Assembly (NCBI GenBank): GCA_964643895.1
Contig: CAZXUE010000001.1
Coordinates: 17,083 to 81,082, forward strand
Reading direction: 5' to 3'
Length of the DNA stretch: 64,000 bases
Source of the DNA: an uncultured Candidatus Saccharibacteria bacterium
GTDB taxonomy: Bacteria; Patescibacteriota; Saccharimonadia; Saccharimonadales; UBA7683
Position numbers and translations under genes: made by a program. Below, piece after piece: positions 1 to 64,000 of this stretch (its first letter is position 1; each line of letters starts with the position of its first letter). The notes beneath the pieces were generated by a model. The model did not search any database. It was not told the DNA's origin and worked only from the letters and a program-made list of their open reading frames with translations.

Positions 1-75
1 GCTGTACTAAAACTGAATTGTACTTGCGGTCTGGTTGAATATTTCGAATCAGTGATTTGGTCTTTTTGCGCGGCA

Positions 76-489
76 TTATTTACCTGCTTTCTTGGCACCG
101 TACTTAGAACGGCCCTGTTTTCGATCGGCAACACCTTGAAGATCAAGGTTACCGCGAACAATGTGGTAGCGCACACCCGGAAGATCCGGCACACGTCCAC
201 CACGCACCAATACTACGGCGTGTTCTTGGAGGTTATGACCTTCACCGCCAATGTAAGCCCAAACTTCGTGACCGTTTGAAAGGCGCACACGAGCAACCTT
301 ACGGAGGGCTGAGTTCGGTTTGCGTGGGGTTTTAGTGGTTACTTTAATACAGACACCGCGTTTGAACGGGGCTGGCTTTTCGTAACTCTTTGCCTTGAGA
401 GTGTTATTCACCTTGCGTAGCGCAGCGGTTTTCACCTTGTTGCCGCTACTACTGCGAGGTTTTCGCACGAGTTGGTTGATTGTTGGCAT
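76..489 (-). CDS. rpsL: 30S ribosomal protein S12
   Basis: Translation [12 protein letters not shown]...KYGAKKAGK is a canonical S12. I trimmed the ORF to the internal ATG (cat at 487-489) that gives the conserved MPTINQL N-terminus. It follows rpoB-rpoC on the same strand, as in the conserved rpoBC-rpsL arrangement. Confidence 0.93.
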
Positions 490-744
490 GTATAAAAATT
501 CTCCGGAATTTCTATAGTGGAGAGTAATAAGTGAATGGTGATTAGTACTCAGCACTTCCTAATCACTTCTCACTTCTCACTGACCACCTTGTTAATATGT
601 GAAACTCTTCAGCTGATTGTAACAGTTTTTTGCTTAAGATGCAATCCAGCTCACTGTCGTCCTGAGCTTGTGGAAGGATCTACTCTCAGTTACTAGATCT
701 TTCGACTTCGCTCAAGATGACGATGAAACGATATTTTTACAGTC

Positions 745-3700
745 TTACAGAGCGACTTCTTCTTCGTGCAGGACACCGGTTCCTACTGGAATCTTACGAC
801 CGATGATGACGTTTTCTTTAAGGCCGTAGAGACGATCTACGCGACCACTGGTGGCAGCATTGATAAGCACGCGAGTTGTATCTTGGAACGAAGCGGCTGA
901 AAGGAAGCTATCACTCCAGGTAGAGACCTTGGCGATACCAAGTAATAATTGGCTAAATTCAGCAGGCTGCTTGCCTTCGGCGACGAGTTTGGCGTTCTCT
1001 TCAATCACTGCGGCTTTGCTAACGATGTCACCGGTTACAAACAAGGTGTCACCGCTGTCTTCAATCTGCACACGGCTAAACATCTGTCGAACGATGATCT
1101 CAAGATGTTGGTCAGCAAGATCTACACCTTGCTGCGCAAACATACCGAGGATCTCGTTAATAATGTAGCGCTGCGTTTCTTCAACACCGCGAAGGCGCAT
1201 CAGATCATGCAGATTCAGCGAACCGTTAGTAAGGCGATCACCAGCATTTACACTATCGCCATCTTGCACAACAATTACTTTCGTAGCTGGTATTTCGTAT
1301 TTAACCGGTGCAGTATGGTGAGCGGTTAAGATTGCGCTGGTCTTAGTAAACTCGACTGTTGCAGCAAATGGTGCCACAAGCGGTCGATCACCGTCCTTAT
1401 CGGAGGCAATAACATCACCCGCTAGAATCTCGGTTCCGCTCTTGATCTGTGGTTTGCGTTTTTCAAGCGGTAGCTCTTCAACCTTCGCATCAGTCGGGCT
1501 AATTTGGATGACATAGTGATTACCTTCTTCCCAAATATTCACCGTACCATCAAGTTCGCTCAAGAAAGCTTGTGAACGTGGTACGCGGGCCTCGAGAAGC
1601 TCTTCCACACGCGGCAGACCTTGTGTTACGTCTTCAGAAAGCGCAGCACCGGCAGTGTGCTTAGTACGCATAGTCAGCTGAGTGCCTGGCTCGCCAACAG
1701 ATTGGGCAGCAATAACACCAACTGGCTGGTGAGCTTTCACGATTTCACCAGTTGCCATATCGATACCGTAACTCTTCGGGCTAATACCGCGCAGGTTAGC
1801 GGCTGAAAGCACGCTTCTGATACGAACTTCCTGTAAATCACTGGCGTCAATCTGGTTGGCAACGTCTTCGGTAATGAGTTCGTTCGCAGCGACAACTGTT
1901 TTACCACCAACTTTAACGTCTTCTGCGGCAAAACGACCGCTTAAACGAACCCCGTAGTTCATACCGAGATTTTCGGTTTCAGAACGCTTCATAACCAGGC
2001 CTTTATCTTCGCCCTCTTCAGCAACGGTAAAGACATCTTGGGCTACATCTACCATACGACGGGTTAGATACCCGGAGTCGGCGGTACGAAGCGCAGTATC
2101 AATCAAACCCTTACGAGAACCACGGGTGTCAACGAAGTATTCAATCGGGGTGAGACCCTTTTTGTAGTTGTTTCTGATTGGCAGCTCAACTTCGCGACCA
2201 ACTGCGTCTACCACCAGACCCTTCATGCCAGATACCTGCTTGATTTGGCTCGTTGAACCACGGGCGCCAGAGATCATAGCAATGCTAATACCGGTATCAA
2301 CGTCGTTATATGCGTCAACCAGTTTAGCCTGAGCTTTTTCATCAACATCACGCCAGGTATTCACAGTAAGGCGGTAGCGTTCTTCTTCGGTAATCAAGCC
2401 TTGTTCGTACTGATCTGAAATAGCTGAGGCCTTTTCTTCACCAACCCCAATTAGCCCATCGAGCCCTTCGAGATCAATGTAGTCATCCATACCAGTTGAG
2501 ATACCAGCAAAGGTTGCGTAGCTAAAGCCGAGACGCTTGAGTTCATCGGCAATCTGGGCAGTGGCATCGTCACCGTACCGAGCAAACACGCGACCCATTA
2601 CGGCTATGAGCTTTTTCTTGCTCATTGCCTCATTTTGGAAGGCGAAGTCTTCAGGGAAGATTGCATTGAAGAGCAGGCGACCAACAGTTGTTTCAACAAT
2701 TTCACCACGGAAGTTGGTTCGGACACGACTTTGTAGCTTCAGTTTGTCTGCCTCAAGCGCCATAATTGCCTCGTCGAGGCTGGCAACCGGCGTCACAACA
2801 TCGGTCGTCACTCCTGGTTTTTCGTAGGTAAGGTAGTAGCAACCGAGTACGATATCTTGTTCGATATGCAGAATTGGTGAACCATCGGCAGGTTTCAGCA
2901 GGTTTTTGCTGGCTTGCATTAATTCACGTGCTTCTTTTTGAGCAATATCAGAAAGCGGCAAGTGCACAGCCATCTGGTCACCGTCGAAGTCGGCGTTAAA
3001 GCCTTTACACACGAGCGGGTGAAGCTGAATTGCCTTACCCTCAATTAATTTTGGCTTAAATGAAAGTATTGAAAGACGGTGCAACGTTGGAGCGCGGTTC
3101 AAAAGTACGTATTTACCTTGAATAACGTCATCAAGTGCATCCCAAATAACACTCTCGTTAGCTTCAATCAAACGAGTCGCACTCTTAATATTATGTGCGT
3201 ATTCGTGTTCCATGAGCCAGCCAATTACAAACGGCTTGAAGAGCTCAAGCGCCATAAGTTTTGGCAGACCACATTCGTCAATTTTAAGCTCTGGACCAGC
3301 CACAATAACGCTTCGTCCAGAGTAGTCAACGCGCTTACCGAGCAGGTTCTGACGGAAGCGACCCTGCTTACCCTTTAGTTGATCGCTCAGCGACTTCAGA
3401 CGTCTACGGCCGCCAGTTGCACTGACAGCGCGGCCCGAACGAGCGGCTGAGTTATCAATTAATGCATCGACAGCCTCTTGCAGCATGCGCTGCTCGTTAC
3501 GGCGAATTACCTCAGGAGCGTTCAGATCCATCAGCTTCTTCAAACGGTTATTGCGATTGATAACCCGACGATAGAGGTCATTCATGTCTGATGTAGCAAA
3601 CCGGCCACCAGTGAGTTGCACCATCGGACGTAGATCTGGAGGAATCACGGGCAGAATACTCACGCACATACTACCAGGATCAATTCCGGCGTTTTGCATA

Positions 3701-4545
3701 CCCTCGAGCATCTTGAGGCGCTTCATAAGCTTCTTTTTACGCTGGCCTTTGGCACCTTCAACTTCTTCGCCAAGTTCAGCGATCAGCGTATCAAGCTTGA
3801 TCTCATCAAGCATCTTCTGCAAGGCCATGCCGCCCATACCGACTTCAGCGATGTCTTGATACTCATCCGGCATGGCTCGGTAATCTGTTTCAGAGATAAG
3901 ACCACTCTTAGAAAGTGATTCTAGCTGCTGTTTTTTGGTAAGGTACTGATTGGTTACTTCGTCGATTTCTTTACTTTGAGCTTCGGCCAAAGCCTTTACG
4001 TCGGCGCCTTCAGCCTCAGCCTCTTTTTCAAAGCGGGTTTTAATGGCGACTTTCGCTGCCTCAAGCTCAGCTTCCGCGTCTGCCAGAAGCTGCTCCTTCT
4101 TCTGCTCGTCCACATTAATAATGACGTACGAAGCAAAGTAAACAATACGCTCTAAGTTTTTCACAGTAATATTAAGCAGCAAGCCAATAGGGCTTGGTGT
4201 ACCTCGGAGGAACCAAATGTGTGCCACCGGAGCAGCCAGGCCAATGTGGCCCATACGTTCACGTCGGACAATTGACTTAGTGACAAGTTCGCCGTTCTTG
4301 TCAACTGCTGCTTCTCGCGAACGTACACCTTTGTATTTTGCGTCATGCGGATTAATGTCTTTAACTGGACCAAAGATGCGTTCGCAGAATAAGCCGTCGC
4401 GTTCTGGCTTTTGCGTACGGTAGTTGATGGTTTCCGGTTTTGTTACCTCACCGTAGCTCCAATCGAGAATGTCGCTGGGGCTGGCAACTACCAGTCGAAC
4501 AGCATCAAAATCGGTCATTGTAGTGGTAAATAGACCTGGTCTCAT
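745..4545 (-). CDS. rpoC: DNA-directed RNA polymerase subunit beta'
   Basis: 1266-1295 aa with conserved NADFDGD, the [23 protein letters not shown] N-terminal region and a C-terminal clamp. I chose the start at 4545 because GGAGGAGG (the last rpoB codons) lies 6 nt upstream of that ATG. Alternative ATGs are at 4518 and 4632. Confidence 0.95.
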
Positions 4546-4546
4546 A

Positions 4547-7500
4547 TTACGCCTCCTCCTCTGTCTCGGGCGTGGCCACGAGATCGTCATCATCTTGATT
4601 ATCGTCAGTTGCAAGTGGGTCATTAGTCGCACTATCAGAGGTGCCTATGTCATCAAGTACTTCAAATTCACTAGCTACCATTTCTTCAGTCACATCCATC
4701 GGCGTTGCCTCGGCTGTTACTTCTGGTAGATTTTCAGCTTCTTCAGCAACGGTCGCTTCAAGCACTTCCTCAGCGTCAACTTCAATACCGTTTTCATTGA
4801 TTAAATCAACTCTCAGGCTTAAGCCTTGGAGCTCTTTCACAAGTACGTTAAAGCTTTCTGGAATTTTTGGTCCCACAATTGGTTCTTGCTTGATGATGCT
4901 TTCATAGGCTTTTGAACGGCCGTAGACGTCATCAGACTTCAGCGTCAGCATTTCTTGCAAAGTATTGGCAGCGCCGTAGGCTTCGAGTGCCCATACTTCC
5001 ATCTCTCCAAAACGTTGACCACCATTTTGAGCCTTACCACCAAGCGGCTGCTGGGTAACCATCGTGTATGGCCCGATACTTCGAGCATGAATTTTATCAG
5101 CGACCATGTGGTGCAGCTTGATAATGTGCATTACACCGACTGAAACACGTTCTTTAAAGTATTCACCAGTTCGGCCGTCAATTAACGACTGTTTGCCATC
5201 TTCAGGTAAACCAGCCTTCTTGAGTTCGGCCTTAATAGCATCGACTGGTACACCATTAAAGGCCGGGGTTGCAACCTTGTATCCAAGTGCACGCGCTGCC
5301 ATACCAATGTGAGTTTCAAACAGCTGACCGATGTTCATACGTGATGGCACACCAAGCGGGTTAAGCACGATATCAACAGGCGTACCGTCTTCCATAAATG
5401 GCATATCTTCTTCTGGCATAATGCGGGCGATGACACCCTTGTTACCATGCCGCCCCGCCAACTTATCACCAACCGCAATCTTACGCATTTGTGCAACAAA
5501 CACCTGAACCTGCATTAACACGCCTGCTTTAAGATCGTGACCGTTCGCGCGGCTGAAGATCTTTACGCCAACAACCTTGCCGTGCTTACCGTTACTCATA
5601 CGCTGAGAGGTATCACGAACGTCCTTGGCTTTTTCACCAAAAATTGCGCGAAGTAGACGCTCTTCCGAACTTAGCTCTTGCTCACCCTTTGGCGTAATTT
5701 TACCAACAAGGATATCGCCAGCTTTCACTTCTGCGCCAATGCGAACCACACCATTTTCATCGAGATGACGCAGACTTTCTTCAGACACATTTGGAATATC
5801 GCGAGTAACGATCTCAGGGCCAAGCTTAGTTTCTCGCACCTCAACCATGTAGTCGGTAATGTGGACAGATGTTAGTTCGTCATCTTCTACCAGCCGTCGA
5901 GAGATAACAATAGAATCTTCAAAGTTATAACCATTCCATGGCATAAATGCCACCACTAGGTCTTTACCGAGTGCGAGTTCACCATCTTCCACACTCATAC
6001 CCTCAATTATTACGTCGCCAGCCTTCACTTCGTCACCAGTGCTAACAACAACTTTTTGGTTCATGCTTGAACCTTCGTTTGTGCGAACAAAATGCTGTAG
6101 TTTGTAAGTTTTAGAGGTCTTCTCGTATTTCACGATAACCTCATTGCCATCAGCCTTCGTCACCTTACCGGTACTTTCAGCATAAATAACCTGGCCGCTA
6201 TTGGCTGCCACAATGGCTTCCATACCCGTGCCAACCACTGGGGCTTTGGTTTTAATCAGCGGAACAGCTTGTTTTTGTTGGTTTGAGGCGATGAGGGCAC
6301 GACCCACGGCATCCTTTTCGGCAAATGGAATGAGTGATGCAGTTGAACCCAAAATTTGGTTACGTGCAGCATCCATGTGAGTTACTAATTCGGCGTCAAC
6401 CTCTTCAGGCTGCAGTTTCACACGAGCCGAAACACGTTCGTCTTCAAAGGTGCCGTCAGCTGTAAGCTCAAGACCAGCTGACGCAATAACAGCCCGTTTT
6501 TCTTCATCAGCATCAAGATACACAACCTCTTTGGTAACTTTACCGTTTTTTACCACGCGGTAAGGGGTTTCAATGAATCCGTAATCATTAACACGAGCAT
6601 GCGAACCCAGGTTGAGCACCAAGCCAATGTTGGCGCCTTCAGGCGTCTCTACCGTACAAAGACGGCCATAGTGAGTAGCATGCGCATCGCGCACTTCAAA
6701 GCCAGCACGTTCGCGCGAAAGACCACCAGGACCCATCGAACTCAAACGGCGCTTGTGAGCAAGTTCTGAAAGTGGATTAGTTTGATCCATAAATTGTGAA
6801 AGCTGTGATGAAGCGAAGAACTCGCGAACCGCAGCTACAATTGGACGTGCGTTAATTAGTTGCGCTGGGGTTACCGTTTCAATTTCAGACATACTCATGC
6901 GGTCTTTGGCGTTGCGCTCCATTCGCAGGAGACCAATACGGAATTGGCGCTGTACGAGCTCGCCAACCAACTTCACCCGGCGATTTGCAAGGCTATCAAT
7001 ATCATCTGGTGCTTCTTGTGTGTTGTTCAGGCGAATAATTTCTTTCACAATGGCAACTAAATCGTCGAGGCGCATAACGCGGTTTTCGGCCACGTTCGCA
7101 ACATCGATATCAAGCCGCTTATTCATCTTGTAACGGCCAACACGGGAAAGATCAAAGCGTTTAAAGTTAAAGAATACATTTTCAATCAGGCTGCGGGCGT
7201 TATCAACAGTTGCAAGATCGCCAGGGCGGATACGGCGATACACCTCAATCAGCGCATCACTGTTGCCTTTACTTGGGTCTTTTGCCAGTGTTGCTTCAAG
7301 GTAACTGACCTCACCATTATCAACATCCTTAAAGAGCTCTTTTAGCTGCGCATTTTGCGAGTACCCGAGCGCACGAAGTAGTGTGGTAACAGGAAGCTTA
7401 CGGCGGCGGTCAATTTTTACATAAATTGCACCGTTGGCCGCTGTTTCAAACTCTAACCACGCACCACGGCCGGGGATCAGCTTGGCGCCGTATACATTCC

Positions 7501-7978
7501 GGCCACCGCTTGTCTCTGCTGTAAAGAATATGCCTGGGCTACGGATCAGCTGGCTGACAACCACGCGTTCAGCACCGTTGATCACAAATGTACCTCGAGA
7601 AGTCATCCATGGGTAATCACCAAGGTAGATCTCTTGTTCTTTAACTTCACCGGTAACTTTATTGGTAAGTTCCAGGTTTGCGTAGAGTGGAGCCTCAAAG
7701 CTCACGTTGTTTTCGCGAGCCGTCAGCTCATCCATCTTTGGATCACCAAAGTGATATTCTTTAAACCGTAGTTCAATCTTAGTACCCGTATAGTCTTCAA
7801 TCGGGTTAATTTCAGCGAAGATCTCACCGAGGCCCTCTTGTACAAACGTCTGAAACGATTTTGTTTGATGCTCAATCAAATTAGGAATAGTTAGTGCGTC
7901 GTCAGTTTTTGTAAAGTAGACTCGCTTGCCTGATGCTGTGTTGTCAGTTTTGGTTTTGCTTGTGTGCGTGGTCGCCAT
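4547..7978 (-). CDS. rpoB: DNA-directed RNA polymerase subunit beta
   Basis: 1143 aa covering the rifampicin region and the catalytic fork motifs. AAGGAG lies 9 nt upstream of the ATG. An unusual ~75-aa strongly acidic C-terminal tail (…DDNQDDDDLVATPETEEEA) is present. Confidence 0.96.
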   Translation of the reverse strand: MATTHTSKTKTDNTASGKRVYFTKTDDALTIPNLIEHQTKSFQTFVQEGLGEIFAEINPIEDYTGTKIELRFKEYHFGDPKMDELTARENNVSFEAPLYANLELTNKVTGEVKEQEIYLGDYPWMTSRGTFVINGAERVVVSQLIRSPGIFFTAETSGGRNVYGAKLIPGRGAWLEFETAANGAIYVKIDRRRKLPVTTLLRALGYSQNAQLKELFKDVDNGEVSYLEATLAKDPSKGNSDALIEVYRRIRPGDLATVDNARSLIENVFFNFKRFDLSRVGRYKMNKRLDIDVANVAENRVMRLDDLVAIVKEIIRLNNTQEAPDDIDSLANRRVKLVGELVQRQFRIGLLRMERNAKDRMSMSEIETVTPAQLINARPIVAAVREFFASSQLSQFMDQTNPLSELAHKRRLSSMGPGGLSRERAGFEVRDAHATHYGRLCTVETPEGANIGLVLNLGSHARVNDYGFIETPYRVVKNGKVTKEVVYLDADEEKRAVIASAGLELTADGTFEDERVSARVKLQPEEVDAELVTHMDAARNQILGSTASLIPFAEKDAVGRALIASNQQKQAVPLIKTKAPVVGTGMEAIVAANSGQVIYAESTGKVTKADGNEVIVKYEKTSKTYKLQHFVRTNEGSSMNQKVVVSTGDEVKAGDVIIEGMSVEDGELALGKDLVVAFMPWNGYNFEDSIVISRRLVEDDELTSVHITDYMVEVRETKLGPEIVTRDIPNVSEESLRHLDENGVVRIGAEVKAGDILVGKITPKGEQELSSEERLLRAIFGEKAKDVRDTSQRMSNGKHGKVVGVKIFSRANGHDLKAGVLMQVQVFVAQMRKIAVGDKLAGRHGNKGVIARIMPEEDMPFMEDGTPVDIVLNPLGVPSRMNIGQLFETHIGMAARALGYKVATPAFNGVPVDAIKAELKKAGLPEDGKQSLIDGRTGEYFKERVSVGVMHIIKLHHMVADKIHARSIGPYTMVTQQPLGGKAQNGGQRFGEMEVWALEAYGAANTLQEMLTLKSDDVYGRSKAYESIIKQEPIVGPKIPESFNVLVKELQGLSLRVDLINENGIEVDAEEVLEATVAEEAENLPEVTAEATPMDVTEEMVASEFEVLDDIGTSDSATNDPLATDDNQDDDDLVATPETEEEA

Positions 7979-8324
7979 AAACAGCCTGCTCCTTAGGTTA
8001 GCGACGTGATCTTATCTGATTACACTACAATAGAACCCTGGTGTTGCCAGAGTGTCTAACCCTACACGTTAATTTGTACGAGTGAGTGTGAGTCTAATCA
8101 AAACGTGATCGCGCCGTTTCTTGTTTGATTAAAATTAGTGATCTTTTAAGAAGTCACCCTAAGCCGGTTACAATCTAAAAACTAGATTGATGATTTACTA
8201 CCGTGCACCAACAGTAAATCAAGGGCTTTACTACCTCTATGCTCTCCATTCTGAACCCTCTGCAACCAATTGTCAAGCAGCTTGTGTAACTAAATCTTAG
8301 GTCGACACTGCAAGCAGTGGCAGT

Positions 8325-8909
8325 TTACTTAATTGGTTTTGTGACGATTTTGTCTACCAACCCGTACTTCACGGCTTCGTCTGCGGTAATCCAAAAATCT
8401 CGCTCCATGTCCTCATGGATTTTCTTTATGGTTTGGCCAGTGTTTTTAGCCATAATTGCTTCAAGAAGGCGTTTTACTCGAAGCGATTCTCTCAGATCAA
8501 TTTCTTGGTCAGTTACCTTGCCGCGAGTGCCGCTGGAAGGCTGATGTATCATCACCGTCGCGTTTGGAAGTAAAAACCGTTTACTTTTTGCGCCGGAACT
8601 GAGGAGAAAGGCCGCCGCCGAAGCCTGCACGCCAATACCAAAGGTTTGCACATCGTTACCGATGAACTGCATAGTGTCATATATCGCCAAAGCGTCGTAC
8701 ACACTACCACCCGGGCTGTTAATGTAAAGATAGATGTCTTTTTTTGGATCTTCACTTTGCAGAAATAGCAGCTGAGCAACAATCAAGCCAGCGGTGTGTT
8801 CATTAACCTCATCGTGTAGAAAGATAATTCGTTCTCTAAGAAGCCGACTATAGATATCAAAGGCGCGTTCGCCTTGACCGGATGGTTCAATTACGGTTGG
8901 AATTAACAT
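8325..8909 (-). CDS. clpP: ATP-dependent Clp protease proteolytic subunit
   Basis: [25 protein letters not shown]-terminus. The Ser-His-Asp triad context is intact ([26 protein letters not shown]). Confidence 0.95.
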
Positions 8910-8926
8910 ACTGTAATACTAGCAAT

Positions 8927-8953
8927 TTAGCACTCAAAACACAAGAGTGCTAA
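8927..8953. promoter_or_regulatory. CIRCE (HrcA operator) inverted repeat upstream of clpP
   Basis: ttagcactc-aaaacacaa-gagtgctaa is a perfect match to the CIRCE consensus TTAGCACTC-N9-GAGTGCTAA. It ends 17 nt upstream of the clpP ATG. Confidence 0.8.
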
Positions 8954-8995
8954 ACACTATTGTTTAATCTTGACTGTTGTGATATAATAAAAAGT

Positions 8996-9391
8996 ATGGA
9001 TACATCGCAGGCCATGAAGCGTAAGGTGGTTGAGCTGACCTTTTCGCGTGATTTTGAAGCGCTACTATTAGCGCACCCCACTCCTCATACCTCGTTGACA
9101 CACGACCTTGAGTTGGCAATTGAGCGTGGCCTCGAACGTCTAACCGAGCTTGAAGATGTACGAGAGTTGCAGCATCAGACCCTTATCTCCCATTTAGTAA
9201 CGCAAACCAACAGGTATCGAACCATGGAAAGCGATTATTTTAATCATTGGAAGATCGCACTTTCAGAAGATTTGCTTGATGAGGTTGATTTGCTTTTTTT
9301 AAGCCATAGTAAAGATCTTGTTCAGCTTGGTTTGTTCGCCGAAACCACCGCTGCCGTTTTACTGCTGCTCGCTGTTGCTGGATTGCGGTAA
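8996..9391 (+). CDS. hypothetical protein (possible C-terminal TM helix)
   Basis: 131-aa ORF from the first ATG. It has no Shine-Dalgarno (SD) sequence. It lies opposite the tig-clpP orientation and converges and overlaps with the 9359-9598 ORF. Its coding status is uncertain. Confidence 0.25.
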   Translation: MDTSQAMKRKVVELTFSRDFEALLLAHPTPHTSLTHDLELAIERGLERLTELEDVRELQHQTLISHLVTQTNRYRTMESDYFNHWKIALSEDLLDEVDLLFLSHSKDLVQLGLFAETTAAVLLLLAVAGLR

Positions 9392-9598
9392 GCTGCCGCG
9401 AATTGGCCACAACGCAGTTACAAGCGCTGCTAGCGCAAAACCTCCAGACAAAGCATTTCTGCCAAGTTCGGAGATGGTGGGGTCGTATCGTACTGCAGCA
9501 CTGCAGCCTAACTCTACTGCTACATTACATACCCTTTGAGCTCTTTTTGCACCTACAAGATCTGCAGCGCCTTCTCTAATCATCTCACGGAGTGCCAC
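9359..9598 (-). CDS. small hypothetical protein (79 aa, C-terminal hydrophobic segment)
   Basis: A GTG start lies 8 nt after the tig stop, with AGGAG 7 nt upstream. That placement suggests co-transcription with tig. No recognisable family. Confidence 0.4.
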   Translation of the reverse strand: MALREMIREGAADLVGAKRAQRVCNVAVELGCSAAVRYDPTISELGRNALSGGFALAALVTALWPIRGSLPQSSNSEQQ

Positions 9599-9606
9599 TT
9601 GAGCTC

Positions 9607-10893
9607 CTACTGCGCACCGATTGCTAACGAATAAAGTTTGTCGACAGTCCTTTCAGTAAGCAGTCTTGATGCTACCTCGCGGCGCATCTCGGGGCTGTCA
9701 AACTGCGCGGCCGATTGCTGATATTGCTGTTTGTAAAGCTCAACTCTCTGAGTAAGTTCGGCCTCGTCAACCGAGAGCTTTTCCTTCTCGGCTACTTCAG
9801 CCAGTACCATACCAACTGAAACTCGGCGCTCGGCTTGCTCTTTAAGCTCTTTAGCCTTCCACTCCTCCTCATCCTTGAAGCCAGCTTGCTTTATATATTC
9901 AGATTTCGTAATACCCCGGTACATCAAGTTTTGGTTAAAATCATGCTCAAGCATGGCGATCTGATCATTCACCAACACTTCCGGCAGTGGAAACTTCGAT
10001 TTTTTAACCAGCTCCTCGACAATCTCGTCCTTTACTTTGTTCACCGCCTCAACCTCTTTTTGTTCCAGAAGCTGAGCCTTAACGTCTTTCTTCAGATCTT
10101 CAAGTGTTTTAAACGGCCCAACGCTCGCTGCAAATGCATCATCAAGTAGAGGCAAGGTTGAAACCTGCACCTTCTTCACTGTTACCGCGAAGGAGATGTC
10201 AGTTCCGGCAAGATTTTTGGCATGATAGTCTTTTGGAAAAGTGAGCTTTAGCTCTTTTTTGTCGCCTTTTTTAACACCAACCAGACCTTCTTCGAAACCG
10301 GGTATAAAACTCTTACTACCAAGATTAAGCGTGTAATCTGTGCCACTCGCGCCCGCAACTTTGTTACCATTGCCATCCTTTCCTTCGAAGTCAATAATAA
10401 CGTCATCACCATTCTTAGCTGGCTTATCGCTGTCTTCTTTCACCGCACTACGACTGACCAGATTTTTAAGTACATCCTCAATCTCTTTAGCGGTTACCGT
10501 CACCTTTGGTGCCGTTTTTTTAATTTTGGAATAATCGGCCAATTTTACTGCTGGCATAATCTCCACTTCGGCCGTAAATTCCAGTTCGGTATACGGTACA
10601 AAATTACCGACACCGACTTCTGGTTGGCTAAGCGTCCGAAGCCCTTGTTCTTCCAGCGCCTTACCGTAAAAATCATTGATCGCGTGGTTAATCACGCTCG
10701 CTTGCAGCTGATTTTGATCAAGCTGCTTTTCAACAACACTCAGCGGCGCCTTGCCGGGTCGGAACCCTGCGACCTTGGTTTTCTTGGCTTGCTCTTCAAG
10801 CTCATGCTGCTTGGCATGCATGAGCTCCTCAAGGCCTAGGCTGATACTTAGTTTTACTTTTGTCTCTGAAATGTCATTACGTGATACTTGCAT
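9607..10893 (-). CDS. tig: trigger factor
   Basis: 428 aa with the ribosome-binding N-domain motif GFRPGKAP, an FKBP-like middle domain and a C-terminal chaperone domain. It is upstream of clpP, the classic tig-clpP neighbourhood. Confidence 0.93.
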   Translation of the reverse strand: MQVSRNDISETKVKLSISLGLEELMHAKQHELEEQAKKTKVAGFRPGKAPLSVVEKQLDQNQLQASVINHAINDFYGKALEEQGLRTLSQPEVGVGNFVPYTELEFTAEVEIMPAVKLADYSKIKKTAPKVTVTAKEIEDVLKNLVSRSAVKEDSDKPAKNGDDVIIDFEGKDGNGNKVAGASGTDYTLNLGSKSFIPGFEEGLVGVKKGDKKELKLTFPKDYHAKNLAGTDISFAVTVKKVQVSTLPLLDDAFAASVGPFKTLEDLKKDVKAQLLEQKEVEAVNKVKDEIVEELVKKSKFPLPEVLVNDQIAMLEHDFNQNLMYRGITKSEYIKQAGFKDEEEWKAKELKEQAERRVSVGMVLAEVAEKEKLSVDEAELTQRVELYKQQYQQSAAQFDSPEMRREVASRLLTERTVDKLYSLAIGAQ

Positions 10894-11061
10894 AACTTGC
10901 CATTATGCCATAACAGATCACATATTACCACTCTTGCTAGAGATTCTCTAAAGGGACGCCCGTTTTTTCTGAAACCTTACGCGCCCACGCGAGCAGTTTC
11001 TCAAATTGACCGTCGCGCCAACATCTCTGTCTCGTGATCATCAAGTCGCATTGCAAACTTA

Positions 11062-12372
11062 TCAAAAGTATTGGTTAGACGATTGTATCACTTTCACAAT
11101 CTCGGCAATGTCCAACACATCCTCTTTTTGGGTTTTGACATTCCGTAGGATATATTTTTTGTTCTGGAGTTCATCTTCGCCAATAAACAGCAGGTATGGT
11201 AGGCCGAGTTTGAGTGCGACCTTTATTTGCTTATCGGGTTTTCTGTCTGTAAGGTCGACCGCCACGTTTATGCCGTTTTCTCGAAGTTCTCGCACGACCG
11301 CTTGCGCCTCTTTTAGCACATCACCTATCGTCACAACGTACAGCTGAGTGGAAGATTGTAGTTTTGGCAGTAGATTATGACTTTCTAAAAAGTTCTCAAT
11401 GGGCGCATCGCCCATGCCGAAGCCAACCGTAGCTACTGGCTCAACACCAAAGGCTCCGACCAGTCCATCATAGCGGCCGCCGCCAAACATAGAACGGTTA
11501 TTTTCTGGATTTTGGTCAACAACTTCAAACACAATGTCGGTGTAATAATCAAAGCCGCGCATCAACGTGATATCGAACGTCACTGAGGTAATTTGGTGTT
11601 CGGCCAAAAGTGTGAAGAGCAGCTGGACCTCTTTTACGGCTGTTGTTTCTGTAATGCTTTGAGGCAAGTCAGCCAGTGTCTTGGCTTTAATGAGAGTGTA
11701 GAGCTTTTGCAGACCATTTTCGGCTTGCTCAGGTTTGAAGATATCGCGCGCCTTTTCAACAAACGTATTGGCTGGCATCTTATCTTTTTTGTCAAAAAGC
11801 TGCACCATCTGCTTGGCCTGCGTGGCATCAAGCTCCAGGTACTGGTTCATAATCAGATTAATAAGCTTACGGCTGTTAATTTTAATCTGATACATGGTTT
11901 CATCAGCACCAAATTCCTTCATAATAGCGTCCACTACTGAGATAATCTCCAAATCTGCATCAATTGTTGCCACGCCAAACAGATCAACGTTCAACTGCCA
12001 AAACTGACGGTTACGCCCCCTCTGCGGTCGTTCATAGCGCCAGCAATCAGGAATAGAAAACCATCTCAGCGGATAGGCAAGCTCCTGACGACGTGCCGCC
12101 ACCATCCGTGAAACGCTCGGTGTCATCTCTGGCCGCATCACTACCGTTCGGCCGCCGCGATCGGTAAAGCTATAGGTCTGCTCATTCACAATTTCATCAC
12201 TGGTTTTGCTAGTGTAGAGCTCAATCGGCTCCAACACCGGCGCAGTGTACTCTTCGTAACCATAGCGCTGGCAAACTCGCCGCCAGACACTAAAAATATA
12301 TTCCTGTAACCGTTTATCCTCAGGATAAAAATCCCGCGCCCCTTTATAACTTTGTGTACTTAGTTTTGCCAT
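11062..12372 (-). CDS. hisS: histidine--tRNA ligase
   Basis: KGARDFYPE, class-II motifs, RYERPQRGRNRQFWQ (HisRS motif 2/histidine A region) and a C-terminal anticodon-binding domain. Confidence 0.93.
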   Translation of the reverse strand: MAKLSTQSYKGARDFYPEDKRLQEYIFSVWRRVCQRYGYEEYTAPVLEPIELYTSKTSDEIVNEQTYSFTDRGGRTVVMRPEMTPSVSRMVAARRQELAYPLRWFSIPDCWRYERPQRGRNRQFWQLNVDLFGVATIDADLEIISVVDAIMKEFGADETMYQIKINSRKLINLIMNQYLELDATQAKQMVQLFDKKDKMPANTFVEKARDIFKPEQAENGLQKLYTLIKAKTLADLPQSITETTAVKEVQLLFTLLAEHQITSVTFDITLMRGFDYYTDIVFEVVDQNPENNRSMFGGGRYDGLVGAFGVEPVATVGFGMGDAPIENFLESHNLLPKLQSSTQLYVVTIGDVLKEAQAVVRELRENGINVAVDLTDRKPDKQIKVALKLGLPYLLFIGEDELQNKKYILRNVKTQKEDVLDIAEIVKVIQSSNQYF

Positions 12373-12409
12373 GATTACCTTTCATTATACGTTATTGGTT
12401 GTATTTTAT

Positions 12410-13306
12410 TCACCTAAACTCAACTCTCTCTTCAGCAACAATAGTAATCGCTTGGTTAAGTGGTAAGTAAAGAGGTTTTTGGCCATGTCCGCACGGTACA
12501 TCAAAGACAATTGGAATTCTCTTGAGATAATCTCTCGTCTGCAAGAATCCCTTGATATCCTGGTACTTTAGGTTATAAGTGTCCGGAAACCTTCCTACCA
12601 TAAGACCTTGCAAGTTTTCTCTGGCACTCGGAAGCAACATGATTGCATCAATATTGCGTATAAAATCACGCCAAATATATTCCTTCCGCTTGAGTATGTC
12701 CTCACCTTCCATAAAAAGAATGTATGGTTTGTTAAATTCTGGACAAAGCTGATTGCCTTGCAGTAGGGAAAAGCTGTAGTTATTGCCGCCAAGTATTCGG
12801 CCTTTCATGACACCAGGTGTAATTATCTTTACTTTCTCTAGCTCATATAAGCTCGAGTATGCTCTAATATCTTTCTTATACAGTAGATATAGACTTCTGG
12901 CTGCATTTTGATTGAGTCTAGCCGGATTCAGGTAATCGTCCATTGAGGGGCCGTAGAAAGATCCCTGACTTAATGCATTGGCAATTATTGTATTGTCGGA
13001 ATACCCTGCAAATCTTGAGCGTTGCGCAGTCCTGAACAGCTCACTATACGCAAGTAGTTCTATGGAATTGAAGCCTCCGTCCCATGCAAGTGCAATATCA
13101 GAGTTTTTTAGTGCCTCTGACAACGATTTAAATCGTTCCGAAGCTCTACGTGAACCAAATACATCACTGGCAATAATCCTCTTGTCAATGCTCACATCGA
13201 AGTATTCGTTTAACTGAGTGTACTTAGAAATAGCATTGTTATACTGCCGACTCGTTGCCCCGAGGCTTGTTATACAGACTCTAATTTTAGGCTTATTTTT
13301 GCTCAT
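12410..13306 (-). CDS. LD-carboxypeptidase (peptidase S66, LdcA/MccF-like)
   Basis: GYSDNT nucleophile-elbow motif and a C-terminal CGHGQ, both typical of S66 muramoyltetrapeptide carboxypeptidases. It is AT-rich with frequent AGA/AGG Arg codons, unlike the core genes. Confidence 0.7.
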   Translation of the reverse strand: MSKNKPKIRVCITSLGATSRQYNNAISKYTQLNEYFDVSIDKRIIASDVFGSRRASERFKSLSEALKNSDIALAWDGGFNSIELLAYSELFRTAQRSRFAGYSDNTIIANALSQGSFYGPSMDDYLNPARLNQNAARSLYLLYKKDIRAYSSLYELEKVKIITPGVMKGRILGGNNYSFSLLQGNQLCPEFNKPYILFMEGEDILKRKEYIWRDFIRNIDAIMLLPSARENLQGLMVGRFPDTYNLKYQDIKGFLQTRDYLKRIPIVFDVPCGHGQKPLYLPLNQAITIVAEERVEFR

Positions 13307-13312
13307 GACTAC

Positions 13313-14095
13313 TTACGCTATCTTTCCATTTGTTAGAAGATTTTGGACTTCCGCCTGGTCCAAAAACTCTAAGTCTATCCAGTCTCGTTTACCAGGCTGC
13401 AAATCTAATGTGAGCAGAGGCTCAACGCCAAGCTCATCTTGTGCTAAACGCGCTGCAGGCTCCATAACTTCGGCGGCAAAGGTGGTAGGTGGCGTATCAA
13501 ATAGTACAGCCCTTCCTGACGCATACAAGCCCATGAGAGCCCTATAGTAGTACGGAGATCTTGAGCGAGCATTTTCAGTACATCCAAATCTCTCTGCCTG
13601 AACCCTATACCATTCACTTAGGTCTACCCTCGCGTCGTCCACGGGCAAACCTCCTACCTCTAAAGCAACTTCTCTGATTGACATCCAGTAATCTACTATG
13701 GTGCTTCCGTATATAGTTTGCGCATCCTTTAGCTGGCCTCGTCGCTGCGATTCTGGGACTACCCATTGACGGCTTCTCTGTCCTTTAGGTAGCTTCAGAC
13801 TTGGTCTATAGCAATCCACTACACCAGGATTTGCTGTTACATACTCGGTGTCGGCATAGGTTGCCACAGTAGAATCAAACCCACTAGCCTGTACTAATCT
13901 TAAAAAATCAATTTCTAGCTCTGATCCTTTCGCCAGGTATGGTGCAAATACAGCGCGTGGGTTTTTTACTTCATCGAAACCCAAAGGCCATACATTACCA
14001 AGAAAAGCCGCTACTCTATTTTGCAACTTTGCATCATTGAGCCTTCTTCCCGCTTCCTCATACGCTTCATTTATCGTTTTAAATTCTAAACTCAT
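13313..14095 (-). CDS. hypothetical protein (260 aa, unknown family)
   Basis: Long clean ORF adjacent to the S66 peptidase. Codon usage is AGA/GTA-rich and atypical. I recognise no motifs. Confidence 0.6.
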   Translation of the reverse strand: MSLEFKTINEAYEEAGRRLNDAKLQNRVAAFLGNVWPLGFDEVKNPRAVFAPYLAKGSELEIDFLRLVQASGFDSTVATYADTEYVTANPGVVDCYRPSLKLPKGQRSRQWVVPESQRRGQLKDAQTIYGSTIVDYWMSIREVALEVGGLPVDDARVDLSEWYRVQAERFGCTENARSRSPYYYRALMGLYASGRAVLFDTPPTTFAAEVMEPAARLAQDELGVEPLLTLDLQPGKRDWIDLEFLDQAEVQNLLTNGKIA

Positions 14096-14125
14096 CCTAA
14101 GTTCCTTTTAGTTAAAATAATTCTG

Positions 14126-14157
14126 TAAAGAAAAACGCCCCGTTGGTCGGAGCGTTT
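14126..14157 (-). terminator. putative Rho-independent terminator
   Basis: Hairpin aaacgcCccg-ttggt-cggAgcgttt, followed on the minus strand by TTTTTCTTT. It lies between the 14305-14571 gene and the 13313-14095 gene. Confidence 0.45.
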
Positions 14158-14304
14158 GTTGTTCAAATTTGAGGTATGAAAAGGCTATCCGACCAAGCGA
14201 GGCTGGATATGTGCGTGGCTGTTGTTAGCCAGAAGGTTTAAGCTGGTGTTTAGATATAATTTACACATCTATCTTTTCATTATAGCACATACTTATACAG
14301 TTTG

Positions 14305-14571
14305 TCAAGCAGCTTGTGCTTCGAGCGCTTCAATTCTAGTGTCGTGATCATCAACCTGCTCAATGGTTGCATCAAGTTTTCGCTCAATTCGATTGGTTGT
14401 TAGCTTCAGTTCATCGACATCTTCTTTTAGCCCACTCACACCTTCTTTAAGGGAGTGGACTTCTGGAGAAAGCGCGCCCAGGATTTCTTGCACAAATCCT
14501 TCCATAGCCTTGTTCATACGCTGTTCCAGCTCTTGTAGATCTTGCTTTGTTGCCCCTTGAGAACTATCCAT
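14305..14571 (-). CDS. small coiled-coil protein (88 aa)
   Basis: Heptad-rich, acidic/basic alternating sequence (…DLQELEQRMNKAMEGF…RIEALEAQAA). It is divergent from a second coiled-coil ORF 38 bp away. Confidence 0.55.
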   Translation of the reverse strand: MDSSQGATKQDLQELEQRMNKAMEGFVQEILGALSPEVHSLKEGVSGLKEDVDELKLTTNRIERKLDATIEQVDDHDTRIEALEAQAA

Positions 14572-14609
14572 ATACTTAGTTTATCACGTATTTTTGCTAT
14601 ACTAAAAGC

Positions 14610-14897
14610 ATGTTGAATCAAGATGATCTGAAAAACTTAACCGGGTGGCTCCAAGCAATTTTTAAAGAAGTACAAGAATCTAAAGGGATTTCAAATGAAC
14701 TGCGCGATAAACTCAACATGCTCCCAGAAATTCGAGATTTCGTCTCGCGCGAACGCGGCGGCAACAGTGAGCTTGATCGACGAATTGAAGACAGCAAAAA
14801 TCATCTTGAAGCCAAGGTTGACCGCCTTGAGCAGCAAATTCACGAACTGCGCAACATTTTAAACGATATCAAAAACAAAGTTGACCGCTTGAATTAA
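14610..14897 (+). CDS. small coiled-coil protein (95 aa)
   Basis: …KVDRLEQQIHELRNILNDIKNKVDRLN. A TATACT -10-like hexamer lies 8 nt upstream of the ATG, so the mRNA may be leaderless. Confidence 0.55.
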   Translation: MLNQDDLKNLTGWLQAIFKEVQESKGISNELRDKLNMLPEIRDFVSRERGGNSELDRRIEDSKNHLEAKVDRLEQQIHELRNILNDIKNKVDRLN

Positions 14898-15520
14898 CTT
14901 TGCCAAGTTGGTAGTTCACAGTGTAACGATTCTTCAGGCCTGAGCGGGCACATATCCGCCGGATAATCATCGAGTTTGATGTCTAGCAAGCTGGCTACTC
15001 GCATAGGCTTTTCGGGATCTAGCGGGTTTGGCAGCTCGGTAATCCCGACCATACTGCGGTTAGCTACAACCGCAACATTAATTGCTGCTGGCACATAATC
15101 GCTTAGGCTTTCTACTAATTCCGTAACGCTTGTGCCATGGGTAAGGGCATCATCAACGACAACCAAGTTTCTACCCGCAATATGTATTTTGTTGCCAGTG
15201 AGGAACCGTCCATCACGCTTGGTCGATACAAGCGGCCTTATTGGGCGATGCAATTCTCTGGATGCGCTACCAGCAACAGCCTCTGCCATACAGTTTGCAC
15301 CGTTTCCCACTGTCAGAACTGCATCGCAATTGGTAAAGTTCTCAGCTATAAGCCGTCCCATGGCTCGGCAGGTTTTCCGAAGTAATCTGCGATGCTCTGC
15401 GATACGGTCAAACTCAAACTTTACTAAACTATGATTACCACTTTTAAAAACGAAATGTCCGTCCACTAGCGCTCTATCTCGTAACTGATCGGGCAAGCTT
15501 TTTCTTATACTATTAGCCAT
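14894..15520 (-). CDS. phosphoribosyltransferase family protein (orotate-PRTase-like)
   Basis: HFVFKSGNHSLVKFEFDRI matches the OPRTase N-terminal motif. VVVDDALTHGTS is the PRPP-binding loop. Confidence 0.65.
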   Translation of the reverse strand: MANSIRKSLPDQLRDRALVDGHFVFKSGNHSLVKFEFDRIAEHRRLLRKTCRAMGRLIAENFTNCDAVLTVGNGANCMAEAVAGSASRELHRPIRPLVSTKRDGRFLTGNKIHIAGRNLVVVDDALTHGTSVTELVESLSDYVPAAINVAVVANRSMVGITELPNPLDPEKPMRVASLLDIKLDDYPADMCPLRPEESLHCELPTWQS

Positions 15521-15593
15521 GTTATCTCAATTGTATCAAATTGCACACCGCGGTAGACGAAGTCGAAGCCCTAGTTAGGCTGAGCCGAAATAA

Positions 15594-16238
15594 CTAAACC
15601 TTCTGGGGTTCTTCACCGACTTGTAATTCTAAAGGTACAATATAACCTTCACTGATAAGGTAGCTTTCAGCATCCAGCACACGGACGAAATCCTCATACG
15701 TAATTGGCCCCTGCTCCTGAGAGCTGAAGCTTAGCTCGTAGTACTTACCGTTTACATAATCTCCCATGAAACCATATGTATCAAAGATTTTTGCTAGTCC
15801 ATAATCAGAATGCTCGTAGTCGGCTAGGCTTAGGTAAGTCTCACGCTCTCTACCTCCGCCTCTACGTCTTTCAACAGGCAGCTCGTCTTCGCTAATTATT
15901 CTTTTGTAAGTTTTCAGAGCATTACCATTTGCAAAGCCAGTACTCACGCTCCATTGCGGAACAGCTTCTGCGAAAGCTTGTAGCTCATCTCCACTCAATA
16001 CTTCAGTGGCTCTCTCTACCCCCGCTCTTTCACCTACAGCTTTAGCTAGCGCAATTACACCAGATGCATAGGCTGAACGTTCTCTGGCTATCGCAAGCGC
16101 TTCTACAGCTTGGTCAGTAGCTCTTTCGGTTATATCTAAAAGATCTGCACCTAGTTTACGCGTTTCTCGTGTAGTTTCTATTGCTTCACCTATTAATTGT
16201 GTTGCCCCCAATAATAGTACTGGGTAGTATTTTTGCAA
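15594..16238 (-). CDS. hypothetical protein (214 aa)
   Basis: Open frame with an apparent TTG start, no in-frame ATG near the 5' end, and AGA-rich codon usage. Function unknown. Confidence 0.45.
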   Translation of the reverse strand: MQKYYPVLLLGATQLIGEAIETTRETRKLGADLLDITERATDQAVEALAIARERSAYASGVIALAKAVGERAGVERATEVLSGDELQAFAEAVPQWSVSTGFANGNALKTYKRIISEDELPVERRRGGGRERETYLSLADYEHSDYGLAKIFDTYGFMGDYVNGKYYELSFSSQEQGPITYEDFVRVLDAESYLISEGYIVPLELQVGEEPQKV

Positions 16239-16435
16239 GCATAAACAAAATAAAAATAATCTCGTTTGAGGTTATTAGGGTTACGAATGGTACACCGGGA
16301 GGGATAGTGCCGCGCTTTTCCGTTCGAACTTACTCGATGCGAGCATCTGCGTGAGATCTCACTCCACCGAACCCCCGACCTACAAATTTTGTACCAAAGT
16401 TTAGTCAGGGCTTCGGGTCGCTCTCGGGAATAACC

Positions 16436-16464
16436 AACTTAAAAATCCTGCCAGAAGCAGGATT
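16436..16464 (-). terminator. Rho-independent terminator downstream of tRNA-Leu
   Basis: Perfect 8-bp stem aatcctgc/gcaggatt with a cagaa loop, followed on the minus strand by TTTTT. Confidence 0.7.
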
Positions 16465-16471
16465 CGTAAGT

Positions 16472-16556
16472 TGGTACCGCGGAGAGGACTTGAACCTCCA
16501 CGCCTTGCGGCACTAGCTCCTAAGGCTAGCGTGTCTACCAATTCCACCACCGCGGC
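16472..16556 (-). tRNA. tRNA-Leu (anticodon UAG), class II long variable arm, CCA encoded
   Basis: Reverse complement reads GCCGCGGTGGTGGAATTGGTAGACACG-CTAGC-CTTAGGA-GCTAG-TGCCGCAAGGCGT-GGAGGTTCAAGTCCTCT-CCGCGGT-A-CCA. The features are a 7-bp acceptor stem, an anticodon loop CUUAGGA and a T-loop TTCAAGT. Confidence 0.85.
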
Positions 16557-16633
16557 ACAGATGAGGTTGGAACGTGTCTATTGTACGACAGATCAGCGAT
16601 TTGTTCTACTAGAAAGTAGGCGCCAAGCGACGC

Positions 16634-17161
16634 CTACTGTAAACGGTAGTAAGCTAGTGCCGCATCGCCATAATTTCGATTGTCCACCACAACAACTCCA
16701 TTGGACGAAGGCACATCTTCCCTACCTGGGTACGATAATACCATAAGCCCTTTTGGGTTTAAATGCTCTTTTAGTGCAAAAACTGTGGATAACTGAAGAT
16801 CGTTATAGGGTGGATCGCACAAAATGATATCAAATTTTTTATCCACATTCTGCTTGCCCCATGCTCGGCAGCCGGCCTTCACAACATCCAGATTTCTAAC
16901 CCGTAGTTTCTCTGCATTATCTTTTGCAATCTGGTATGCCTTAGGGTCGCGTTCAGTCGCAAGCGCATATTCAGCGCCCCTGCTGATAGCCTCGATTGCA
17001 AGCGCGCCGCTGCCAGCAAACGCATCCCATACCTTTTTGCCGCTCAGATCACCAAGTGTATTGAAGAGCGCCGAGCGTGGCCGTTCGCCCATCGGATGCG
17101 TTCTGTAGCCGCGCGGCGCTTTTATTATTCTGCTGCCGTGTAGCCCGCCAATAATACGCAT
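16634..17161 (-). CDS. rsmD: 16S rRNA (guanine966-N2)-methyltransferase
   Basis: DAFAGSGALAIEAISRGA (AdoMet motif I) and DPPY motif IV, at a typical ~175 aa. Confidence 0.85.
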   Translation of the reverse strand: MRIIGGLHGSRIIKAPRGYRTHPMGERPRSALFNTLGDLSGKKVWDAFAGSGALAIEAISRGAEYALATERDPKAYQIAKDNAEKLRVRNLDVVKAGCRAWGKQNVDKKFDIILCDPPYNDLQLSTVFALKEHLNPKGLMVLSYPGREDVPSSNGVVVVDNRNYGDAALAYYRLQ

Positions 17162-17964
17162 CAGGCTTCGGCCTCATCAAGCGCGAGTATCCATGCTGCG
17201 GCAATGGTGCGTACAATGCGCGGCGCAAGCTCAGTACGTATCTGCCTGGCAAGCTTGACGCTCCAGCCGCGACCAAGAAAGCGTTCATACATATTTAGTT
17301 CATAAATTTCCAGTGCTTGCTCTCGTATGTAGCCCTCAAAACCGATGTTACGGATGTGCCTGATGTCAGCGTCGGTAAGGTAGTGCTTCTTAAACTTCAT
17401 AGGACGAACGGTGGAAGAAACGCCCCATTCAAAATACGCATGGCTGATAATTAAACCTTTTGCACCCCACAACTTCCAGTTTTTGCTGAGAGTCTGGCGT
17501 TTTGTATCACCTTTAATCATTACTTTTTGCTTAAAGCTGGTTCGGGTTTCAATCCCTTCACCGCGCAGTTCTATCAGCTTTTTCTCGTATGGATAATGAT
17601 GGGCGGGAGTAAGGCCGTCAACAACTGCATGCGCCAGCCACGCAGCCTCGAAAGCAGCCTTCTCTTCGTCGTTATCTTTCAAGGCTGTCTTAAGGCTCGC
17701 AAAGTGATTATTGATAATATCAAGCAATCGTGTGTCATCTGGGTCGGTCGGGTCCCAGTAGTGCCATGGCTCGTCAACGGCCGGACTTTTGCGTTTAATG
17801 CCGTCCGGCCCGTTATTGCCCTCAAAGTGTAGGATGAGCTTTGAAGATGGAAACCTCGCATCTGGTCTCGATACCTGAACAAACTTTCGTGCGACACGAT
17901 CAAACTTTTGATGCGCACCAATTAAGTTTCCGGATTTATTGTGTAACGTCGTTCCTGAGTACAT
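17161..17964 (-). CDS. zinc-dependent phospholipase C / S1-P1 nuclease-fold protein
   Basis: WHYWDPTDPDD resembles the PLC HFYDPD zinc-ligand region. AHAVVDGLTPAHHYPY resembles PLC HYLGDVNQPMHAAN. Confidence 0.5.
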   Translation of the reverse strand: MYSGTTLHNKSGNLIGAHQKFDRVARKFVQVSRPDARFPSSKLILHFEGNNGPDGIKRKSPAVDEPWHYWDPTDPDDTRLLDIINNHFASLKTALKDNDEEKAAFEAAWLAHAVVDGLTPAHHYPYEKKLIELRGEGIETRTSFKQKVMIKGDTKRQTLSKNWKLWGAKGLIISHAYFEWGVSSTVRPMKFKKHYLTDADIRHIRNIGFEGYIREQALEIYELNMYERFLGRGWSVKLARQIRTELAPRIVRTIAAAWILALDEAEA

Positions 17965-18071
17965 GTATCTAGTTTATAGTGTTTGGTTCGTTGTTGGTAG
18001 TTCTACAAATTAATAGACGAGTTTCGGCTCTGGCCATTGATCTATGAAAGGCTCGGGGTGCTCACCTGTGT

Positions 18072-20099
18072 TTAATTAAGATAGGTTAAGCTGAGAGATT
18101 TTTGTACTCTTGTGCGGAGCTCGGGATAATGCTCGAGGTGTTCTTTTTTGATGAAGGTTTCGGCAGCACTTTTTGCTTGTTTAATTAAACTCAGGTCGGT
18201 GATGTTGGCGATTTTAAGGTCTAGCGCACCGTGCTGCTTGCTGCCATAAATTGCGCCGGGACCGCGAAGCTCCAGATCCATTTCTGCCAGCTTGAAGCCG
18301 TCATTGGTCTGTTCCATCGCCCGAAGACGTTTTGAGGGTTTCTGGCTCGTGCTCGGAATAAGATAGCAGTAACCCTGATGCTCGCCACGACCCACTCGGC
18401 CCCTCAGTTGGTGCAGCTGAGCCAGGCCAAACTGATCTGCTCCTTCAATCAGCATGACCGCAGCATTCGGGATATCTATGCCAACCTCAATAACGGTTGT
18501 GCTCACTAGAATATCCAGTTCCCCCTGAGCAAACGCTTGCATCACTTTTGCCTTTTCTTCATCCTTCATCTTGCCGTGAAGCGTACCTATTCTCCGATGC
18601 TTAAACACGCCCGTCTTCAATCGTTTTACTTCCTCGTTCACGCTTTTAGCTTCAGAATTTTCAGAATCGTCAATCAACGGACACACCACAAATACCTGGC
18701 GACCAGCTTTAATTTCATCATCGATAATTTGGTAGAGTTGCGGCCGCGAATTAAGCGACCAAAGGTGAGTTTCAATCGGCAAGCGGTTTTTCGGTTTAGC
18801 TCCGATGATTGAAATATCCAGCTCGCCGTACACTGTCAATGCTAGCGAACGCGGAATTGGCGTGGCTGTCATGCTCAGAATATGCGGAATCTTTTCGCCC
18901 TTATCCACCAGTTTTTGCCGCTGTTTAACGCCAAACCGATGCTGTTCGTCAACAATAATAAAACCGAGGCGCTTAAATTGAACCGACTCTTGAAGCAAGG
19001 CGTGCGTACCAACAACTATATCAATTTTGCCATCCGCCAGCTGCTGTTTTAAAACGGTTTTTGGTTTGCCTTTCACAGCCGACGTAAGAAGCGCGATGTT
19101 GATACTGAGCGGCTCCAGCAAATCTGCGAGTGTAGCCGCATGTTGCCGAGCTAGCAGTTCAGTTGGAGCCATAAAGGCACTTTGAATACCTTGACGGGCC
19201 GCCATAAAAGCCGCCATTGCTGCTACAACCGTCTTGCCAGCTCCGACGTCACCCTCAAGGAGTCTGTTCATGGGAGTTTCTTTGTCGATATCTTGCAAAA
19301 TTTCCCAGGCAACCTTCTTCTGCTGGGCAGTTAACTCAAACGGCAAAGCTCCGATGTACTTTTTGGCAAAGGTTTGATCAAACTCAACCTGCAAAGCAAT
19401 TTCGGCCTCTACCTGCTTTTTATTGAGCTGTCCCGCCAGCACATACGCAAAAACCTCTTCAAAGCCAATTCGATCTTTCGCCTCGGCTAGTTTTGTTTGG
19501 TTCTCTGGCCAGTGCAGCTGATACGCTGCCTCTGCGTAGCTCATGAAGTCACGCTGCTTCACCAACCATTCTGGCAATGTTTCTGGAAGCTCTTGAAACA
19601 TACTTGTAACTTCAGTGAGCGCTCTTCTGATTTCCCGAGAATCCAGGCCTTTTGTTTGCGGATAGATCGGCACAATTCGCGCTGTGTTAGCAGTAAACTC
19701 CTTGGCTTCCTCAACTGATGGATTTTGCAGTACATAGCGATTGAAGCTGAAATCGTAGAGGCCTGAGAAATAGTACTCGTGATGGGGCTTAAAATACTTC
19801 TCTCGATAAGGCTGGTTAAACCAAACCACTCTTATGGCCGAGCTTGTATCACGAATGACCGCTTCCGTAATATGCATACCACGGCGCACGCGCTTTGTTT
19901 TGATTGATTCAATGCTCGCCTTTACGGTTACTGCACCAGGCTGAATGTCGGCAATCGGCAAAACCTCGGAGTAGTCGTCGTAACGGCGCGGCCAAAAGGT
20001 AAGCAAGTCAGAAATCGTTTCTACGCCAAGCTTCAACAGCTTTTTAGCAGTTTCCGGCCCCACCCCTTTAATTTTTTGTACTGAGGACTGTAAATTCAT
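18072..20099 (-). CDS. recG: ATP-dependent DNA helicase RecG
   Basis: Wedge/OB N-domain, GDVGAGKT Walker A, DEQHRFG, and helicase C motifs. Start is taken at MNLQSS…; an alternative ATG lies at 20120. Confidence 0.92.
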   Translation of the reverse strand: MNLQSSVQKIKGVGPETAKKLLKLGVETISDLLTFWPRRYDDYSEVLPIADIQPGAVTVKASIESIKTKRVRRGMHITEAVIRDTSSAIRVVWFNQPYREKYFKPHHEYYFSGLYDFSFNRYVLQNPSVEEAKEFTANTARIVPIYPQTKGLDSREIRRALTEVTSMFQELPETLPEWLVKQRDFMSYAEAAYQLHWPENQTKLAEAKDRIGFEEVFAYVLAGQLNKKQVEAEIALQVEFDQTFAKKYIGALPFELTAQQKKVAWEILQDIDKETPMNRLLEGDVGAGKTVVAAMAAFMAARQGIQSAFMAPTELLARQHAATLADLLEPLSINIALLTSAVKGKPKTVLKQQLADGKIDIVVGTHALLQESVQFKRLGFIIVDEQHRFGVKQRQKLVDKGEKIPHILSMTATPIPRSLALTVYGELDISIIGAKPKNRLPIETHLWSLNSRPQLYQIIDDEIKAGRQVFVVCPLIDDSENSEAKSVNEEVKRLKTGVFKHRRIGTLHGKMKDEEKAKVMQAFAQGELDILVSTTVIEVGIDIPNAAVMLIEGADQFGLAQLHQLRGRVGRGEHQGYCYLIPSTSQKPSKRLRAMEQTNDGFKLAEMDLELRGPGAIYGSKQHGALDLKIANITDLSLIKQAKSAAETFIKKEHLEHYPELRTRVQKSLSLTYLN

Positions 20100-20119
20100 C
20101 ACCAACAGATTATAGATCA

Positions 20120-20148
20120 TTGACATTTATAATAATCTGTGCTATAAT
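20120..20148 (+). promoter_or_regulatory. consensus sigma70-type promoter (TTGACA-N17-TATAAT)
   Basis: ttgaca at 20120-20125, a 17-nt spacer, tataat at 20143-20148. It lies ~65 nt upstream of the 20213 ORF and overlaps the recG 5' end on the opposite strand. Confidence 0.7.
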
Positions 20149-20212
20149 GGTAATAGTAGTTCAACTCATGAGCTGCAAGGGGTGAAGAACCCCGTATACC
20201 TTTGGAGCATGC

Positions 20213-20518
20213 ATGGGCATCTTCGATGCATTCAAGCGTGGTGCCCAGCAGGGCTACGAGAGTGGTAGGCGCATCCAGCCTCGTGTAACCATGAACTGGG
20301 ATGCGATCACCAAAACTGTGGCAGAACTGTGGTGTACCGAACGGTTCTCGTACATAGTTGTTCGTTCTTCGAGCACAGGTGTGGAATATGGCCGGCTCGA
20401 GGAAGCAAGGGATCGTAGCGTGGGCGTGTCTGGCGCCTACTACTACATCGTTCAGTGCAAACCAGGAGCTGAATCTCTCGCAGAGCCGGTAGCAGAGCAG
20501 ATCCATTCCATGCTGTGA
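20213..20518 (+). CDS. hypothetical small protein (101 aa), GC-rich
   Basis: ORF with GGAG 5 nt upstream of the ATG, a perfect upstream promoter and a downstream terminator. GC and GC3 are markedly higher than in the neighbouring genes. Confidence 0.5.
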   Translation: MGIFDAFKRGAQQGYESGRRIQPRVTMNWDAITKTVAELWCTERFSYIVVRSSSTGVEYGRLEEARDRSVGVSGAYYYIVQCKPGAESLAEPVAEQIHSML

Positions 20519-20614
20519 AAATAACGCACTACCAGAGGTTTCTGAGATCCATAGTTGGATACGCTGGGAAGGCCCCAGCCGAGAAGCGTCGATACTACCA
20601 ATCCGCTCTTTCAG

Positions 20615-20650
20615 AAAAAGACCCCGAGCAATCGGGGTCGTTTTCATTTT
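20615..20650. terminator. bidirectional Rho-independent terminator
   Basis: aaaaa-gaccccg-agcaat-cggggtc-gttttcattttt. Runs on both sides serve the plus-strand small ORF and the minus-strand MFS gene, which ends at 20650. Confidence 0.7.
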
Positions 20651-22224
20651 TAACCGTGAACCACTTCGTCAAGAGATTCTTCTGACTTATTTGGAAGCCA
20701 GATGAAAGCGACCAGTGAAGAGATGGCGATAATAATGGCACCGACAACCAAAGCCCGTCTGAAACCGCTGATCCAAGCCTCTTTTGCAACACTTAATACC
20801 GAAACACGGATAGGCTCTGGCAACATTTCGCTTATCTTTAACGCCCCGGCAAGCGAGCTGGCAGCGATCTCCTTTGCCTGATCGGGCAAGTTTGCAATTG
20901 CTGGCGCAATCTTACTCCCGTACTGCGAGGCTAGTAAGCTACCGAGAACCGCAACTCCAAGACTACCGCCAAGTTCACGCGTTGTGTCGTTCATAGCTGA
21001 GCCCATTCCAGCTCTTGCGCGCGGTACGGCAGACATCATAAGGTCAGTAGTTGGTGACATAGCTGTGGCCATGCCAAGTGCAGCAATACACATAGATGTC
21101 ACCAGTACAATGTAATTTGGCGAGACACCCATAGTTGCAAGCATGGCTACACCAACAGACATAACGAGCATTCCTGAGCCAACCACCACCTTTTTCCCAA
21201 ATCGTTCGACAAGCCGTGGTGAAAGTATTGAACCTACAACCATAACCAGTGACATGGGCAACATCTTAACCGCAGAGTCGAGCGGCTGGTAGCCCCATAC
21301 AAGCTGCATGAGCTGGCTCATATTGAAGAACATTCCCATCAAGGCAAAGAACACCAGTGAAAGTACCAACGAACTTACGCCAAAAGCAGCGATTTTGAAA
21401 AGCCGAACATCAAGCATCGGGTGCTTGGCCCGCAGCTCCCACCACACAAAGAGTGCCATTATAATGAACCCAAGACCAAACACACCTAGCGTTTCGGAGC
21501 TGAGCCAGCCATGGTTTGGAGCCTCAATAATAGCGTAAACAATGCTCGTCAGGCCAAATACAGAAAGAATAGACCCAAAAATGTCGAACTTTGTTTGACC
21601 AGGATCTGATGAGCGAGGCACCAAGAGCGCTCCTGAAACAAGGGCGACGAGAATTAAGGGAAGATTAATCAAGAATGCACCATGCCATGATCCATGTTCC
21701 AGAATAAATCCTGTCAAGAGTGGCCCAAATGCCATACCAGCACCACTGATACCGGCCCAAAGAGAAATCGCTCGAGCTCTTTCTTCATTTGGGAACACGT
21801 TGGTCAAGATTGAAAGTGTCGCCGGCATAATCATAGCTCCGGCGAGGCCCATTACGGCCCTAGCTACAATTAGCTGATTGGCAGTATCAACACCAAAGGC
21901 CGCATATGCAGAAGCTGCTCCAAAAAGCACCAGACCGGTTTGCAAAATACCCTTTCGGCCAAATCTATCCCCGACTGATCCTGCCAAAAAGAGGAAGCCT
22001 GCGAAAACTAAAGAGTAGGAATCAACAAGCCACTGCAGCTGCGTATTGGTGGCGGCCAAATCTTCGCTCAGCCTTGGCAATGCAACATTAAGCGTTGTAT
22101 TACCCACCATAACAATCAGCAGCGACAGGCAGAGCACCCCAAGTATATGCCAACGTCGTTGGTATACTTTTTCGGATTCATGAATCCGACGTTTAGGCAG
22201 TATTTTTTTAAGCTTTTCTCTCAT
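20650..22224 (-). CDS. MFS transporter, DHA2 (EmrB/QacA) drug:H+ antiporter family
   Basis: 524 aa with ~14 predicted TM segments and the GxLaDRxGrkxxl motif (GSVGDRFGRKGIL). Confidence 0.85.
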   Translation of the reverse strand: MREKLKKILPKRRIHESEKVYQRRWHILGVLCLSLLIVMVGNTTLNVALPRLSEDLAATNTQLQWLVDSYSLVFAGFLFLAGSVGDRFGRKGILQTGLVLFGAASAYAAFGVDTANQLIVARAVMGLAGAMIMPATLSILTNVFPNEERARAISLWAGISGAGMAFGPLLTGFILEHGSWHGAFLINLPLILVALVSGALLVPRSSDPGQTKFDIFGSILSVFGLTSIVYAIIEAPNHGWLSSETLGVFGLGFIIMALFVWWELRAKHPMLDVRLFKIAAFGVSSLVLSLVFFALMGMFFNMSQLMQLVWGYQPLDSAVKMLPMSLVMVVGSILSPRLVERFGKKVVVGSGMLVMSVGVAMLATMGVSPNYIVLVTSMCIAALGMATAMSPTTDLMMSAVPRARAGMGSAMNDTTRELGGSLGVAVLGSLLASQYGSKIAPAIANLPDQAKEIAASSLAGALKISEMLPEPIRVSVLSVAKEAWISGFRRALVVGAIIIAISSLVAFIWLPNKSEESLDEVVHG

Positions 22225-22660
22225 TTCTTCCTCCTTGTTCTTGAATTGATTGACTTACTTTTTTGAGCAGGCTTGCCAGCGTTTCAAGCTCCGAATCGCT
22301 CAGAGGCGCAAGTATCTGGTTCAACTTAGTAAGTTTTGCTCTTTTTGATTCCTTTAACGCTACTTCGCCTTTTTGCGAAAGCTTTAATTTTGTAACACGA
22401 CGATCATTCTGATCAACCATCCGCTCAATGTAGCTCGACTGGACTAATGCATCCACAAGCTGAGTCGCAGCACCTGGTGTCACGCCAAGAAATCCAGCCA
22501 GTTCACTCACAGTAACCTCGTTATTGTGAAAAACACAAAATAACGCTTCGCCCTGTGCGTGCGGTAGCTTTAATATAGCGCTGTGCTCACCCCTCACCAA
22601 GCCTTTGCGAAAGTTGATAAAGCTAAAGACTATTTCATTAATGTTTTCTTCACGCGTCAT
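22208..22660 (-). CDS. MarR family transcriptional regulator
   Basis: Winged HTH (SELAGFLGVTPGAATQLVDALVQSSYIERMVDQNDRRVTKLKLSQKGE). It overlaps the MFS start by 17 nt, forming a regulator-pump operon. Confidence 0.85.
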   Translation of the reverse strand: MTREENINEIVFSFINFRKGLVRGEHSAILKLPHAQGEALFCVFHNNEVTVSELAGFLGVTPGAATQLVDALVQSSYIERMVDQNDRRVTKLKLSQKGEVALKESKRAKLTKLNQILAPLSDSELETLASLLKKVSQSIQEQGGRNERKA

Positions 22661-22750
22661 AGATTGCCTTAGAATCTCATTATTTTAGAACCTAAAGAAT
22701 ATTACGCTTGAAAAAACTGGTTGTCAACATGTTTTGTTATACTCTTTATT

Positions 22751-23050
22751 ATGGGAATACCAGAAGGATGGAGCGAAAAAGATGGGGCGTTAATTTTTGC
22801 AGTAAAATGCAAGGATTTTACTCATGCACTCGCATTATTAAACTCAGTTGGTGATATTGCTGAACAGCTGAAGCACCACCCGGATCTTGGCATTCGAGAC
22901 TACAATGAAGTTTTTGTCACGACCAAAACTCATGAAGCCAACTCAATTACCAGCAAAGATTACGAGCTTGCAAACAGAATTAACAGCCTACTTGATTATC
23001 AAGAGAGCAAGAAGAATACTGAAAAGTACGGTACCGATCTGAGTAGCTAG
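22751..23050 (+). CDS. 4a-hydroxytetrahydrobiopterin dehydratase (PCD/DCoH)
   Basis: The signature E-x-x-K-HHP-D (EQLKHHPDL) and a ~100-aa size. Start is placed at MGIPEGW; the ORF finder used an upstream TTG. Confidence 0.7.
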   Translation: MGIPEGWSEKDGALIFAVKCKDFTHALALLNSVGDIAEQLKHHPDLGIRDYNEVFVTTKTHEANSITSKDYELANRINSLLDYQESKKNTEKYGTDLSS

Positions 23051-23093
23051 TGCCTGTAGCCTTGCTTATCGAGATCACTTTCGGGACGGATGT

Positions 23094-24305
23094 CTACTTA
23101 ATAAGAATAAAGGTATTTTTACCTTTTTTGAGAAGACCAGTTTGGCTGATTTCTTGATCTTCGGTGATTTTTTCGCCATTAACCGAAACTGCGCCTCCTT
23201 GGATGAAGCGTCTGGCTTCGCCGTTGCTGACGGCAGCACCAGTTGAAACGAGCATTTCTATCACGGAGCCCCTCTTGGCAACCGGTATCTCTTTTGCGAG
23301 CTCTTCAAGATCCTCATCTGAAAGATCATTAAAACTTGCCGTACCAAAGAGTACGTCCGAAACATTTCTGACACTACCAGCCGCCTGTTCGCCGTGTACC
23401 AACTTTGTTACTTCGTATGCTAAATACTTCTGCGCGGCTCTTCCAGCTTTGTCGGCCTCAAAATCTTCCATCAAAGTGTCGAATTCATCAGGTTGAATAA
23501 GCGTGTAGATTTTAAGGTAGTCGCCCACTCCTTCGTCATCAACGTTTAACCAGAACTGATAGAACTTGTACGGGCTTGTCTTATTTGGGTCAAGCCACAC
23601 CGCACCATCTTCAGACTTACCGAACTTCACGCCAGTTGTTTTATTAATAACAAGCGGCGTTGACCACACATGCGCTTCTGCACCCTCAACTTTTCGTATT
23701 AATTCAACGCCGGCAAGGCTATTCCCCCATTGATCGGCGCCACAAAGTTGCAATGTCACGCCGCCTTCTCTGTATAAGTGTAGGAAATCATAGCCTTGAA
23801 TAAGCGCGTAGCTAAACTCGGCATAGCTAATACCGGCTCCGCCTTTGCCAATGCGGTTTTTTACAAATTCCCTATTGAGCAGTTGTGTCATAGAGAAGTG
23901 CTTGCCGTAGTTCCTTAAGAAATCCACAAATTGAATATCTTTAAACCAATCGTGATTATTCACAATACTAAATGGTTGACCTGCAAATACCGTTTTGTAT
24001 TGCGCAGATATTCCAGCAACATTTTGCGCGATTACTTCAAGTTCTTTAAGGTCTCGCTCTTGCTTTTTGCCATCAGGGTCACCAATTAAGCCTGTTGCGC
24101 CACCTATAAGTAGTGTCGCCTTGTGTCCGTGATTAATAAAATGGCGGACCATCATGGCGGCGGCCAGGTTGCCAACGGTCATACTGTCGGCACTTGGATC
24201 CACACCAAAGTAAAAACTGATTGGAGTTCTGTCAAGCACCGATACATTTTTAAAGGTCGTTTGATTTACAAATCCGCGCCAGGTAAGTTCTTCTGAGAGT
24301 GTCAT
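23094..24305 (-). CDS. tyrS: tyrosine--tRNA ligase
   Basis: Class I Rossmann fold with a KFGKS (KMSKS) motif and a C-terminal S4 domain. AGAGGAAAT SD upstream. Confidence 0.9.
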   Translation of the reverse strand: MTLSEELTWRGFVNQTTFKNVSVLDRTPISFYFGVDPSADSMTVGNLAAAMMVRHFINHGHKATLLIGGATGLIGDPDGKKQERDLKELEVIAQNVAGISAQYKTVFAGQPFSIVNNHDWFKDIQFVDFLRNYGKHFSMTQLLNREFVKNRIGKGGAGISYAEFSYALIQGYDFLHLYREGGVTLQLCGADQWGNSLAGVELIRKVEGAEAHVWSTPLVINKTTGVKFGKSEDGAVWLDPNKTSPYKFYQFWLNVDDEGVGDYLKIYTLIQPDEFDTLMEDFEADKAGRAAQKYLAYEVTKLVHGEQAAGSVRNVSDVLFGTASFNDLSDEDLEELAKEIPVAKRGSVIEMLVSTGAAVSNGEARRFIQGGAVSVNGEKITEDQEISQTGLLKKGKNTFILIK

Positions 24306-24353
24306 AATTTCCTCTGTTCATTTAGGTGGTTTAATAATTCTAAGGTTTAAAAT

Positions 24354-24371
24354 TATGCCCTACAGGGCATA
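24354..24371. promoter_or_regulatory. perfect palindrome TATGCCCT-ac-AGGGCATA in tyrS/PBP1A divergent region
   Basis: 8-bp arms and a 2-nt spacer. The loop is too small for an RNA hairpin, so this is more likely a dimeric protein-binding site. Confidence 0.35.
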
Positions 24372-24482
24372 TGTTGGATAGCAATAGTTTCTGAGCTGTT
24401 TCATCAAAGCCTATTATACCATCTGTATTTCACTCGCTAAAGTGCTATACTTTATACCATAAGCATGAGGTACAATTAAGGT

Positions 24483-27137
24483 ATGAAGAAAAACGACAAG
24501 AAAGCCGCAGCTGGCTCGATCCGTAAGCCCTCGCATCGAAAAGGCGCCCACTCGGTCTATAGTAATCTCGCTACGAAAAAACGTGTAAAAGCTGATGCTA
24601 AATCACGTAAGAAGGCAGAATTCTTAGCCACCCTACCTAAATCCCGATTAAAGCGTGCTGCCTACCGGTTACATCCAAAACGATTCTTTAAGTACTGGTT
24701 CTCTAAGCAGGGTGCAATTATGGCACTGAAGCTAACTGGCCTTGGGTTGGCTGCAGGGATTATCTTAATCTTAGCTGTCTTTGCTATCTTCCGGAAAGAT
24801 CTTGCCATTGGTCCGGATGAACTTACTAAACGTGTCCAGAGTCGCACCACTAAATTTTATGATCGCACAGGCCAGGTATTGCTCTATGAACTGTACAAAG
24901 ATCAGCAACTCACTTTTGTAAAACCTGATCAGATCAATAACAACATGAAGTGGGCCACTGTTGCCATTGAAGATAAAGACTTTTACAAGCATGGTGGTTT
25001 TGATATTCGCGGGATTATCCGTTCTGTATGGGTAAATGTAAGCGGTACTGGTAAGCAGGGAGCATCGACTATTACCCAACAGCTGGCTCGTAATGTAATT
25101 TTGGAGGACAATACGCGCTCGGGTATTGCAGGTTATACGAGAAAGCTCAAGGAGGTTATTCTTTCGATCGAACTAGAGCGCACGTATTCGAAAGATGAAA
25201 TTCTTAATTTTTATCTGAACTCAATTGGATATGGAGGAACTGCCTACGGAGTAGAATCTGCCGCGCAGCGCTATTTTGGCATCTCCGCGAAAGACTTAAG
25301 TATTGAGCAAGCCGCCTATATTGCCGCCATCCCTCAATATCCCAGCCTTTACGATAGCAACAGTCCAAGCTTTGACCCCGAGGCTACGCTCGCACGTCAG
25401 CGCACAGTCATAGATTACATGCGGGACCAAGGTTATATTAAATCCAGCGATGCCAAAAATGCCAAAGAGGTTGATATTTTAGCAAGTATTAAGCCGCTCT
25501 CCAGTGAGCCGACTGCCAAAAAAGCACCTCACTTTGTAGACGAGCTCGTCAAACAACTTGAAGGTAAATATGGCGCTGATAACGTTCGCAAAGGTGGTTG
25601 GCGCGTTACCACCACGCTCGATTGGGACATGCAGCAAATTGCCGAAAAATCAGTTGCCGACAATATGAACGCTGTTGAAAGACAACGGGGTGATAACGCA
25701 GCTCTTGTGGCAGTTGACGTACCAACAAACCAGGTCTTAACTCTTGTTGGCAGCCGCGATTACAAATATCCAGGCTTTGGCTCATACAATGCCGCAACTG
25801 CAAACTTACAACCAGGTTCGAGTCTGAAGCCGATAGTGTACAGCAAACTTTTTGAAGGAAACCAATATGGCCCAGGAAGCACATTGGCAGATGATAAAAA
25901 GTGCTGGGGTAGTTGGTGCCCTAACAACTTTGATAAAGGCTTCCGCGGCGGCATCTCTATCCGCCAGGCCTTGGCGGAATCTCGTAATATCCCCGCCATT
26001 AAGGCAGCTGAAGCCTCAGGCATGGCTTCAGTTATTGATCTTGCTAAAAACATGGGAGAAACTGGAATTGGATGCGGCGAGAGCTGTGATTCGCTCGGAC
26101 TGGCTATCGGGAGTGGCAGCGTGAGATTAGATCAGCATACTGCTGCCTATGCGACACTCGCTCGCGGCGGTGTATCTAAACCCGAAACGTATGTGCTAAA
26201 AATTGAAAAATCAAACGGTGAAATTGTACAGGAATGGAAAGATAGTGCCGGCACCAAAACCATGGGTGAAAAGGGCGAGGAAATTTCATTCCTCATAAGC
26301 GATATTCTCGCTGACGATAGATCGCGCCGCGTTACCTTCGGCAACCCTGTCGCCTTCAACCCACGAGGCGTTAAAGCAGCCGTGAAAACTGGTACGACCG
26401 ATAACGCAAAAGACGGCTGGATGATGGGCTACTCGCCAAAACTTGCTGTTGGCATCTGGGTTGGCCGCTCAGACGGTACTGTCATGAATAGCACCACCCA
26501 CCTTCAGACCGGACCAATGTTTGGTGATTTTATGGCGCGTGCTCATGCCGAAGTCATGACGAAGCCACAATACGGCTACAAGGCTAATGAGTGGTTCACC
26601 AAACCTTCAGGCATTCAAACAATCAGAGTTTCAGGCAGAAGCGACATGTTCCAATCATGGTATAAGAAGCCTCGCGAGGTAAACAAAGATTTTGTGATGG
26701 ATAAGGTTTCGCGAAAACTAGCAACTGACTGTACTCCACCAGCCGCCAGAGAGACTATTCAAGTTATGAGCGCTATCGACCCCGTTACCAACCAAGAAAC
26801 CACCGGCACCCCGCCAGAAGGCTGGGACATCAAGAACAACGACGATGTACATCAGTGTGGTGTTGAGGCAGCCACAGGATTCACGCTTGGTGATGTGGGT
26901 GACCCCTCTCGCACGCGAACCCTTAGCGTGAACTTTGCAAGTGGTCCAAATGCTCCTCAGACCGTGGAATTCATTGTGAATGGGCAGGTTATCAGCACGC
27001 AACCAGGTAGCGGCAGCAGCTATAGCACCTCCTACACTTTTCCGGGCCAAGGCACTTACACGATTCAAGTCCGTGTTACCGACAACCTCTACTATCAGTC
27101 CACCTCGTCATCTCGAACCATCCAGATCACTAGTTAA
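24483..27137 (+). CDS. penicillin-binding protein 1A (bifunctional glycosyltransferase/transpeptidase)
   Basis: GT51 motifs (EDKDFYKHGG, TITQQLARN) and a transpeptidase domain. There is an ~85-aa basic cytoplasmic N-terminal extension and a Ser/Thr-rich beta-sandwich-like C-terminal extension. Confidence 0.9.
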   Translation: MKKNDKKAAAGSIRKPSHRKGAHSVYSNLATKKRVKADAKSRKKAEFLATLPKSRLKRAAYRLHPKRFFKYWFSKQGAIMALKLTGLGLAAGIILILAVFAIFRKDLAIGPDELTKRVQSRTTKFYDRTGQVLLYELYKDQQLTFVKPDQINNNMKWATVAIEDKDFYKHGGFDIRGIIRSVWVNVSGTGKQGASTITQQLARNVILEDNTRSGIAGYTRKLKEVILSIELERTYSKDEILNFYLNSIGYGGTAYGVESAAQRYFGISAKDLSIEQAAYIAAIPQYPSLYDSNSPSFDPEATLARQRTVIDYMRDQGYIKSSDAKNAKEVDILASIKPLSSEPTAKKAPHFVDELVKQLEGKYGADNVRKGGWRVTTTLDWDMQQIAEKSVADNMNAVERQRGDNAALVAVDVPTNQVLTLVGSRDYKYPGFGSYNAATANLQPGSSLKPIVYSKLFEGNQYGPGSTLADDKKCWGSWCPNNFDKGFRGGISIRQALAESRNIPAIKAAEASGMASVIDLAKNMGETGIGCGESCDSLGLAIGSGSVRLDQHTAAYATLARGGVSKPETYVLKIEKSNGEIVQEWKDSAGTKTMGEKGEEISFLISDILADDRSRRVTFGNPVAFNPRGVKAAVKTGTTDNAKDGWMMGYSPKLAVGIWVGRSDGTVMNSTTHLQTGPMFGDFMARAHAEVMTKPQYGYKANEWFTKPSGIQTIRVSGRSDMFQSWYKKPREVNKDFVMDKVSRKLATDCTPPAARETIQVMSAIDPVTNQETTGTPPEGWDIKNNDDVHQCGVEAATGFTLGDVGDPSRTRTLSVNFASGPNAPQTVEFIVNGQVISTQPGSGSSYSTSYTFPGQGTYTIQVRVTDNLYYQSTSSSRTIQITS

Positions 27138-27176
27138 CCGCAGCTTCACTAAGGAACGTTAAGCAAAAAAAACGAT

Positions 27177-27554
27177 ATGCTTACCGCCCTGAGAGGCAGC
27201 AAGCTATGCGTGCTATCAACAATTTCGAATGAACAACCACAGTCAGCATTAGTGGCATTTGCAGAGGATGCTAGAGGAAATGTATATTTTCAGAGCCAGA
27301 AGCATTCGCGCAAAAATCAAAACATAAGTAAGAATTGTCGTGTATCTCTAGTGGTAGGCTGGGAGCTAGAAACGTTAATAACCCTACAATACGAAGGTGT
27401 TGCACAGAAAGTGATTCCGGGGCATATAGAACGAAGCAAGGAGCTGTTTCTAAAAAAGAAATCTCCCTCAACAATTGAGTATTTGAATCACCCAGACGCT
27501 GTGTTCTACGGTATTCAGATTATTCTCAAAATACCGTGTGGGAAGTTACTTTGA
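27177..27554 (+). CDS. pyridoxamine 5'-phosphate oxidase-like FMN-binding split-barrel protein
   Basis: LSTISNEQPQSALVAFAED…GNVYFQS…CRVSLVV matches the PNPOx/general stress protein 26 pattern. Confidence 0.6.
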   Translation: MLTALRGSKLCVLSTISNEQPQSALVAFAEDARGNVYFQSQKHSRKNQNISKNCRVSLVVGWELETLITLQYEGVAQKVIPGHIERSKELFLKKKSPSTIEYLNHPDAVFYGIQIILKIPCGKLL

Positions 27555-28343
27555 ATTGATGGTAGCGATGAGTTTGTCTTCGGCGGTTTGTTTTTTAGGG
27601 AACGACGGTTTTCTTCTGGATTGTTTTTGCGATTTATGAATACTATCGGGCTTGATGGTTTCGGTCATTTTGGCGAACATCATGCGGCCGGCGGTTGTCT
27701 GGAGGTTGCGGGTGAACTCTACCTTGACGGTTTTGTTGCGAATACTGCCAGCGTTCTCTATTACTACGAGTGTACCGTCGGGCAGGTAACCGACGCCTTG
27801 GTTGCGCTCTTGGCCTTTACCAACAATTTTGATTTCTGTTGTTTCCCCTGGGATGGTTGTTGGTCGCAGGTTTTGAGCTAATTCATTTACGTTGAGCACC
27901 CTCACCCCTTCAATTTCTGCAACTTTCAACAGGTTAAAATCGGTTGTAAAAAGCATCGCCCCTTGTTTGAGAGCCAACTTTACCAGCTTTTCATCAACTC
28001 CAGATTCAGATTTAATATCATCACTGACGATACCCACGCTCACCTGTCGACTGTCTTGAAGGTCTTGTATTACTTGTAGCCCGTAGCGAGCTCGTTCACG
28101 CTTTAAATGATCTGCTTTATCAGCCAGCAGCTGCAGCTCAGCAATCACGAACCGTGGAATAACAAGCTGTGTGGCCACGAAGCCAGAGCGAACAACCTCT
28201 AGCACCCGGCCATCCATGAGAGCACTAGTGTCGAGAAGAATACGATTTTTCGTACGATTGCTGGTGCGCGGCAGCAATCGCCATAGGATGATACTGCTTA
28301 AAGCAAAATTGAGTATTGTAATGATGGGTAATGCGTAATTCAT
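27546..28343 (-). CDS. yacL: PIN/TRAM domain protein (YacL family)
   Basis: N-terminal TM, a PIN domain (LLDTSALMDGR…) and a C-terminal TRAM-like domain. It sits adjacent to radA, as in Firmicutes. Confidence 0.75.
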   Translation of the reverse strand: MNYALPIITILNFALSSIILWRLLPRTSNRTKNRILLDTSALMDGRVLEVVRSGFVATQLVIPRFVIAELQLLADKADHLKRERARYGLQVIQDLQDSRQVSVGIVSDDIKSESGVDEKLVKLALKQGAMLFTTDFNLLKVAEIEGVRVLNVNELAQNLRPTTIPGETTEIKIVGKGQERNQGVGYLPDGTLVVIENAGSIRNKTVKVEFTRNLQTTAGRMMFAKMTETIKPDSIHKSQKQSRRKPSFPKKQTAEDKLIATINSK

Positions 28344-28404
28344 GATCTTCTAATACAATTATTATACTGGATTCTCGATCAGGTCGGGAATGAAAGAACG
28401 GATT

Positions 28405-29748
28405 TTATGCTTTCAGATACGTATTGAGAGCGTCCTTCAAAGATGAAACCGATGCCAAAATGGTTGATTTTGTATCAGATTTTGGCCCGACAGCTTTTTT
28501 AAATCCGAGATGTTTTACCTCTTTTAGGCGCTGTTCGATGTTTGGCACATGGCGAACCTCTCCGGAAAGTCCAACTTCGCCAAACACCACTGCATCATCC
28601 TTCAGCTGCATACCTTTGGCAGCCGAGGCGATTGCCATACATACCGCTAAATCTGCCGCGGGCTCAGTAATTTTTATACCACCAACCACATTGATGTATA
28701 CATCATGTTCGCTTAAATCAAGCTTGGTACGACGGGTTAGCACTGCGGTAAGTAAGTTAAGGCGATTGAGATCAAATCCAGAGGCGGCCCGTTTTGGATA
28801 CCCAAATGAAGTCCGATTTACCAAAGCCTGAATTTCTACCAGAATTGGCCTAGTACCTTCCATGGCAGCCATAACAATCGAGCCATCCGCCACTTGCCGC
28901 TCGGCTAAAAGCACGGCTGAAGGGTTACTTACCGGTTCCAAACCAGAGTCTTTCATATCGAATATGCCGACTTCAGCAGTTGAACCATAGCGGTTTTTTA
29001 CCGCTCTGAGCACTTTGAACCCACCATAGCGATCACCCTCCAAATTGAGCACCACGTCTACAAGATGTTCAAGCAACTTTGGCCCCGCTATATTTCCCTC
29101 TTTGGTAACATGGCCTACTACTATCAGCGTCGTTCCGGACTGTTTTGCGGCTTGCGTGAGAAGATATGTGCTATTAGTAATTTGACTTACTGAGCCAGGC
29201 GCCGAGGCGACAGACTGGCAAGAGACAGTCTGAATTGAATCTACAATGACAACCTTATAACTACCCGTGAGAATGGTTTGTGCAATGTCATCACTGCTTG
29301 TTGAGCTAGCCAAAAGTACTTTTTGATCTTTCGGTGTAATACGGCTTGCTCTCAGGCTTACCTGTTCCAAAGATTCTTCGCCGCTCACATACAGCACTTG
29401 CTGATTTTTAGAAAGTTGCGCCGCAAGCTGCATTAACAGCGTACTTTTACCAATGCCTGGCTGTCCGGCAATCAAGTTTACGCTGCCGGCGACAAACCCG
29501 CCGCCCAGCACGGTATCAACATCTGGTACAGCAGTTTTTAATCGTTCTGATTTTTGTGATTTTTTTAATGCTCCGATTGGTGTTGCAGCCAGCTCATTAC
29601 CTTTTACTGCGGCAAGTGCTGCATCTTTACTCAGCGGCAGCTCCTCCACCAAACTGTTCCAGGCCCCACAGTTACTACAGCGACCAGCCCACTTGCTGTG
29701 CCGCCCGCCACACTCCTGACACACAAATTGTACCGAAGATTTTGCCAT
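28405..29748 (-). CDS. radA: DNA repair protein RadA/Sms
   Basis: CxxC-x-CxxC zinc finger, GQPGIGKST Walker A, the KNRYG motif and a Lon-like C-terminal domain. Confidence 0.93.
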   Translation of the reverse strand: MAKSSVQFVCQECGGRHSKWAGRCSNCGAWNSLVEELPLSKDAALAAVKGNELAATPIGALKKSQKSERLKTAVPDVDTVLGGGFVAGSVNLIAGQPGIGKSTLLMQLAAQLSKNQQVLYVSGEESLEQVSLRASRITPKDQKVLLASSTSSDDIAQTILTGSYKVVIVDSIQTVSCQSVASAPGSVSQITNSTYLLTQAAKQSGTTLIVVGHVTKEGNIAGPKLLEHLVDVVLNLEGDRYGGFKVLRAVKNRYGSTAEVGIFDMKDSGLEPVSNPSAVLLAERQVADGSIVMAAMEGTRPILVEIQALVNRTSFGYPKRAASGFDLNRLNLLTAVLTRRTKLDLSEHDVYINVVGGIKITEPAADLAVCMAIASAAKGMQLKDDAVVFGEVGLSGEVRHVPNIEQRLKEVKHLGFKKAVGPKSDTKSTILASVSSLKDALNTYLKA

Positions 29749-29772
29749 GTATGCTTTTAGTATATCATCCGG

Positions 29773-30735
29773 CTACTGAATGGTCTGGTAACTGCTATCG
29801 AGCCCTTTAAGCAGATCGTTCTGAGTGGCCGCTAGCTCATTGCGCTCAGCTACAATAGAGTTGTAGATTGCGATAATCTCCTTCAGGATAGCTACGTCGT
29901 CATTAAATGTTCTCACAAGCTGGTTAAAGCCTGGCACCAGCTGATTATAGGCTTCGATATCCTCGGAAGATTGGAGCTGATTTAAGCGCGATCTCTGGTT
30001 CTCAATAACGCGTTGTTGGCTAGCCAAGGATGCTTCTTTTTGGTCTTTCTCTTGTTTTAGCTCAGCCAGTTTTGTGTCATATGTTTTAATCTGCGCCTCG
30101 ATCTCGTTAAAGGTATCGGCATACTGCTGGGCATAGCGTACAATCTTAGCTCTATCTTTAAAATAACGTTGATAATGAGCTTCGAGCGAGGCGGGCAAGA
30201 TTGCAATTTCGGTGCCTAAAATGGAGTGAAGCTCGTTATCAACCTGGTTAGGTTCTGATTTTTTATACTGATCAAGTGTGGCAATAAAACGCTCATCTTC
30301 AATTGCAGCTGCTGCTGTACGAAGCTGCTGATTAAGCGCATTTTTTTCAGAAGGAGAGAGCCGTTCATACACCGCATGAAGCAACTCGTGAGCCGCAGTC
30401 ACCTCCTGAACACCATCTAAGCGCTGGTCGGTGACATTATAGATATAAAATCTCTGCTTTGTGTAACACCCAAGCACAACGCTGTGCTCACGATGCACGC
30501 CGCCGCACGCCTGGTTAAACTTTGTAGCATCCAACACTTCCGGCTGGCTTGCTTTATACAAAAATTGACCCTTATTTGTAAGGTTAAGACTTGGCATTAA
30601 GGCTGCGGCTTGCGATTGAAGCGGATTTTGATACACCACATACTGATCTTTCACATACTGGCGGTTAAGGTATACCCACCCCCCCATTGCCAGTAGTAAC
30701 GTAATCCCAAACCCCGCGAATAGTCGACGTTTCAT
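29773..30735 (-). CDS. membrane-anchored coiled-coil protein with HExxH motif
   Basis: MKRRLFAGFGITLLLAMGGW signal-anchor, AAHELLHAVYE (HExxH), and a long Q/E-rich coiled-coil C-terminus. Confidence 0.55.
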   Translation of the reverse strand: MKRRLFAGFGITLLLAMGGWVYLNRQYVKDQYVVYQNPLQSQAAALMPSLNLTNKGQFLYKASQPEVLDATKFNQACGGVHREHSVVLGCYTKQRFYIYNVTDQRLDGVQEVTAAHELLHAVYERLSPSEKNALNQQLRTAAAAIEDERFIATLDQYKKSEPNQVDNELHSILGTEIAILPASLEAHYQRYFKDRAKIVRYAQQYADTFNEIEAQIKTYDTKLAELKQEKDQKEASLASQQRVIENQRSRLNQLQSSEDIEAYNQLVPGFNQLVRTFNDDVAILKEIIAIYNSIVAERNELAATQNDLLKGLDSSYQTIQ

Positions 30736-30837
30736 ACCGTTATTGTATATCAATACCCGGCCTCTTACTATCACCATTCTCAATCATAAGTGCACGGGTA
30801 AAATTAAGCCGGCATAAAAGAACCAGGGCAGCTGAGG

Positions 30838-33348
30838 CTACTTTGTTGTCGACTGACTGGCTCTAGACTTTGCGACAGCTTTGACCACTGGAGAAACAAT
30901 GACTTTACCTTTTATGGCAGCGACATCAAAATGAGTTACTTCTGGAGAGAGTCCGGCAATCACTTCCTCGGCAATCTGGTCTTCAATCTCGTCTTGCAGC
31001 TCACGCCTCAAAGTTCTGACACCACTTTGTGGTTTGTAACCTTTTTTGAGCAGCACCCGTTTGGCTTGCAACGAAACCCGAATACTAAGGTTATGCTCTT
31101 GCTCCAAGCGTTGGTTGAGCTCTTCAATCTGTAGATTGAGCACTTGCAGCGCCTCTTTGTTGGTCAGGGCACGAAAGATCACAACTTTATCGATACGGTT
31201 AATTAATTCTGGCCGCATGGCGCTTTTGAGCTCTTCCATAACACGCTCTTTGTTGTCTTCGTGCAGTTCATCGAGATCAGACTGCTCGTCATCGTTACTC
31301 ACACGGAACCCAAGGCTAGATTCTCGCTGCAACTGTTCCGCACCCACGTTTCCGGTCATAATAATAACCGTATTTGTGAAATCAACGGTTCGACCTTTTG
31401 CATCTGTCAAGACGCCGTCTTCCAATATCTGTAACAACATGTTAAATATATCGGGGTGTGCTTTTTCAATTTCGTCAAGCAAAATAAGACTATACGGGTT
31501 TCTGCGTACTTTGTCGGTCAATTGACCGCCTTCTTCGTACCCCACGTAGCCAGCAGGGGCGCCGACCAGCCGCGAGGCTGTGTGCCGTTCGGAAAACTCA
31601 CTCATATCAATTTTTATCAAAGCATCACTGCGATCATATAGTTCACGAGCTAGCACGCGCGCCAGTTCAGTTTTACCTACACCGGAAGGACCTAAGAATA
31701 CAAACGAGCCAATTGGGCGAGTGCGAGCACTGACGCCTGACCGATTACGGCGAATTGCCCGGGCAACTGCTTGCAAAGCCTCAGATTGGCCAATAACGTG
31801 CTTTGCCAGGGTCTTCTCTAAATTCATGAGGTAGCTAGCCTCTTTTTTAAGGATCTTCTGAGCTGGAATACCGGTAATGAGGGCTACCGCGCCTGCTAAA
31901 TCTTGCTCTGTCATGATAAGACGACTACGGAACTTGCTACGTTGCTTTTCCAGCGTTTCCTCAAGCTCTGCAAGCCTTACTTTGTGCTTAGCAGCCACTT
32001 CAAAGTTCTCATGAATGACCGCTTCTTCCATGCGATGACGATATAACTTAATTTCCTTCAAAAGTTTTCGTTGCGTTTCAGGCACATGCGAGCGTTCCAC
32101 CCGAATATGAGCCGCCGTTTCATCAAGTAAATCAATCGCTTTGTCTGGCATGAACCGTTCTGCCATGTAGCGCTCGCTTAAACGAACTGTTTGTTCAATA
32201 ATTGTATCATCAATGCCAACGCCATGATGGGCCTCGTACTTTGCCTTAAGACCGCGCAAGATCGCAACCGTTTCCTCCACGCTTGGCGGCAATACTTGCA
32301 CACTTTGAAAGCGCCTTTCTAGTGCAGCATCTTTTTCAATACTTTTTTGGTACTCGTCAATAGTTGTCGCACCGATAACCCTCATCGTGCCCCGAGCAAG
32401 TACCGGTTTTAAGATATTAGCGGCATCAAGCGCGCCTTCGGCGGCACCCGCACCAACTAGCAGGTGAATTTCATCGATAAAGACAATCACGTTACTATCG
32501 GCCGCAATTTCCTGCATGATGGCTTTGAGACGCTCTTCAAACTCGCCACGATATTTGGTTCCGGCAATCATCCCTGCGAGGTCGAGCATAACAATACGTT
32601 TATCAAGTAGGTTTTCTGGGGCTTTTTCTTCAGCAATGCGTTGTGCCAAACCTTCAACAATTGCAGTTTTACCAACGCCCGGCTCTCCAATGAGTACAGG
32701 ATTGTTTTTAGTGCGTCTTGAAAGAATGGTGATCACGCGCTGCAACTCTTTTGCTCGACCAATAACCGGATCCAACCGACCCGCTCTAGCTTCTTCGGTT
32801 AAATCTGTTCCGAAGAACTCTAGTGCACTCTGAGCTTTTTTATTACGAGGTTTTTTGCCAGTTGCAGCCTCTTCATACTCAAAGCGCTGCTGGTTGAGAT
32901 AGCCCTCAAGCTCTGAAGTTAAGTCATCAACGTTGATGTTCATATCACGCAGCAGTACATTTGCCCGCGCATTTTTCTGAATAAGAATACTGTAGAGAAT
33001 ATGTTCCGTACCGCAATAATCTTGATTAAATTCTTTGGCTATCTCCCAGCTCGTTCGTAGAGTTAATTTAGCCGCCTCACTCAAGCCTTTGCCGCCAGCT
33101 AGGTTAATAACCAAGGCTTTCGGAGTTAGCTTCAGGGCGGTGCGTGCTCTATCGAGCGTTACACCTGATGTCTCTAAAAGTTTTGCACCAATTGAGCCAT
33201 TTTGACTAAGAACCCCTAGTAGAATATGTTCCGTGCCAATATAAGCACTGCCGAAACCCCGAGCAATGCCTTCAGCATGCTGAAGGCTGTTCCGCGCGTT
33301 CTCCGTCAGCCGGTTTAAAAATTCCTGAAAATCTTTTGCCGAGTTCAT
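30838..33348 (-). CDS. clpC: ATP-dependent Clp protease ATP-binding subunit ClpC
   Basis: Two Clp_N repeats and two AAA+ modules ([16 protein letters not shown]) with a short middle domain. That architecture is ClpC-type rather than ClpB. Confidence 0.92.
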
Positions 33349-33364
33349 ACTCCCATTGTAGCAC

Positions 33365-33391
33365 TTAGCACTCCAAACACAAGAGTGCTAA
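33365..33391. promoter_or_regulatory. CIRCE (HrcA operator) inverted repeat upstream of clpC
   Basis: ttagcactc-caaacacaa-gagtgctaa is a perfect CIRCE. It ends 16 nt upstream of the clpC ATG. The spacer is nearly identical to the clpP copy. Confidence 0.8.
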
Positions 33392-33548
33392 TCCATCAAT
33401 CTCTCACGCACACGAAGCTGAATGATTGAGCACCATATTCATTACCACAACCCATACAATTATCTGTTACACCAACAACTCTTGTAGCTCCAACACCTCT
33501 TTGGAGGCTAATGTCCTCAGTCTCAAGACCGTACTCAGTGTGAACACA

Positions 33549-33716
33549 TCAATCTTCACCTATATCTGGAACAAATACGTCATACTCGCCATCACGCGAG
33601 CCGTGTGTGATAGCAGCTGTCATAAGATCGCCGCAGTTATCTTGACAGAAATCAGGTATAGTCGTTTCGTTTTCCCAGTAGAGGCCTCCTGGCAGCAGCG
33701 GACAGCGCTCAGCCAT
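33549..33716 (-). CDS. small acidic Cys-containing ORF (55 aa)
   Basis: The ATG lies 1 nt after the nusA TAG stop (MAERCPLLPGG…). No SD and no known family. Confidence 0.25.
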   Translation of the reverse strand: MAERCPLLPGGLYWENETTIPDFCQDNCGDLMTAAITHGSRDGEYDVFVPDIGED

Positions 33717-33717
33717 A

Positions 33718-34914
33718 CTACTCCCCGTGTTCTTCGATGGCGCCAAGTAAACCGGCTTCGATGTCGTCGCGGCGCTTTGGCTTGGCTGGTTTTTTGGCAG
33801 GTGAATTTTCAACTACTGGCGCTTTTTCGGTAGCTGGTTCGGCTACTTCCGGAGCCGCCACAGGAGCTGGTGTGCCAGACTCAATGTCAAGTTCGTAGCC
33901 GGTTAGTTTACTGGCAAGACGCACGTTCTGGCCACCCTTACCAATGGCGATAGAAAGTTGCGATTGATCCACAATAACCTTGGCGTGCTTCACCTTCTCG
34001 TTTAGTTCAACGCGGATAACTTCTGTTGGGGAAAGGGCATTCTTGATATAGGTCTCAGTATCTTCAGCAAAGGTAATGATATCGATTTTCTCTTGATCAC
34101 CAATTTCGTTCATCACCGCTTGCACGCGTGTACCATGGCCACCCACGAAGGTTCCTACAGGATCAACGCCAGGGACAGTTGAAGCAACTGCCAATTTAGT
34201 ACGCATACCAGCCTGACGGGCAATGCCCTTAATTTCAACGGCACCAGTTTCCATCTCGGGAACTTCTTGACGGAAGAGGTATTCAATAAAGGCTTCGTTG
34301 GCGCGAGAAAGCACCAGCTGCGGGCCACGATTGCCGCGTTCCACATCTTTCAAAAAGACTTTAATGCGCGAGCCAACACCGTAGTATTCGCCCTGAATTT
34401 GCTCGCTTGCTGGCAAGATACCGGTGGCTTTGCCAAGATCGACTCGAACCACACGAGGCTCAACGCGTTGCACAGTACCCACAATAACGGTACCTATTTT
34501 ATCTTCATACTCTTCAAGAATAATCTCACGCTCAGCCTCGCGCAGACGCTGTAAGATCACCTGTTTTGCTGTCTGGGCAGCTACGCGGCCAAAGGTGGTA
34601 GGATGCGCAACTTCCGTAATAACATCGCCAACTTTGGCATCTTTTTTAAACTTCCGCGCCTGCTCTACCGTGAGCTGTTGGGCGTCATTTTCAACAGCGT
34701 CATCCTCAACTACATCGTAGCTAGTGGTTGCAGTAACATCGCCGGTGTTTTGATTAAGCTGGACGGTTACGTTTTGTTCACGTTCGCCAAAATCTTTACG
34801 AAACGCAGCCGCAAGAGCTTGCTCTACTGCTTCGTGCACAATATCTTCGGGAAGATTCTTTTCTTCAGCTAAAACCTTGATGGCAGCAACTAATTGTTTA
34901 ATTTGCAATTCCAT
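33718..34914 (-). CDS. nusA: transcription termination/antitermination protein NusA
   Basis: N-terminal domain, S1 and two KH domains (IGKGGQNVRLASKLTGYELDI), with a lysine-rich tail. Confidence 0.92.
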   Translation of the reverse strand: MELQIKQLVAAIKVLAEEKNLPEDIVHEAVEQALAAAFRKDFGEREQNVTVQLNQNTGDVTATTSYDVVEDDAVENDAQQLTVEQARKFKKDAKVGDVITEVAHPTTFGRVAAQTAKQVILQRLREAEREIILEEYEDKIGTVIVGTVQRVEPRVVRVDLGKATGILPASEQIQGEYYGVGSRIKVFLKDVERGNRGPQLVLSRANEAFIEYLFRQEVPEMETGAVEIKGIARQAGMRTKLAVASTVPGVDPVGTFVGGHGTRVQAVMNEIGDQEKIDIITFAEDTETYIKNALSPTEVIRVELNEKVKHAKVIVDQSQLSIAIGKGGQNVRLASKLTGYELDIESGTPAPVAAPEVAEPATEKAPVVENSPAKKPAKPKRRDDIEAGLLGAIEEHGE

Positions 34915-35091
34915 AATTTCTATTTCCTTTCAATTTATTTTGTCATTTGAGCTTGCCGAAAAATCTGCCGGTTGACCCCACTAGATCCTTCGGCAAGCCC
35001 AGGATGACCTACGCTTCTATTATGAAAAATTCCGACCATTGTGGCCGGACTAGCACTAGTATAGCATATCCTCCGGAAACATCCAATAAAC

Positions 35092-35640
35092 TTACGCCCC
35101 CTGCTCTATGTAGGTGAGCAGCTGTTCCATTTCCAAAAGTTCACGTTTGCCAATAGGCTGCTCATCTTCATCAAGTTCACGCAGTCTCCAAAATGATTTA
35201 TTTCTTGGGTCAGCAATAATTTCCTTCCATACCTCCTTTTCTTCATCAGTTAAGGGATTATCGGTGGTGTCAGATCCCAAAGCAACTGTCTCCACGCCAC
35301 TGTATTCACGCAACCAAGACCACTGAGGGTCAAAAACCATACGATATGTTCTGTGCACAGCTTGCCCTGCCTCATTGTAGCCTGTGGCAATTATCTGATA
35401 TGACGCCAGCGTGCAGACATCGCCGCCTACCGTAGATGCAAATTCAAATGGATCATACTTGATACTGGTTTCAACATCAGTTAATTTAAGATCGTTAAAT
35501 ATAGTTGGATCTTCGACATGCACCGGAACCATATCCACTCCCTCAACCAGCCATGCCCTGCTGCTTAATGCACTCGCTTGTTCAATTAAAGCACTCAGAT
35601 GTTCTTTAGCTGATGGAAAGTGTTCATCCATATCCTTCAT
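35092..35640 (-). CDS. hypothetical acidic protein (182 aa)
   Basis: Clean ORF with no recognisable motifs. Confidence 0.5.
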   Translation of the reverse strand: MKDMDEHFPSAKEHLSALIEQASALSSRAWLVEGVDMVPVHVEDPTIFNDLKLTDVETSIKYDPFEFASTVGGDVCTLASYQIIATGYNEAGQAVHRTYRMVFDPQWSWLREYSGVETVALGSDTTDNPLTDEEKEVWKEIIADPRNKSFWRLRELDEDEQPIGKRELLEMEQLLTYIEQGA

Positions 35641-35686
35641 TATATCATATTTATGTTTATTGTGTCAATAGCTTATACTGGTCGGT

Positions 35687-38206
35687 ATGCTCAAACAACT
35701 CTACACACAGCTGCAACCTAAACATTACTCACTCACGCTTGATATTGATGCCGAAAATCTAAAATTCTCTGGCTCGGTTACTATTCGAGGATTTCTGCCG
35801 AAGAACGCGCGAGATATTAAACTCCATGCAAAAGATTTAACCATCACTTCTGCAAAGATTGATCAGGCAGCAGTAGAGACTAACCTCCAGGAGGATGTGC
35901 TTACACTCCACAGCGAAGAGAATCTGAGCGGCGCTGTTACTCTATCGCTTGAGTTTAATGGCAACATAACTGATGCCATGCACGGTATGTACCCCTGCTA
36001 TTTTGAACACGAAGGCAAGCGAAAAAAGCTCATTGCCACGCAATTTGAAAGCCACCATGCCCGCGAGGTGTTTCCATGCATTGATGAGCCGGCGGCGAGG
36101 GCCACGTTTGATGTTACGCTGATTACGACTGACGGCGAGAATGTACTTTCAAATATGCGTGTTCAGGACCAGAAAGTAGATGACAGCAAACAGACAACAG
36201 TTTTTGAAACGACACCAAAGATGAGCACCTATCTGTTAGCATTTGTTACAGGCGAGATGGTGATGAGGGAGGCCAAAACAAGAGATGGGGTGATTGTAAG
36301 GTCGTGGGCAAGTGCAGCACAAAACGCCAGCTGGCTCGACTATTCGGTTAAAGAAGCGGTTGATTTGATTGAGTTTTACAACGATTACTTTGGTGTGCCC
36401 TATCCTTTAGAAAAGTGCGATCAGGTGGCACTGCCTGATTTTGAGAGCGGCGCCATGGAAAACTGGGGCTTGATCACCTACCGTGAAACCGTGCTGCTTT
36501 CAGATCCAGGCAACCCTTCGCTCAGTACTCAGCAGTGGATCACGCTAGTGGTTGCACACGAACTCAGCCATCAATGGTTTGGTAATTTGGTTACGATGCA
36601 GTGGTGGGATGATTTATGGCTCAACGAAAGCTTTGCTAATATGACCGAATATTTAGCGGCAGATAGGCTGCATCCAGAGTGGCAGATTTGGGAAGAATTT
36701 GTCGCACAAGATGTTGCCTCTGCAACCAACCGTGATGTTTACAAAGATGTGCAAGCAGTTCGTGTTGCAGTTAAAAATCCGGATGAGATCCATACCTTAT
36801 TTGATCCTTCAATTGTCTACGCCAAAGGCGGCAAGTTGCTCAAGATGCTCCATGATTTAGTTGGTGACGAAGCCTGGAGGGCAGGTTTAAAGAATTATTT
36901 TGAAAAGCACCAATACGGAAATACGACGCGTGATGATCTCTGGAATGCGCTCGATGAGGTGTCGAACATTGATGTACCGGGCCTGATGAACGCATGGATA
37001 GAGCATCCGGGACAACCGCTGGTTTCAGTAACGCAGACCGGAAAGATCCTGAAGCTCCAACAGCAACGCCTCTTGCTTGACGGAAAAGACGATGAAACGC
37101 TTTGGCAGATCCCTCTTCTTTCAAAAAGCACTCCGGAACTCTTTACAAAAAGAACCGAGTCATTTGAACTGGGTAGTGATGAAATTGTACGGCTGAACCA
37201 ATCAGGTGTAGGTCATTACACTGTTCACTACACCGCCCCAGAACAAACTGAAGTAATCGCACAGCGATTAGCCGACCCATCTGAGGCAAGCGAGTGGAAG
37301 ATCACCTACCTCAACGGCCTAGTTATGCTTGCCCGACATGGTAATACAACGCTTGCTGAAGCATTAGAAAGTATTAAAAAAAGTAGTGATGAGCCACGTG
37401 CGGCAGTATGGTCACACATAGCCGGAATCCTGGGAAGCGCGCGGATGATCATTGAAGGCAACGAGGTACTGGAAGATATCATCAAAGATCTGAGTTATAA
37501 TCTGAGCCACAAACAGCTTGCTTCGCTTGGCTGGCACTATACAGAGAATGAGCCAAGCAACACCACACATTTGCGGACAACGCTGATTGGCCTTGCAATT
37601 GCGAGTGAGAATCAAACTGTTATTGAGCGAGCACTTGAGTTGCACCATAGCGAGGAACCAGAGAGCTTGCCGGCAGAAATTCGTTCGATGCTTCTGGGAG
37701 TTGCTGTGCGCTATGGCACAGAGTCTGATTTTGATAAACTGATCGAGCTGTACAAAACATCATCGAACGCTGATTTTAGAAACGACATCACCGCCGCGCT
37801 CTGTTCAACTAGAAACACTGCACGGGCGAAATTGCTCACAAATCTGATACTCGACACAAAAATTGTCAAAACCCAGGATACTATTCGCTGGTATATTTAC
37901 CTACTTCGCAACCGTTATGTACGCGACGTTGCGTGGCAATGGTTGGTAGATAATTGGGATTGGATTATAAAGCAGTTTGGCGGCAGCAAAAGTTACGATG
38001 ATTTTGCCCGCTACACGGCAACCCTCTTCAACTCTGACCAGCACCTGAAGCAGTACTGTGAGTTCTTTGAGCCAAAAGCGGGCGACCCAGCCCTGAAGCG
38101 TGCAATAAAAATCGGCATTAACGAGATCACCTCCAAGAGCGAATGGCGAAAACGCGATGCCCAAGCTGTTACCGATTGGCTCAACCAATACTCGGCAGAA
38201 AATTAG
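35687..38206 (+). CDS. pepN: aminopeptidase N (M1 family)
   Basis: GAMENWG exopeptidase motif, HELSHQWFGNLVTMQWWDDLWLNESFA (HExxH…E zinc site) and an ERAP-like C-terminal domain. Confidence 0.92.
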   Translation: MLKQLYTQLQPKHYSLTLDIDAENLKFSGSVTIRGFLPKNARDIKLHAKDLTITSAKIDQAAVETNLQEDVLTLHSEENLSGAVTLSLEFNGNITDAMHGMYPCYFEHEGKRKKLIATQFESHHAREVFPCIDEPAARATFDVTLITTDGENVLSNMRVQDQKVDDSKQTTVFETTPKMSTYLLAFVTGEMVMREAKTRDGVIVRSWASAAQNASWLDYSVKEAVDLIEFYNDYFGVPYPLEKCDQVALPDFESGAMENWGLITYRETVLLSDPGNPSLSTQQWITLVVAHELSHQWFGNLVTMQWWDDLWLNESFANMTEYLAADRLHPEWQIWEEFVAQDVASATNRDVYKDVQAVRVAVKNPDEIHTLFDPSIVYAKGGKLLKMLHDLVGDEAWRAGLKNYFEKHQYGNTTRDDLWNALDEVSNIDVPGLMNAWIEHPGQPLVSVTQTGKILKLQQQRLLLDGKDDETLWQIPLLSKSTPELFTKRTESFELGSDEIVRLNQSGVGHYTVHYTAPEQTEVIAQRLADPSEASEWKITYLNGLVMLARHGNTTLAEALESIKKSSDEPRAAVWSHIAGILGSARMIIEGNEVLEDIIKDLSYNLSHKQLASLGWHYTENEPSNTTHLRTTLIGLAIASENQTVIERALELHHSEEPESLPAEIRSMLLGVAVRYGTESDFDKLIELYKTSSNADFRNDITAALCSTRNTARAKLLTNLILDTKIVKTQDTIRWYIYLLRNRYVRDVAWQWLVDNWDWIIKQFGGSKSYDDFARYTATLFNSDQHLKQYCEFFEPKAGDPALKRAIKIGINEITSKSEWRKRDAQAVTDWLNQYSAEN

Positions 38207-38525
38207 TTACTGTAAACGCTACACCCGTGAGCTCAATCGCGGCCAGCTCATATGCACCGCTCCAACTATTTTCCTGAACCCATACTTCAGCCGCAAAAAC
38301 CATCTGCCGCAGTTTTTTTGGGGTGATGTAATCCAAGCCCATACCTTGCTTGGCAGTTTGACGATATTTAACCTCAACAAAATAGATAACATTGGCCTTT
38401 TCGGCAATAATATCAATCTCACATACACGCGTCCGCCAATTAAGATTGCGAATAACAAAACCAAGTGTCTTCAAAAACTCAGCCGCCCTTTGCTCCGCCT
38501 CATGCCCCTGGGAATAGTTAGTCAT
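38181..38525 (-). CDS. yraN: YraN/UPF0102 family endonuclease
   Basis: AEQRAAEFL…CEIDIIA…FVEVKYR is a PD-(D/E)xK core. It has an ATGA overlap with the upstream membrane-protein gene. The synteny rnhB–yraN is conserved. Confidence 0.7.
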   Translation of the reverse strand: MTNYSQGHEAEQRAAEFLKTLGFVIRNLNWRTRVCEIDIIAEKANVIYFVEVKYRQTAKQGMGLDYITPKKLRQMVFAAEVWVQENSWSGAYELAAIELTGVAFTVTNFLPSIG

Positions 38526-39088
38526 CGTACTATTAATACCGTATGTGCAATGAGGCCTACGCTTGAAAGCAGAATGAAAAAACTCATTTGCATGGCTAAA
38601 AAATACTTTTTGAATGTGTTCGTCGCTGCACCCAGTAGTAATAGTAGACATATCGCGAGTATTAAACCATAAATAAAAGGTGGCACACTTGCAATTTGAC
38701 TAATTTGAGCCGAGTAAAATAGATAGCTCAATGCCATAATCCATGCTGCAATACTATGGGTATTCAGTCTATTCTCTAAACGGGCGGACTTCTTATTTAA
38801 ACCAAGAACCTGTACGCAATCAAAGACCGCGGCCGTTAATAGCAGGGTTGCAGCAATACTATAACCGTGAGCCGAAAGCTGGGCCGCGAGAGGTGAAAAT
38901 AACAAAACCGGTAGTGAGTGTACTACCCTATGTATTAAGAGTAGTCTTTTACTTTCAACAGCATGCTCACTTATAGTTAATGGCCTACCCGATCCACTTC
39001 TTAGAGCCACCAAGGCGATATGCCAACCATTACAGACAATAACCCACGCCGACGCAATCATTAAAGATACGTTCATGTTATATATCAT
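38522..39088 (-). CDS. hypothetical integral membrane protein
   Basis: ~5 hydrophobic helices. The ATGA overlap with the rnhB stop indicates translational coupling. Confidence 0.55.
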   Translation of the reverse strand: MIYNMNVSLMIASAWVIVCNGWHIALVALRSGSGRPLTISEHAVESKRLLLIHRVVHSLPVLLFSPLAAQLSAHGYSIAATLLLTAAVFDCVQVLGLNKKSARLENRLNTHSIAAWIMALSYLFYSAQISQIASVPPFIYGLILAICLLLLLGAATNTFKKYFLAMQMSFFILLSSVGLIAHTVLIVR

Positions 39089-39657
39089 ACCCGATTCTGA
39101 CGGATAATAGCTTCGATTGGCTTATAATTAATGCGGTGAATTGGCAGCACGCCGTATGTTTCTAGGGCCTCAATATGAGCTTTTGTGCCATAACCAACGT
39201 GTTTTTCAAAGCCATATTCCGGGTATTTCATTCCTATTTTAGCCATGTATTCATCGCGGGCTACTTTCGCAACCACCGATGCAGCCGAGACAGCCTGAAT
39301 ACTCCCATCAGCTTTGATAATCGCTTCTGTGTTAGGAACGTGAGCTAAGTAGTTAATTGAGCCATCAATAATTATCTGGTTATTATTTAGATTAATTGCG
39401 TCAACTGCTCGCTGCATAGCTAATCGAACAGACTCCGTAAGACCAAGTGCATTGATCTCCCGTGGCCACACCCAGCCCAATCCAATACTATTTGTGGAGT
39501 TTTTAATGATATCAACCAGCGCGCGGCGCTTTTTGGCGCTTAGCAGCTTAGAATCCGTAAGACCATCAACAATCAAATCTGCCTCAAATCCCACCGCTGC
39601 AGCAACCAAAGGCCCCGCCCAACAACCACGACCTACTTCATCAATCCCAATAACCAT
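39085..39657 (-). CDS. rnhB: ribonuclease HII
   Basis: MVIGIDEVGRGCWAGPLV with the DEDD catalytic residues, ~190 aa. Confidence 0.92.
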   Translation of the reverse strand: MVIGIDEVGRGCWAGPLVAAAVGFEADLIVDGLTDSKLLSAKKRRALVDIIKNSTNSIGLGWVWPREINALGLTESVRLAMQRAVDAINLNNNQIIIDGSINYLAHVPNTEAIIKADGSIQAVSAASVVAKVARDEYMAKIGMKYPEYGFEKHVGYGTKAHIEALETYGVLPIHRINYKPIEAIIRQNRV

Positions 39658-39670
39658 ACTGACAGTGTAT

Positions 39671-39696
39671 CAAAAACACCACTATTGTAGTGGTGT
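39671..39696 (-). terminator. Rho-independent terminator after rplS
   Basis: Perfect 9-bp stem acaccacta/tagtggtgt with a 3-nt loop, followed on the minus strand by TTTTTG. Confidence 0.6.
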
Positions 39697-39716
39697 TCAA
39701 GATCTACTCTTTTCAT

Positions 39717-40238
39717 CTACTCAGCCTTGGCTCGATCACCAAGTTTTTCAGCGATTTCGGCTTCTTTCTTTGCTTCTTCTTCAGCTTTCTTAGCAGCCTC
39801 TGCTTCATGCTCTTGCTTTTGCTCTTCATGAATACGAGCAAGTTCGGCCTCTGCCTCAGGATCTGTTACATCATTTACAGCTTTTTTATCAAAATCAACC
39901 GCTGCGAGACGCGCGCTTTTGCCGCTACGACTGCGCATATATGTCAGGTAATTACGGCGCACCTTACTTCTCTTGGTAACTTCTATCTTTTCAACCAGTG
40001 GACTGTGGATTAAAAAGCTCTTCTCTACGCCAACCCCACTCGCAATACGGCGAACAGTGATAGTGCTAGTCATGCTGTCTTTACGATCTGTTCGAATAAC
40101 GAGGCCTTCAAAAACCTGAACACGCTCTTTGCTGCCTTCTTTAATCCGCTGGTGAACACGAACCGTGTCGCCGCTTCGGACATCTACAACTTGCTTTTTC
40201 TTAAAGCTATTTTCAATTTTTTCAATCAATGCGTACAT
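39717..40238 (-). CDS. rplS: 50S ribosomal protein L19 with charged C-terminal extension
   Basis: The L19 core is MYALIEKIE…RSGDTVRVH…VFEGLVI. An additional ~55-aa Lys/Glu/Ala-rich tail follows. Confidence 0.9.
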   Translation of the reverse strand: MYALIEKIENSFKKKQVVDVRSGDTVRVHQRIKEGSKERVQVFEGLVIRTDRKDSMTSTITVRRIASGVGVEKSFLIHSPLVEKIEVTKRSKVRRNYLTYMRSRSGKSARLAAVDFDKKAVNDVTDPEAEAELARIHEEQKQEHEAEAAKKAEEEAKKEAEIAEKLGDRAKAE

Positions 40239-40380
40239 AACCTGACCACTCTACCTTATTATTACTATTTTTGCAATTACAAAGAATTGTATCACATCTG
40301 TTAATTTTGCGCAACATAGTCTACAACTGTTGAACTATTCTGCGTTTGGGATTTAAACCGCGCCGAGTATACTAGTTGGT

Positions 40381-41514
40381 ATGGATGAAATAAAACGACA
40401 GGCTTTAGAGAAACACAAAGAGTTGCGAGGAAAGATTGAGGTTACACTGAAAGATCAGCTTGATGAACCAGAGAAGCTGAAACTTTATTATACTCCCGGG
40501 GTAGGCACGGTCAGCTCATATGTAGCTGAGCATCCCGAAGAAGCAAGAGACTATACGTGGTTAAATAATTCGGTAGCCGTTGTATCAGACGGTTCGGCAG
40601 TTTTAGGGCTGGGGAACATCGGCCCGCTTGGCGCGCTCCCTGTTATGGAGGGTAAAGCGATGTTGTTTAAACAGTTTGCCAATATCGATGCTGTGCCGAT
40701 TGTTTTAGATGTACATACTGCTGATGAGATTGTTGCTGCAGTAAAGGCGATTGCACCGAGTTTTGGAGCAATCAATCTTGAGGATGTTGCCGCACCGATT
40801 TGCTTTGAGGTAGAAGAACGTTTGAAGCAAGAACTGGACATCCCAATAATGCATGATGATCAACATGGCACCGCTGTGGTCGTGCTTGCGGGGTTGATTA
40901 ATGCGATGAAGGTGGTTAGTAAATCTCTCTCAGAATGCAAAATTGTGCTGGTAGGTGCCGGTGCGGCCGGCGTAGCAATTGCCAAGTTGGTTTATAAATA
41001 TGCTCATCCTCAGATTATTGCGGTAGATAGGAGGGGTATAATTGAACCATCACGCGACAACCTGAACACTGAAAAACAACTGATTCTACAGTTTGCACAA
41101 AATGTTCAGCCTGGCTTACTAGCTGATGCCGTAAAAGATGCTGATATCTTCATCGGCGTCTCTCAACCGGGATTACTTACCGCCGATATGGTCAAGACCA
41201 TGGCAAAAGATCCGGTGATTTTTGCCCTTGCTAATCCTGTGCCAGAAATCTACCCTGATGAAGCAAAATCAGCAGGCGCAGCAGTTGTAGCAACTGGCCG
41301 CAGCGACTTTCCCAACCAAGTGAACAATGCCCTGGCGTTTCCGGGAATTTTCCGCGGCGCCCTAGATAACCAGGTAACTAAAATTACAGATGAGCACAAA
41401 ATAGCTGCTGCAGAAACTATCGCCAGCTTTATACAGAATCCAACTTCCGATGAAATCATCCCTTCAATTTTTGCCGAAGGTCTGACGGAGAAAATTTCTT
41501 CGGTAGTTATCTAG
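40381..41514 (+). CDS. NAD(P)-dependent malic enzyme (short form)
   Basis: YTPGVG, the GAGAAG nucleotide-binding site and the FPGIFRGALD motif. Confidence 0.88.
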   Translation: MDEIKRQALEKHKELRGKIEVTLKDQLDEPEKLKLYYTPGVGTVSSYVAEHPEEARDYTWLNNSVAVVSDGSAVLGLGNIGPLGALPVMEGKAMLFKQFANIDAVPIVLDVHTADEIVAAVKAIAPSFGAINLEDVAAPICFEVEERLKQELDIPIMHDDQHGTAVVVLAGLINAMKVVSKSLSECKIVLVGAGAAGVAIAKLVYKYAHPQIIAVDRRGIIEPSRDNLNTEKQLILQFAQNVQPGLLADAVKDADIFIGVSQPGLLTADMVKTMAKDPVIFALANPVPEIYPDEAKSAGAAVVATGRSDFPNQVNNALAFPGIFRGALDNQVTKITDEHKIAAAETIASFIQNPTSDEIIPSIFAEGLTEKISSVVI

Positions 41515-41515
41515 A

Positions 41516-41899
41516 TCAGGCTGCCGCCAATTTGAGTCGCGGTACTTGTGGCGCCCCTTGGGCTTTCAGTAAGCTTGCGCCCTCATAAGGGTCCGGTGAA
41601 TCGGTAAAATCGAACACTTCGCACGGTTGGCGAACTGCACCAGCGACTAATGTACCCACCTCCTTTAATTGTGCATCTGCTAGCGGTGGGCGCAGTATGG
41701 CTTGTTGATAACCAATTCGAAGGCCATCCGCATCTGTAATCGGTTGAGGTAATTCAGGATCAACAAGCTCAACCACCACATGATTCGCCTTAAGAAACTG
41801 CTGAACAGCCAAACCACCGAAAGCTGCTTCTGTACCGGTAGCCATCGCTACAAATGTTGCTGTTTCAGTGCTAAAAAATCTACAATACGCTTTTGCCAT
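41516..41899 (-). CDS. hypothetical protein (127 aa, GC-rich)
   Basis: Clean ORF with no recognisable family. Confidence 0.45.
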   Translation of the reverse strand: MAKAYCRFFSTETATFVAMATGTEAAFGGLAVQQFLKANHVVVELVDPELPQPITDADGLRIGYQQAILRPPLADAQLKEVGTLVAGAVRQPCEVFDFTDSPDPYEGASLLKAQGAPQVPRLKLAAA

Positions 41900-42026
41900 G
41901 TTGGCTCCTTTTTGTAATCAGCCTCTACTATACTCAAGCATGGGTGCTATCCTATGGAATATGGCAACAAATTTTTGGCACTTACTTTCTTTACAGTTAT
42001 TGAAATGGTTATGATACTAAGACACT

Positions 42027-42640
42027 ATGAAGCAATTTAAGCTTGAACTTATTGGACTTGACGGACGCGACTTTAGGGTATATACAGCGCTAATACAGCT
42101 TGGTCCATCGTCTATACGGGCGATCGCTCAGATTTCGGGTATTAATCGCGGCTCAACTTACGAATCTCTCAAGAACTGGTGCGACTGGGTATGGTGAGCT
42201 ACCAGCAACATACAGAAAAAACAAAACGATACGTTGCTGAGCCACCCCAAAAACTTAAGAGTATTATTGCTGAAAAAGAACTTGAGCTTAAAAATTTGCA
42301 AGTTAGTATAGATCCGTATCTTAAGCAGTTAGAGAAAGTGGAGGCCGAAACACCCAGTCTACACTCAAGAATTTACGAAGAAGACGAAGGTGTGGCGGCT
42401 ATCTTACGAGATGTACTCGCTACAACTGAGAGGCTCAACAAGAAAGAGTACCGTGCAATTTCTTCAGCCCAAATGCGTAGCTATATGTATAAACGCTTCC
42501 CGAGCTTGACTAAACAGCGACTGGCTAAAAAGATCTTTGTGAAAGTGCTCGCCACCGGTGAGGGTGGTAAAATTACAGACCTTTCTGAACGACGATGGCT
42601 CAACCTGCCAAACAAGCCTTTAAAACAGCCCATGTCTTAG
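42027..42640 (+). pseudogene. TrmB-family transcriptional regulator interrupted by a frameshift
   Basis: The N-terminal HTH (MKQFKLELIGLDGRDFRVYTALIQLGPSSIRAIAQISGINRGSTYESLKN) stops at 42195-42197. The conserved continuation LVRLGMVSYQQ…RYVAEPP is in the -1 frame (GTG-start ORF at 42179). A single missing base near 42176-42180 would restore one ~204-aa protein. Confidence 0.65.
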
Positions 42641-42770
42641 ATCATTATTTATGGCACACAATTAGCTATTATTAGTATCACTCGACTCAACATCCCTCAC
42701 GGTATCGTTATTGACGACCCAGCAATCGCACGAATACATGCTTTTCTTTTTGATGAGCTGTGGGATCGAT

Positions 42771-44387
42771 CTAAATAACTCTGTTGATTTCTTCTATAGT
42801 GGTCTCGCCGGCTAGGGCTTTGAGAAGGCCAGCTTGGTACATAGTGATCATGCCTTGTTCCATGGCTTTAGCTTGGATCATATCGGAGGTTGGGATGTGG
42901 TATGGATCGCGGAGCATGGCTTGGATCTCGGGCGTAACGACGAAATCTTCGATGATGCTAATACGACCTTTGTAACCAAAAGGATTTTCCTCAGACTTAC
43001 CAGGTTTGTAGAGGGTGATTTTTGTCAGGTCAGGAGCTTTAATATCTTTTGGAAGGTTTTTCAGATTTTCCCGAATATGGTTTTGAACCGCTTCATCTGG
43101 TTGGTAGGCTTGTTTGGTTTTGTCATCAAGTCTCCTTACAAGGCGCTGACTGATTATCAGTTTCACTGAAGATATAAGGATTGGGTTTACGCCAATCATG
43201 TCTATCATACGTGTAAACGCCTCTGAGGCATTGCCGGCGTGAAAGGTTGAAAGCACCAGGTGGCCGGTTACAGCAGCCTGTAGCGCTGTGCGAGCCGTAT
43301 CAACATCACGAATTTCGCCAACCATTATTACATCTGGGTCAAGGCGCATCACCGCGCGAAGTTTATTGGCAAAACTATCACCTTGCCGGCTGTAAACTGG
43401 AATTTGGCTCATACCATCAAGCCCGTATTCAACCGGATCTTCCAGCGTTATGATTTTATTCTTCGGATCGTTCATTTGTTGAAGAATTGAATAGAGCGTA
43501 GTGGTTTTACCGGAGCCCGTTGGTCCGACCATTAGAACCATGCCGTGCGGATGCGAAACAACCTCATCAATTGGCCTTCGTTCTCGTTCGCTGAGGCCAA
43601 GGTTATCGAGTCGCAGTAAGGCAGTATCCATGTTAAATAAACGCACCACCGCATCTTGACCGTATAATGTCGGTACGGTTTCGATACGCATGTTGAGGAT
43701 TTTTTCAGTTCCATCCTCTTTTGTAATCTTTTGGCTCAAGTGGCCGGTTTGCGCATCTGGTGCCGAGGTAGAAATACCCGCTTTTACCGCAATTGATTGC
43801 TGCAGCTGACGATACTTTTGGTGAGAGATTATTGCAATAAGGTGTAGTGCACCGTCAAGGCGAAAGCGAATGCGCACACCGGTTCGGGCAGTTTCAAGGT
43901 GAATATCTGAGGCTTCAAGCTTATCTGCCTGTGTAATGACATAATCCAGTATGTCGTCGGAAAGCACGCCTTCAAGTGTTTGTGAAACCTGCTGCACGTT
44001 ATCGCTTGCACCTTCATGACTCACGGTAATGTCATCGTAGTGCACCTCTTTTGGCGGATCAAAGCGCAGCATGAACTCTTTAAATCCTTCATTGCTGATC
44101 ATGACAAAATCAATGATTTTATCATTAAAGCGCTCGCGGAGCTTTGTCAGCATTGGCTGCGGCGTACTGATAGTAATTGCAAATGTGTAACCGCTGCCGC
44201 GGTCGTAGAGCGGCACTAACTTGTAGTCATACATCTCTTGGTTGTTCAACACACCAGTTACAAGCTGCACATCTTGAAGCGTGCGGCTATCAACATAGGC
44301 GATCTTTAAAAGACCAGCTCGTTTTTTAGTGTTGAGCTCTTCATTTTCGCGAAACTTGAGATGATCAGCGGCATCATTAAAGGCCAT
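42771..44387 (-). CDS. type II/IV secretion system ATPase, PilB/GspE family
   Basis: N-terminal GspE-N-like domain, GPTGSGKTTT Walker A, the Asp box and the His box. No pilC, pilM or pilin genes are adjacent. Confidence 0.88.
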   Translation of the reverse strand: MAFNDAADHLKFRENEELNTKKRAGLLKIAYVDSRTLQDVQLVTGVLNNQEMYDYKLVPLYDRGSGYTFAITISTPQPMLTKLRERFNDKIIDFVMISNEGFKEFMLRFDPPKEVHYDDITVSHEGASDNVQQVSQTLEGVLSDDILDYVITQADKLEASDIHLETARTGVRIRFRLDGALHLIAIISHQKYRQLQQSIAVKAGISTSAPDAQTGHLSQKITKEDGTEKILNMRIETVPTLYGQDAVVRLFNMDTALLRLDNLGLSERERRPIDEVVSHPHGMVLMVGPTGSGKTTTLYSILQQMNDPKNKIITLEDPVEYGLDGMSQIPVYSRQGDSFANKLRAVMRLDPDVIMVGEIRDVDTARTALQAAVTGHLVLSTFHAGNASEAFTRMIDMIGVNPILISSVKLIISQRLVRRLDDKTKQAYQPDEAVQNHIRENLKNLPKDIKAPDLTKITLYKPGKSEENPFGYKGRISIIEDFVVTPEIQAMLRDPYHIPTSDMIQAKAMEQGMITMYQAGLLKALAGETTIEEINRVI

Positions 44388-44393
44388 ACAACC

Positions 44394-44429
44394 ATTCTAC
44401 TGTAAAACATAAACGTTTCACAGTAGAAT
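44394..44429. promoter_or_regulatory. perfect 10-bp inverted repeat immediately upstream of pilB-like start
   Basis: attctactgt-N16-acagtagaat; the loop contains the palindrome aaacgttt. It ends 6 nt from the pilB ATG, in the divergent pilB/trmH promoter region. Confidence 0.45.
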
Positions 44430-44575
44430 GCAAATCCCAAAATACAAATTTCAAATTCTAAATAAACTCTTCACGAGAGCGTTTGAGTTTAACTTTATTT
44501 AGATTACTGACAATTTAAAGATTATTTATAGGTTGGCGTTTGTTATTTAATCTTCTCTGTTGCATTATAGTTTCT

Positions 44576-45088
44576 ATGTATATCACCCTGGTAGCGCATA
44601 ACATCCGTAGCACACATAACGTTGGCGCCTTCTTCCGGACTTGTGATGCGCTTGGAGTTCAAAAGATTATTTTTAGCGGCTACACCCCCTATCCTACATT
44701 TGAAGGCGACAGCAGAATGCCACATTTTGCTGATAGAATCACTCGGCAAATTCATAAAACTGCGCTTGGGGCCGAATCTTCTGTAGATTTTGAATACGTT
44801 GAAACTCTGGAGGAAGTCATTTCTGAATTAAAAAAGCAAAGTGCAGCCCTTGTTGCGCTCGAGCAATTCCCCGATAGCATTTCCCCCGCAAATTGTGTTA
44901 AAAAACTGAAACAAGAATACAAAGGCAAGTCTATCGCTTTAATTATAGGCAATGAAATTCACGGTGTTGCTGATGAGATATTGCAACAAGTCGACCTTAT
45001 TATGGAGATACCGATGCATGGCATGAAAGAATCTCTCAATGTTTCTGTCGCCACAGGTATTGCACTCTATGCACTTACTACGGCTTAA
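44576..45088 (+). CDS. SpoU/TrmH family RNA 2'-O-methyltransferase
   Basis: HNIRSTHNVGAFFRTCDALGV and a C-terminal GNEIHGV…ESLNVSVA SPOUT knot. Confidence 0.8.
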   Translation: MYITLVAHNIRSTHNVGAFFRTCDALGVQKIIFSGYTPYPTFEGDSRMPHFADRITRQIHKTALGAESSVDFEYVETLEEVISELKKQSAALVALEQFPDSISPANCVKKLKQEYKGKSIALIIGNEIHGVADEILQQVDLIMEIPMHGMKESLNVSVATGIALYALTTA

Positions 45089-48000
45089 TTGCAACGCATT
45101 CTGGTTCAAAAAATTCGTGAAGGCGAGCAGTCAACTCATCCTTGATGGTAATTTTAAACGGCATCCTAAGTGCTGTTTTACCGGTATTTTCACCTAGGAC
45201 CAGAATTAACTCGTCTTCACCGGGATGCTCTGAAGCCACTTTTTTCAGTGCCAGCAGCTTTTCATTATCGTTTGGATCTTTTACGTGGACAAAGAGCTTT
45301 TGAGTTGGCGTGGCTGTAGGCGAAGAAATAAGTGGCGGCAAACTGCTGGGCTTGCTTTTACCAGATGGAGCAGAGCCTTTGGGCGGTTTAGGCTTTTTAC
45401 CTTTGGCTTGGTAGCTTTTAGCGTCTTCCTCGGATACGACATTTGCTTGATCGACCATCAGCTTGAGCTCTTGACCAATGTTACCATCGCGATCTTTGTA
45501 ATTAATTTTTCCTTTTGCCAAAACAACCCGATCTTGTTGCCATACTGAATTGAGTTTTTCGTATACCCCTGGAAAAACGATGAGTTCACACTCGCCTGTT
45601 TTATCTTCAAGTTTTACAAATGCCATTTTTGAACCATTTTTAGTTGTAATGGAACGAATAGTCGTCACAACTCCACCGAGCGTGACTGTCTTGCCCTCCA
45701 TACTATCGTTTATCTCGTTCATGGCCAGTGTATTTTCTTCCAGATATGTTCCGAAACCATCAAGCGGATGCCGACTCAGGTACAAGCCCAGCAACTCACG
45801 CTCAGCCAGCAACATATCGTGTTCCTTCATTTGCTCCGGAGCTTTTTCAAACTTATATTGGGGCGCAATGCTTGGGGCGGCGCCGTCAATACCGCCAAAA
45901 AGATCGGCCTGATTTGTTTCCTTCTCCTTATGGATTTTTGATCCAAGACCGAGCAGCCCCTCAAGATTAAACAAGAGATCACCGCGAGTTTCACCTAAAC
46001 TATCGAATGCACCAGATTTAATTAAGCTTTCCCATACTTTACGGTTCACTTTTCTGGTATCAACTCGTTCTACAAAATCCATAACGCTCTTGAACGGTCC
46101 GGTTTCTTCTCGTACACGAATAATTTCTTCAACTGCACCGACGCCAACATTTTTAATGGCACTCATGCCAAAACGAATCTGATTTTTATCTTTTACGACA
46201 CCGAACTCAACATATGATTCATTTACGTCCGGCAATAATACCTCAATACCCATATGACGACACTCGTTGATTTCTATTGCCAAACGGTCAATATCATCAG
46301 CATCGCTAGTCATAAGTGCAGCCATGAAGGCATCTGGATAGTGTGCCTTGAGATATGCTGTCCAGTAAGCAATTAGTCCGTAGCATGCAGCATGAGATTT
46401 GTTGAAGCAATAGGCAGCGAACTCTTCAAGCTGTTTCCAAAACTTTTCCATGAGATCACGTGAGATACCTGATTGCTTTCCGCCACCTTCAATCATTTTG
46501 TCTTTCATTTTAGCCATCAGTTCAGCGTTCTTTTTTCCAATTGCTTTCCTCAAAGTGTCAGCTTCACCCCCTGTAAAGCCACAGACTTCTTTTGAGATCT
46601 GCATGACTTGTTCTTGATATACCAAAATACCATAAGTATTCTCAAGAGCTCCCTTCATGCTTTTGTGCGGGTAACTTATTTGCTTCTGACCATGCTTACG
46701 AGCAATAAAGTCGCCAATAAATTGCATCGGCCCTGGGCGATAGAGCGCTACCATGGCCACAATATCTTCAAACACCGTTGGCTTGAGTTCTCTCAAGTAG
46801 CGCTTCATACCAGCGGATTCCAACTGAAAGACACCAGTTGTATCTCCGCGCTGGAATAATTCATAGGTTTTTTCATCATCAAGCGGAATTTCTTCCGGAA
46901 TGATACTTGTTTTATACACTGCCTTGATAATGCGGATGGCATTACGGAGAATGGTTAAATTTGAGAGGCCAAGAAAATCCATCTTCAAAAGACCGAGGTC
47001 TTCAACCGGGCCCATCGGGTATTGGGTAGTAATAACCTCTTGTTTAGTACCATCGGCAAGTAGTACTTGCTTCTGGGCACGTTCAAGCGGAATAAACTTA
47101 ACAATTTCATCCGGCGCAATTACCACGCCGGCCGCATGAACGCCGTGGCTGCGCACTGTTCCTTCAAGTCGGATAGCCAGATCGATCACCTCTTTGGACG
47201 TGGTGTTTGTTTCATACTCGCGCTTTAAATCAGGGTCCTCTTGAATACTAGTCGCCAGCGGAATATGGCGTCCTTGAATGGGGGGCGGTATTAATTTTGC
47301 CAGACGATCAGCATCAGCGTAGGGGACTTGCTTCACTCGGGCCACATCACGAACTGCGGCTCGCGCAGCCATTGTGCCAAAAGTAACAATGTTTGCTACC
47401 CTGTCAGACCCGTACTTATCTGCGCAGTACTGAATTACCTCGTTGCGACGGGTATCCTGGATATCGATATCAATATCAGGCATCGAGATACGATCAGGAT
47501 TTAAGAAACGCTCAAACAGCAAGTCGTATTTAATAGGATCGAGCTCGGTAATACGTGTTGAGTATGCAACTATCGAACCAGCAGCCGAACCACGACCCGG
47601 GCCAAAAACAATGCCTCGATCTTTCCCCCAACCAATAAAATCAGAAACTATCAGAAAGTATCCATTGAATCCCATTTTATCAATCACGTCGAGTTCAAAT
47701 TCTGCTCGTTCCAGAATATCTTCGGGCAACGTCTGAATGGCCTCTTCTTTAGTAATTTTTTTAGACTTCGCCTCGTCAACTCGGCCATATCTCCACGCAA
47801 GTCCTCTGTAAACCAGAAGATGGAGGTACGACTTTTCGTCGTAAGGCTTTGGTACGGGGAATTTTGGAATGAGAATTTTACCAAGTTCAAGCTCCACTTC
47901 GCAGCGATCAGCGATAGCCTTAGTGTTCATTATCACTTCAGGGTACTCACCTCCCCAGCGTTTAATGACTTCTCCTGCCGGCTCAACGTGCAGTGGAAAA

Positions 48001-48770
48001 TCCTTCAAGCTCATTCTGTTTTCATCTGCCAAAAACGAGCCCGTTCCCACACACAGAAGTGCCTCGTGAGCATCTTGATCCTCATGTTTTAGATAATGCG
48101 CATCACACGTAACCACTACTGGGATATTGAGTTTTTTACCAAGCTTTAAAACCGCCTCATTGATCGTTTGCTGCTCACTGCTATGAAGCAGATTGTCTGG
48201 ATGTCCGTGATCTTGAATTTCCAAATAGTAGCGATCACCGAAGACCGATTTGTACCACTTTGCCACCCCTTCAGCTTGTTCAAATTGCCCGTTTTTTAAA
48301 GCACTGCCTACTTCGCCGCTCATACACGCACTAGTAACAATCAGGCCTTCGTTATATTGCTCGAGTAATTCGTGATCAACTCTGGGGTAGTAATAGTAGC
48401 CATCTAAATTTGCTGTGGTAGAAAGTCGCATCAGGTTTTGGTAACCCACGTTATTCATAGCGATGAGAATAAGGTGAAAACGGGCCTTATCTTTTTGCGG
48501 ATCTTTATCTTTATGCCCGCGAGCTGCAACGTATGTTTCTATTCCGATTAACGGCTTGATGTCCGCACCTTTAGCGGTCTTGTAAAAGTCAATTGCACCT
48601 GAGAGGGTGCCGTGGTCAGTCATGGCCACTGCCTGCATGCCATCTTCTTTCACAAAATCAATGAGTTTTGGAATCTTAGTCAAACCATCCAGTAAACTGT
48701 ACTGCGTATGATTATGCAGATGCACAAAATCACTGCTTTTAAGCGCTGCTTTTACTCCCATATACTTCAA
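45078..48770 (-). CDS. dnaE: DNA polymerase III subunit alpha
   Basis: PHP domain (HLHNHTQYSLLDG), a palm/fingers region, an OB fold and a Lys-rich linker, 1230 aa. Confidence 0.95.
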   Translation of the reverse strand: MKYMGVKAALKSSDFVHLHNHTQYSLLDGLTKIPKLIDFVKEDGMQAVAMTDHGTLSGAIDFYKTAKGADIKPLIGIETYVAARGHKDKDPQKDKARFHLILIAMNNVGYQNLMRLSTTANLDGYYYYPRVDHELLEQYNEGLIVTSACMSGEVGSALKNGQFEQAEGVAKWYKSVFGDRYYLEIQDHGHPDNLLHSSEQQTINEAVLKLGKKLNIPVVVTCDAHYLKHEDQDAHEALLCVGTGSFLADENRMSLKDFPLHVEPAGEVIKRWGGEYPEVIMNTKAIADRCEVELELGKILIPKFPVPKPYDEKSYLHLLVYRGLAWRYGRVDEAKSKKITKEEAIQTLPEDILERAEFELDVIDKMGFNGYFLIVSDFIGWGKDRGIVFGPGRGSAAGSIVAYSTRITELDPIKYDLLFERFLNPDRISMPDIDIDIQDTRRNEVIQYCADKYGSDRVANIVTFGTMAARAAVRDVARVKQVPYADADRLAKLIPPPIQGRHIPLATSIQEDPDLKREYETNTTSKEVIDLAIRLEGTVRSHGVHAAGVVIAPDEIVKFIPLERAQKQVLLADGTKQEVITTQYPMGPVEDLGLLKMDFLGLSNLTILRNAIRIIKAVYKTSIIPEEIPLDDEKTYELFQRGDTTGVFQLESAGMKRYLRELKPTVFEDIVAMVALYRPGPMQFIGDFIARKHGQKQISYPHKSMKGALENTYGILVYQEQVMQISKEVCGFTGGEADTLRKAIGKKNAELMAKMKDKMIEGGGKQSGISRDLMEKFWKQLEEFAAYCFNKSHAACYGLIAYWTAYLKAHYPDAFMAALMTSDADDIDRLAIEINECRHMGIEVLLPDVNESYVEFGVVKDKNQIRFGMSAIKNVGVGAVEEIIRVREETGPFKSVMDFVERVDTRKVNRKVWESLIKSGAFDSLGETRGDLLFNLEGLLGLGSKIHKEKETNQADLFGGIDGAAPSIAPQYKFEKAPEQMKEHDMLLAERELLGLYLSRHPLDGFGTYLEENTLAMNEINDSMEGKTVTLGGVVTTIRSITTKNGSKMAFVKLEDKTGECELIVFPGVYEKLNSVWQQDRVVLAKGKINYKDRDGNIGQELKLMVDQANVVSEEDAKSYQAKGKKPKPPKGSAPSGKSKPSSLPPLISSPTATPTQKLFVHVKDPNDNEKLLALKKVASEHPGEDELILVLGENTGKTALRMPFKITIKDELTARLHEFFEPECVAIKP

Positions 48771-48823
48771 TTATACAGCACAACCCCACCGAAAAGTGCC
48801 CTACCCTTGTATACTAATTACTA

Positions 48824-49909
48824 ATGGTGAACAAAGTGGCTTCTTTACAGCTTAGCAACGTACGTTCGCATCAAGCGACTGATTTTCAATTTGTCAGCGG
48901 CATGAACGCGATTGTTGGTCCTAACGGCAGCGGAAAAACAACGGTCCTAGAGGCTCTATACACGCTCCTTCGCGGCAGTAGTTTTAAGGGTACTATTTCT
49001 GAAATTGCCCGCTACAGCGAAAACCGGTTTCGTATGCACCTTGAGCTAAGATCTGAAAAGAGCAAGTTTGAGCGCTCACTAAGCTTTCAGCAGAATGAAG
49101 AAGTGGTGCAAAAAAAATGGCAGATTGAGGGTAAGTCCACTGCTCGTTTGCCGATTGCCAGTCGATTGCCAGTCGTTTTATTCGAGCCTGACCTTGCCCG
49201 CTTAATTAGCGGCAGCCCAGAACGACGCCGTCACTACCTTGACCATATTACCAGTCAACTGGACCTCGAAATCGCCATCACCCAAAATCGATTCGAACGC
49301 ACACTGAAGCAACGCAATCAGCTGCTTAAAAAAATACGTGAGAGCGCCGCACAATCCACTGACGAACTCTTTATATGGAATACCCAGCTTGCACGCCTGA
49401 GTGAGGTAATTGTTGCCGCACGGCATCAAGTGCTCGAAAGGCTTCAGAAAGAAATAAGCACTTATTACCAAAACCTTGGAGGTACAGACCAAGTGTTGCT
49501 AACCTATACCAGTCGTGTCAGCTCTGAGCCAAGTAACTATGCCTCTCGGTTAATGCAGTTTCTGGAAGCCAGTGTACAGCGCGATATTATTCTTGGCTAC
49601 ACTGCATTTGGGCCGCATCGTGATGATATTGAGGTCCGGCTTGCTGATCAGCCAGCATTACAGCGAGCCAGTCGAGGAGAAGTGAGAACCCTTGTCATTG
49701 CACTGAAGCTTCTCGAGACCGAACTGCTTTCTCAACATTTTGCAGGCAGCACTATTCAACCAACTTTACTGCTTGACGATGTACTGAGCGAACTTGATCT
49801 GGTGCATCAAGAGCGCGTTTTAGCTGGCTTTAAAGACCATCAGGTGTTTTTAACCACTACTGACGCACACGCCCTCACGCCCGGAGTTCACACAATAGCA
49901 CTTGGCTGA
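48824..49909 (+). CDS. recF: DNA replication and repair protein RecF
   Basis: GPNGSGKTT Walker A, the signature motif and a Walker B (LLLDDVLSELD). It is divergent from dnaE rather than sitting in a dnaA-dnaN-recF cluster. Confidence 0.9.
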   Translation: MVNKVASLQLSNVRSHQATDFQFVSGMNAIVGPNGSGKTTVLEALYTLLRGSSFKGTISEIARYSENRFRMHLELRSEKSKFERSLSFQQNEEVVQKKWQIEGKSTARLPIASRLPVVLFEPDLARLISGSPERRRHYLDHITSQLDLEIAITQNRFERTLKQRNQLLKKIRESAAQSTDELFIWNTQLARLSEVIVAARHQVLERLQKEISTYYQNLGGTDQVLLTYTSRVSSEPSNYASRLMQFLEASVQRDIILGYTAFGPHRDDIEVRLADQPALQRASRGEVRTLVIALKLLETELLSQHFAGSTIQPTLLLDDVLSELDLVHQERVLAGFKDHQVFLTTTDAHALTPGVHTIALG

Positions 49910-50173
49910 TTAGTTCTCGAGTGTTTGTTTGATGTTTTCTGAAATATCATTAATAAAGGGTACGCTATTAAACAGTGACAGTCCCCACAGAATAATAGTC
50001 ACTATAATTGCGGCTCCAATTATTGAACCAACACTGAAGAAGATACCCCGAAAGAAGTTTTCGATATATAAACGCTTTTTACTCACATAACCCGCCGCCA
50101 ACAGATATTCAAGAGCTTGCACGGCAGCCTTTTCGTCTATTGATGGCTGTTTTTTTGTTGTATGCTTACTCAT
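49910..50173 (-). CDS. small membrane protein (87 aa)
   Basis: One strongly hydrophobic helix (IFFSVGSIIGAAIIVTIILWGL). Confidence 0.45.
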   Translation of the reverse strand: MSKHTTKKQPSIDEKAAVQALEYLLAAGYVSKKRLYIENFFRGIFFSVGSIIGAAIIVTIILWGLSLFNSVPFINDISENIKQTLEN

Positions 50174-50362
50174 AATAACCCTTCCCTATTCTTCAGGATC
50201 AAAAGGAAACCCTGCCTCGATAGCTTCATCAAATCTGGGTGCATTCGCAGCAACTACTCCAGCTAATAGTAGTACGAGACTTCCTGCTACCCCAAGCGCT
50301 TCTCTAGCCGACTTCCCGACTTTTTCTACTAAAGATGGTCGGGTTTCTGTGCTCATAAATCT

Positions 50363-50776
50363 TTACTTTGTGGCGTTCTTTACTTTTGTAGCAATTTTAT
50401 TCTTGAGAGCAGCCAGATCCTTGAGAAGCTGGTCAATTGTCGCATCATCATTATCGTCATCACCACTTTTTATTGAAGTGATTGCTGCTTTTACACGCTC
50501 TTTCAGCTCATCTGCTTTTTTGCCGAGCTCTTCAGCCTCTTCCTTCGCTTTACCTTGAAGCTCTTTGGCCTTGGCTTTTGCTTCATCAGAAAGTTTTCCA
50601 AGCTCTTTATGGGCCTCTTTTAATTTTCGTTCAGCTGAACCTTTAATTTCACCTGCTTTATTCTTAATATCCTCGCGAGTTTCCTTACCGCTTTTTGGCG
50701 CGGTCAACAAACCAGTTACCACGCCCGCTACTGCGCCAATAATGATACCAAGACCAAATTTTTTACCTTTTGCCAT
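50363..50776 (-). CDS. YtxH domain general stress protein
   Basis: GLGIIIGAVAGVVTGLLTAPKSGKETREDIK is the YtxH signature, followed by a Lys/Glu-rich coiled-coil tail. Confidence 0.75.
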   Translation of the reverse strand: MAKGKKFGLGIIIGAVAGVVTGLLTAPKSGKETREDIKNKAGEIKGSAERKLKEAHKELGKLSDEAKAKAKELQGKAKEEAEELGKKADELKERVKAAITSIKSGDDDNDDATIDQLLKDLAALKNKIATKVKNATK

Positions 50777-50778
50777 AT

Positions 50779-51024
50779 TTATGCACCTTTCTTATGGTTC
50801 TTAACTGCCTTCTGAACGGCATCAAATATATACTTCCCTGCAACCGCCGGGCTCATAAACTTAGAGATATTTGAAGCATTCTCAACAACAGATTCCGCCT
50901 TCTCAGAAATTCGTTTGATTGATTTTATAACCTTGAGAACATATACGACGGTAATGATCGTAAGTAATAATGCTAACACCAAGAACGAGCTGAGAATAAT
51001 AACCAAAATTTCAAATGCATTCAT
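50779..51024 (-). CDS. DUF948-like small membrane protein
   Basis: An N-terminal TM helix followed by a helical region. It pairs with YtxH, as in the Bacillus ytxG/ytxH locus. Confidence 0.55.
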   Translation of the reverse strand: MNAFEILVIILSSFLVLALLLTIITVVYVLKVIKSIKRISEKAESVVENASNISKFMSPAVAGKYIFDAVQKAVKNHKKGA

Positions 51025-51065
51025 GATACTTATTCTATCATTATCTGCAACTGAATGAAATCAAT

Positions 51066-52514
51066 CTAAATTTGGAGTAGCTTTTTGATAATCTGCTGCG
51101 TCAACCCAGGATTGGCTTGGCCTTTAGACTTCTTCATAACCTGTCCGACCAAAAAACCAATGGCTTTCATCTCGCCATTTTTCACATCTTTCGCCGCTTT
51201 GGCATTTTCAGCCAATACTTCAGCTACAATCTTCTCAATTGCGCCCTCATCCGAAACTTGTAACAGATTTTTTTCTTCAGCAAGCTTTTCGGGATCGACA
51301 CCTTCAGTGATAACACCAACCAAAAGTTCCTTTGCATTTGTTGAGCTAAGTTTGTCCTGGGCCACCATCTGCGCAAGCCCTAGGAGGCCATCTTGCGCCT
51401 GTGGAACCTGCTCCCAGCTTAAAGTCCCATCACCCACAAGCTTCAGCACTTCTCCAGTAAGCCAATTGGCAATGGTCTTTGCGCTTGATTGATCGTTCTT
51501 TGCAATACTTACTACGAAAGTGGCGATAGATGGTTCATCTATTAAAGTGTCCGCTTGCGCAACAGCAACACCGAGCTCAGCAAGCCCTGCTCGCAGTTCA
51601 TGAGGCATTTTTGGCGAACTTGCCTGAAGACTTGCAATGTATTCATCAGTAAGTACAATCGGCGGCACGTCGGGTTCCGGCATATAGCGGTAATCGTGGG
51701 CATCTTCTTTCGTACGCTGCGAGAAGGTTTTTTGTTTGGCATCATCCCAGCCACGAGTTTCTTGCACTATTGGCTCACCTTTTTCCAACTGTTCAATCTG
51801 GCGAGAAACTTCATATTCTATCGATTTCTCAACTGCTTTGAACGAGTTTAAATTTTTAGTTTCTGTTCTGGTGCCAAGCGCATCAGTTTTACTGACGGAG
51901 ACATTTACATCAAACCGCATATTACCGTGATATAAATCGACATCGCTAACGCCAGCATATTTCATTTGAAGATAGAGTGCTTTAGCGTATGCTTTTGCCT
52001 CGGCGGCGCTATGCATGTCAGGCTCCGAAACTATTTCTAGCAGCGGCGTACCTGCGCGATTGAGATCTACGAGTGAATAATCTTTGCCTGCTGGATGAGT
52101 GGATTTACCGGCGTCTTCTTCCATATGAGCGCGAGTAATGCCAATTTTTTTAGCCTCGCCATCAATTATAATCTCAACCCAGCCACCAAGGATGATCGGC
52201 TCTTCAAACTGGCTAATCTGGTACCCTTTGGGCAAATCCGGGTAAAAGTAATGTTTACGGTCAAACTTAGAAAACTTTTGTGGAGTTGTATTAAGAGCAA
52301 ATGCTGCTTTGGCCGCCAACTCAATAGCTTTTTCATTAAGAACCGGAAGTGCTCCGGGCATGCCAAAGCTCACATGCCCAACAGTAGTGTTCGGTGCTTT
52401 GCCACGAGCATCATTTGCCTCACCAGCAAACAACTTACTCTTGGTTTTCAGCTGCACATGGCACTCAATTCCAATTGTCGCTGTATATTGCTTTTTGATG
52501 TCGTCAGAAATCAT
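51066..52514 (-). CDS. gatB: Asp-tRNA(Asn)/Glu-tRNA(Gln) amidotransferase subunit B
   Basis: GatB N-terminal cradle domain and a C-terminal YqeY-like domain (…LVGQVMKKSKGQANP). Confidence 0.93.
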   Translation of the reverse strand: MISDDIKKQYTATIGIECHVQLKTKSKLFAGEANDARGKAPNTTVGHVSFGMPGALPVLNEKAIELAAKAAFALNTTPQKFSKFDRKHYFYPDLPKGYQISQFEEPIILGGWVEIIIDGEAKKIGITRAHMEEDAGKSTHPAGKDYSLVDLNRAGTPLLEIVSEPDMHSAAEAKAYAKALYLQMKYAGVSDVDLYHGNMRFDVNVSVSKTDALGTRTETKNLNSFKAVEKSIEYEVSRQIEQLEKGEPIVQETRGWDDAKQKTFSQRTKEDAHDYRYMPEPDVPPIVLTDEYIASLQASSPKMPHELRAGLAELGVAVAQADTLIDEPSIATFVVSIAKNDQSSAKTIANWLTGEVLKLVGDGTLSWEQVPQAQDGLLGLAQMVAQDKLSSTNAKELLVGVITEGVDPEKLAEEKNLLQVSDEGAIEKIVAEVLAENAKAAKDVKNGEMKAIGFLVGQVMKKSKGQANPGLTQQIIKKLLQI

Positions 52515-52906
52515 TACAAAGCCCTCAGGTCTTTTAGTGATCGTTTGAATTTTCTTATTGCTCGTTCAAATTCTGAGCGGGCTATTTCGGCACCTGGCTC
52601 GTGGACTATTCTGTTGCGTAGTTTATGCGCACGCCACACTCCATCGATATCACTCAATAACCCTGCCGCGTTATTGAGCCTTTCCCCCATGGTTGAACCG
52701 CGAATTCCGGCATGCCGAAGCGCCTGATCAACCAAACTATCAGCGGCAATGAGCGCAACGGTGGTATTATTTTCTGACTCGATTTTATCCCAGTGCTTTT
52801 GAAAGTGTTGCTTATTCAGTCGAGGTTTTGAAAAGCGTGCAACCGCCGCCAACAAAAGCAGCAAGCTCGCTGCAACTAGTACTAATACGATCATACTGCT
52901 ATCCAT
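52514..52906 (-). CDS. membrane-anchored small protein with HEPN-like Rx4H motif, embedded in gatCAB
   Basis: N-terminal TM (IVLVLVAASLLLLLAAV) and a C-terminal AHKLRNRIVHEPG. There is an 8-nt overlap with the gatA stop and a TAATG overlap with the gatB start. Confidence 0.6.
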   Translation of the reverse strand: MDSSMIVLVLVAASLLLLLAAVARFSKPRLNKQHFQKHWDKIESENNTTVALIAADSLVDQALRHAGIRGSTMGERLNNAAGLLSDIDGVWRAHKLRNRIVHEPGAEIARSEFERAIRKFKRSLKDLRAL

Positions 52907-54329
52907 GTAACACGTCCTCGATCTGCTTGGAAATTATGAGGAGCTCCTTGTCGTGAAGTTGCGGCGCAATTACCTGCAGGCCAACTGGTAATCCATCGGC
53001 TTTTTGGCAAGGCACGCTAATAGCCGGCACCCCAGCCATACTTGGACCGACTGTCATAATATCTCCCAGATACATAGCAAGTGGGTCGCTCGAATTTTCA
53101 CCAATTTTAAATGCAGTTGTTGGCGCTACTGGGCCGACAAGAAAGTCCACGGTTTGAAACACATCATTAAATTCATTGATTAATTTGGTACGCACCGTCT
53201 GGGCTTTTTTATAATATGCGTCGTAATAGCCGCTGGAGAGTACGTAGGTGCCGATCATAATGCGACGTTTTGCCTCAGTACCAAATCCCTGTTGACGTGC
53301 AATAGCGTAACTATCATCAAGCAATTCGGTATGATTTGCATGATGCCCGAAACGCTGTCCGTCATAACGGGCAAGGTTAGAGCTCACTTCAGCTGGACAC
53401 ACAATATAGTAAACTGCTAGAGCGAGCGGCAAACTTGGCAAGCTTACTTCAACAATTTCCATACCAGCAGCTTTTAACTTTTCAATACCACCTTCAATTG
53501 CCGTGCGCACTTTTGGGTCAAGCCCTTGGCCAAAATATTCTTTAACAACGCCAACTTTGATGTCTGGTGTCTGGCTTTTGACGTTCGAGACAAGGTAGCT
53601 GTCTTGTCTTTTAACTGTAGTGCCATCGAGCGGGTCTTGGCCCGCTATTACATCAAGTACTAATGCCACATCCTCTACTGAGTTAGCTATGGGCCCAATT
53701 ACGTCAGTACTGCTTGCCATTGCAATAACACCGCTACGTGAAACAAGGCCATAGCTTGGTTTCAAACCAACCACACCGCAGAAGCTCGCAGGCTGGCGAA
53801 TTGAACCTCCCGTGTCAGTTCCTAACGAGAACGGAGCCAGCTGGAGGGCAACGCTTGCCGCCGAACCTCCAGAAGAACCGCCGGGAACATGTTTGATATC
53901 ATGCGGATTCTTGGTAACCATAAAATCACTATTTTCGGTGCTTGCACCGTGAGCAAATGCATCAAGATTAGCCTTAGCCACACAGATGGCGCCTTCTGCC
54001 TCAAGTTTTTCAATCGCCGTGGCTTGATATGGAGCATCGAAACCTTTAAGGATATTACTTGCGGCTGTTGTATCGGCACCAAATACAAGAAAATTATCCT
54101 TGGCAATAAACGGCACCCCTGCCAATCGGCCGGCATTTTCACCCTCAGCCACTTTGGCATCAATTTCATCTGCACGTTCTCGGGCTCGATCTTCAATCTT
54201 CGTAATAATCGCCTCGAACTCTGCGTGTTCATCAATCAGCTTGAGCGATTTTTCTACTAACTCTTTTGCAGATACTCTACCTATATTTACCTCAGCTGCA
54301 ATTTCAGAAATCATCTTCCAGGTTGTCAT
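52899..54329 (-). CDS. gatA: Glu-tRNA(Gln) amidotransferase subunit A
   Basis: Amidase signature GGSSGGSAASVA with the Ser-cisSer-Lys triad context. Confidence 0.93.
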   Translation of the reverse strand: MTTWKMISEIAAEVNIGRVSAKELVEKSLKLIDEHAEFEAIITKIEDRARERADEIDAKVAEGENAGRLAGVPFIAKDNFLVFGADTTAASNILKGFDAPYQATAIEKLEAEGAICVAKANLDAFAHGASTENSDFMVTKNPHDIKHVPGGSSGGSAASVALQLAPFSLGTDTGGSIRQPASFCGVVGLKPSYGLVSRSGVIAMASSTDVIGPIANSVEDVALVLDVIAGQDPLDGTTVKRQDSYLVSNVKSQTPDIKVGVVKEYFGQGLDPKVRTAIEGGIEKLKAAGMEIVEVSLPSLPLALAVYYIVCPAEVSSNLARYDGQRFGHHANHTELLDDSYAIARQQGFGTEAKRRIMIGTYVLSSGYYDAYYKKAQTVRTKLINEFNDVFQTVDFLVGPVAPTTAFKIGENSSDPLAMYLGDIMTVGPSMAGVPAISVPCQKADGLPVGLQVIAPQLHDKELLIISKQIEDVLHG

Positions 54330-54331
54330 AC

Positions 54332-54640
54332 TTATCCGATCATTCGTTTCACTTTTATATGATCTCCTTCAAGCGCTGGCAGGTTCTTGAAGAGCTCTTC
54401 TTGCACCACCTGAGTAGTTACTTCATCGGCGCGAGTGGCGTTTTTATCTTGGCTCGTGAGGCCAGTCACTTGGTAGGTTGGCTTGAGACCCTCTACATCA
54501 ACTGCGTCAAGTTGAGCTACGTAATCTAGTATTGCACTGAGCTCTTTCTGATAAGATGCGATTTCTTCTTCAGAGAGCCGCAACCTGCTCAAACGTGCCA
54601 GCTTTAAAATATCTTCTCGAGACAGTTTCATATCAACCAA
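54332..54640 (-). CDS. gatC: Glu-tRNA(Gln) amidotransferase subunit C
   Basis: LSREDILKLARLSRLRLSEEE, ~100 aa, immediately upstream of gatA. Confidence 0.88.
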   Translation of the reverse strand: MVDMKLSREDILKLARLSRLRLSEEEIASYQKELSAILDYVAQLDAVDVEGLKPTYQVTGLTSQDKNATRADEVTTQVVQEELFKNLPALEGDHIKVKRMIG

Positions 54641-54723
54641 TTATAACAGATCCGTAGGTTGCTGTTTGCATTGATATCTAAAAATGCTTATGATAATGAC
54701 AGTTAAGGAAGATCCAGATAAAC

Positions 54724-55866
54724 ATGCGTCTAAAAGAAGTCGGTCTGGGGGTGGCTCGAAAGATTGTGCCTTTGTCGGCCTTAGATTCCTATGCCGCGCC
54801 AGAACAGATGTCCGAAATGAGAGCATTTCTAGCTCCGGACCATATTGAAAAACTCAAAACCGAGAGCGCAATAAAATACTGGGAAGTACTTGGAGAAGAA
54901 GAACTCATTGAAGGTATTGGAACCCTGCGGCGCATTGGTTTTGTTACTGAACAGGGCTATGCGTACTCGGCAGTAATTGGGATACCAGAAAGTCCCGAAT
55001 CAAATGTACCGATTATTGGCACGAGTGCCTGGTTTACCAGCACAGAAGGGCATAACGAGCATACTATTCGAAACATGGTACGAGCTGGTAATTACGTTTA
55101 TTTTGTCGGTGCTGAAGGAAGTTATGAACCAAACTGCGAAATAAGAACAGACGCAATCAGTCCAATCTCACTGGCTAACTCTGCTGCAGCAGTACTCAAC
55201 TTTTCATACCATACAGCCAAAGAGCTTCGCGCTGAAGGCCATGATATCGATACTGAAGATAGGATCATCATTGGAGAGTCTCGGGGTGCAATGGTCGGTA
55301 TGGGTATTGCAGCTCTCGCTGAAGAGTTTCGGCAGCGAATCATCATGGCGGATCTTGTTGCGCCCTGCCTACCGCGTTCCATGGAGCTGGGCGATATCCG
55401 CCACTTGCTTGAACAAGTTGCACAAGAGCCGATTGAAATAGTCCGCCTTATGGGGCGAATGGCCCTTGGCCGCGCACTGCACTATCCGGCAACATTCGAC
55501 CCAAGTCCATACAGCCTCAAACACCAGCTGGCTATAGGTTTTGCTCTTTTCAGTGGTGAGGCTGGCATGCTTGCTCGCTACATTCCCCGAGAAACTCTCA
55601 TGCATGTCACCACTTTCGATAGTGATTTCGCCTCAATGCGCGAAGAATGGGAGCACATATTTACTGACCACGAAGGTGTTCGCATCACACCACTACGAGG
55701 AAGTCACCTTACCCTTGCGGATCTTGAAACGTTACAGTACATTATTGGTCGCAATAAAGCTCTGCAATACTGCCTCGCCAAGAGCATACCTCTTACTCCT
55801 GAGGTCGTCTTCAATACCGCCCACATCTTAGCACCAGATCAAAAGCCGCTTCCGTACGCCGCATAA
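54724..55866 (+). CDS. alpha/beta hydrolase-fold protein
   Basis: GESRG nucleophile elbow (G-x-S-x-G) in a context consistent with an esterase/lipase fold, 380 aa. Confidence 0.55.
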   Translation: MRLKEVGLGVARKIVPLSALDSYAAPEQMSEMRAFLAPDHIEKLKTESAIKYWEVLGEEELIEGIGTLRRIGFVTEQGYAYSAVIGIPESPESNVPIIGTSAWFTSTEGHNEHTIRNMVRAGNYVYFVGAEGSYEPNCEIRTDAISPISLANSAAAVLNFSYHTAKELRAEGHDIDTEDRIIIGESRGAMVGMGIAALAEEFRQRIIMADLVAPCLPRSMELGDIRHLLEQVAQEPIEIVRLMGRMALGRALHYPATFDPSPYSLKHQLAIGFALFSGEAGMLARYIPRETLMHVTTFDSDFASMREEWEHIFTDHEGVRITPLRGSHLTLADLETLQYIIGRNKALQYCLAKSIPLTPEVVFNTAHILAPDQKPLPYAA

Positions 55867-55910
55867 GAGTCCTATGCGTGATGGAAGTTCTTAGCTCTTA
55901 GGATTAATTG

Positions 55911-56615
55911 CTAACTTGGTGTAAGTATCCAGCGGGTAACCTCTTCACGGAGACGCCGGTATTCTGCCTCCTCAAATTGCATATTAGCGATACAAAAACG
56001 ATAGCCGCTGATATTTGAACAGAACATACTGTCCTGCATGTCCCCGCAATCATGCATCATAAGGCAATCCGTTAAGCCCCCAGATCTGGTGATTCCAAAG
56101 CTATTCGCGCACTGGCCACTATCTTCTGCTCGTATACAAAATGTGAGTGGACCACCTGACTGTGAGGCAAAAACAAACTCACTATCATGAATATTATCAC
56201 TGTAGTAGATATCTTTTGAGCGGAAAATGTCACGGGAATGAAAGACGTTTTCAGATTCTTCCACCATATCAGATTCGGCAACGTTAATACCATCTACCAC
56301 AAACTCCGTGGTTATAGCGTTAATACCGTTCCATTTGGAAAGAATATCCTTTAGATCTTTTATTGGCTGTGTGGCGTAAAGACCCTTTGTAGGTGAAGCC
56401 TCGTTGTTGCGGGCGTTTTCCATTTTGACAAATCGTGAGGCACTAGCCGAAGCACTCCATGTCGTACTGCCATCGGTATAGTCCTTCACTTTATTTGGTA
56501 AGTAGATATCGAAAGTAAACTTCTTAATCGCTTGTTCAAGGCTGAGTGGGTTTTCAACACCAAAAATCTGCTTGATAATCTTATCGAGCGCAATCTTTGC
56601 TTGTTTTTTATCCAT
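55911..56615 (-). CDS. Cys-containing repeat protein, tandem paralog A (234 aa)
   Basis: ~70% identical to paralog B. It has conserved FCIR, CxNSFG, DCxMMHDCGDMQDSMFCSN and FCIANMQFEEAEY blocks. The start lies 13 nt after the paralog B stop, with no SD. Confidence 0.75.
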   Translation of the reverse strand: MDKKQAKIALDKIIKQIFGVENPLSLEQAIKKFTFDIYLPNKVKDYTDGSTTWSASASASRFVKMENARNNEASPTKGLYATQPIKDLKDILSKWNGINAITTEFVVDGINVAESDMVEESENVFHSRDIFRSKDIYYSDNIHDSEFVFASQSGGPLTFCIRAEDSGQCANSFGITRSGGLTDCLMMHDCGDMQDSMFCSNISGYRFCIANMQFEEAEYRRLREEVTRWILTPS

Positions 56616-56628
56616 ACTACAAATTGTA

Positions 56629-57333
56629 CTACGAAACCGGCGAGAGTATCCATTGAATGACTTGGTCTCTTAGCCGATAGTATTCGGCCTCTTCGAACTG
56701 CATGTTTGCAATGCAGAATTGTTTGCCATTCATGTTACTACAGAACATACTGTCTTGCATATCACCACAATCGTGCATCATTATGCAGTTAGTTAAACCA
56801 GCTGAACGAGAAACACCAAAGCTATTCGTGCACCGCACACTATCGTCCGCACGTATGCAAAATGTCACAAAGCCGCTCCGCTGTGAACCAAAAACGAATT
56901 CACTATCAAATACACTGTCACTAAATAGAATGTATTTAGACCTATCAATATTGGTCGATCTAAATACGTTCTCTGAGTTCATAACCATGTCTGATTCCGA
57001 AACATTGAGGGAATCTAATGTAAACTCTGAGGTGGTTAAATTAACGTGTTCCCATTTTGAAAGAAGGTCGGCAAGATCTTTTATAGGCTGCGTGGCATAA
57101 AGACCATCATGTTCATTACCATTATTTCGCGCATTATCAATTTTAATAAACTTAGTAGGATTCGGAGATGATGTCCATGTATCAGATCCGTCTGTACTAT
57201 CTTTGACTTTTTCAGGAAGACGAACATCGAACGCAAATTTTTTGGCGAACTCCTCAATTGAAAGTGGGTTTTCAACACCAAAAATTTGTTTAACAATTTT
57301 GTCGAGCGATTCTTTTGCTTGTTTCTTATCCAT
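56629..57333 (-). CDS. Cys-containing repeat protein, tandem paralog B (234 aa)
   Basis: Collinear with A and C. The N-terminal ~25 codons are ~80% identical to A at the DNA level. Confidence 0.75.
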   Translation of the reverse strand: MDKKQAKESLDKIVKQIFGVENPLSIEEFAKKFAFDVRLPEKVKDSTDGSDTWTSSPNPTKFIKIDNARNNGNEHDGLYATQPIKDLADLLSKWEHVNLTTSEFTLDSLNVSESDMVMNSENVFRSTNIDRSKYILFSDSVFDSEFVFGSQRSGFVTFCIRADDSVRCTNSFGVSRSAGLTNCIMMHDCGDMQDSMFCSNMNGKQFCIANMQFEEAEYYRLRDQVIQWILSPVS

Positions 57334-57345
57334 GCTAAGAGTGTA

Positions 57346-58050
57346 CTACGAAGTAGGTGAAAGTATCCATTGCACAACTTGTTGACGCAAATGTTCGTAC
57401 TCTTGCTGGGTAAACTGCATGTTCGCTATGCAATATTGACGGCCTCGCATGTTGGTACAAAACATACTGTCTTGCATGTCATAGCAATCGTGAATGAAGA
57501 ACGAATTATTGATTTTGCTGCTCCACGAAACACCAAAACTATTAGAACATTCGCCGCTATCTTCAATTCGTATGCAAAAAGCGTTGCCGCCAGATCGAGA
57601 ACCCGCTGCAATAAACTCTGAATCTTCTACGCCATCTGAAAAGAGTACATTTTTGCTGCGGCGGATATCTTGCGATCTATAAACGTTTTCGGATTTCAAG
57701 ATACCATCACTTTCTGCAACACCTATAGATTCAATTTCCCTCTCGGTAGTGGTTAAGTTAATTTCGTTCCACTGCGCCAGAAGCTCCTGCAGATTATTGA
57801 TCGGCTGTTTTTCGCGAAATCCATCGTTTTGCTCGTAGCGTGCTCGCGCATTTTCCATTTTTATAAACTTAGTTGGGTTAGTTGAGGAAGCCCAGGTTGG
57901 CTCGTTGGTTGTAGAATCATAAACCATTTGTGGCAAACGCACATCAAAAGCAAACTTTTGCATAAACTGCTCAAGACTGAGTGGGTTTTGATAGCCACAA
58001 ACCTGGCCAATAATTTTATCGAGTATTTGCTTTGCTTGATCGGCGTTCAT
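57346..58050 (-). CDS. Cys-containing repeat protein, tandem paralog C (234 aa)
   Basis: ~45-50% identical to A and B, with the same length and block order. AGAGGA SD 7 nt upstream. The start lies 12 nt after the ATPase stop. Confidence 0.75.
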   Translation of the reverse strand: MNADQAKQILDKIIGQVCGYQNPLSLEQFMQKFAFDVRLPQMVYDSTTNEPTWASSTNPTKFIKMENARARYEQNDGFREKQPINNLQELLAQWNEINLTTTEREIESIGVAESDGILKSENVYRSQDIRRSKNVLFSDGVEDSEFIAAGSRSGGNAFCIRIEDSGECSNSFGVSWSSKINNSFFIHDCYDMQDSMFCTNMRGRQYCIANMQFTQQEYEHLRQQVVQWILSPTS

Positions 58051-58062
58051 ACTATATCCTCT

Positions 58063-60075
58063 TTACTTTTTAAGTTTTGCTCTACTTGATGATTGACTGG
58101 CTAGAATATCCTGCAAATTAATAAATTCCCTTTGGCCAACAGCCGCTGTTGCCTGAGCTGGGTGTCCGCTTGAAGCTGTGCCAGAACTTGCAGACTGAGG
58201 GACAGCTTGCCGCAAGGCCTCACGCTGTTGCTGCTGTTCAACAAATCTTGCAGGTAGCTCTTGCTTTTGTTCATACGTTTTAAGTTCAGCTTGTTTGTGT
58301 ATGACTGGTGCAGCCGTAACATCAAGCGTACGAGCCTTCACACAAGGTAGAAGCTGGCCGCCAGCTGAAAGGCGCAAAAAGCACTCCCGCGGATGCAGAG
58401 TTGTGAGCATTTGTACCCGCACATCTGATTGTTTTAAGCCCTTTTCCTTCTCGCCTTGCAAGATTTCTTTGGGAATCTCGATATTAAGGTTGCCCTCTAG
58501 TGCACGAGCATCTTCCTCTGAAACTTTAAAGACGTAGTAATTGTAGACATTGGTGAAGATAGCAGCCTGAAGATTCTGCTCGATCTGACCAAAATACTGC
58601 TGCGTTAGTACCACGGAGAGACCGAACTTACGAGCCTCGGCCAAAATTTGCGCCAACGCTGGATTTTGCACCACCGAAACCTCATCAACTATTAAAATGA
58701 CCTTCTGATCGAAAGCCCGTGCCTGCGCTAGAAGAAAAATCTGCTGAATTAGCAATCCGGCAATGGTTTTTACTACCTTCTCGCCCATACTGACCTTATT
58801 GAGTGAGAAAACTGTTAAGAAATTACTGTTTACAATCTGGCCAATCGAGGTGGCGCTTTGATCGTTGCCAGCTAAACTTGGTTGCATTTGCATCTCATCG
58901 ACCAACGAGGCGATTGGCGAGATTGCCTCGTTATAAAATTTAGTACGAATTTCATTAAAATCAGTGCCGAAGAATCGAACAATATTTTCTGGTACGTAAC
59001 CTTGAACATGCGAAAGCAGCTGATTACGGTATTCGATATCTGTTACAAAGCGCTTCAGCGAATCGAGCGACATAACCTGCGCAGTCATCAAAACATACAG
59101 TGAGAACCTTAAGACTCGCTCTAGTTTTGGATTGTGCTGGTCACTAAGCAGCGATTTAAAGAGCGTGCCGGTTAGTTCAGTCGCGGCGGAGATATCGGTT
59201 CCTGTGCCGCCAAAAAGTTCGGTTCCCTCATTTTGGCCTTTAAAGTTGATAACCGTACTCTCTTGAATTCCCTTTAAATCATCTTCCAGCGAGGCGTGTG
59301 GATCAATAACGATTACTCGGTAATTTTGCTTCAAGCCATGAGAATTGGCCAATTTATCCACAAGTAGACTAATCAGTTTGGATTTACCGCTGCCACTAGC
59401 ACCTATGATGAAAGAATGCTTTTCAAAATCGTACGAATTCAGGCCGAGATAGTAATTTTTCGGCAAATATGGAAAAGTATCAACTTCAAAAACGGCACCA
59501 AGGTTTTCGCTCTGCATAATATGCAGTGACTTTTGAATATCGAGATACTTAGTAACCTTTTTGCGCAGATAGCGAGTGTTGGCCGTGAAATCAATTGCCA
59601 GCATAAATGAAGGGAACGCGGCGGCAACTTTATGGTTGATTGTCCAGTTTTTGCCACCATCTTGAAAGTAAAGGTAGCTATGGGTAATGGCTTTTTCAAA
59701 ATTAATTCGACGGCATTTCACTACCAGAAACTGGAGGTCTTTAGCTTTTTTAACCTTATACTTCTCCTTCAAATCAAGAAGATCACCGCCAGCCTTCACC
59801 ACAACCAGCCGCTCTTTGCCAGCCGAGGATGCCGAGGGCAGACCGATCACTTCCGGTTTTACGGGCCGCAAAACTCCTACCTCGATATTATTTGAAAGCG
59901 AGCCAAGGTCGCGGTCACTGAGCACAAAATAACGAATGGTGTTTTCCTCAACCTTAACGATAACCTGAAATTCTTTCAGAACGCCGACATATTGGGAAAA
60001 CACATTATAGAGACGGTTCCAGTCCTCTCTGGTAACCTCGTCTCTCAGCAGGAAAAATTCAAAACAATGTTTCAT
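58063..60075 (-). CDS. FtsK/HerA/VirB4-superfamily P-loop ATPase (AAA_10/DUF87-like)
   Basis: [19 protein letters not shown] (Walker A preceded by a conserved His), VILIVDEVS (Walker B) and [14 protein letters not shown] (the R-K-x-G…TQ motif shared by HerA, VirB4 and FtsK). No TM segments. The ~220-aa N-terminal domain is of unknown type. Confidence 0.8.
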
Positions 60076-60101
60076 AACATAACCGCATAACTATTGTACG
60101 A

Positions 60102-60110
60102 ATTATAACA
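60102..60110 (-). promoter_or_regulatory. extended -10 promoter (TGTTATAAT) for the ATPase-paralog operon
   Basis: The reverse complement of attataaca gives TGnTATAAT, ~27 nt upstream of the ATPase ATG. A TGACA-N9-TGTCA inverted repeat at 60126-60144 overlaps the -35 region. Confidence 0.5.
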
Positions 60111-60153
60111 TTAACTCTTAACAGATGACAGTGCAAAATTGTCAGCCCTTGAA

Positions 60154-62127
60154 TCACATCTTTTCTTTGATTGCAGTAATTTGGTCACGGAGCTCTGCTG
60201 CCTCTTCAAAGCGGAGGTTGGCACTGGCTAGATCCATCTGGCTCTCCAGTTCGGTGATAAGGTGTTTGTATTCGTCTTTTGGAATTTTGTTCAGGTTGAG
60301 ACTAGGTTTCTTTTCTTTTTCTGGTGCGCCGATGATTGCTCGAAGACCTTCGTCTACCACCTTATCCACCCCTGTTGGTGTAATGCCGTGTTTCGCATTG
60401 TGCGCCTCTTGAATGCTGCGCCGGCGTTTGGTTTCATCAATAGTGTACTGCATTGATTTCGTAATGGTATCGCCGTACATAATCACATGACCTTCCTCGT
60501 GTCGGGCAGCGCGGCCAACCGTTTGCACTAACGCCTGCGAACTCCTTAAGAATCCTTCTTTGTCGGCATCCATAATCGCCACTAAGCTTACTTCTGGCAG
60601 ATCTAAGCCTTCACGCAGCAAGTTAATACCCACGAGCACATCGTAGATGCCGAGCCGGAGATCGCGCAAAATGTCAGTTCGATCAAGTGTATCGACATCA
60701 CTATGTAGATAGGCGGTTTTGATATCGAGCTCTTGTAGATATTCGGTTAAATCTTCGGCCATTCGTTTTGTAAGTGTTGTAACGAGCACTCGTTGCCCTT
60801 TTTGAGTGGTTGCACGAATTTCTTTAATTAAATCGTCGATTTGATTTTTAGTTGGGCGAACTTCTATTGGCGGATCAAGCAAGCCAGTTGGACGAATAAC
60901 CTGTTCGGCCGGCTTACCACTTCGCTGCAACTCGTATTCGCCAGGTGTGGCAGAAACGTAAATGACTTGGTTAATGTGATTTTGGAATTCTTCGAACTTG
61001 AGCGGCCTGTTATCAAGTGCTGAAGGCAAACGAAAACCGTGTTCCACCAACACCTCTTTTCTGGCGCGATCGCCGTTATACATACCTCGTACTTGTGGCA
61101 AGCTCATATGGCTTTCATCAACAAGCATTAAAAAATCATCAGGAAAATAATCGAGCAAGGTGGCGGGTTGTTCGCCCGGTTCGCGATTTGTGAGGTATCG
61201 AGAATAGTTCTCAATACCTTTCACAAAACCTGTCTCCTCAAGCATTTCTAGATCAAACTTAGTTCGTTGGCCCAGACGCTGAGCTTCCAGCAGCTTGTTT
61301 TGTGATTCAAATTCATTCAGCCGGTTCTCAAATTCATGACGAATTTTACCAATAGCAACCTTCAGTTTATCGCTGGGCGTAACGTAGTGTGACCCTGGGA
61401 AAATGCGTACCTCCTGTGGCTCTTGAATAATCTCGCCTGTCAACGGATTGATCTCAGTAATTCGATCAACCTCATCCCCAAAAAACTCAATTCTATAAGC
61501 TGATTCCCCGCCTGCTGGAAACACATCAACCACATCACCACGCACCCGAAAGGTTGAACGGTGAAAGTCAATATCGTTGCGTGTATATTGAATATCTGTC
61601 AGATGACGTAAGAATTTGTCTTGCCGACGTTTTTCGCCAACTTTAATAGTTATCGACATCTCCCCGTAATCATCGCGTGATCCAATACCGTAAATACAGC
61701 TGACTGAGGCCACAATAATACAATCACGACCGGTTAACAGTGCCGAAGTGGCCGCATGGCGCAGCCGGTCAATCTCTTCGTTGATCTTAGAATCTTTTTC
61801 GATGTAGGTATCGCTCGAAGGCATATAGGCTTCCGGCTGATAATAATCGAAATAACTAACGAAATAGTGGACTTCATTCTCCGGAAAGAACTGCCGAAAC
61901 TCGCTATACAGCTGTGCAGCTAGAGTTTTATTGTGGCTCAGCACCAAAGTTGGCTTTTGCACAGCTTGAATAATATTAGCCATCGTAAAGGTCTTACCAG
62001 AGCCAGTTACCCCAAGCAGCGTCTGCTCTTTTTGTCCGCCATTCAGACCATCCACCAACTGCTTAATAGCCATTGGCTGATCACCAGTAGGTTGGTATTT
62101 GGTATTGAGCTTAAACGGCCTACTCAT
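60154..62127 (-). CDS. uvrB: excinuclease ABC subunit B
   Basis: [10 protein letters not shown] Walker A, the beta-hairpin, helicase motifs and a C-terminal UVR domain. Confidence 0.95.
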
Positions 62128-62173
62128 TTAACTAGTGTAACAGAACTGATGGTGCGAATAGCTGAAAACCCAG

Positions 62174-62875
62174 TTACTGCTGAGCCGGCTCTGAAGAGAC
62201 TGGAGTGTTTGGGTCAGAACTTTGGCTATTGTCACCAGGATCAATTTGGGCCGAAGTCTTGCTGCTTGCCTCAAGCTGGGCAAACTGTTTGAGTAGAGAT
62301 GCTTTATATGGCGTTTCGATATTGGCAGGGTTGCTCGTGCAGGTTTCGGTTTTGGATTTATACATATAAAGATACTTGCTAATTCCTACGACATTAGCGC
62401 CCGCTACTGGAACATCGCCCGCGGCAGCGCGTTCGATGGTGCCGATTTCTCCTTGATAATCACGACAGGTGGCAATCGTAGCCATAGTCGGCGAATAAAG
62501 TTCAACGAAGTCAGCGTTCAAACGTGTGCGAAATCGATATTTGACATCTTTGAACTTCTCATCTAGCGGCAAGCGAATGCCCCACTCTTCAATCGTGAGG
62601 TACGTCACTCCTGGCTCATCAATCACTTCACCGGCAGCCGATAGTTCATCCCTGAGCGTGTCAGCCTCTTGATTTGCTTTATCAATTTGCATTTGGCTAG
62701 CCGATTTTTGCGAACTCTGACCCAATAATAAGCCTCCCGCAAATAGCACTGCCGCTATGAGAAGGCCGCCAACGATCATCAAAATTAAAGAGAGTGCACT
62801 CCTCTGAGGCACTGTTGGCATTGACGTAGACTGCTGTGTGTTTTGCTGTGGGTAGACAGGTTGATCTGGTTGCAT
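62174..62875 (-). CDS. membrane-anchored hypothetical protein (Pro/Gln-rich N-terminus, one TM)
   Basis: LSLILMIVGGLLIAAVLFAGGLLLG TM segment. The C-terminal domain is unrecognised and ends in a Ser-rich tail. Confidence 0.5.
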   Translation of the reverse strand: MQPDQPVYPQQNTQQSTSMPTVPQRSALSLILMIVGGLLIAAVLFAGGLLLGQSSQKSASQMQIDKANQEADTLRDELSAAGEVIDEPGVTYLTIEEWGIRLPLDEKFKDVKYRFRTRLNADFVELYSPTMATIATCRDYQGEIGTIERAAAGDVPVAGANVVGISKYLYMYKSKTETCTSNPANIETPYKASLLKQFAQLEASSKTSAQIDPGDNSQSSDPNTPVSSEPAQQ

Positions 62876-62884
62876 AGTGCTCCT

Positions 62885-63502
62885 TTACTTACGATTATGC
62901 CGTTCTTCCAATATTTTCACAATACGTTCCACTAATAGATCTGGCTGCTGGCCAAAAAAGACATCGTGGCGAGTATCGCAGATACCGTCATGGCACATAC
63001 CGGCCGCCTTCATAAGATGCTCAAACTCTTCGCCAACACCGCCAGTGTCTCTTAGAACACCCACCGGCACATGGCTTTCAATTGCAGTCGCAAACTCATG
63101 CACCGTCCCCATGCGCCCACCAATGCTCAAAACTGCATCGGAACTTTGCACCAAAAGAGCATCGCGGCCAACATAATGGAGACCTGTGTAGAGAATAAAA
63201 TCATAAGCTGTTGTTGGCAAGCGATATTTATTCAGATGCTCTCGTACGCTGGCCGCCGGGCTAATACCAATACTCATACCTCCGACACTCTTTGCACCTT
63301 GGGCCGCCCAGTCTGGCAGGCCGATAGTTGCGCCAGTAATAAGCACATGTCCTTGTAGCGCAACTTGTTTACCAAGTTCAAAGGCTAGTTCGTAATCATC
63401 TTCTACGGTTTTGCCGCGCGCTGCACCGCTCACACAAATAGTAAATCGGTGTTTGGGTGACTTCGGCACCAGCTTTGTTTGTTTTGGTCGGGGATATGCC
63501 AT
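62885..63502 (-). CDS. TIGR00725/LOG-like Rossmann-fold protein (SLOG superfamily)
   Basis: ICVSGAARG…LITGATIG…SIGGRMGTVHEF resembles the MJ1651/LOG family glycine-rich motifs. Confidence 0.5.
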   Translation of the reverse strand: MAYPRPKQTKLVPKSPKHRFTICVSGAARGKTVEDDYELAFELGKQVALQGHVLITGATIGLPDWAAQGAKSVGGMSIGISPAASVREHLNKYRLPTTAYDFILYTGLHYVGRDALLVQSSDAVLSIGGRMGTVHEFATAIESHVPVGVLRDTGGVGEEFEHLMKAAGMCHDGICDTRHDVFFGQQPDLLVERIVKILEERHNRK

Positions 63503-63933
63503 TACACTAACTCCTCGGGTTTAATCATATCGTTATCTAATTGCTGCAAAATCTGCTTTTTTAAGGTGGACTCGCCCATATAGCGCATAAAAATCTCGTT
63601 CCACAAACTTTCGCGCATGTGGTAGAAATAACGGCCTTTGAAACTTTCTTGATTGCTGTAGGCAAATGCAACATCAAATAAATTGAAGGCAACCGGCTCA
63701 CCGTCATCACCTACTCGGCCTACAAAGTCGAGATCCTGCCAGTATTTTAGCTCCGGATCGAGTGCAAACAAACTTTCTTCCGCTTTACGCCAGTGCAGAT
63801 CTTCAGGATGAACATGAGGCTGAAACGCCTCTGGCTCGTGATCTTCTTTATGACGGCCCAGGTAGCGCTGAATTACTCGCCAGTGAATGTGAAACTTGGC
63901 AATAGTAGCACCAGTACCGGTGTCGGCAATCAA
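63502..63933 (-). CDS. hypothetical His-rich protein (may extend beyond window)
   Basis: HIHW…HKEDHEPEAFQPHVHPEDLHW. There is a 1-nt overlap with the downstream gene. Because the window ends soon after, the N-terminus is uncertain. Confidence 0.4.
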   Translation of the reverse strand: MIADTGTGATIAKFHIHWRVIQRYLGRHKEDHEPEAFQPHVHPEDLHWRKAEESLFALDPELKYWQDLDFVGRVGDDGEPVAFNLFDVAFAYSNQESFKGRYFYHMRESLWNEIFMRYMGESTLKKQILQQLDNDMIKPEELV

Positions 63934-64000
63934 GGTTTCAGAGATAGTTTTACCAAAATGCCCAGCCGTACTCTTAAGTTTAAAGAAGCTGGAATATAGT

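Follow-up and report, generated by a model that had tools for sequence, protein, structure and literature searches.

A soluble P-loop ATPase gene coupled to genes for predicted narrow β-helix proteins in Saccharibacteria and other bacteria

Three tandem minus-strand genes of a Candidatus Saccharibacteria bacterium encode members of a protein family that carries no annotation and for which an unusual fold is predicted, and across bacteria the genes of this family are tightly and near-invariably coupled to a gene for an ATPase, an arrangement that is also present at one archaeal locus. The paralogs, each 234 amino acids long, lie within the 64,000-nucleotide stretch of DNA analysed here (the window), where C (57346..58050), B (56629..57333) and A (55911..56615) occupy the first, second and third positions downstream of the gene for a 670-residue soluble P-loop ATPase of the HerA/FtsK/VirD4 superfamily (58063..60075, minus strand). 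An initial annotation had described the three ORFs as a triplicated family of equal length, and this observation is confirmed as a whole. The four genes, with spacers of 12-13 nt, would constitute one operon that begins with the ATPase gene, and a Shine-Dalgarno sequence (AGAGGA) resides in the 12-nt spacer between the ATPase stop codon and paralog C. The 78-nt spacer between uvrB and the ATPase gene contains a promoter-like site (60102..60131, minus strand; CTGTCA, 18 nt, TG-TATAAT; 10/12 matches) that is a candidate operon promoter by consensus match only, such sites being no commoner in this region than expected by chance. The group is flanked by uvrB and gatCAB, and the other genes of the window have housekeeping roles, the large ORFs corresponding to rpoBC, recG, PBP, Clp, peptidase M1, a PilB-like T2SSE and dnaE. 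We regard it as nearly an even prospect that the three paralogs are functional and that their products serve as dedicated partner subunits of the ATPase encoded upstream.

The strength of the coupling is evident from 80 related loci, which are the best-matching ones (at least 45% identity to the paralog family). In 77 of these species-level loci, a homologous ATPase gene with the same orientation is located directly upstream, and the other three are cut by contig ends. The distance from the ATPase stop to the partner start is between -8 and +22 nt in 74 loci, with the genes overlapping in 35 of those. Throughout the 80 loci the ATPase is the only conserved neighbour, and no membrane-channel or T4SS gene is conserved beside the pair. 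The link to the ATPase that was suggested at the outset is thus far stronger than could have been known from the window itself. A member with 27% identity, whose neighbouring genes in its bacterial genome are not CPR-like, also keeps the pairing, as does one Patescibacteria genome in which the ATPase is split in two. The order uvrB-ATPase-partner-gatCAB is observed in about 30 loci, and a search for signs of mobile-element origin revealed no relatives in plasmids, phages or IMG/VR viral contigs; from these sequence comparisons, the pair appears to be chromosomal and vertically inherited. The β-helix gene is usually present as a single copy, with up to four in bacteria. In Southlakia epibionticum, the interval between uvrB and gatC lacks the pair, according to Tn-seq and annotation tables. 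The T4CP-like protein SEML1_0293 of this organism (921 aa, non-essential) is followed by a GNAT gene, with no β-helix gene, and because it differs in both length and neighbour, no phenotype is transferable from it to the ATPase described here.

Relatives of the β-helix protein in Micrarchaeota consist of two fused modules. One Micrarchaeia contig has a run of ten two-module paralogs, immediately next to which lies a homologous ATPase gene (phmmer 2.2e-51). In the other five of the six Micrarchaeota loci examined, and in Dojkabacteria, no ATPase gene resides within 8-10 kb of the β-helix gene, and thus the β-helix protein may be able to work without the ATPase. Many of the archaeal copies are dispersed in this manner, and gene dosage is very high.

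The ATPase carries a Walker A motif (GASGSGKS, residues 225-232) and Walker B residues D464-E465; G225, S227, D464 and E465 are invariant, and G228, G230 and K231 are nearly so. Among Pfam families it matches TrwB_AAD_bind (1.7e-10; 40.8 bits vs a cut-off of 20.5) and DUF87 (6.5e-9; 36.6 bits vs 23.2), the latter confined to 46 residues around Walker A. NCBIfam models yield weak matches to TraD and EccC, including the EccCb P-loop, with TraD/SXT_TraD at about 27 bits against cut-offs of 366-521 and HerA models at 14-16 bits against 800-850. PADLOC matches comprise mad8 (5.5e-13) and HerA models. In a profile search of the PDB, the nearest chains are those of HerA (8wiv at 3e-8, 8xau and 8ziq), followed by EccC, TrwB and HerA, and PGAP labels the gene as encoding a T4SS DNA-binding-domain protein. 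No transmembrane segment is predicted, as the highest 19-residue Kyte-Doolittle mean (1.57, at residue 434) falls inside the core, and the same scale reveals no N-terminal membrane anchor in the first 200 residues.

The partner proteins are predicted to comprise a small N-terminal α/β domain (approximately residues 1-100), a rigid, acidic and very narrow β-helix of about 8-9 coils of 12 residues (approximately 108-212), and an amphipathic helix at the C terminus (215-229). This architecture derives from an AlphaFold model of paralog B, for which an alignment of 53 diverse sequences, with members down to 26% identity, yields a pLDDT of 78.4 and a pTM of 0.80; it supersedes a poor model (pLDDT 64) built from a shallow alignment whose members were all more than 54% identical. 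The narrow β-helix in the model agrees with the β-solenoid that the initial annotation had suspected and had proposed to examine by structure prediction. The first 60 or so residues had been taken to be helical, which holds for helices at 3-18 and 26-34, but these are followed by short strands and the region is not purely helical; its proposed part in recognizing the ATPase is putative. In each paralog, the autocorrelation of Ser and Cys at lags of 6, 12 and 18 reaches z ~9, a value attained in 0 of 20,000 shuffles, and across the 53-sequence alignment the autocorrelation is 0.64, 0.66, 0.55 and 0.43 at lags of 6, 12, 18 and 24. These values set the basic period at 6 and the coil length at 12 residues, with Ser and Cys recurring at the former interval and hydrophobic residues at the latter. 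Thus, the periodicity of about 10-13 residues noted earlier reflects a real Ser/hydrophobic repeat, but captures only the coil length and misses the basic period. By analogy with the antifreeze fold, the core of the helix would be formed by a Ser/Cys ladder alternating with an Ile/Val ladder. As was also noted at first, the paralogs have no apparent transmembrane segment or signal peptide (maximum 19-residue Kyte-Doolittle mean of at most 0.74), and they are predicted to be cytoplasmic.

The family is sizeable, with 417 database homologs (E down to 1e-153) and 1,416 representatives at 50% identity. No significant match to the paralogs exists in Pfam, NCBIfam, PHROGs or PADLOC, and the hexapeptide-repeat, bactofilin and pentapeptide profiles of Pfam fail to match even at E up to 1. 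A profile search of the PDB returns only noise (Sir2 chains at 0.5), and Foldseek with the model finds no match in the PDB and nothing below E = 1 in BFVD. A nuclease or NADase domain is likewise not found in Pfam, NCBIfam or PADLOC, where NUC at 0.07 is at the level of noise. Hence, a match to an annotated enzyme family, which the initial annotation had considered a reason to abandon its reading, is absent from the four databases and from the PDB profile search. With more than 1,400 clusters at 50% identity now lacking annotation, the family merits a Pfam/InterPro entry.

The predicted fold can be compared with that of the antifreeze protein of Tenebrio molitor (TmAFP; PDB entry 1ezg), a β-helix with 12-residue coils. 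In TmAFP, the repeat TCTxSxxCxxAx places small Cys and Ser residues pointing inward every 6 residues, and A, B and C share the 12-residue coil, the narrow β-helix and the Cys/Ser spacing. However, their ladder is mostly Ser, whereas that of TmAFP consists of disulfide-bonded Cys with one disulfide per coil. Moreover, the paralogs lack the Thr-Cys-Thr ice-binding face, the TCT motif and the signal peptide of the secreted insect protein, have no sequence relationship to it, and add an N-terminal domain and a C-terminal helix in a prokaryotic, predicted cytoplasmic and ATPase-coupled setting. The resemblance almost certainly represents convergence rather than homology, and an antifreeze function is dismissed, the likeness being one of fold only.

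Pairwise amino acid identities of 67% (A/B), 57% (B/C) and 51% (A/C) are close to earlier estimates of about 70% for A/B and 45-50% for C. Over their initial 75 nt, previously put at about 80% identity, A and B are 79% identical, as compared with 64% for the whole gene, a similarity that had been ascribed to recent duplication or gene conversion. That explanation is rejected on the basis of the paralog tree and of synonymous sites, which are saturated in every pair (pS 0.76-0.89). In the tree, A and B belong to an "extra-copy" clade common to at least seven other genomes, within which A arose by a later duplication shared with only one related locus. Paralog C instead clusters with genes that occupy the first position in multi-copy relatives, together with the single-copy genes nearest to it. 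The duplication is therefore old, and the likeness of the A and B 5′ ends more likely stems from amino acid conservation than from recent exchange. Because dS is saturated, a numerical dN/dS is not computable and pN/pS is reported instead; with pN of 0.22-0.35 against the saturated pS, the three are real genes under purifying selection.

Given that the paralogs display no recognizable catalytic domain and that their genes are coupled to that of the ATPase, a docking role is the reading we prefer. The β-helix protein would bind to the ATPase hexamer and act as an adaptor, a regulator or a substrate-like rod, by analogy with the docking of NurA, Sir2 or DUF4297 proteins on HerA or of adaptor proteins on T4SS coupling proteins, and the extra paralogs could supply alternative partner subunits to one motor. 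Physical binding, the surface used for it and the substrate of the machine are features that we infer. Defence-type HerA functions in complex with the product of a neighbouring gene (PMC11291478), and the HerA-NurA, Sir2-HerA and DUF4297-HerA modules (PMC11291478) resemble the present pair in that a gene for a HerA/FtsK-superfamily ATPase sits beside that of one dedicated partner; HerA chains are, in addition, the nearest solved relatives of this ATPase. The pair departs from these modules in having the ATPase gene first, in a partner without a nuclease or NADase fold or motif and without a PADLOC match, in an ATPase that scores far below the HerA-specific NCBIfam cut-offs, and in a core-syntenic location rather than a defence island.

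The ATPase can also be compared with coupling proteins. In Patescibacteria, most T4CP homologues are encoded away from virB4 and may have been "exapted for other functions" (PMC12102498), and a 2025 survey left open the role of those that are remote from a T4SS (PMC12102498). The ATPase described here is similarly encoded away from virB4, and the coupling observed indicates that at least one large clade of orphan T4CP-like ATPases has an obligate, tightly linked partner and hence forms a defined two-component module; in the literature searched, no description was found of a conserved β-helix partner of such an ATPase. Since the module occurs in both Saccharibacteria and Micrarchaeota, in the latter with paralog expansion, it is a candidate for biology that is common to, or exchanged between, CPR and DPANN. 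A bolder proposal, which we consider doubtful, is that the ATPase and the Ser/Cys-ladder β-helix protein make up a previously unrecognized machine, distinct from T4SS coupling proteins, HerA repair helicases and defence systems alike, that is present in both radiations of ultra-small symbionts (CPR/Patescibacteria with 1-4 partner genes, and DPANN Micrarchaeota with up to 10 fused two-module genes per array) and that serves the host-dependent lifestyle common to both, for example by handling DNA or protein acquired from, or passed to, the host.

An alternative to the docking of a partner subunit is that the β-helix proteins are cargo or building blocks that the ATPase recognizes and feeds to an export or assembly apparatus, their arrays being substrate repertoires. 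The analogy would be to a T4SS coupling protein and its effectors, or to the T7SS, in which an EccC/EssC FtsK-like ATPase is tied to tandem Esx or PE-PPE paralogs. In accord with this idea, the ATPase has an above-threshold T4CP-type domain, a PGAP name derived from T4SS and weak TraD and EccCb matches; the family lacks signal peptides, as do T4 and T7 substrates; its arrays reach 3-4 genes in bacteria and 10 in an archaeon; and the essential T4SS of Saccharibacteria has no recognized coupling protein in its cluster (PMC10633639). However, unlike VirD4/TrwB proteins, the ATPase has no N-terminal transmembrane anchor, its TraD/VirD4 NCBIfam scores are far below cut-offs that all exceed 360 bits, and there is no relaxase or T4SS gene near the pair, nor virB4 or any other T4SS gene among the large ORFs of the window. 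Of 5,713 T4CP homologues in Patescibacteria, only 148 are encoded close to virB4 (PMC12102498), and the pair retains no membrane-channel gene. With regard to the T7SS, the paralogs are not WXG100 or helical-hairpin substrates, the locus has no membrane components, and the ATPase possesses a single P-loop domain rather than three. The conservation of the family (at least 45% identity over the 80 best-matching loci) is also unlike that of typical effector repertoires, and we judge the cargo interpretation unlikely.

Distinctly less probable is an anti-phage or conflict system of the HerA type, with the β-helix protein as its sensor or effector. The HerA chains and PADLOC models that match the ATPase are suggestive of such a function, as are the tendency of conflict systems to expand paralogs and an EndoU toxin-domain gene that lies 3′ of the pair in one locus. 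This is countered by a partner that lacks a PADLOC match and any nuclease, NADase or protease domain, by the fixed chromosomal site, which in about 30 loci has uvrB on one side and gatCAB on the other and lies in housekeeping surroundings rather than variable islands, by the absence of the pair from plasmids and phages, and by purifying selection. It is also quite improbable that the β-helix proteins assemble by themselves into a cytoskeleton or scaffold through end-to-end stacking, in the manner of bactofilins, with the ATPase assembling or remodelling the polymer. The terminal helices predicted to flank the β-helix core, the fused forms and high gene dosage in Micrarchaeota, and the dispersed archaeal copies that lack the ATPase could be accommodated by a scaffold, but neither the Bactofilin profile nor other repeat profiles of Pfam match, and one helix end would be closed off by the globular domain at the N terminus.

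The first interpretation offered for this locus thus holds in part, for the association with the ATPase and the lack of an enzyme match, and is not supported for recent duplication or for conserved cysteines that bind metal or form disulfides. Each paralog does contain six Cys, and five to six had been thought conserved, but across 53 diverse members of the bacterial family only C198 (96%) and C207 (100%) are kept. Positions 159, 168, 183 and 189, which belong to the core ladder, are Cys in 43-66% of members and Ser in 36-57%. At 183 and 189 the usual replacement is Ser, and at 159 and 168 it is Gly, Ser or a hydrophobic residue. Paralog C itself, as first noted, has lost one Cys of a DC pair, with Ser at 183 in place of the Cys in A and B. 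A Cys-rich protein that binds metal or is stabilized by disulfides is therefore very improbable: the two conserved Cys and the much greater abundance of Cys in archaeal modules speak for it, but most positions interchange with Ser, for which reason a metal cluster is rejected as the main explanation, archaeal relatives have Ala in place of C207, the predicted cytoplasmic location argues against disulfides, two Cys would not suffice for a mononuclear Cys4 site that is not shared across a dimer, and the paralogs lack the three to four or more invariant Cys/His ligands of a Cys cluster. Strong conservation is seen in a polar block near the C-terminal helix cap (MFC-x-N...Y-C-I-A-N-M-Q), in which N210 is invariant; R161, Q212, E217 and Y218 are nearly invariant across the family. 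Conceivably, the conserved polar residues at this cap could form a catalytic or ligand site, beyond a mere docking surface for the ATPase.

The three paralogs A, B and C belong to a protein family that in Saccharibacteria accompanies an orphan HerA/FtsK/VirD4-type ATPase as its near-obligate partner and that is shared by Micrarchaeota archaea, in which large expansions occur and the pairing recurs in one locus. This ATPase partnership and the archaeal occurrence, which constitute the main result, lie outside the interval covered by the initial annotation. In the window, four consecutive minus-strand ORFs encode the 670-aa ATPase (58063-60075), C (57346-58050), B (56629-57333) and A (55911-56615), in that order. 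The ATPase-C spacer (12 nt) contains an AGAGGA Shine-Dalgarno sequence; the C-B and B-A spacers (12 and 13 nt) resemble each other and contain none. Given these short spacers, a promoter-like site with an extended -10 element (a consensus match only) in the 78-nt gap between the upstream flanking gene uvrB (60154-62127) and the ATPase gene, and the lack of any convincing minus-strand terminator between the four genes, they probably form a single operon.

Similar arrangements are found in other genomes. With one genome scanned per species, 376 loci encode a family member; in 77 of the best 80, a homologous ATPase gene lies directly upstream on the same strand, and in the other three the contig end cuts off the neighborhood. 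Spacing between the ATPase stop and the partner start ranges from -8 to +22 nt in 74 loci, and the genes overlap in 35 of the 74. When neighboring ORFs are clustered across the best 80 loci, only the ATPase proves to be linked universally; the recurrence of uvrB (30 loci) and of the three gat genes gatA, gatB and gatC (29-32 loci) near the pair reflects conserved chromosomal synteny. Such coupling of the ATPase and partner genes is typical for components of a single complex. It is also seen for a member of only 27% identity (pair at L088/L089, 6274..8732), which follows a 576-aa homologous ATPase with a 4-nt overlap on a 449-kb contig, among neighbors (an AraC regulator, a Zn alcohol dehydrogenase, a periplasmic binding protein and DHQ synthase) that do not look CPR-like; an AAA_14/DUF4143 ATPase gene comes after the pair. 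In one Patescibacteria genome the ATPase is split into two ORFs ahead of the partner gene, and in one Dojkabacteria genome there is no ATPase within 8 kb of it. The ATPase is likewise distributed over two to three ORFs, next to an intact beta-helix gene, in four loci from gut MAGs labelled ‘uncultured Clostridia’ (L079, L080, L085 and L087; three MGBC isolates), which could reflect pseudogenization, frameshifts or assembly error. These labels may be wrong, because nearly all other top-ranked pair loci are from Saccharibacteria MAGs. In one Saccharibacteria-type genome (L004, 10807..11826), the ATPase/beta-helix pair is directly followed by two genes, one of 209 aa with an EndoU_bacteria toxin domain and one of 126 aa, which together look like a toxin-immunity pair.

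The A/B/C region is part of the core chromosome: a convergent 380-aa ORF and then gatC, gatA and gatB lie downstream of A, and elsewhere in the window are rpoB/rpoC, recG, dnaE and genes for a PBP, a Clp ATPase, a peptidase M1 and a PilB-type ATPase. The 380-aa ORF (54724..55866, plus strand) lacks a Pfam match and recurs in 14 related loci; its putative counterpart at the same convergent position in related locus L001, an ORF of 343 aa, matches alpha/beta-hydrolase families. Between gatA and gatB sits a 130-aa ORF with a hydrophobic N-terminus (52514..52906, minus strand), whose position is kept in 23 related loci and which has no Pfam match in L001-L003.

All three paralogs are exactly 234 aa long, as the initial annotation had reported, and their pairwise protein identities (A/B 67%, B/C 57%, A/C 51%) are close to its estimates of ~70% for A/B and ~45-50% for C. 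Its figure of ~80% DNA identity for the 5'-most ~75 nt of A and B is also borne out (79%, with an average of 64% and other stretches of up to 71-73%), but not the recent duplication proposed for this pair. Synonymous differences are saturated in all three comparisons (pS 0.76-0.89; dS not computable) and the extra-copy clade is common to several genomes. A neighbor-joining tree was built from the copies in the window and in 22 related loci, 23 genomes in all. In it, C falls among the first-position copies of L008-L012, together with the genes that L013 and L019 carry in single copy; B clusters with copies in second position from seven other genomes, and A joins the third copy of L008, within the extra-copy clade. 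This placement points to one old and one younger duplication, neither of them recent. A, B and C are conserved genes under selection, and the saturated pS, coupled with non-synonymous differences of 0.22-0.35, shows that purifying selection has long acted on all three. Among the best 80 of the 376 loci, one partner copy is present in 68 and two in 7-8; three are found only in L008, a Candidatus Saccharimonadales MAG that is the closest relative in the genome collection (94% identity), with all three genes annotated as hypothetical proteins. Independent expansions have produced four copies in L039, in tandem (5472..8299), and two each in L056 and L061; one L056 copy (5184..5888) lies upstream of the ATPase and the other downstream.

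A, B and C lack meaningful matches to Pfam, NCBIfam, PHROG or PADLOC models; the family profile likewise matches no PDB sequence. The 417 homologs in a 90%-identity database, from Saccharibacteria, ‘Nomurabacteria’ and other Patescibacteria, are all unnamed or ‘hypothetical’, and 1,416 clusters are recovered at 50% identity (E <= 0.001). Searches of viral contigs, phages and plasmids returned no relatives, and the papers searched and read contain no description of this beta-helix partner family.

The predicted architecture is a beta-helix. A Ser or Cys occupies every sixth position between residues ~108 and 207 of each paralog, with +3 register shifts near residues 159 and 198, and the autocorrelation summed over lags 6, 12 and 18 (z ~9) is equaled in none of 20,000 shuffles. 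Across a 53-sequence family alignment (identity down to 26%), the Ser/Cys profile autocorrelation is 0.64, 0.66, 0.55 and 0.43 at lags 6, 12, 18 and 24, and that of hydrophobicity is 0.44 at lag 12. The repeat unit is therefore the hexad S/C-x-x-[IV]-x-x, two hexads making one coil. AlphaFold yields a poor model from a shallow alignment (pLDDT 64) and a better one from a diverse alignment (pLDDT 78.4, pTM 0.80), with helices at 3-18 and 26-34, a small sheet and more helices to residue 100, short strands at 12-residue intervals from ~135 to 187, and a C-terminal helix (215-229). The repeat is thus confirmed, and the beta-solenoid suggested earlier from the repeating hydrophobic/Ser pattern holds as a prediction. 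The helix region has a net charge of -6 to -12, and hydrophobicity in A, B and C nowhere approaches transmembrane values, consistent with the earlier reading. The Tenebrio molitor antifreeze protein (TmAFP) is a beta-helix of 12-residue coils with inward residues every three positions (Cys, Ser, Cys, Ala), an arrangement that accommodates the S/C-x-x-[IV] pattern; this likeness is probably one of fold convergence and not homology.

The ATPase scores above threshold for Pfam TrwB_AAD_bind and DUF87, with weak P-loop matches to NCBIfam CedD, TraD, EccC and HerA and to PADLOC mad8 and HerA. In a PDB search with a 19-homolog profile, HerA chains rank highest (8wiv, 3e-8; 8xau; 8ziq), followed by EccC, TrwB and archaeal HerA. 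No transmembrane segment was detected in it. Its C-terminal ~90 residues (58063..58330) comprise a variable, low-complexity Gln/Ser/Ala-rich linker and a conserved terminal peptide, with a 15-residue consensus among homologs, that could be a tethered docking motif. On the likeliest reading, the partner would be a non-catalytic protein that docks on the ATPase hexamer, whether as adaptor, regulator or substrate-like rod. The HerA-plus-partner class (NurA, Sir2, DUF4297; PMC11291478) and T4CP adaptor complexes (PMC12857230) provide precedent for this, and A, B and C would then be alternative partners. Less likely readings are that the three proteins are export cargo, that the partner is a HerA-type defense effector, or that A, B and C form a bactofilin-like polymer. 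Of the 5,713 T4CP homologs counted across 2,918 Patescibacteria genomes, no more than 148 lie near virB4, and such homologs may be exapted for other functions (Quinonero-Coronel et al., PMC12102498). Southlakia epibionticum has an essential T4SS cluster without a recognizable coupling protein (Wang et al., PMC10633639). Its uvrB-gatC interval lacks the pair, and its T4CP-like gene SEML1_0293 (921 aa), with a GNAT gene after it, is non-essential; phenotypes from this organism cannot be transferred to the pair in the window.

A metal protein is largely excluded. Each paralog has six Cys, and five to six had been regarded as conserved and potentially metal-binding, but only two are conserved in the 53-sequence alignment: C198 (D-S-M-F-C block, 96%) and C207 (F-C-I-A-N-M-Q, 100%). 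Positions 159, 168, 183 and 189, which lie on the Ser/Cys ladder, are Cys in 43-66% of members and are otherwise mostly Ser (183/189) or Gly, Ser or hydrophobic (159/168), a pattern better fitted by small core residues than by metal ligands. C198 and N210 are among the residues that stay conserved in the wider family, and the C207 equivalent is Ala in archaeal relatives (R-Y-A-I-G-N).

The representative search also returned many proteins of 500-555 aa with two complete modules each. Those with a source name are all Candidatus Micrarchaeota hypothetical proteins, and the contigs bearing their genes carry archaeal ribosomal and transcription genes. Arrays of five and four such genes occur on contigs of 13.6 kb and 9 kb, respectively. 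Five other archaeal loci have no ATPase within 8-10 kb, and so ATPase linkage in archaea is seen only once, in a 629-kb Micrarchaeia contig (L094, 408..18742). There, the largest array seen, ten consecutive two-module genes (522-554 aa) with small gaps or overlaps, terminates at a convergent 723-aa ATPase homologous to that of the window (phmmer, 2.2e-51 over residues 207-643).
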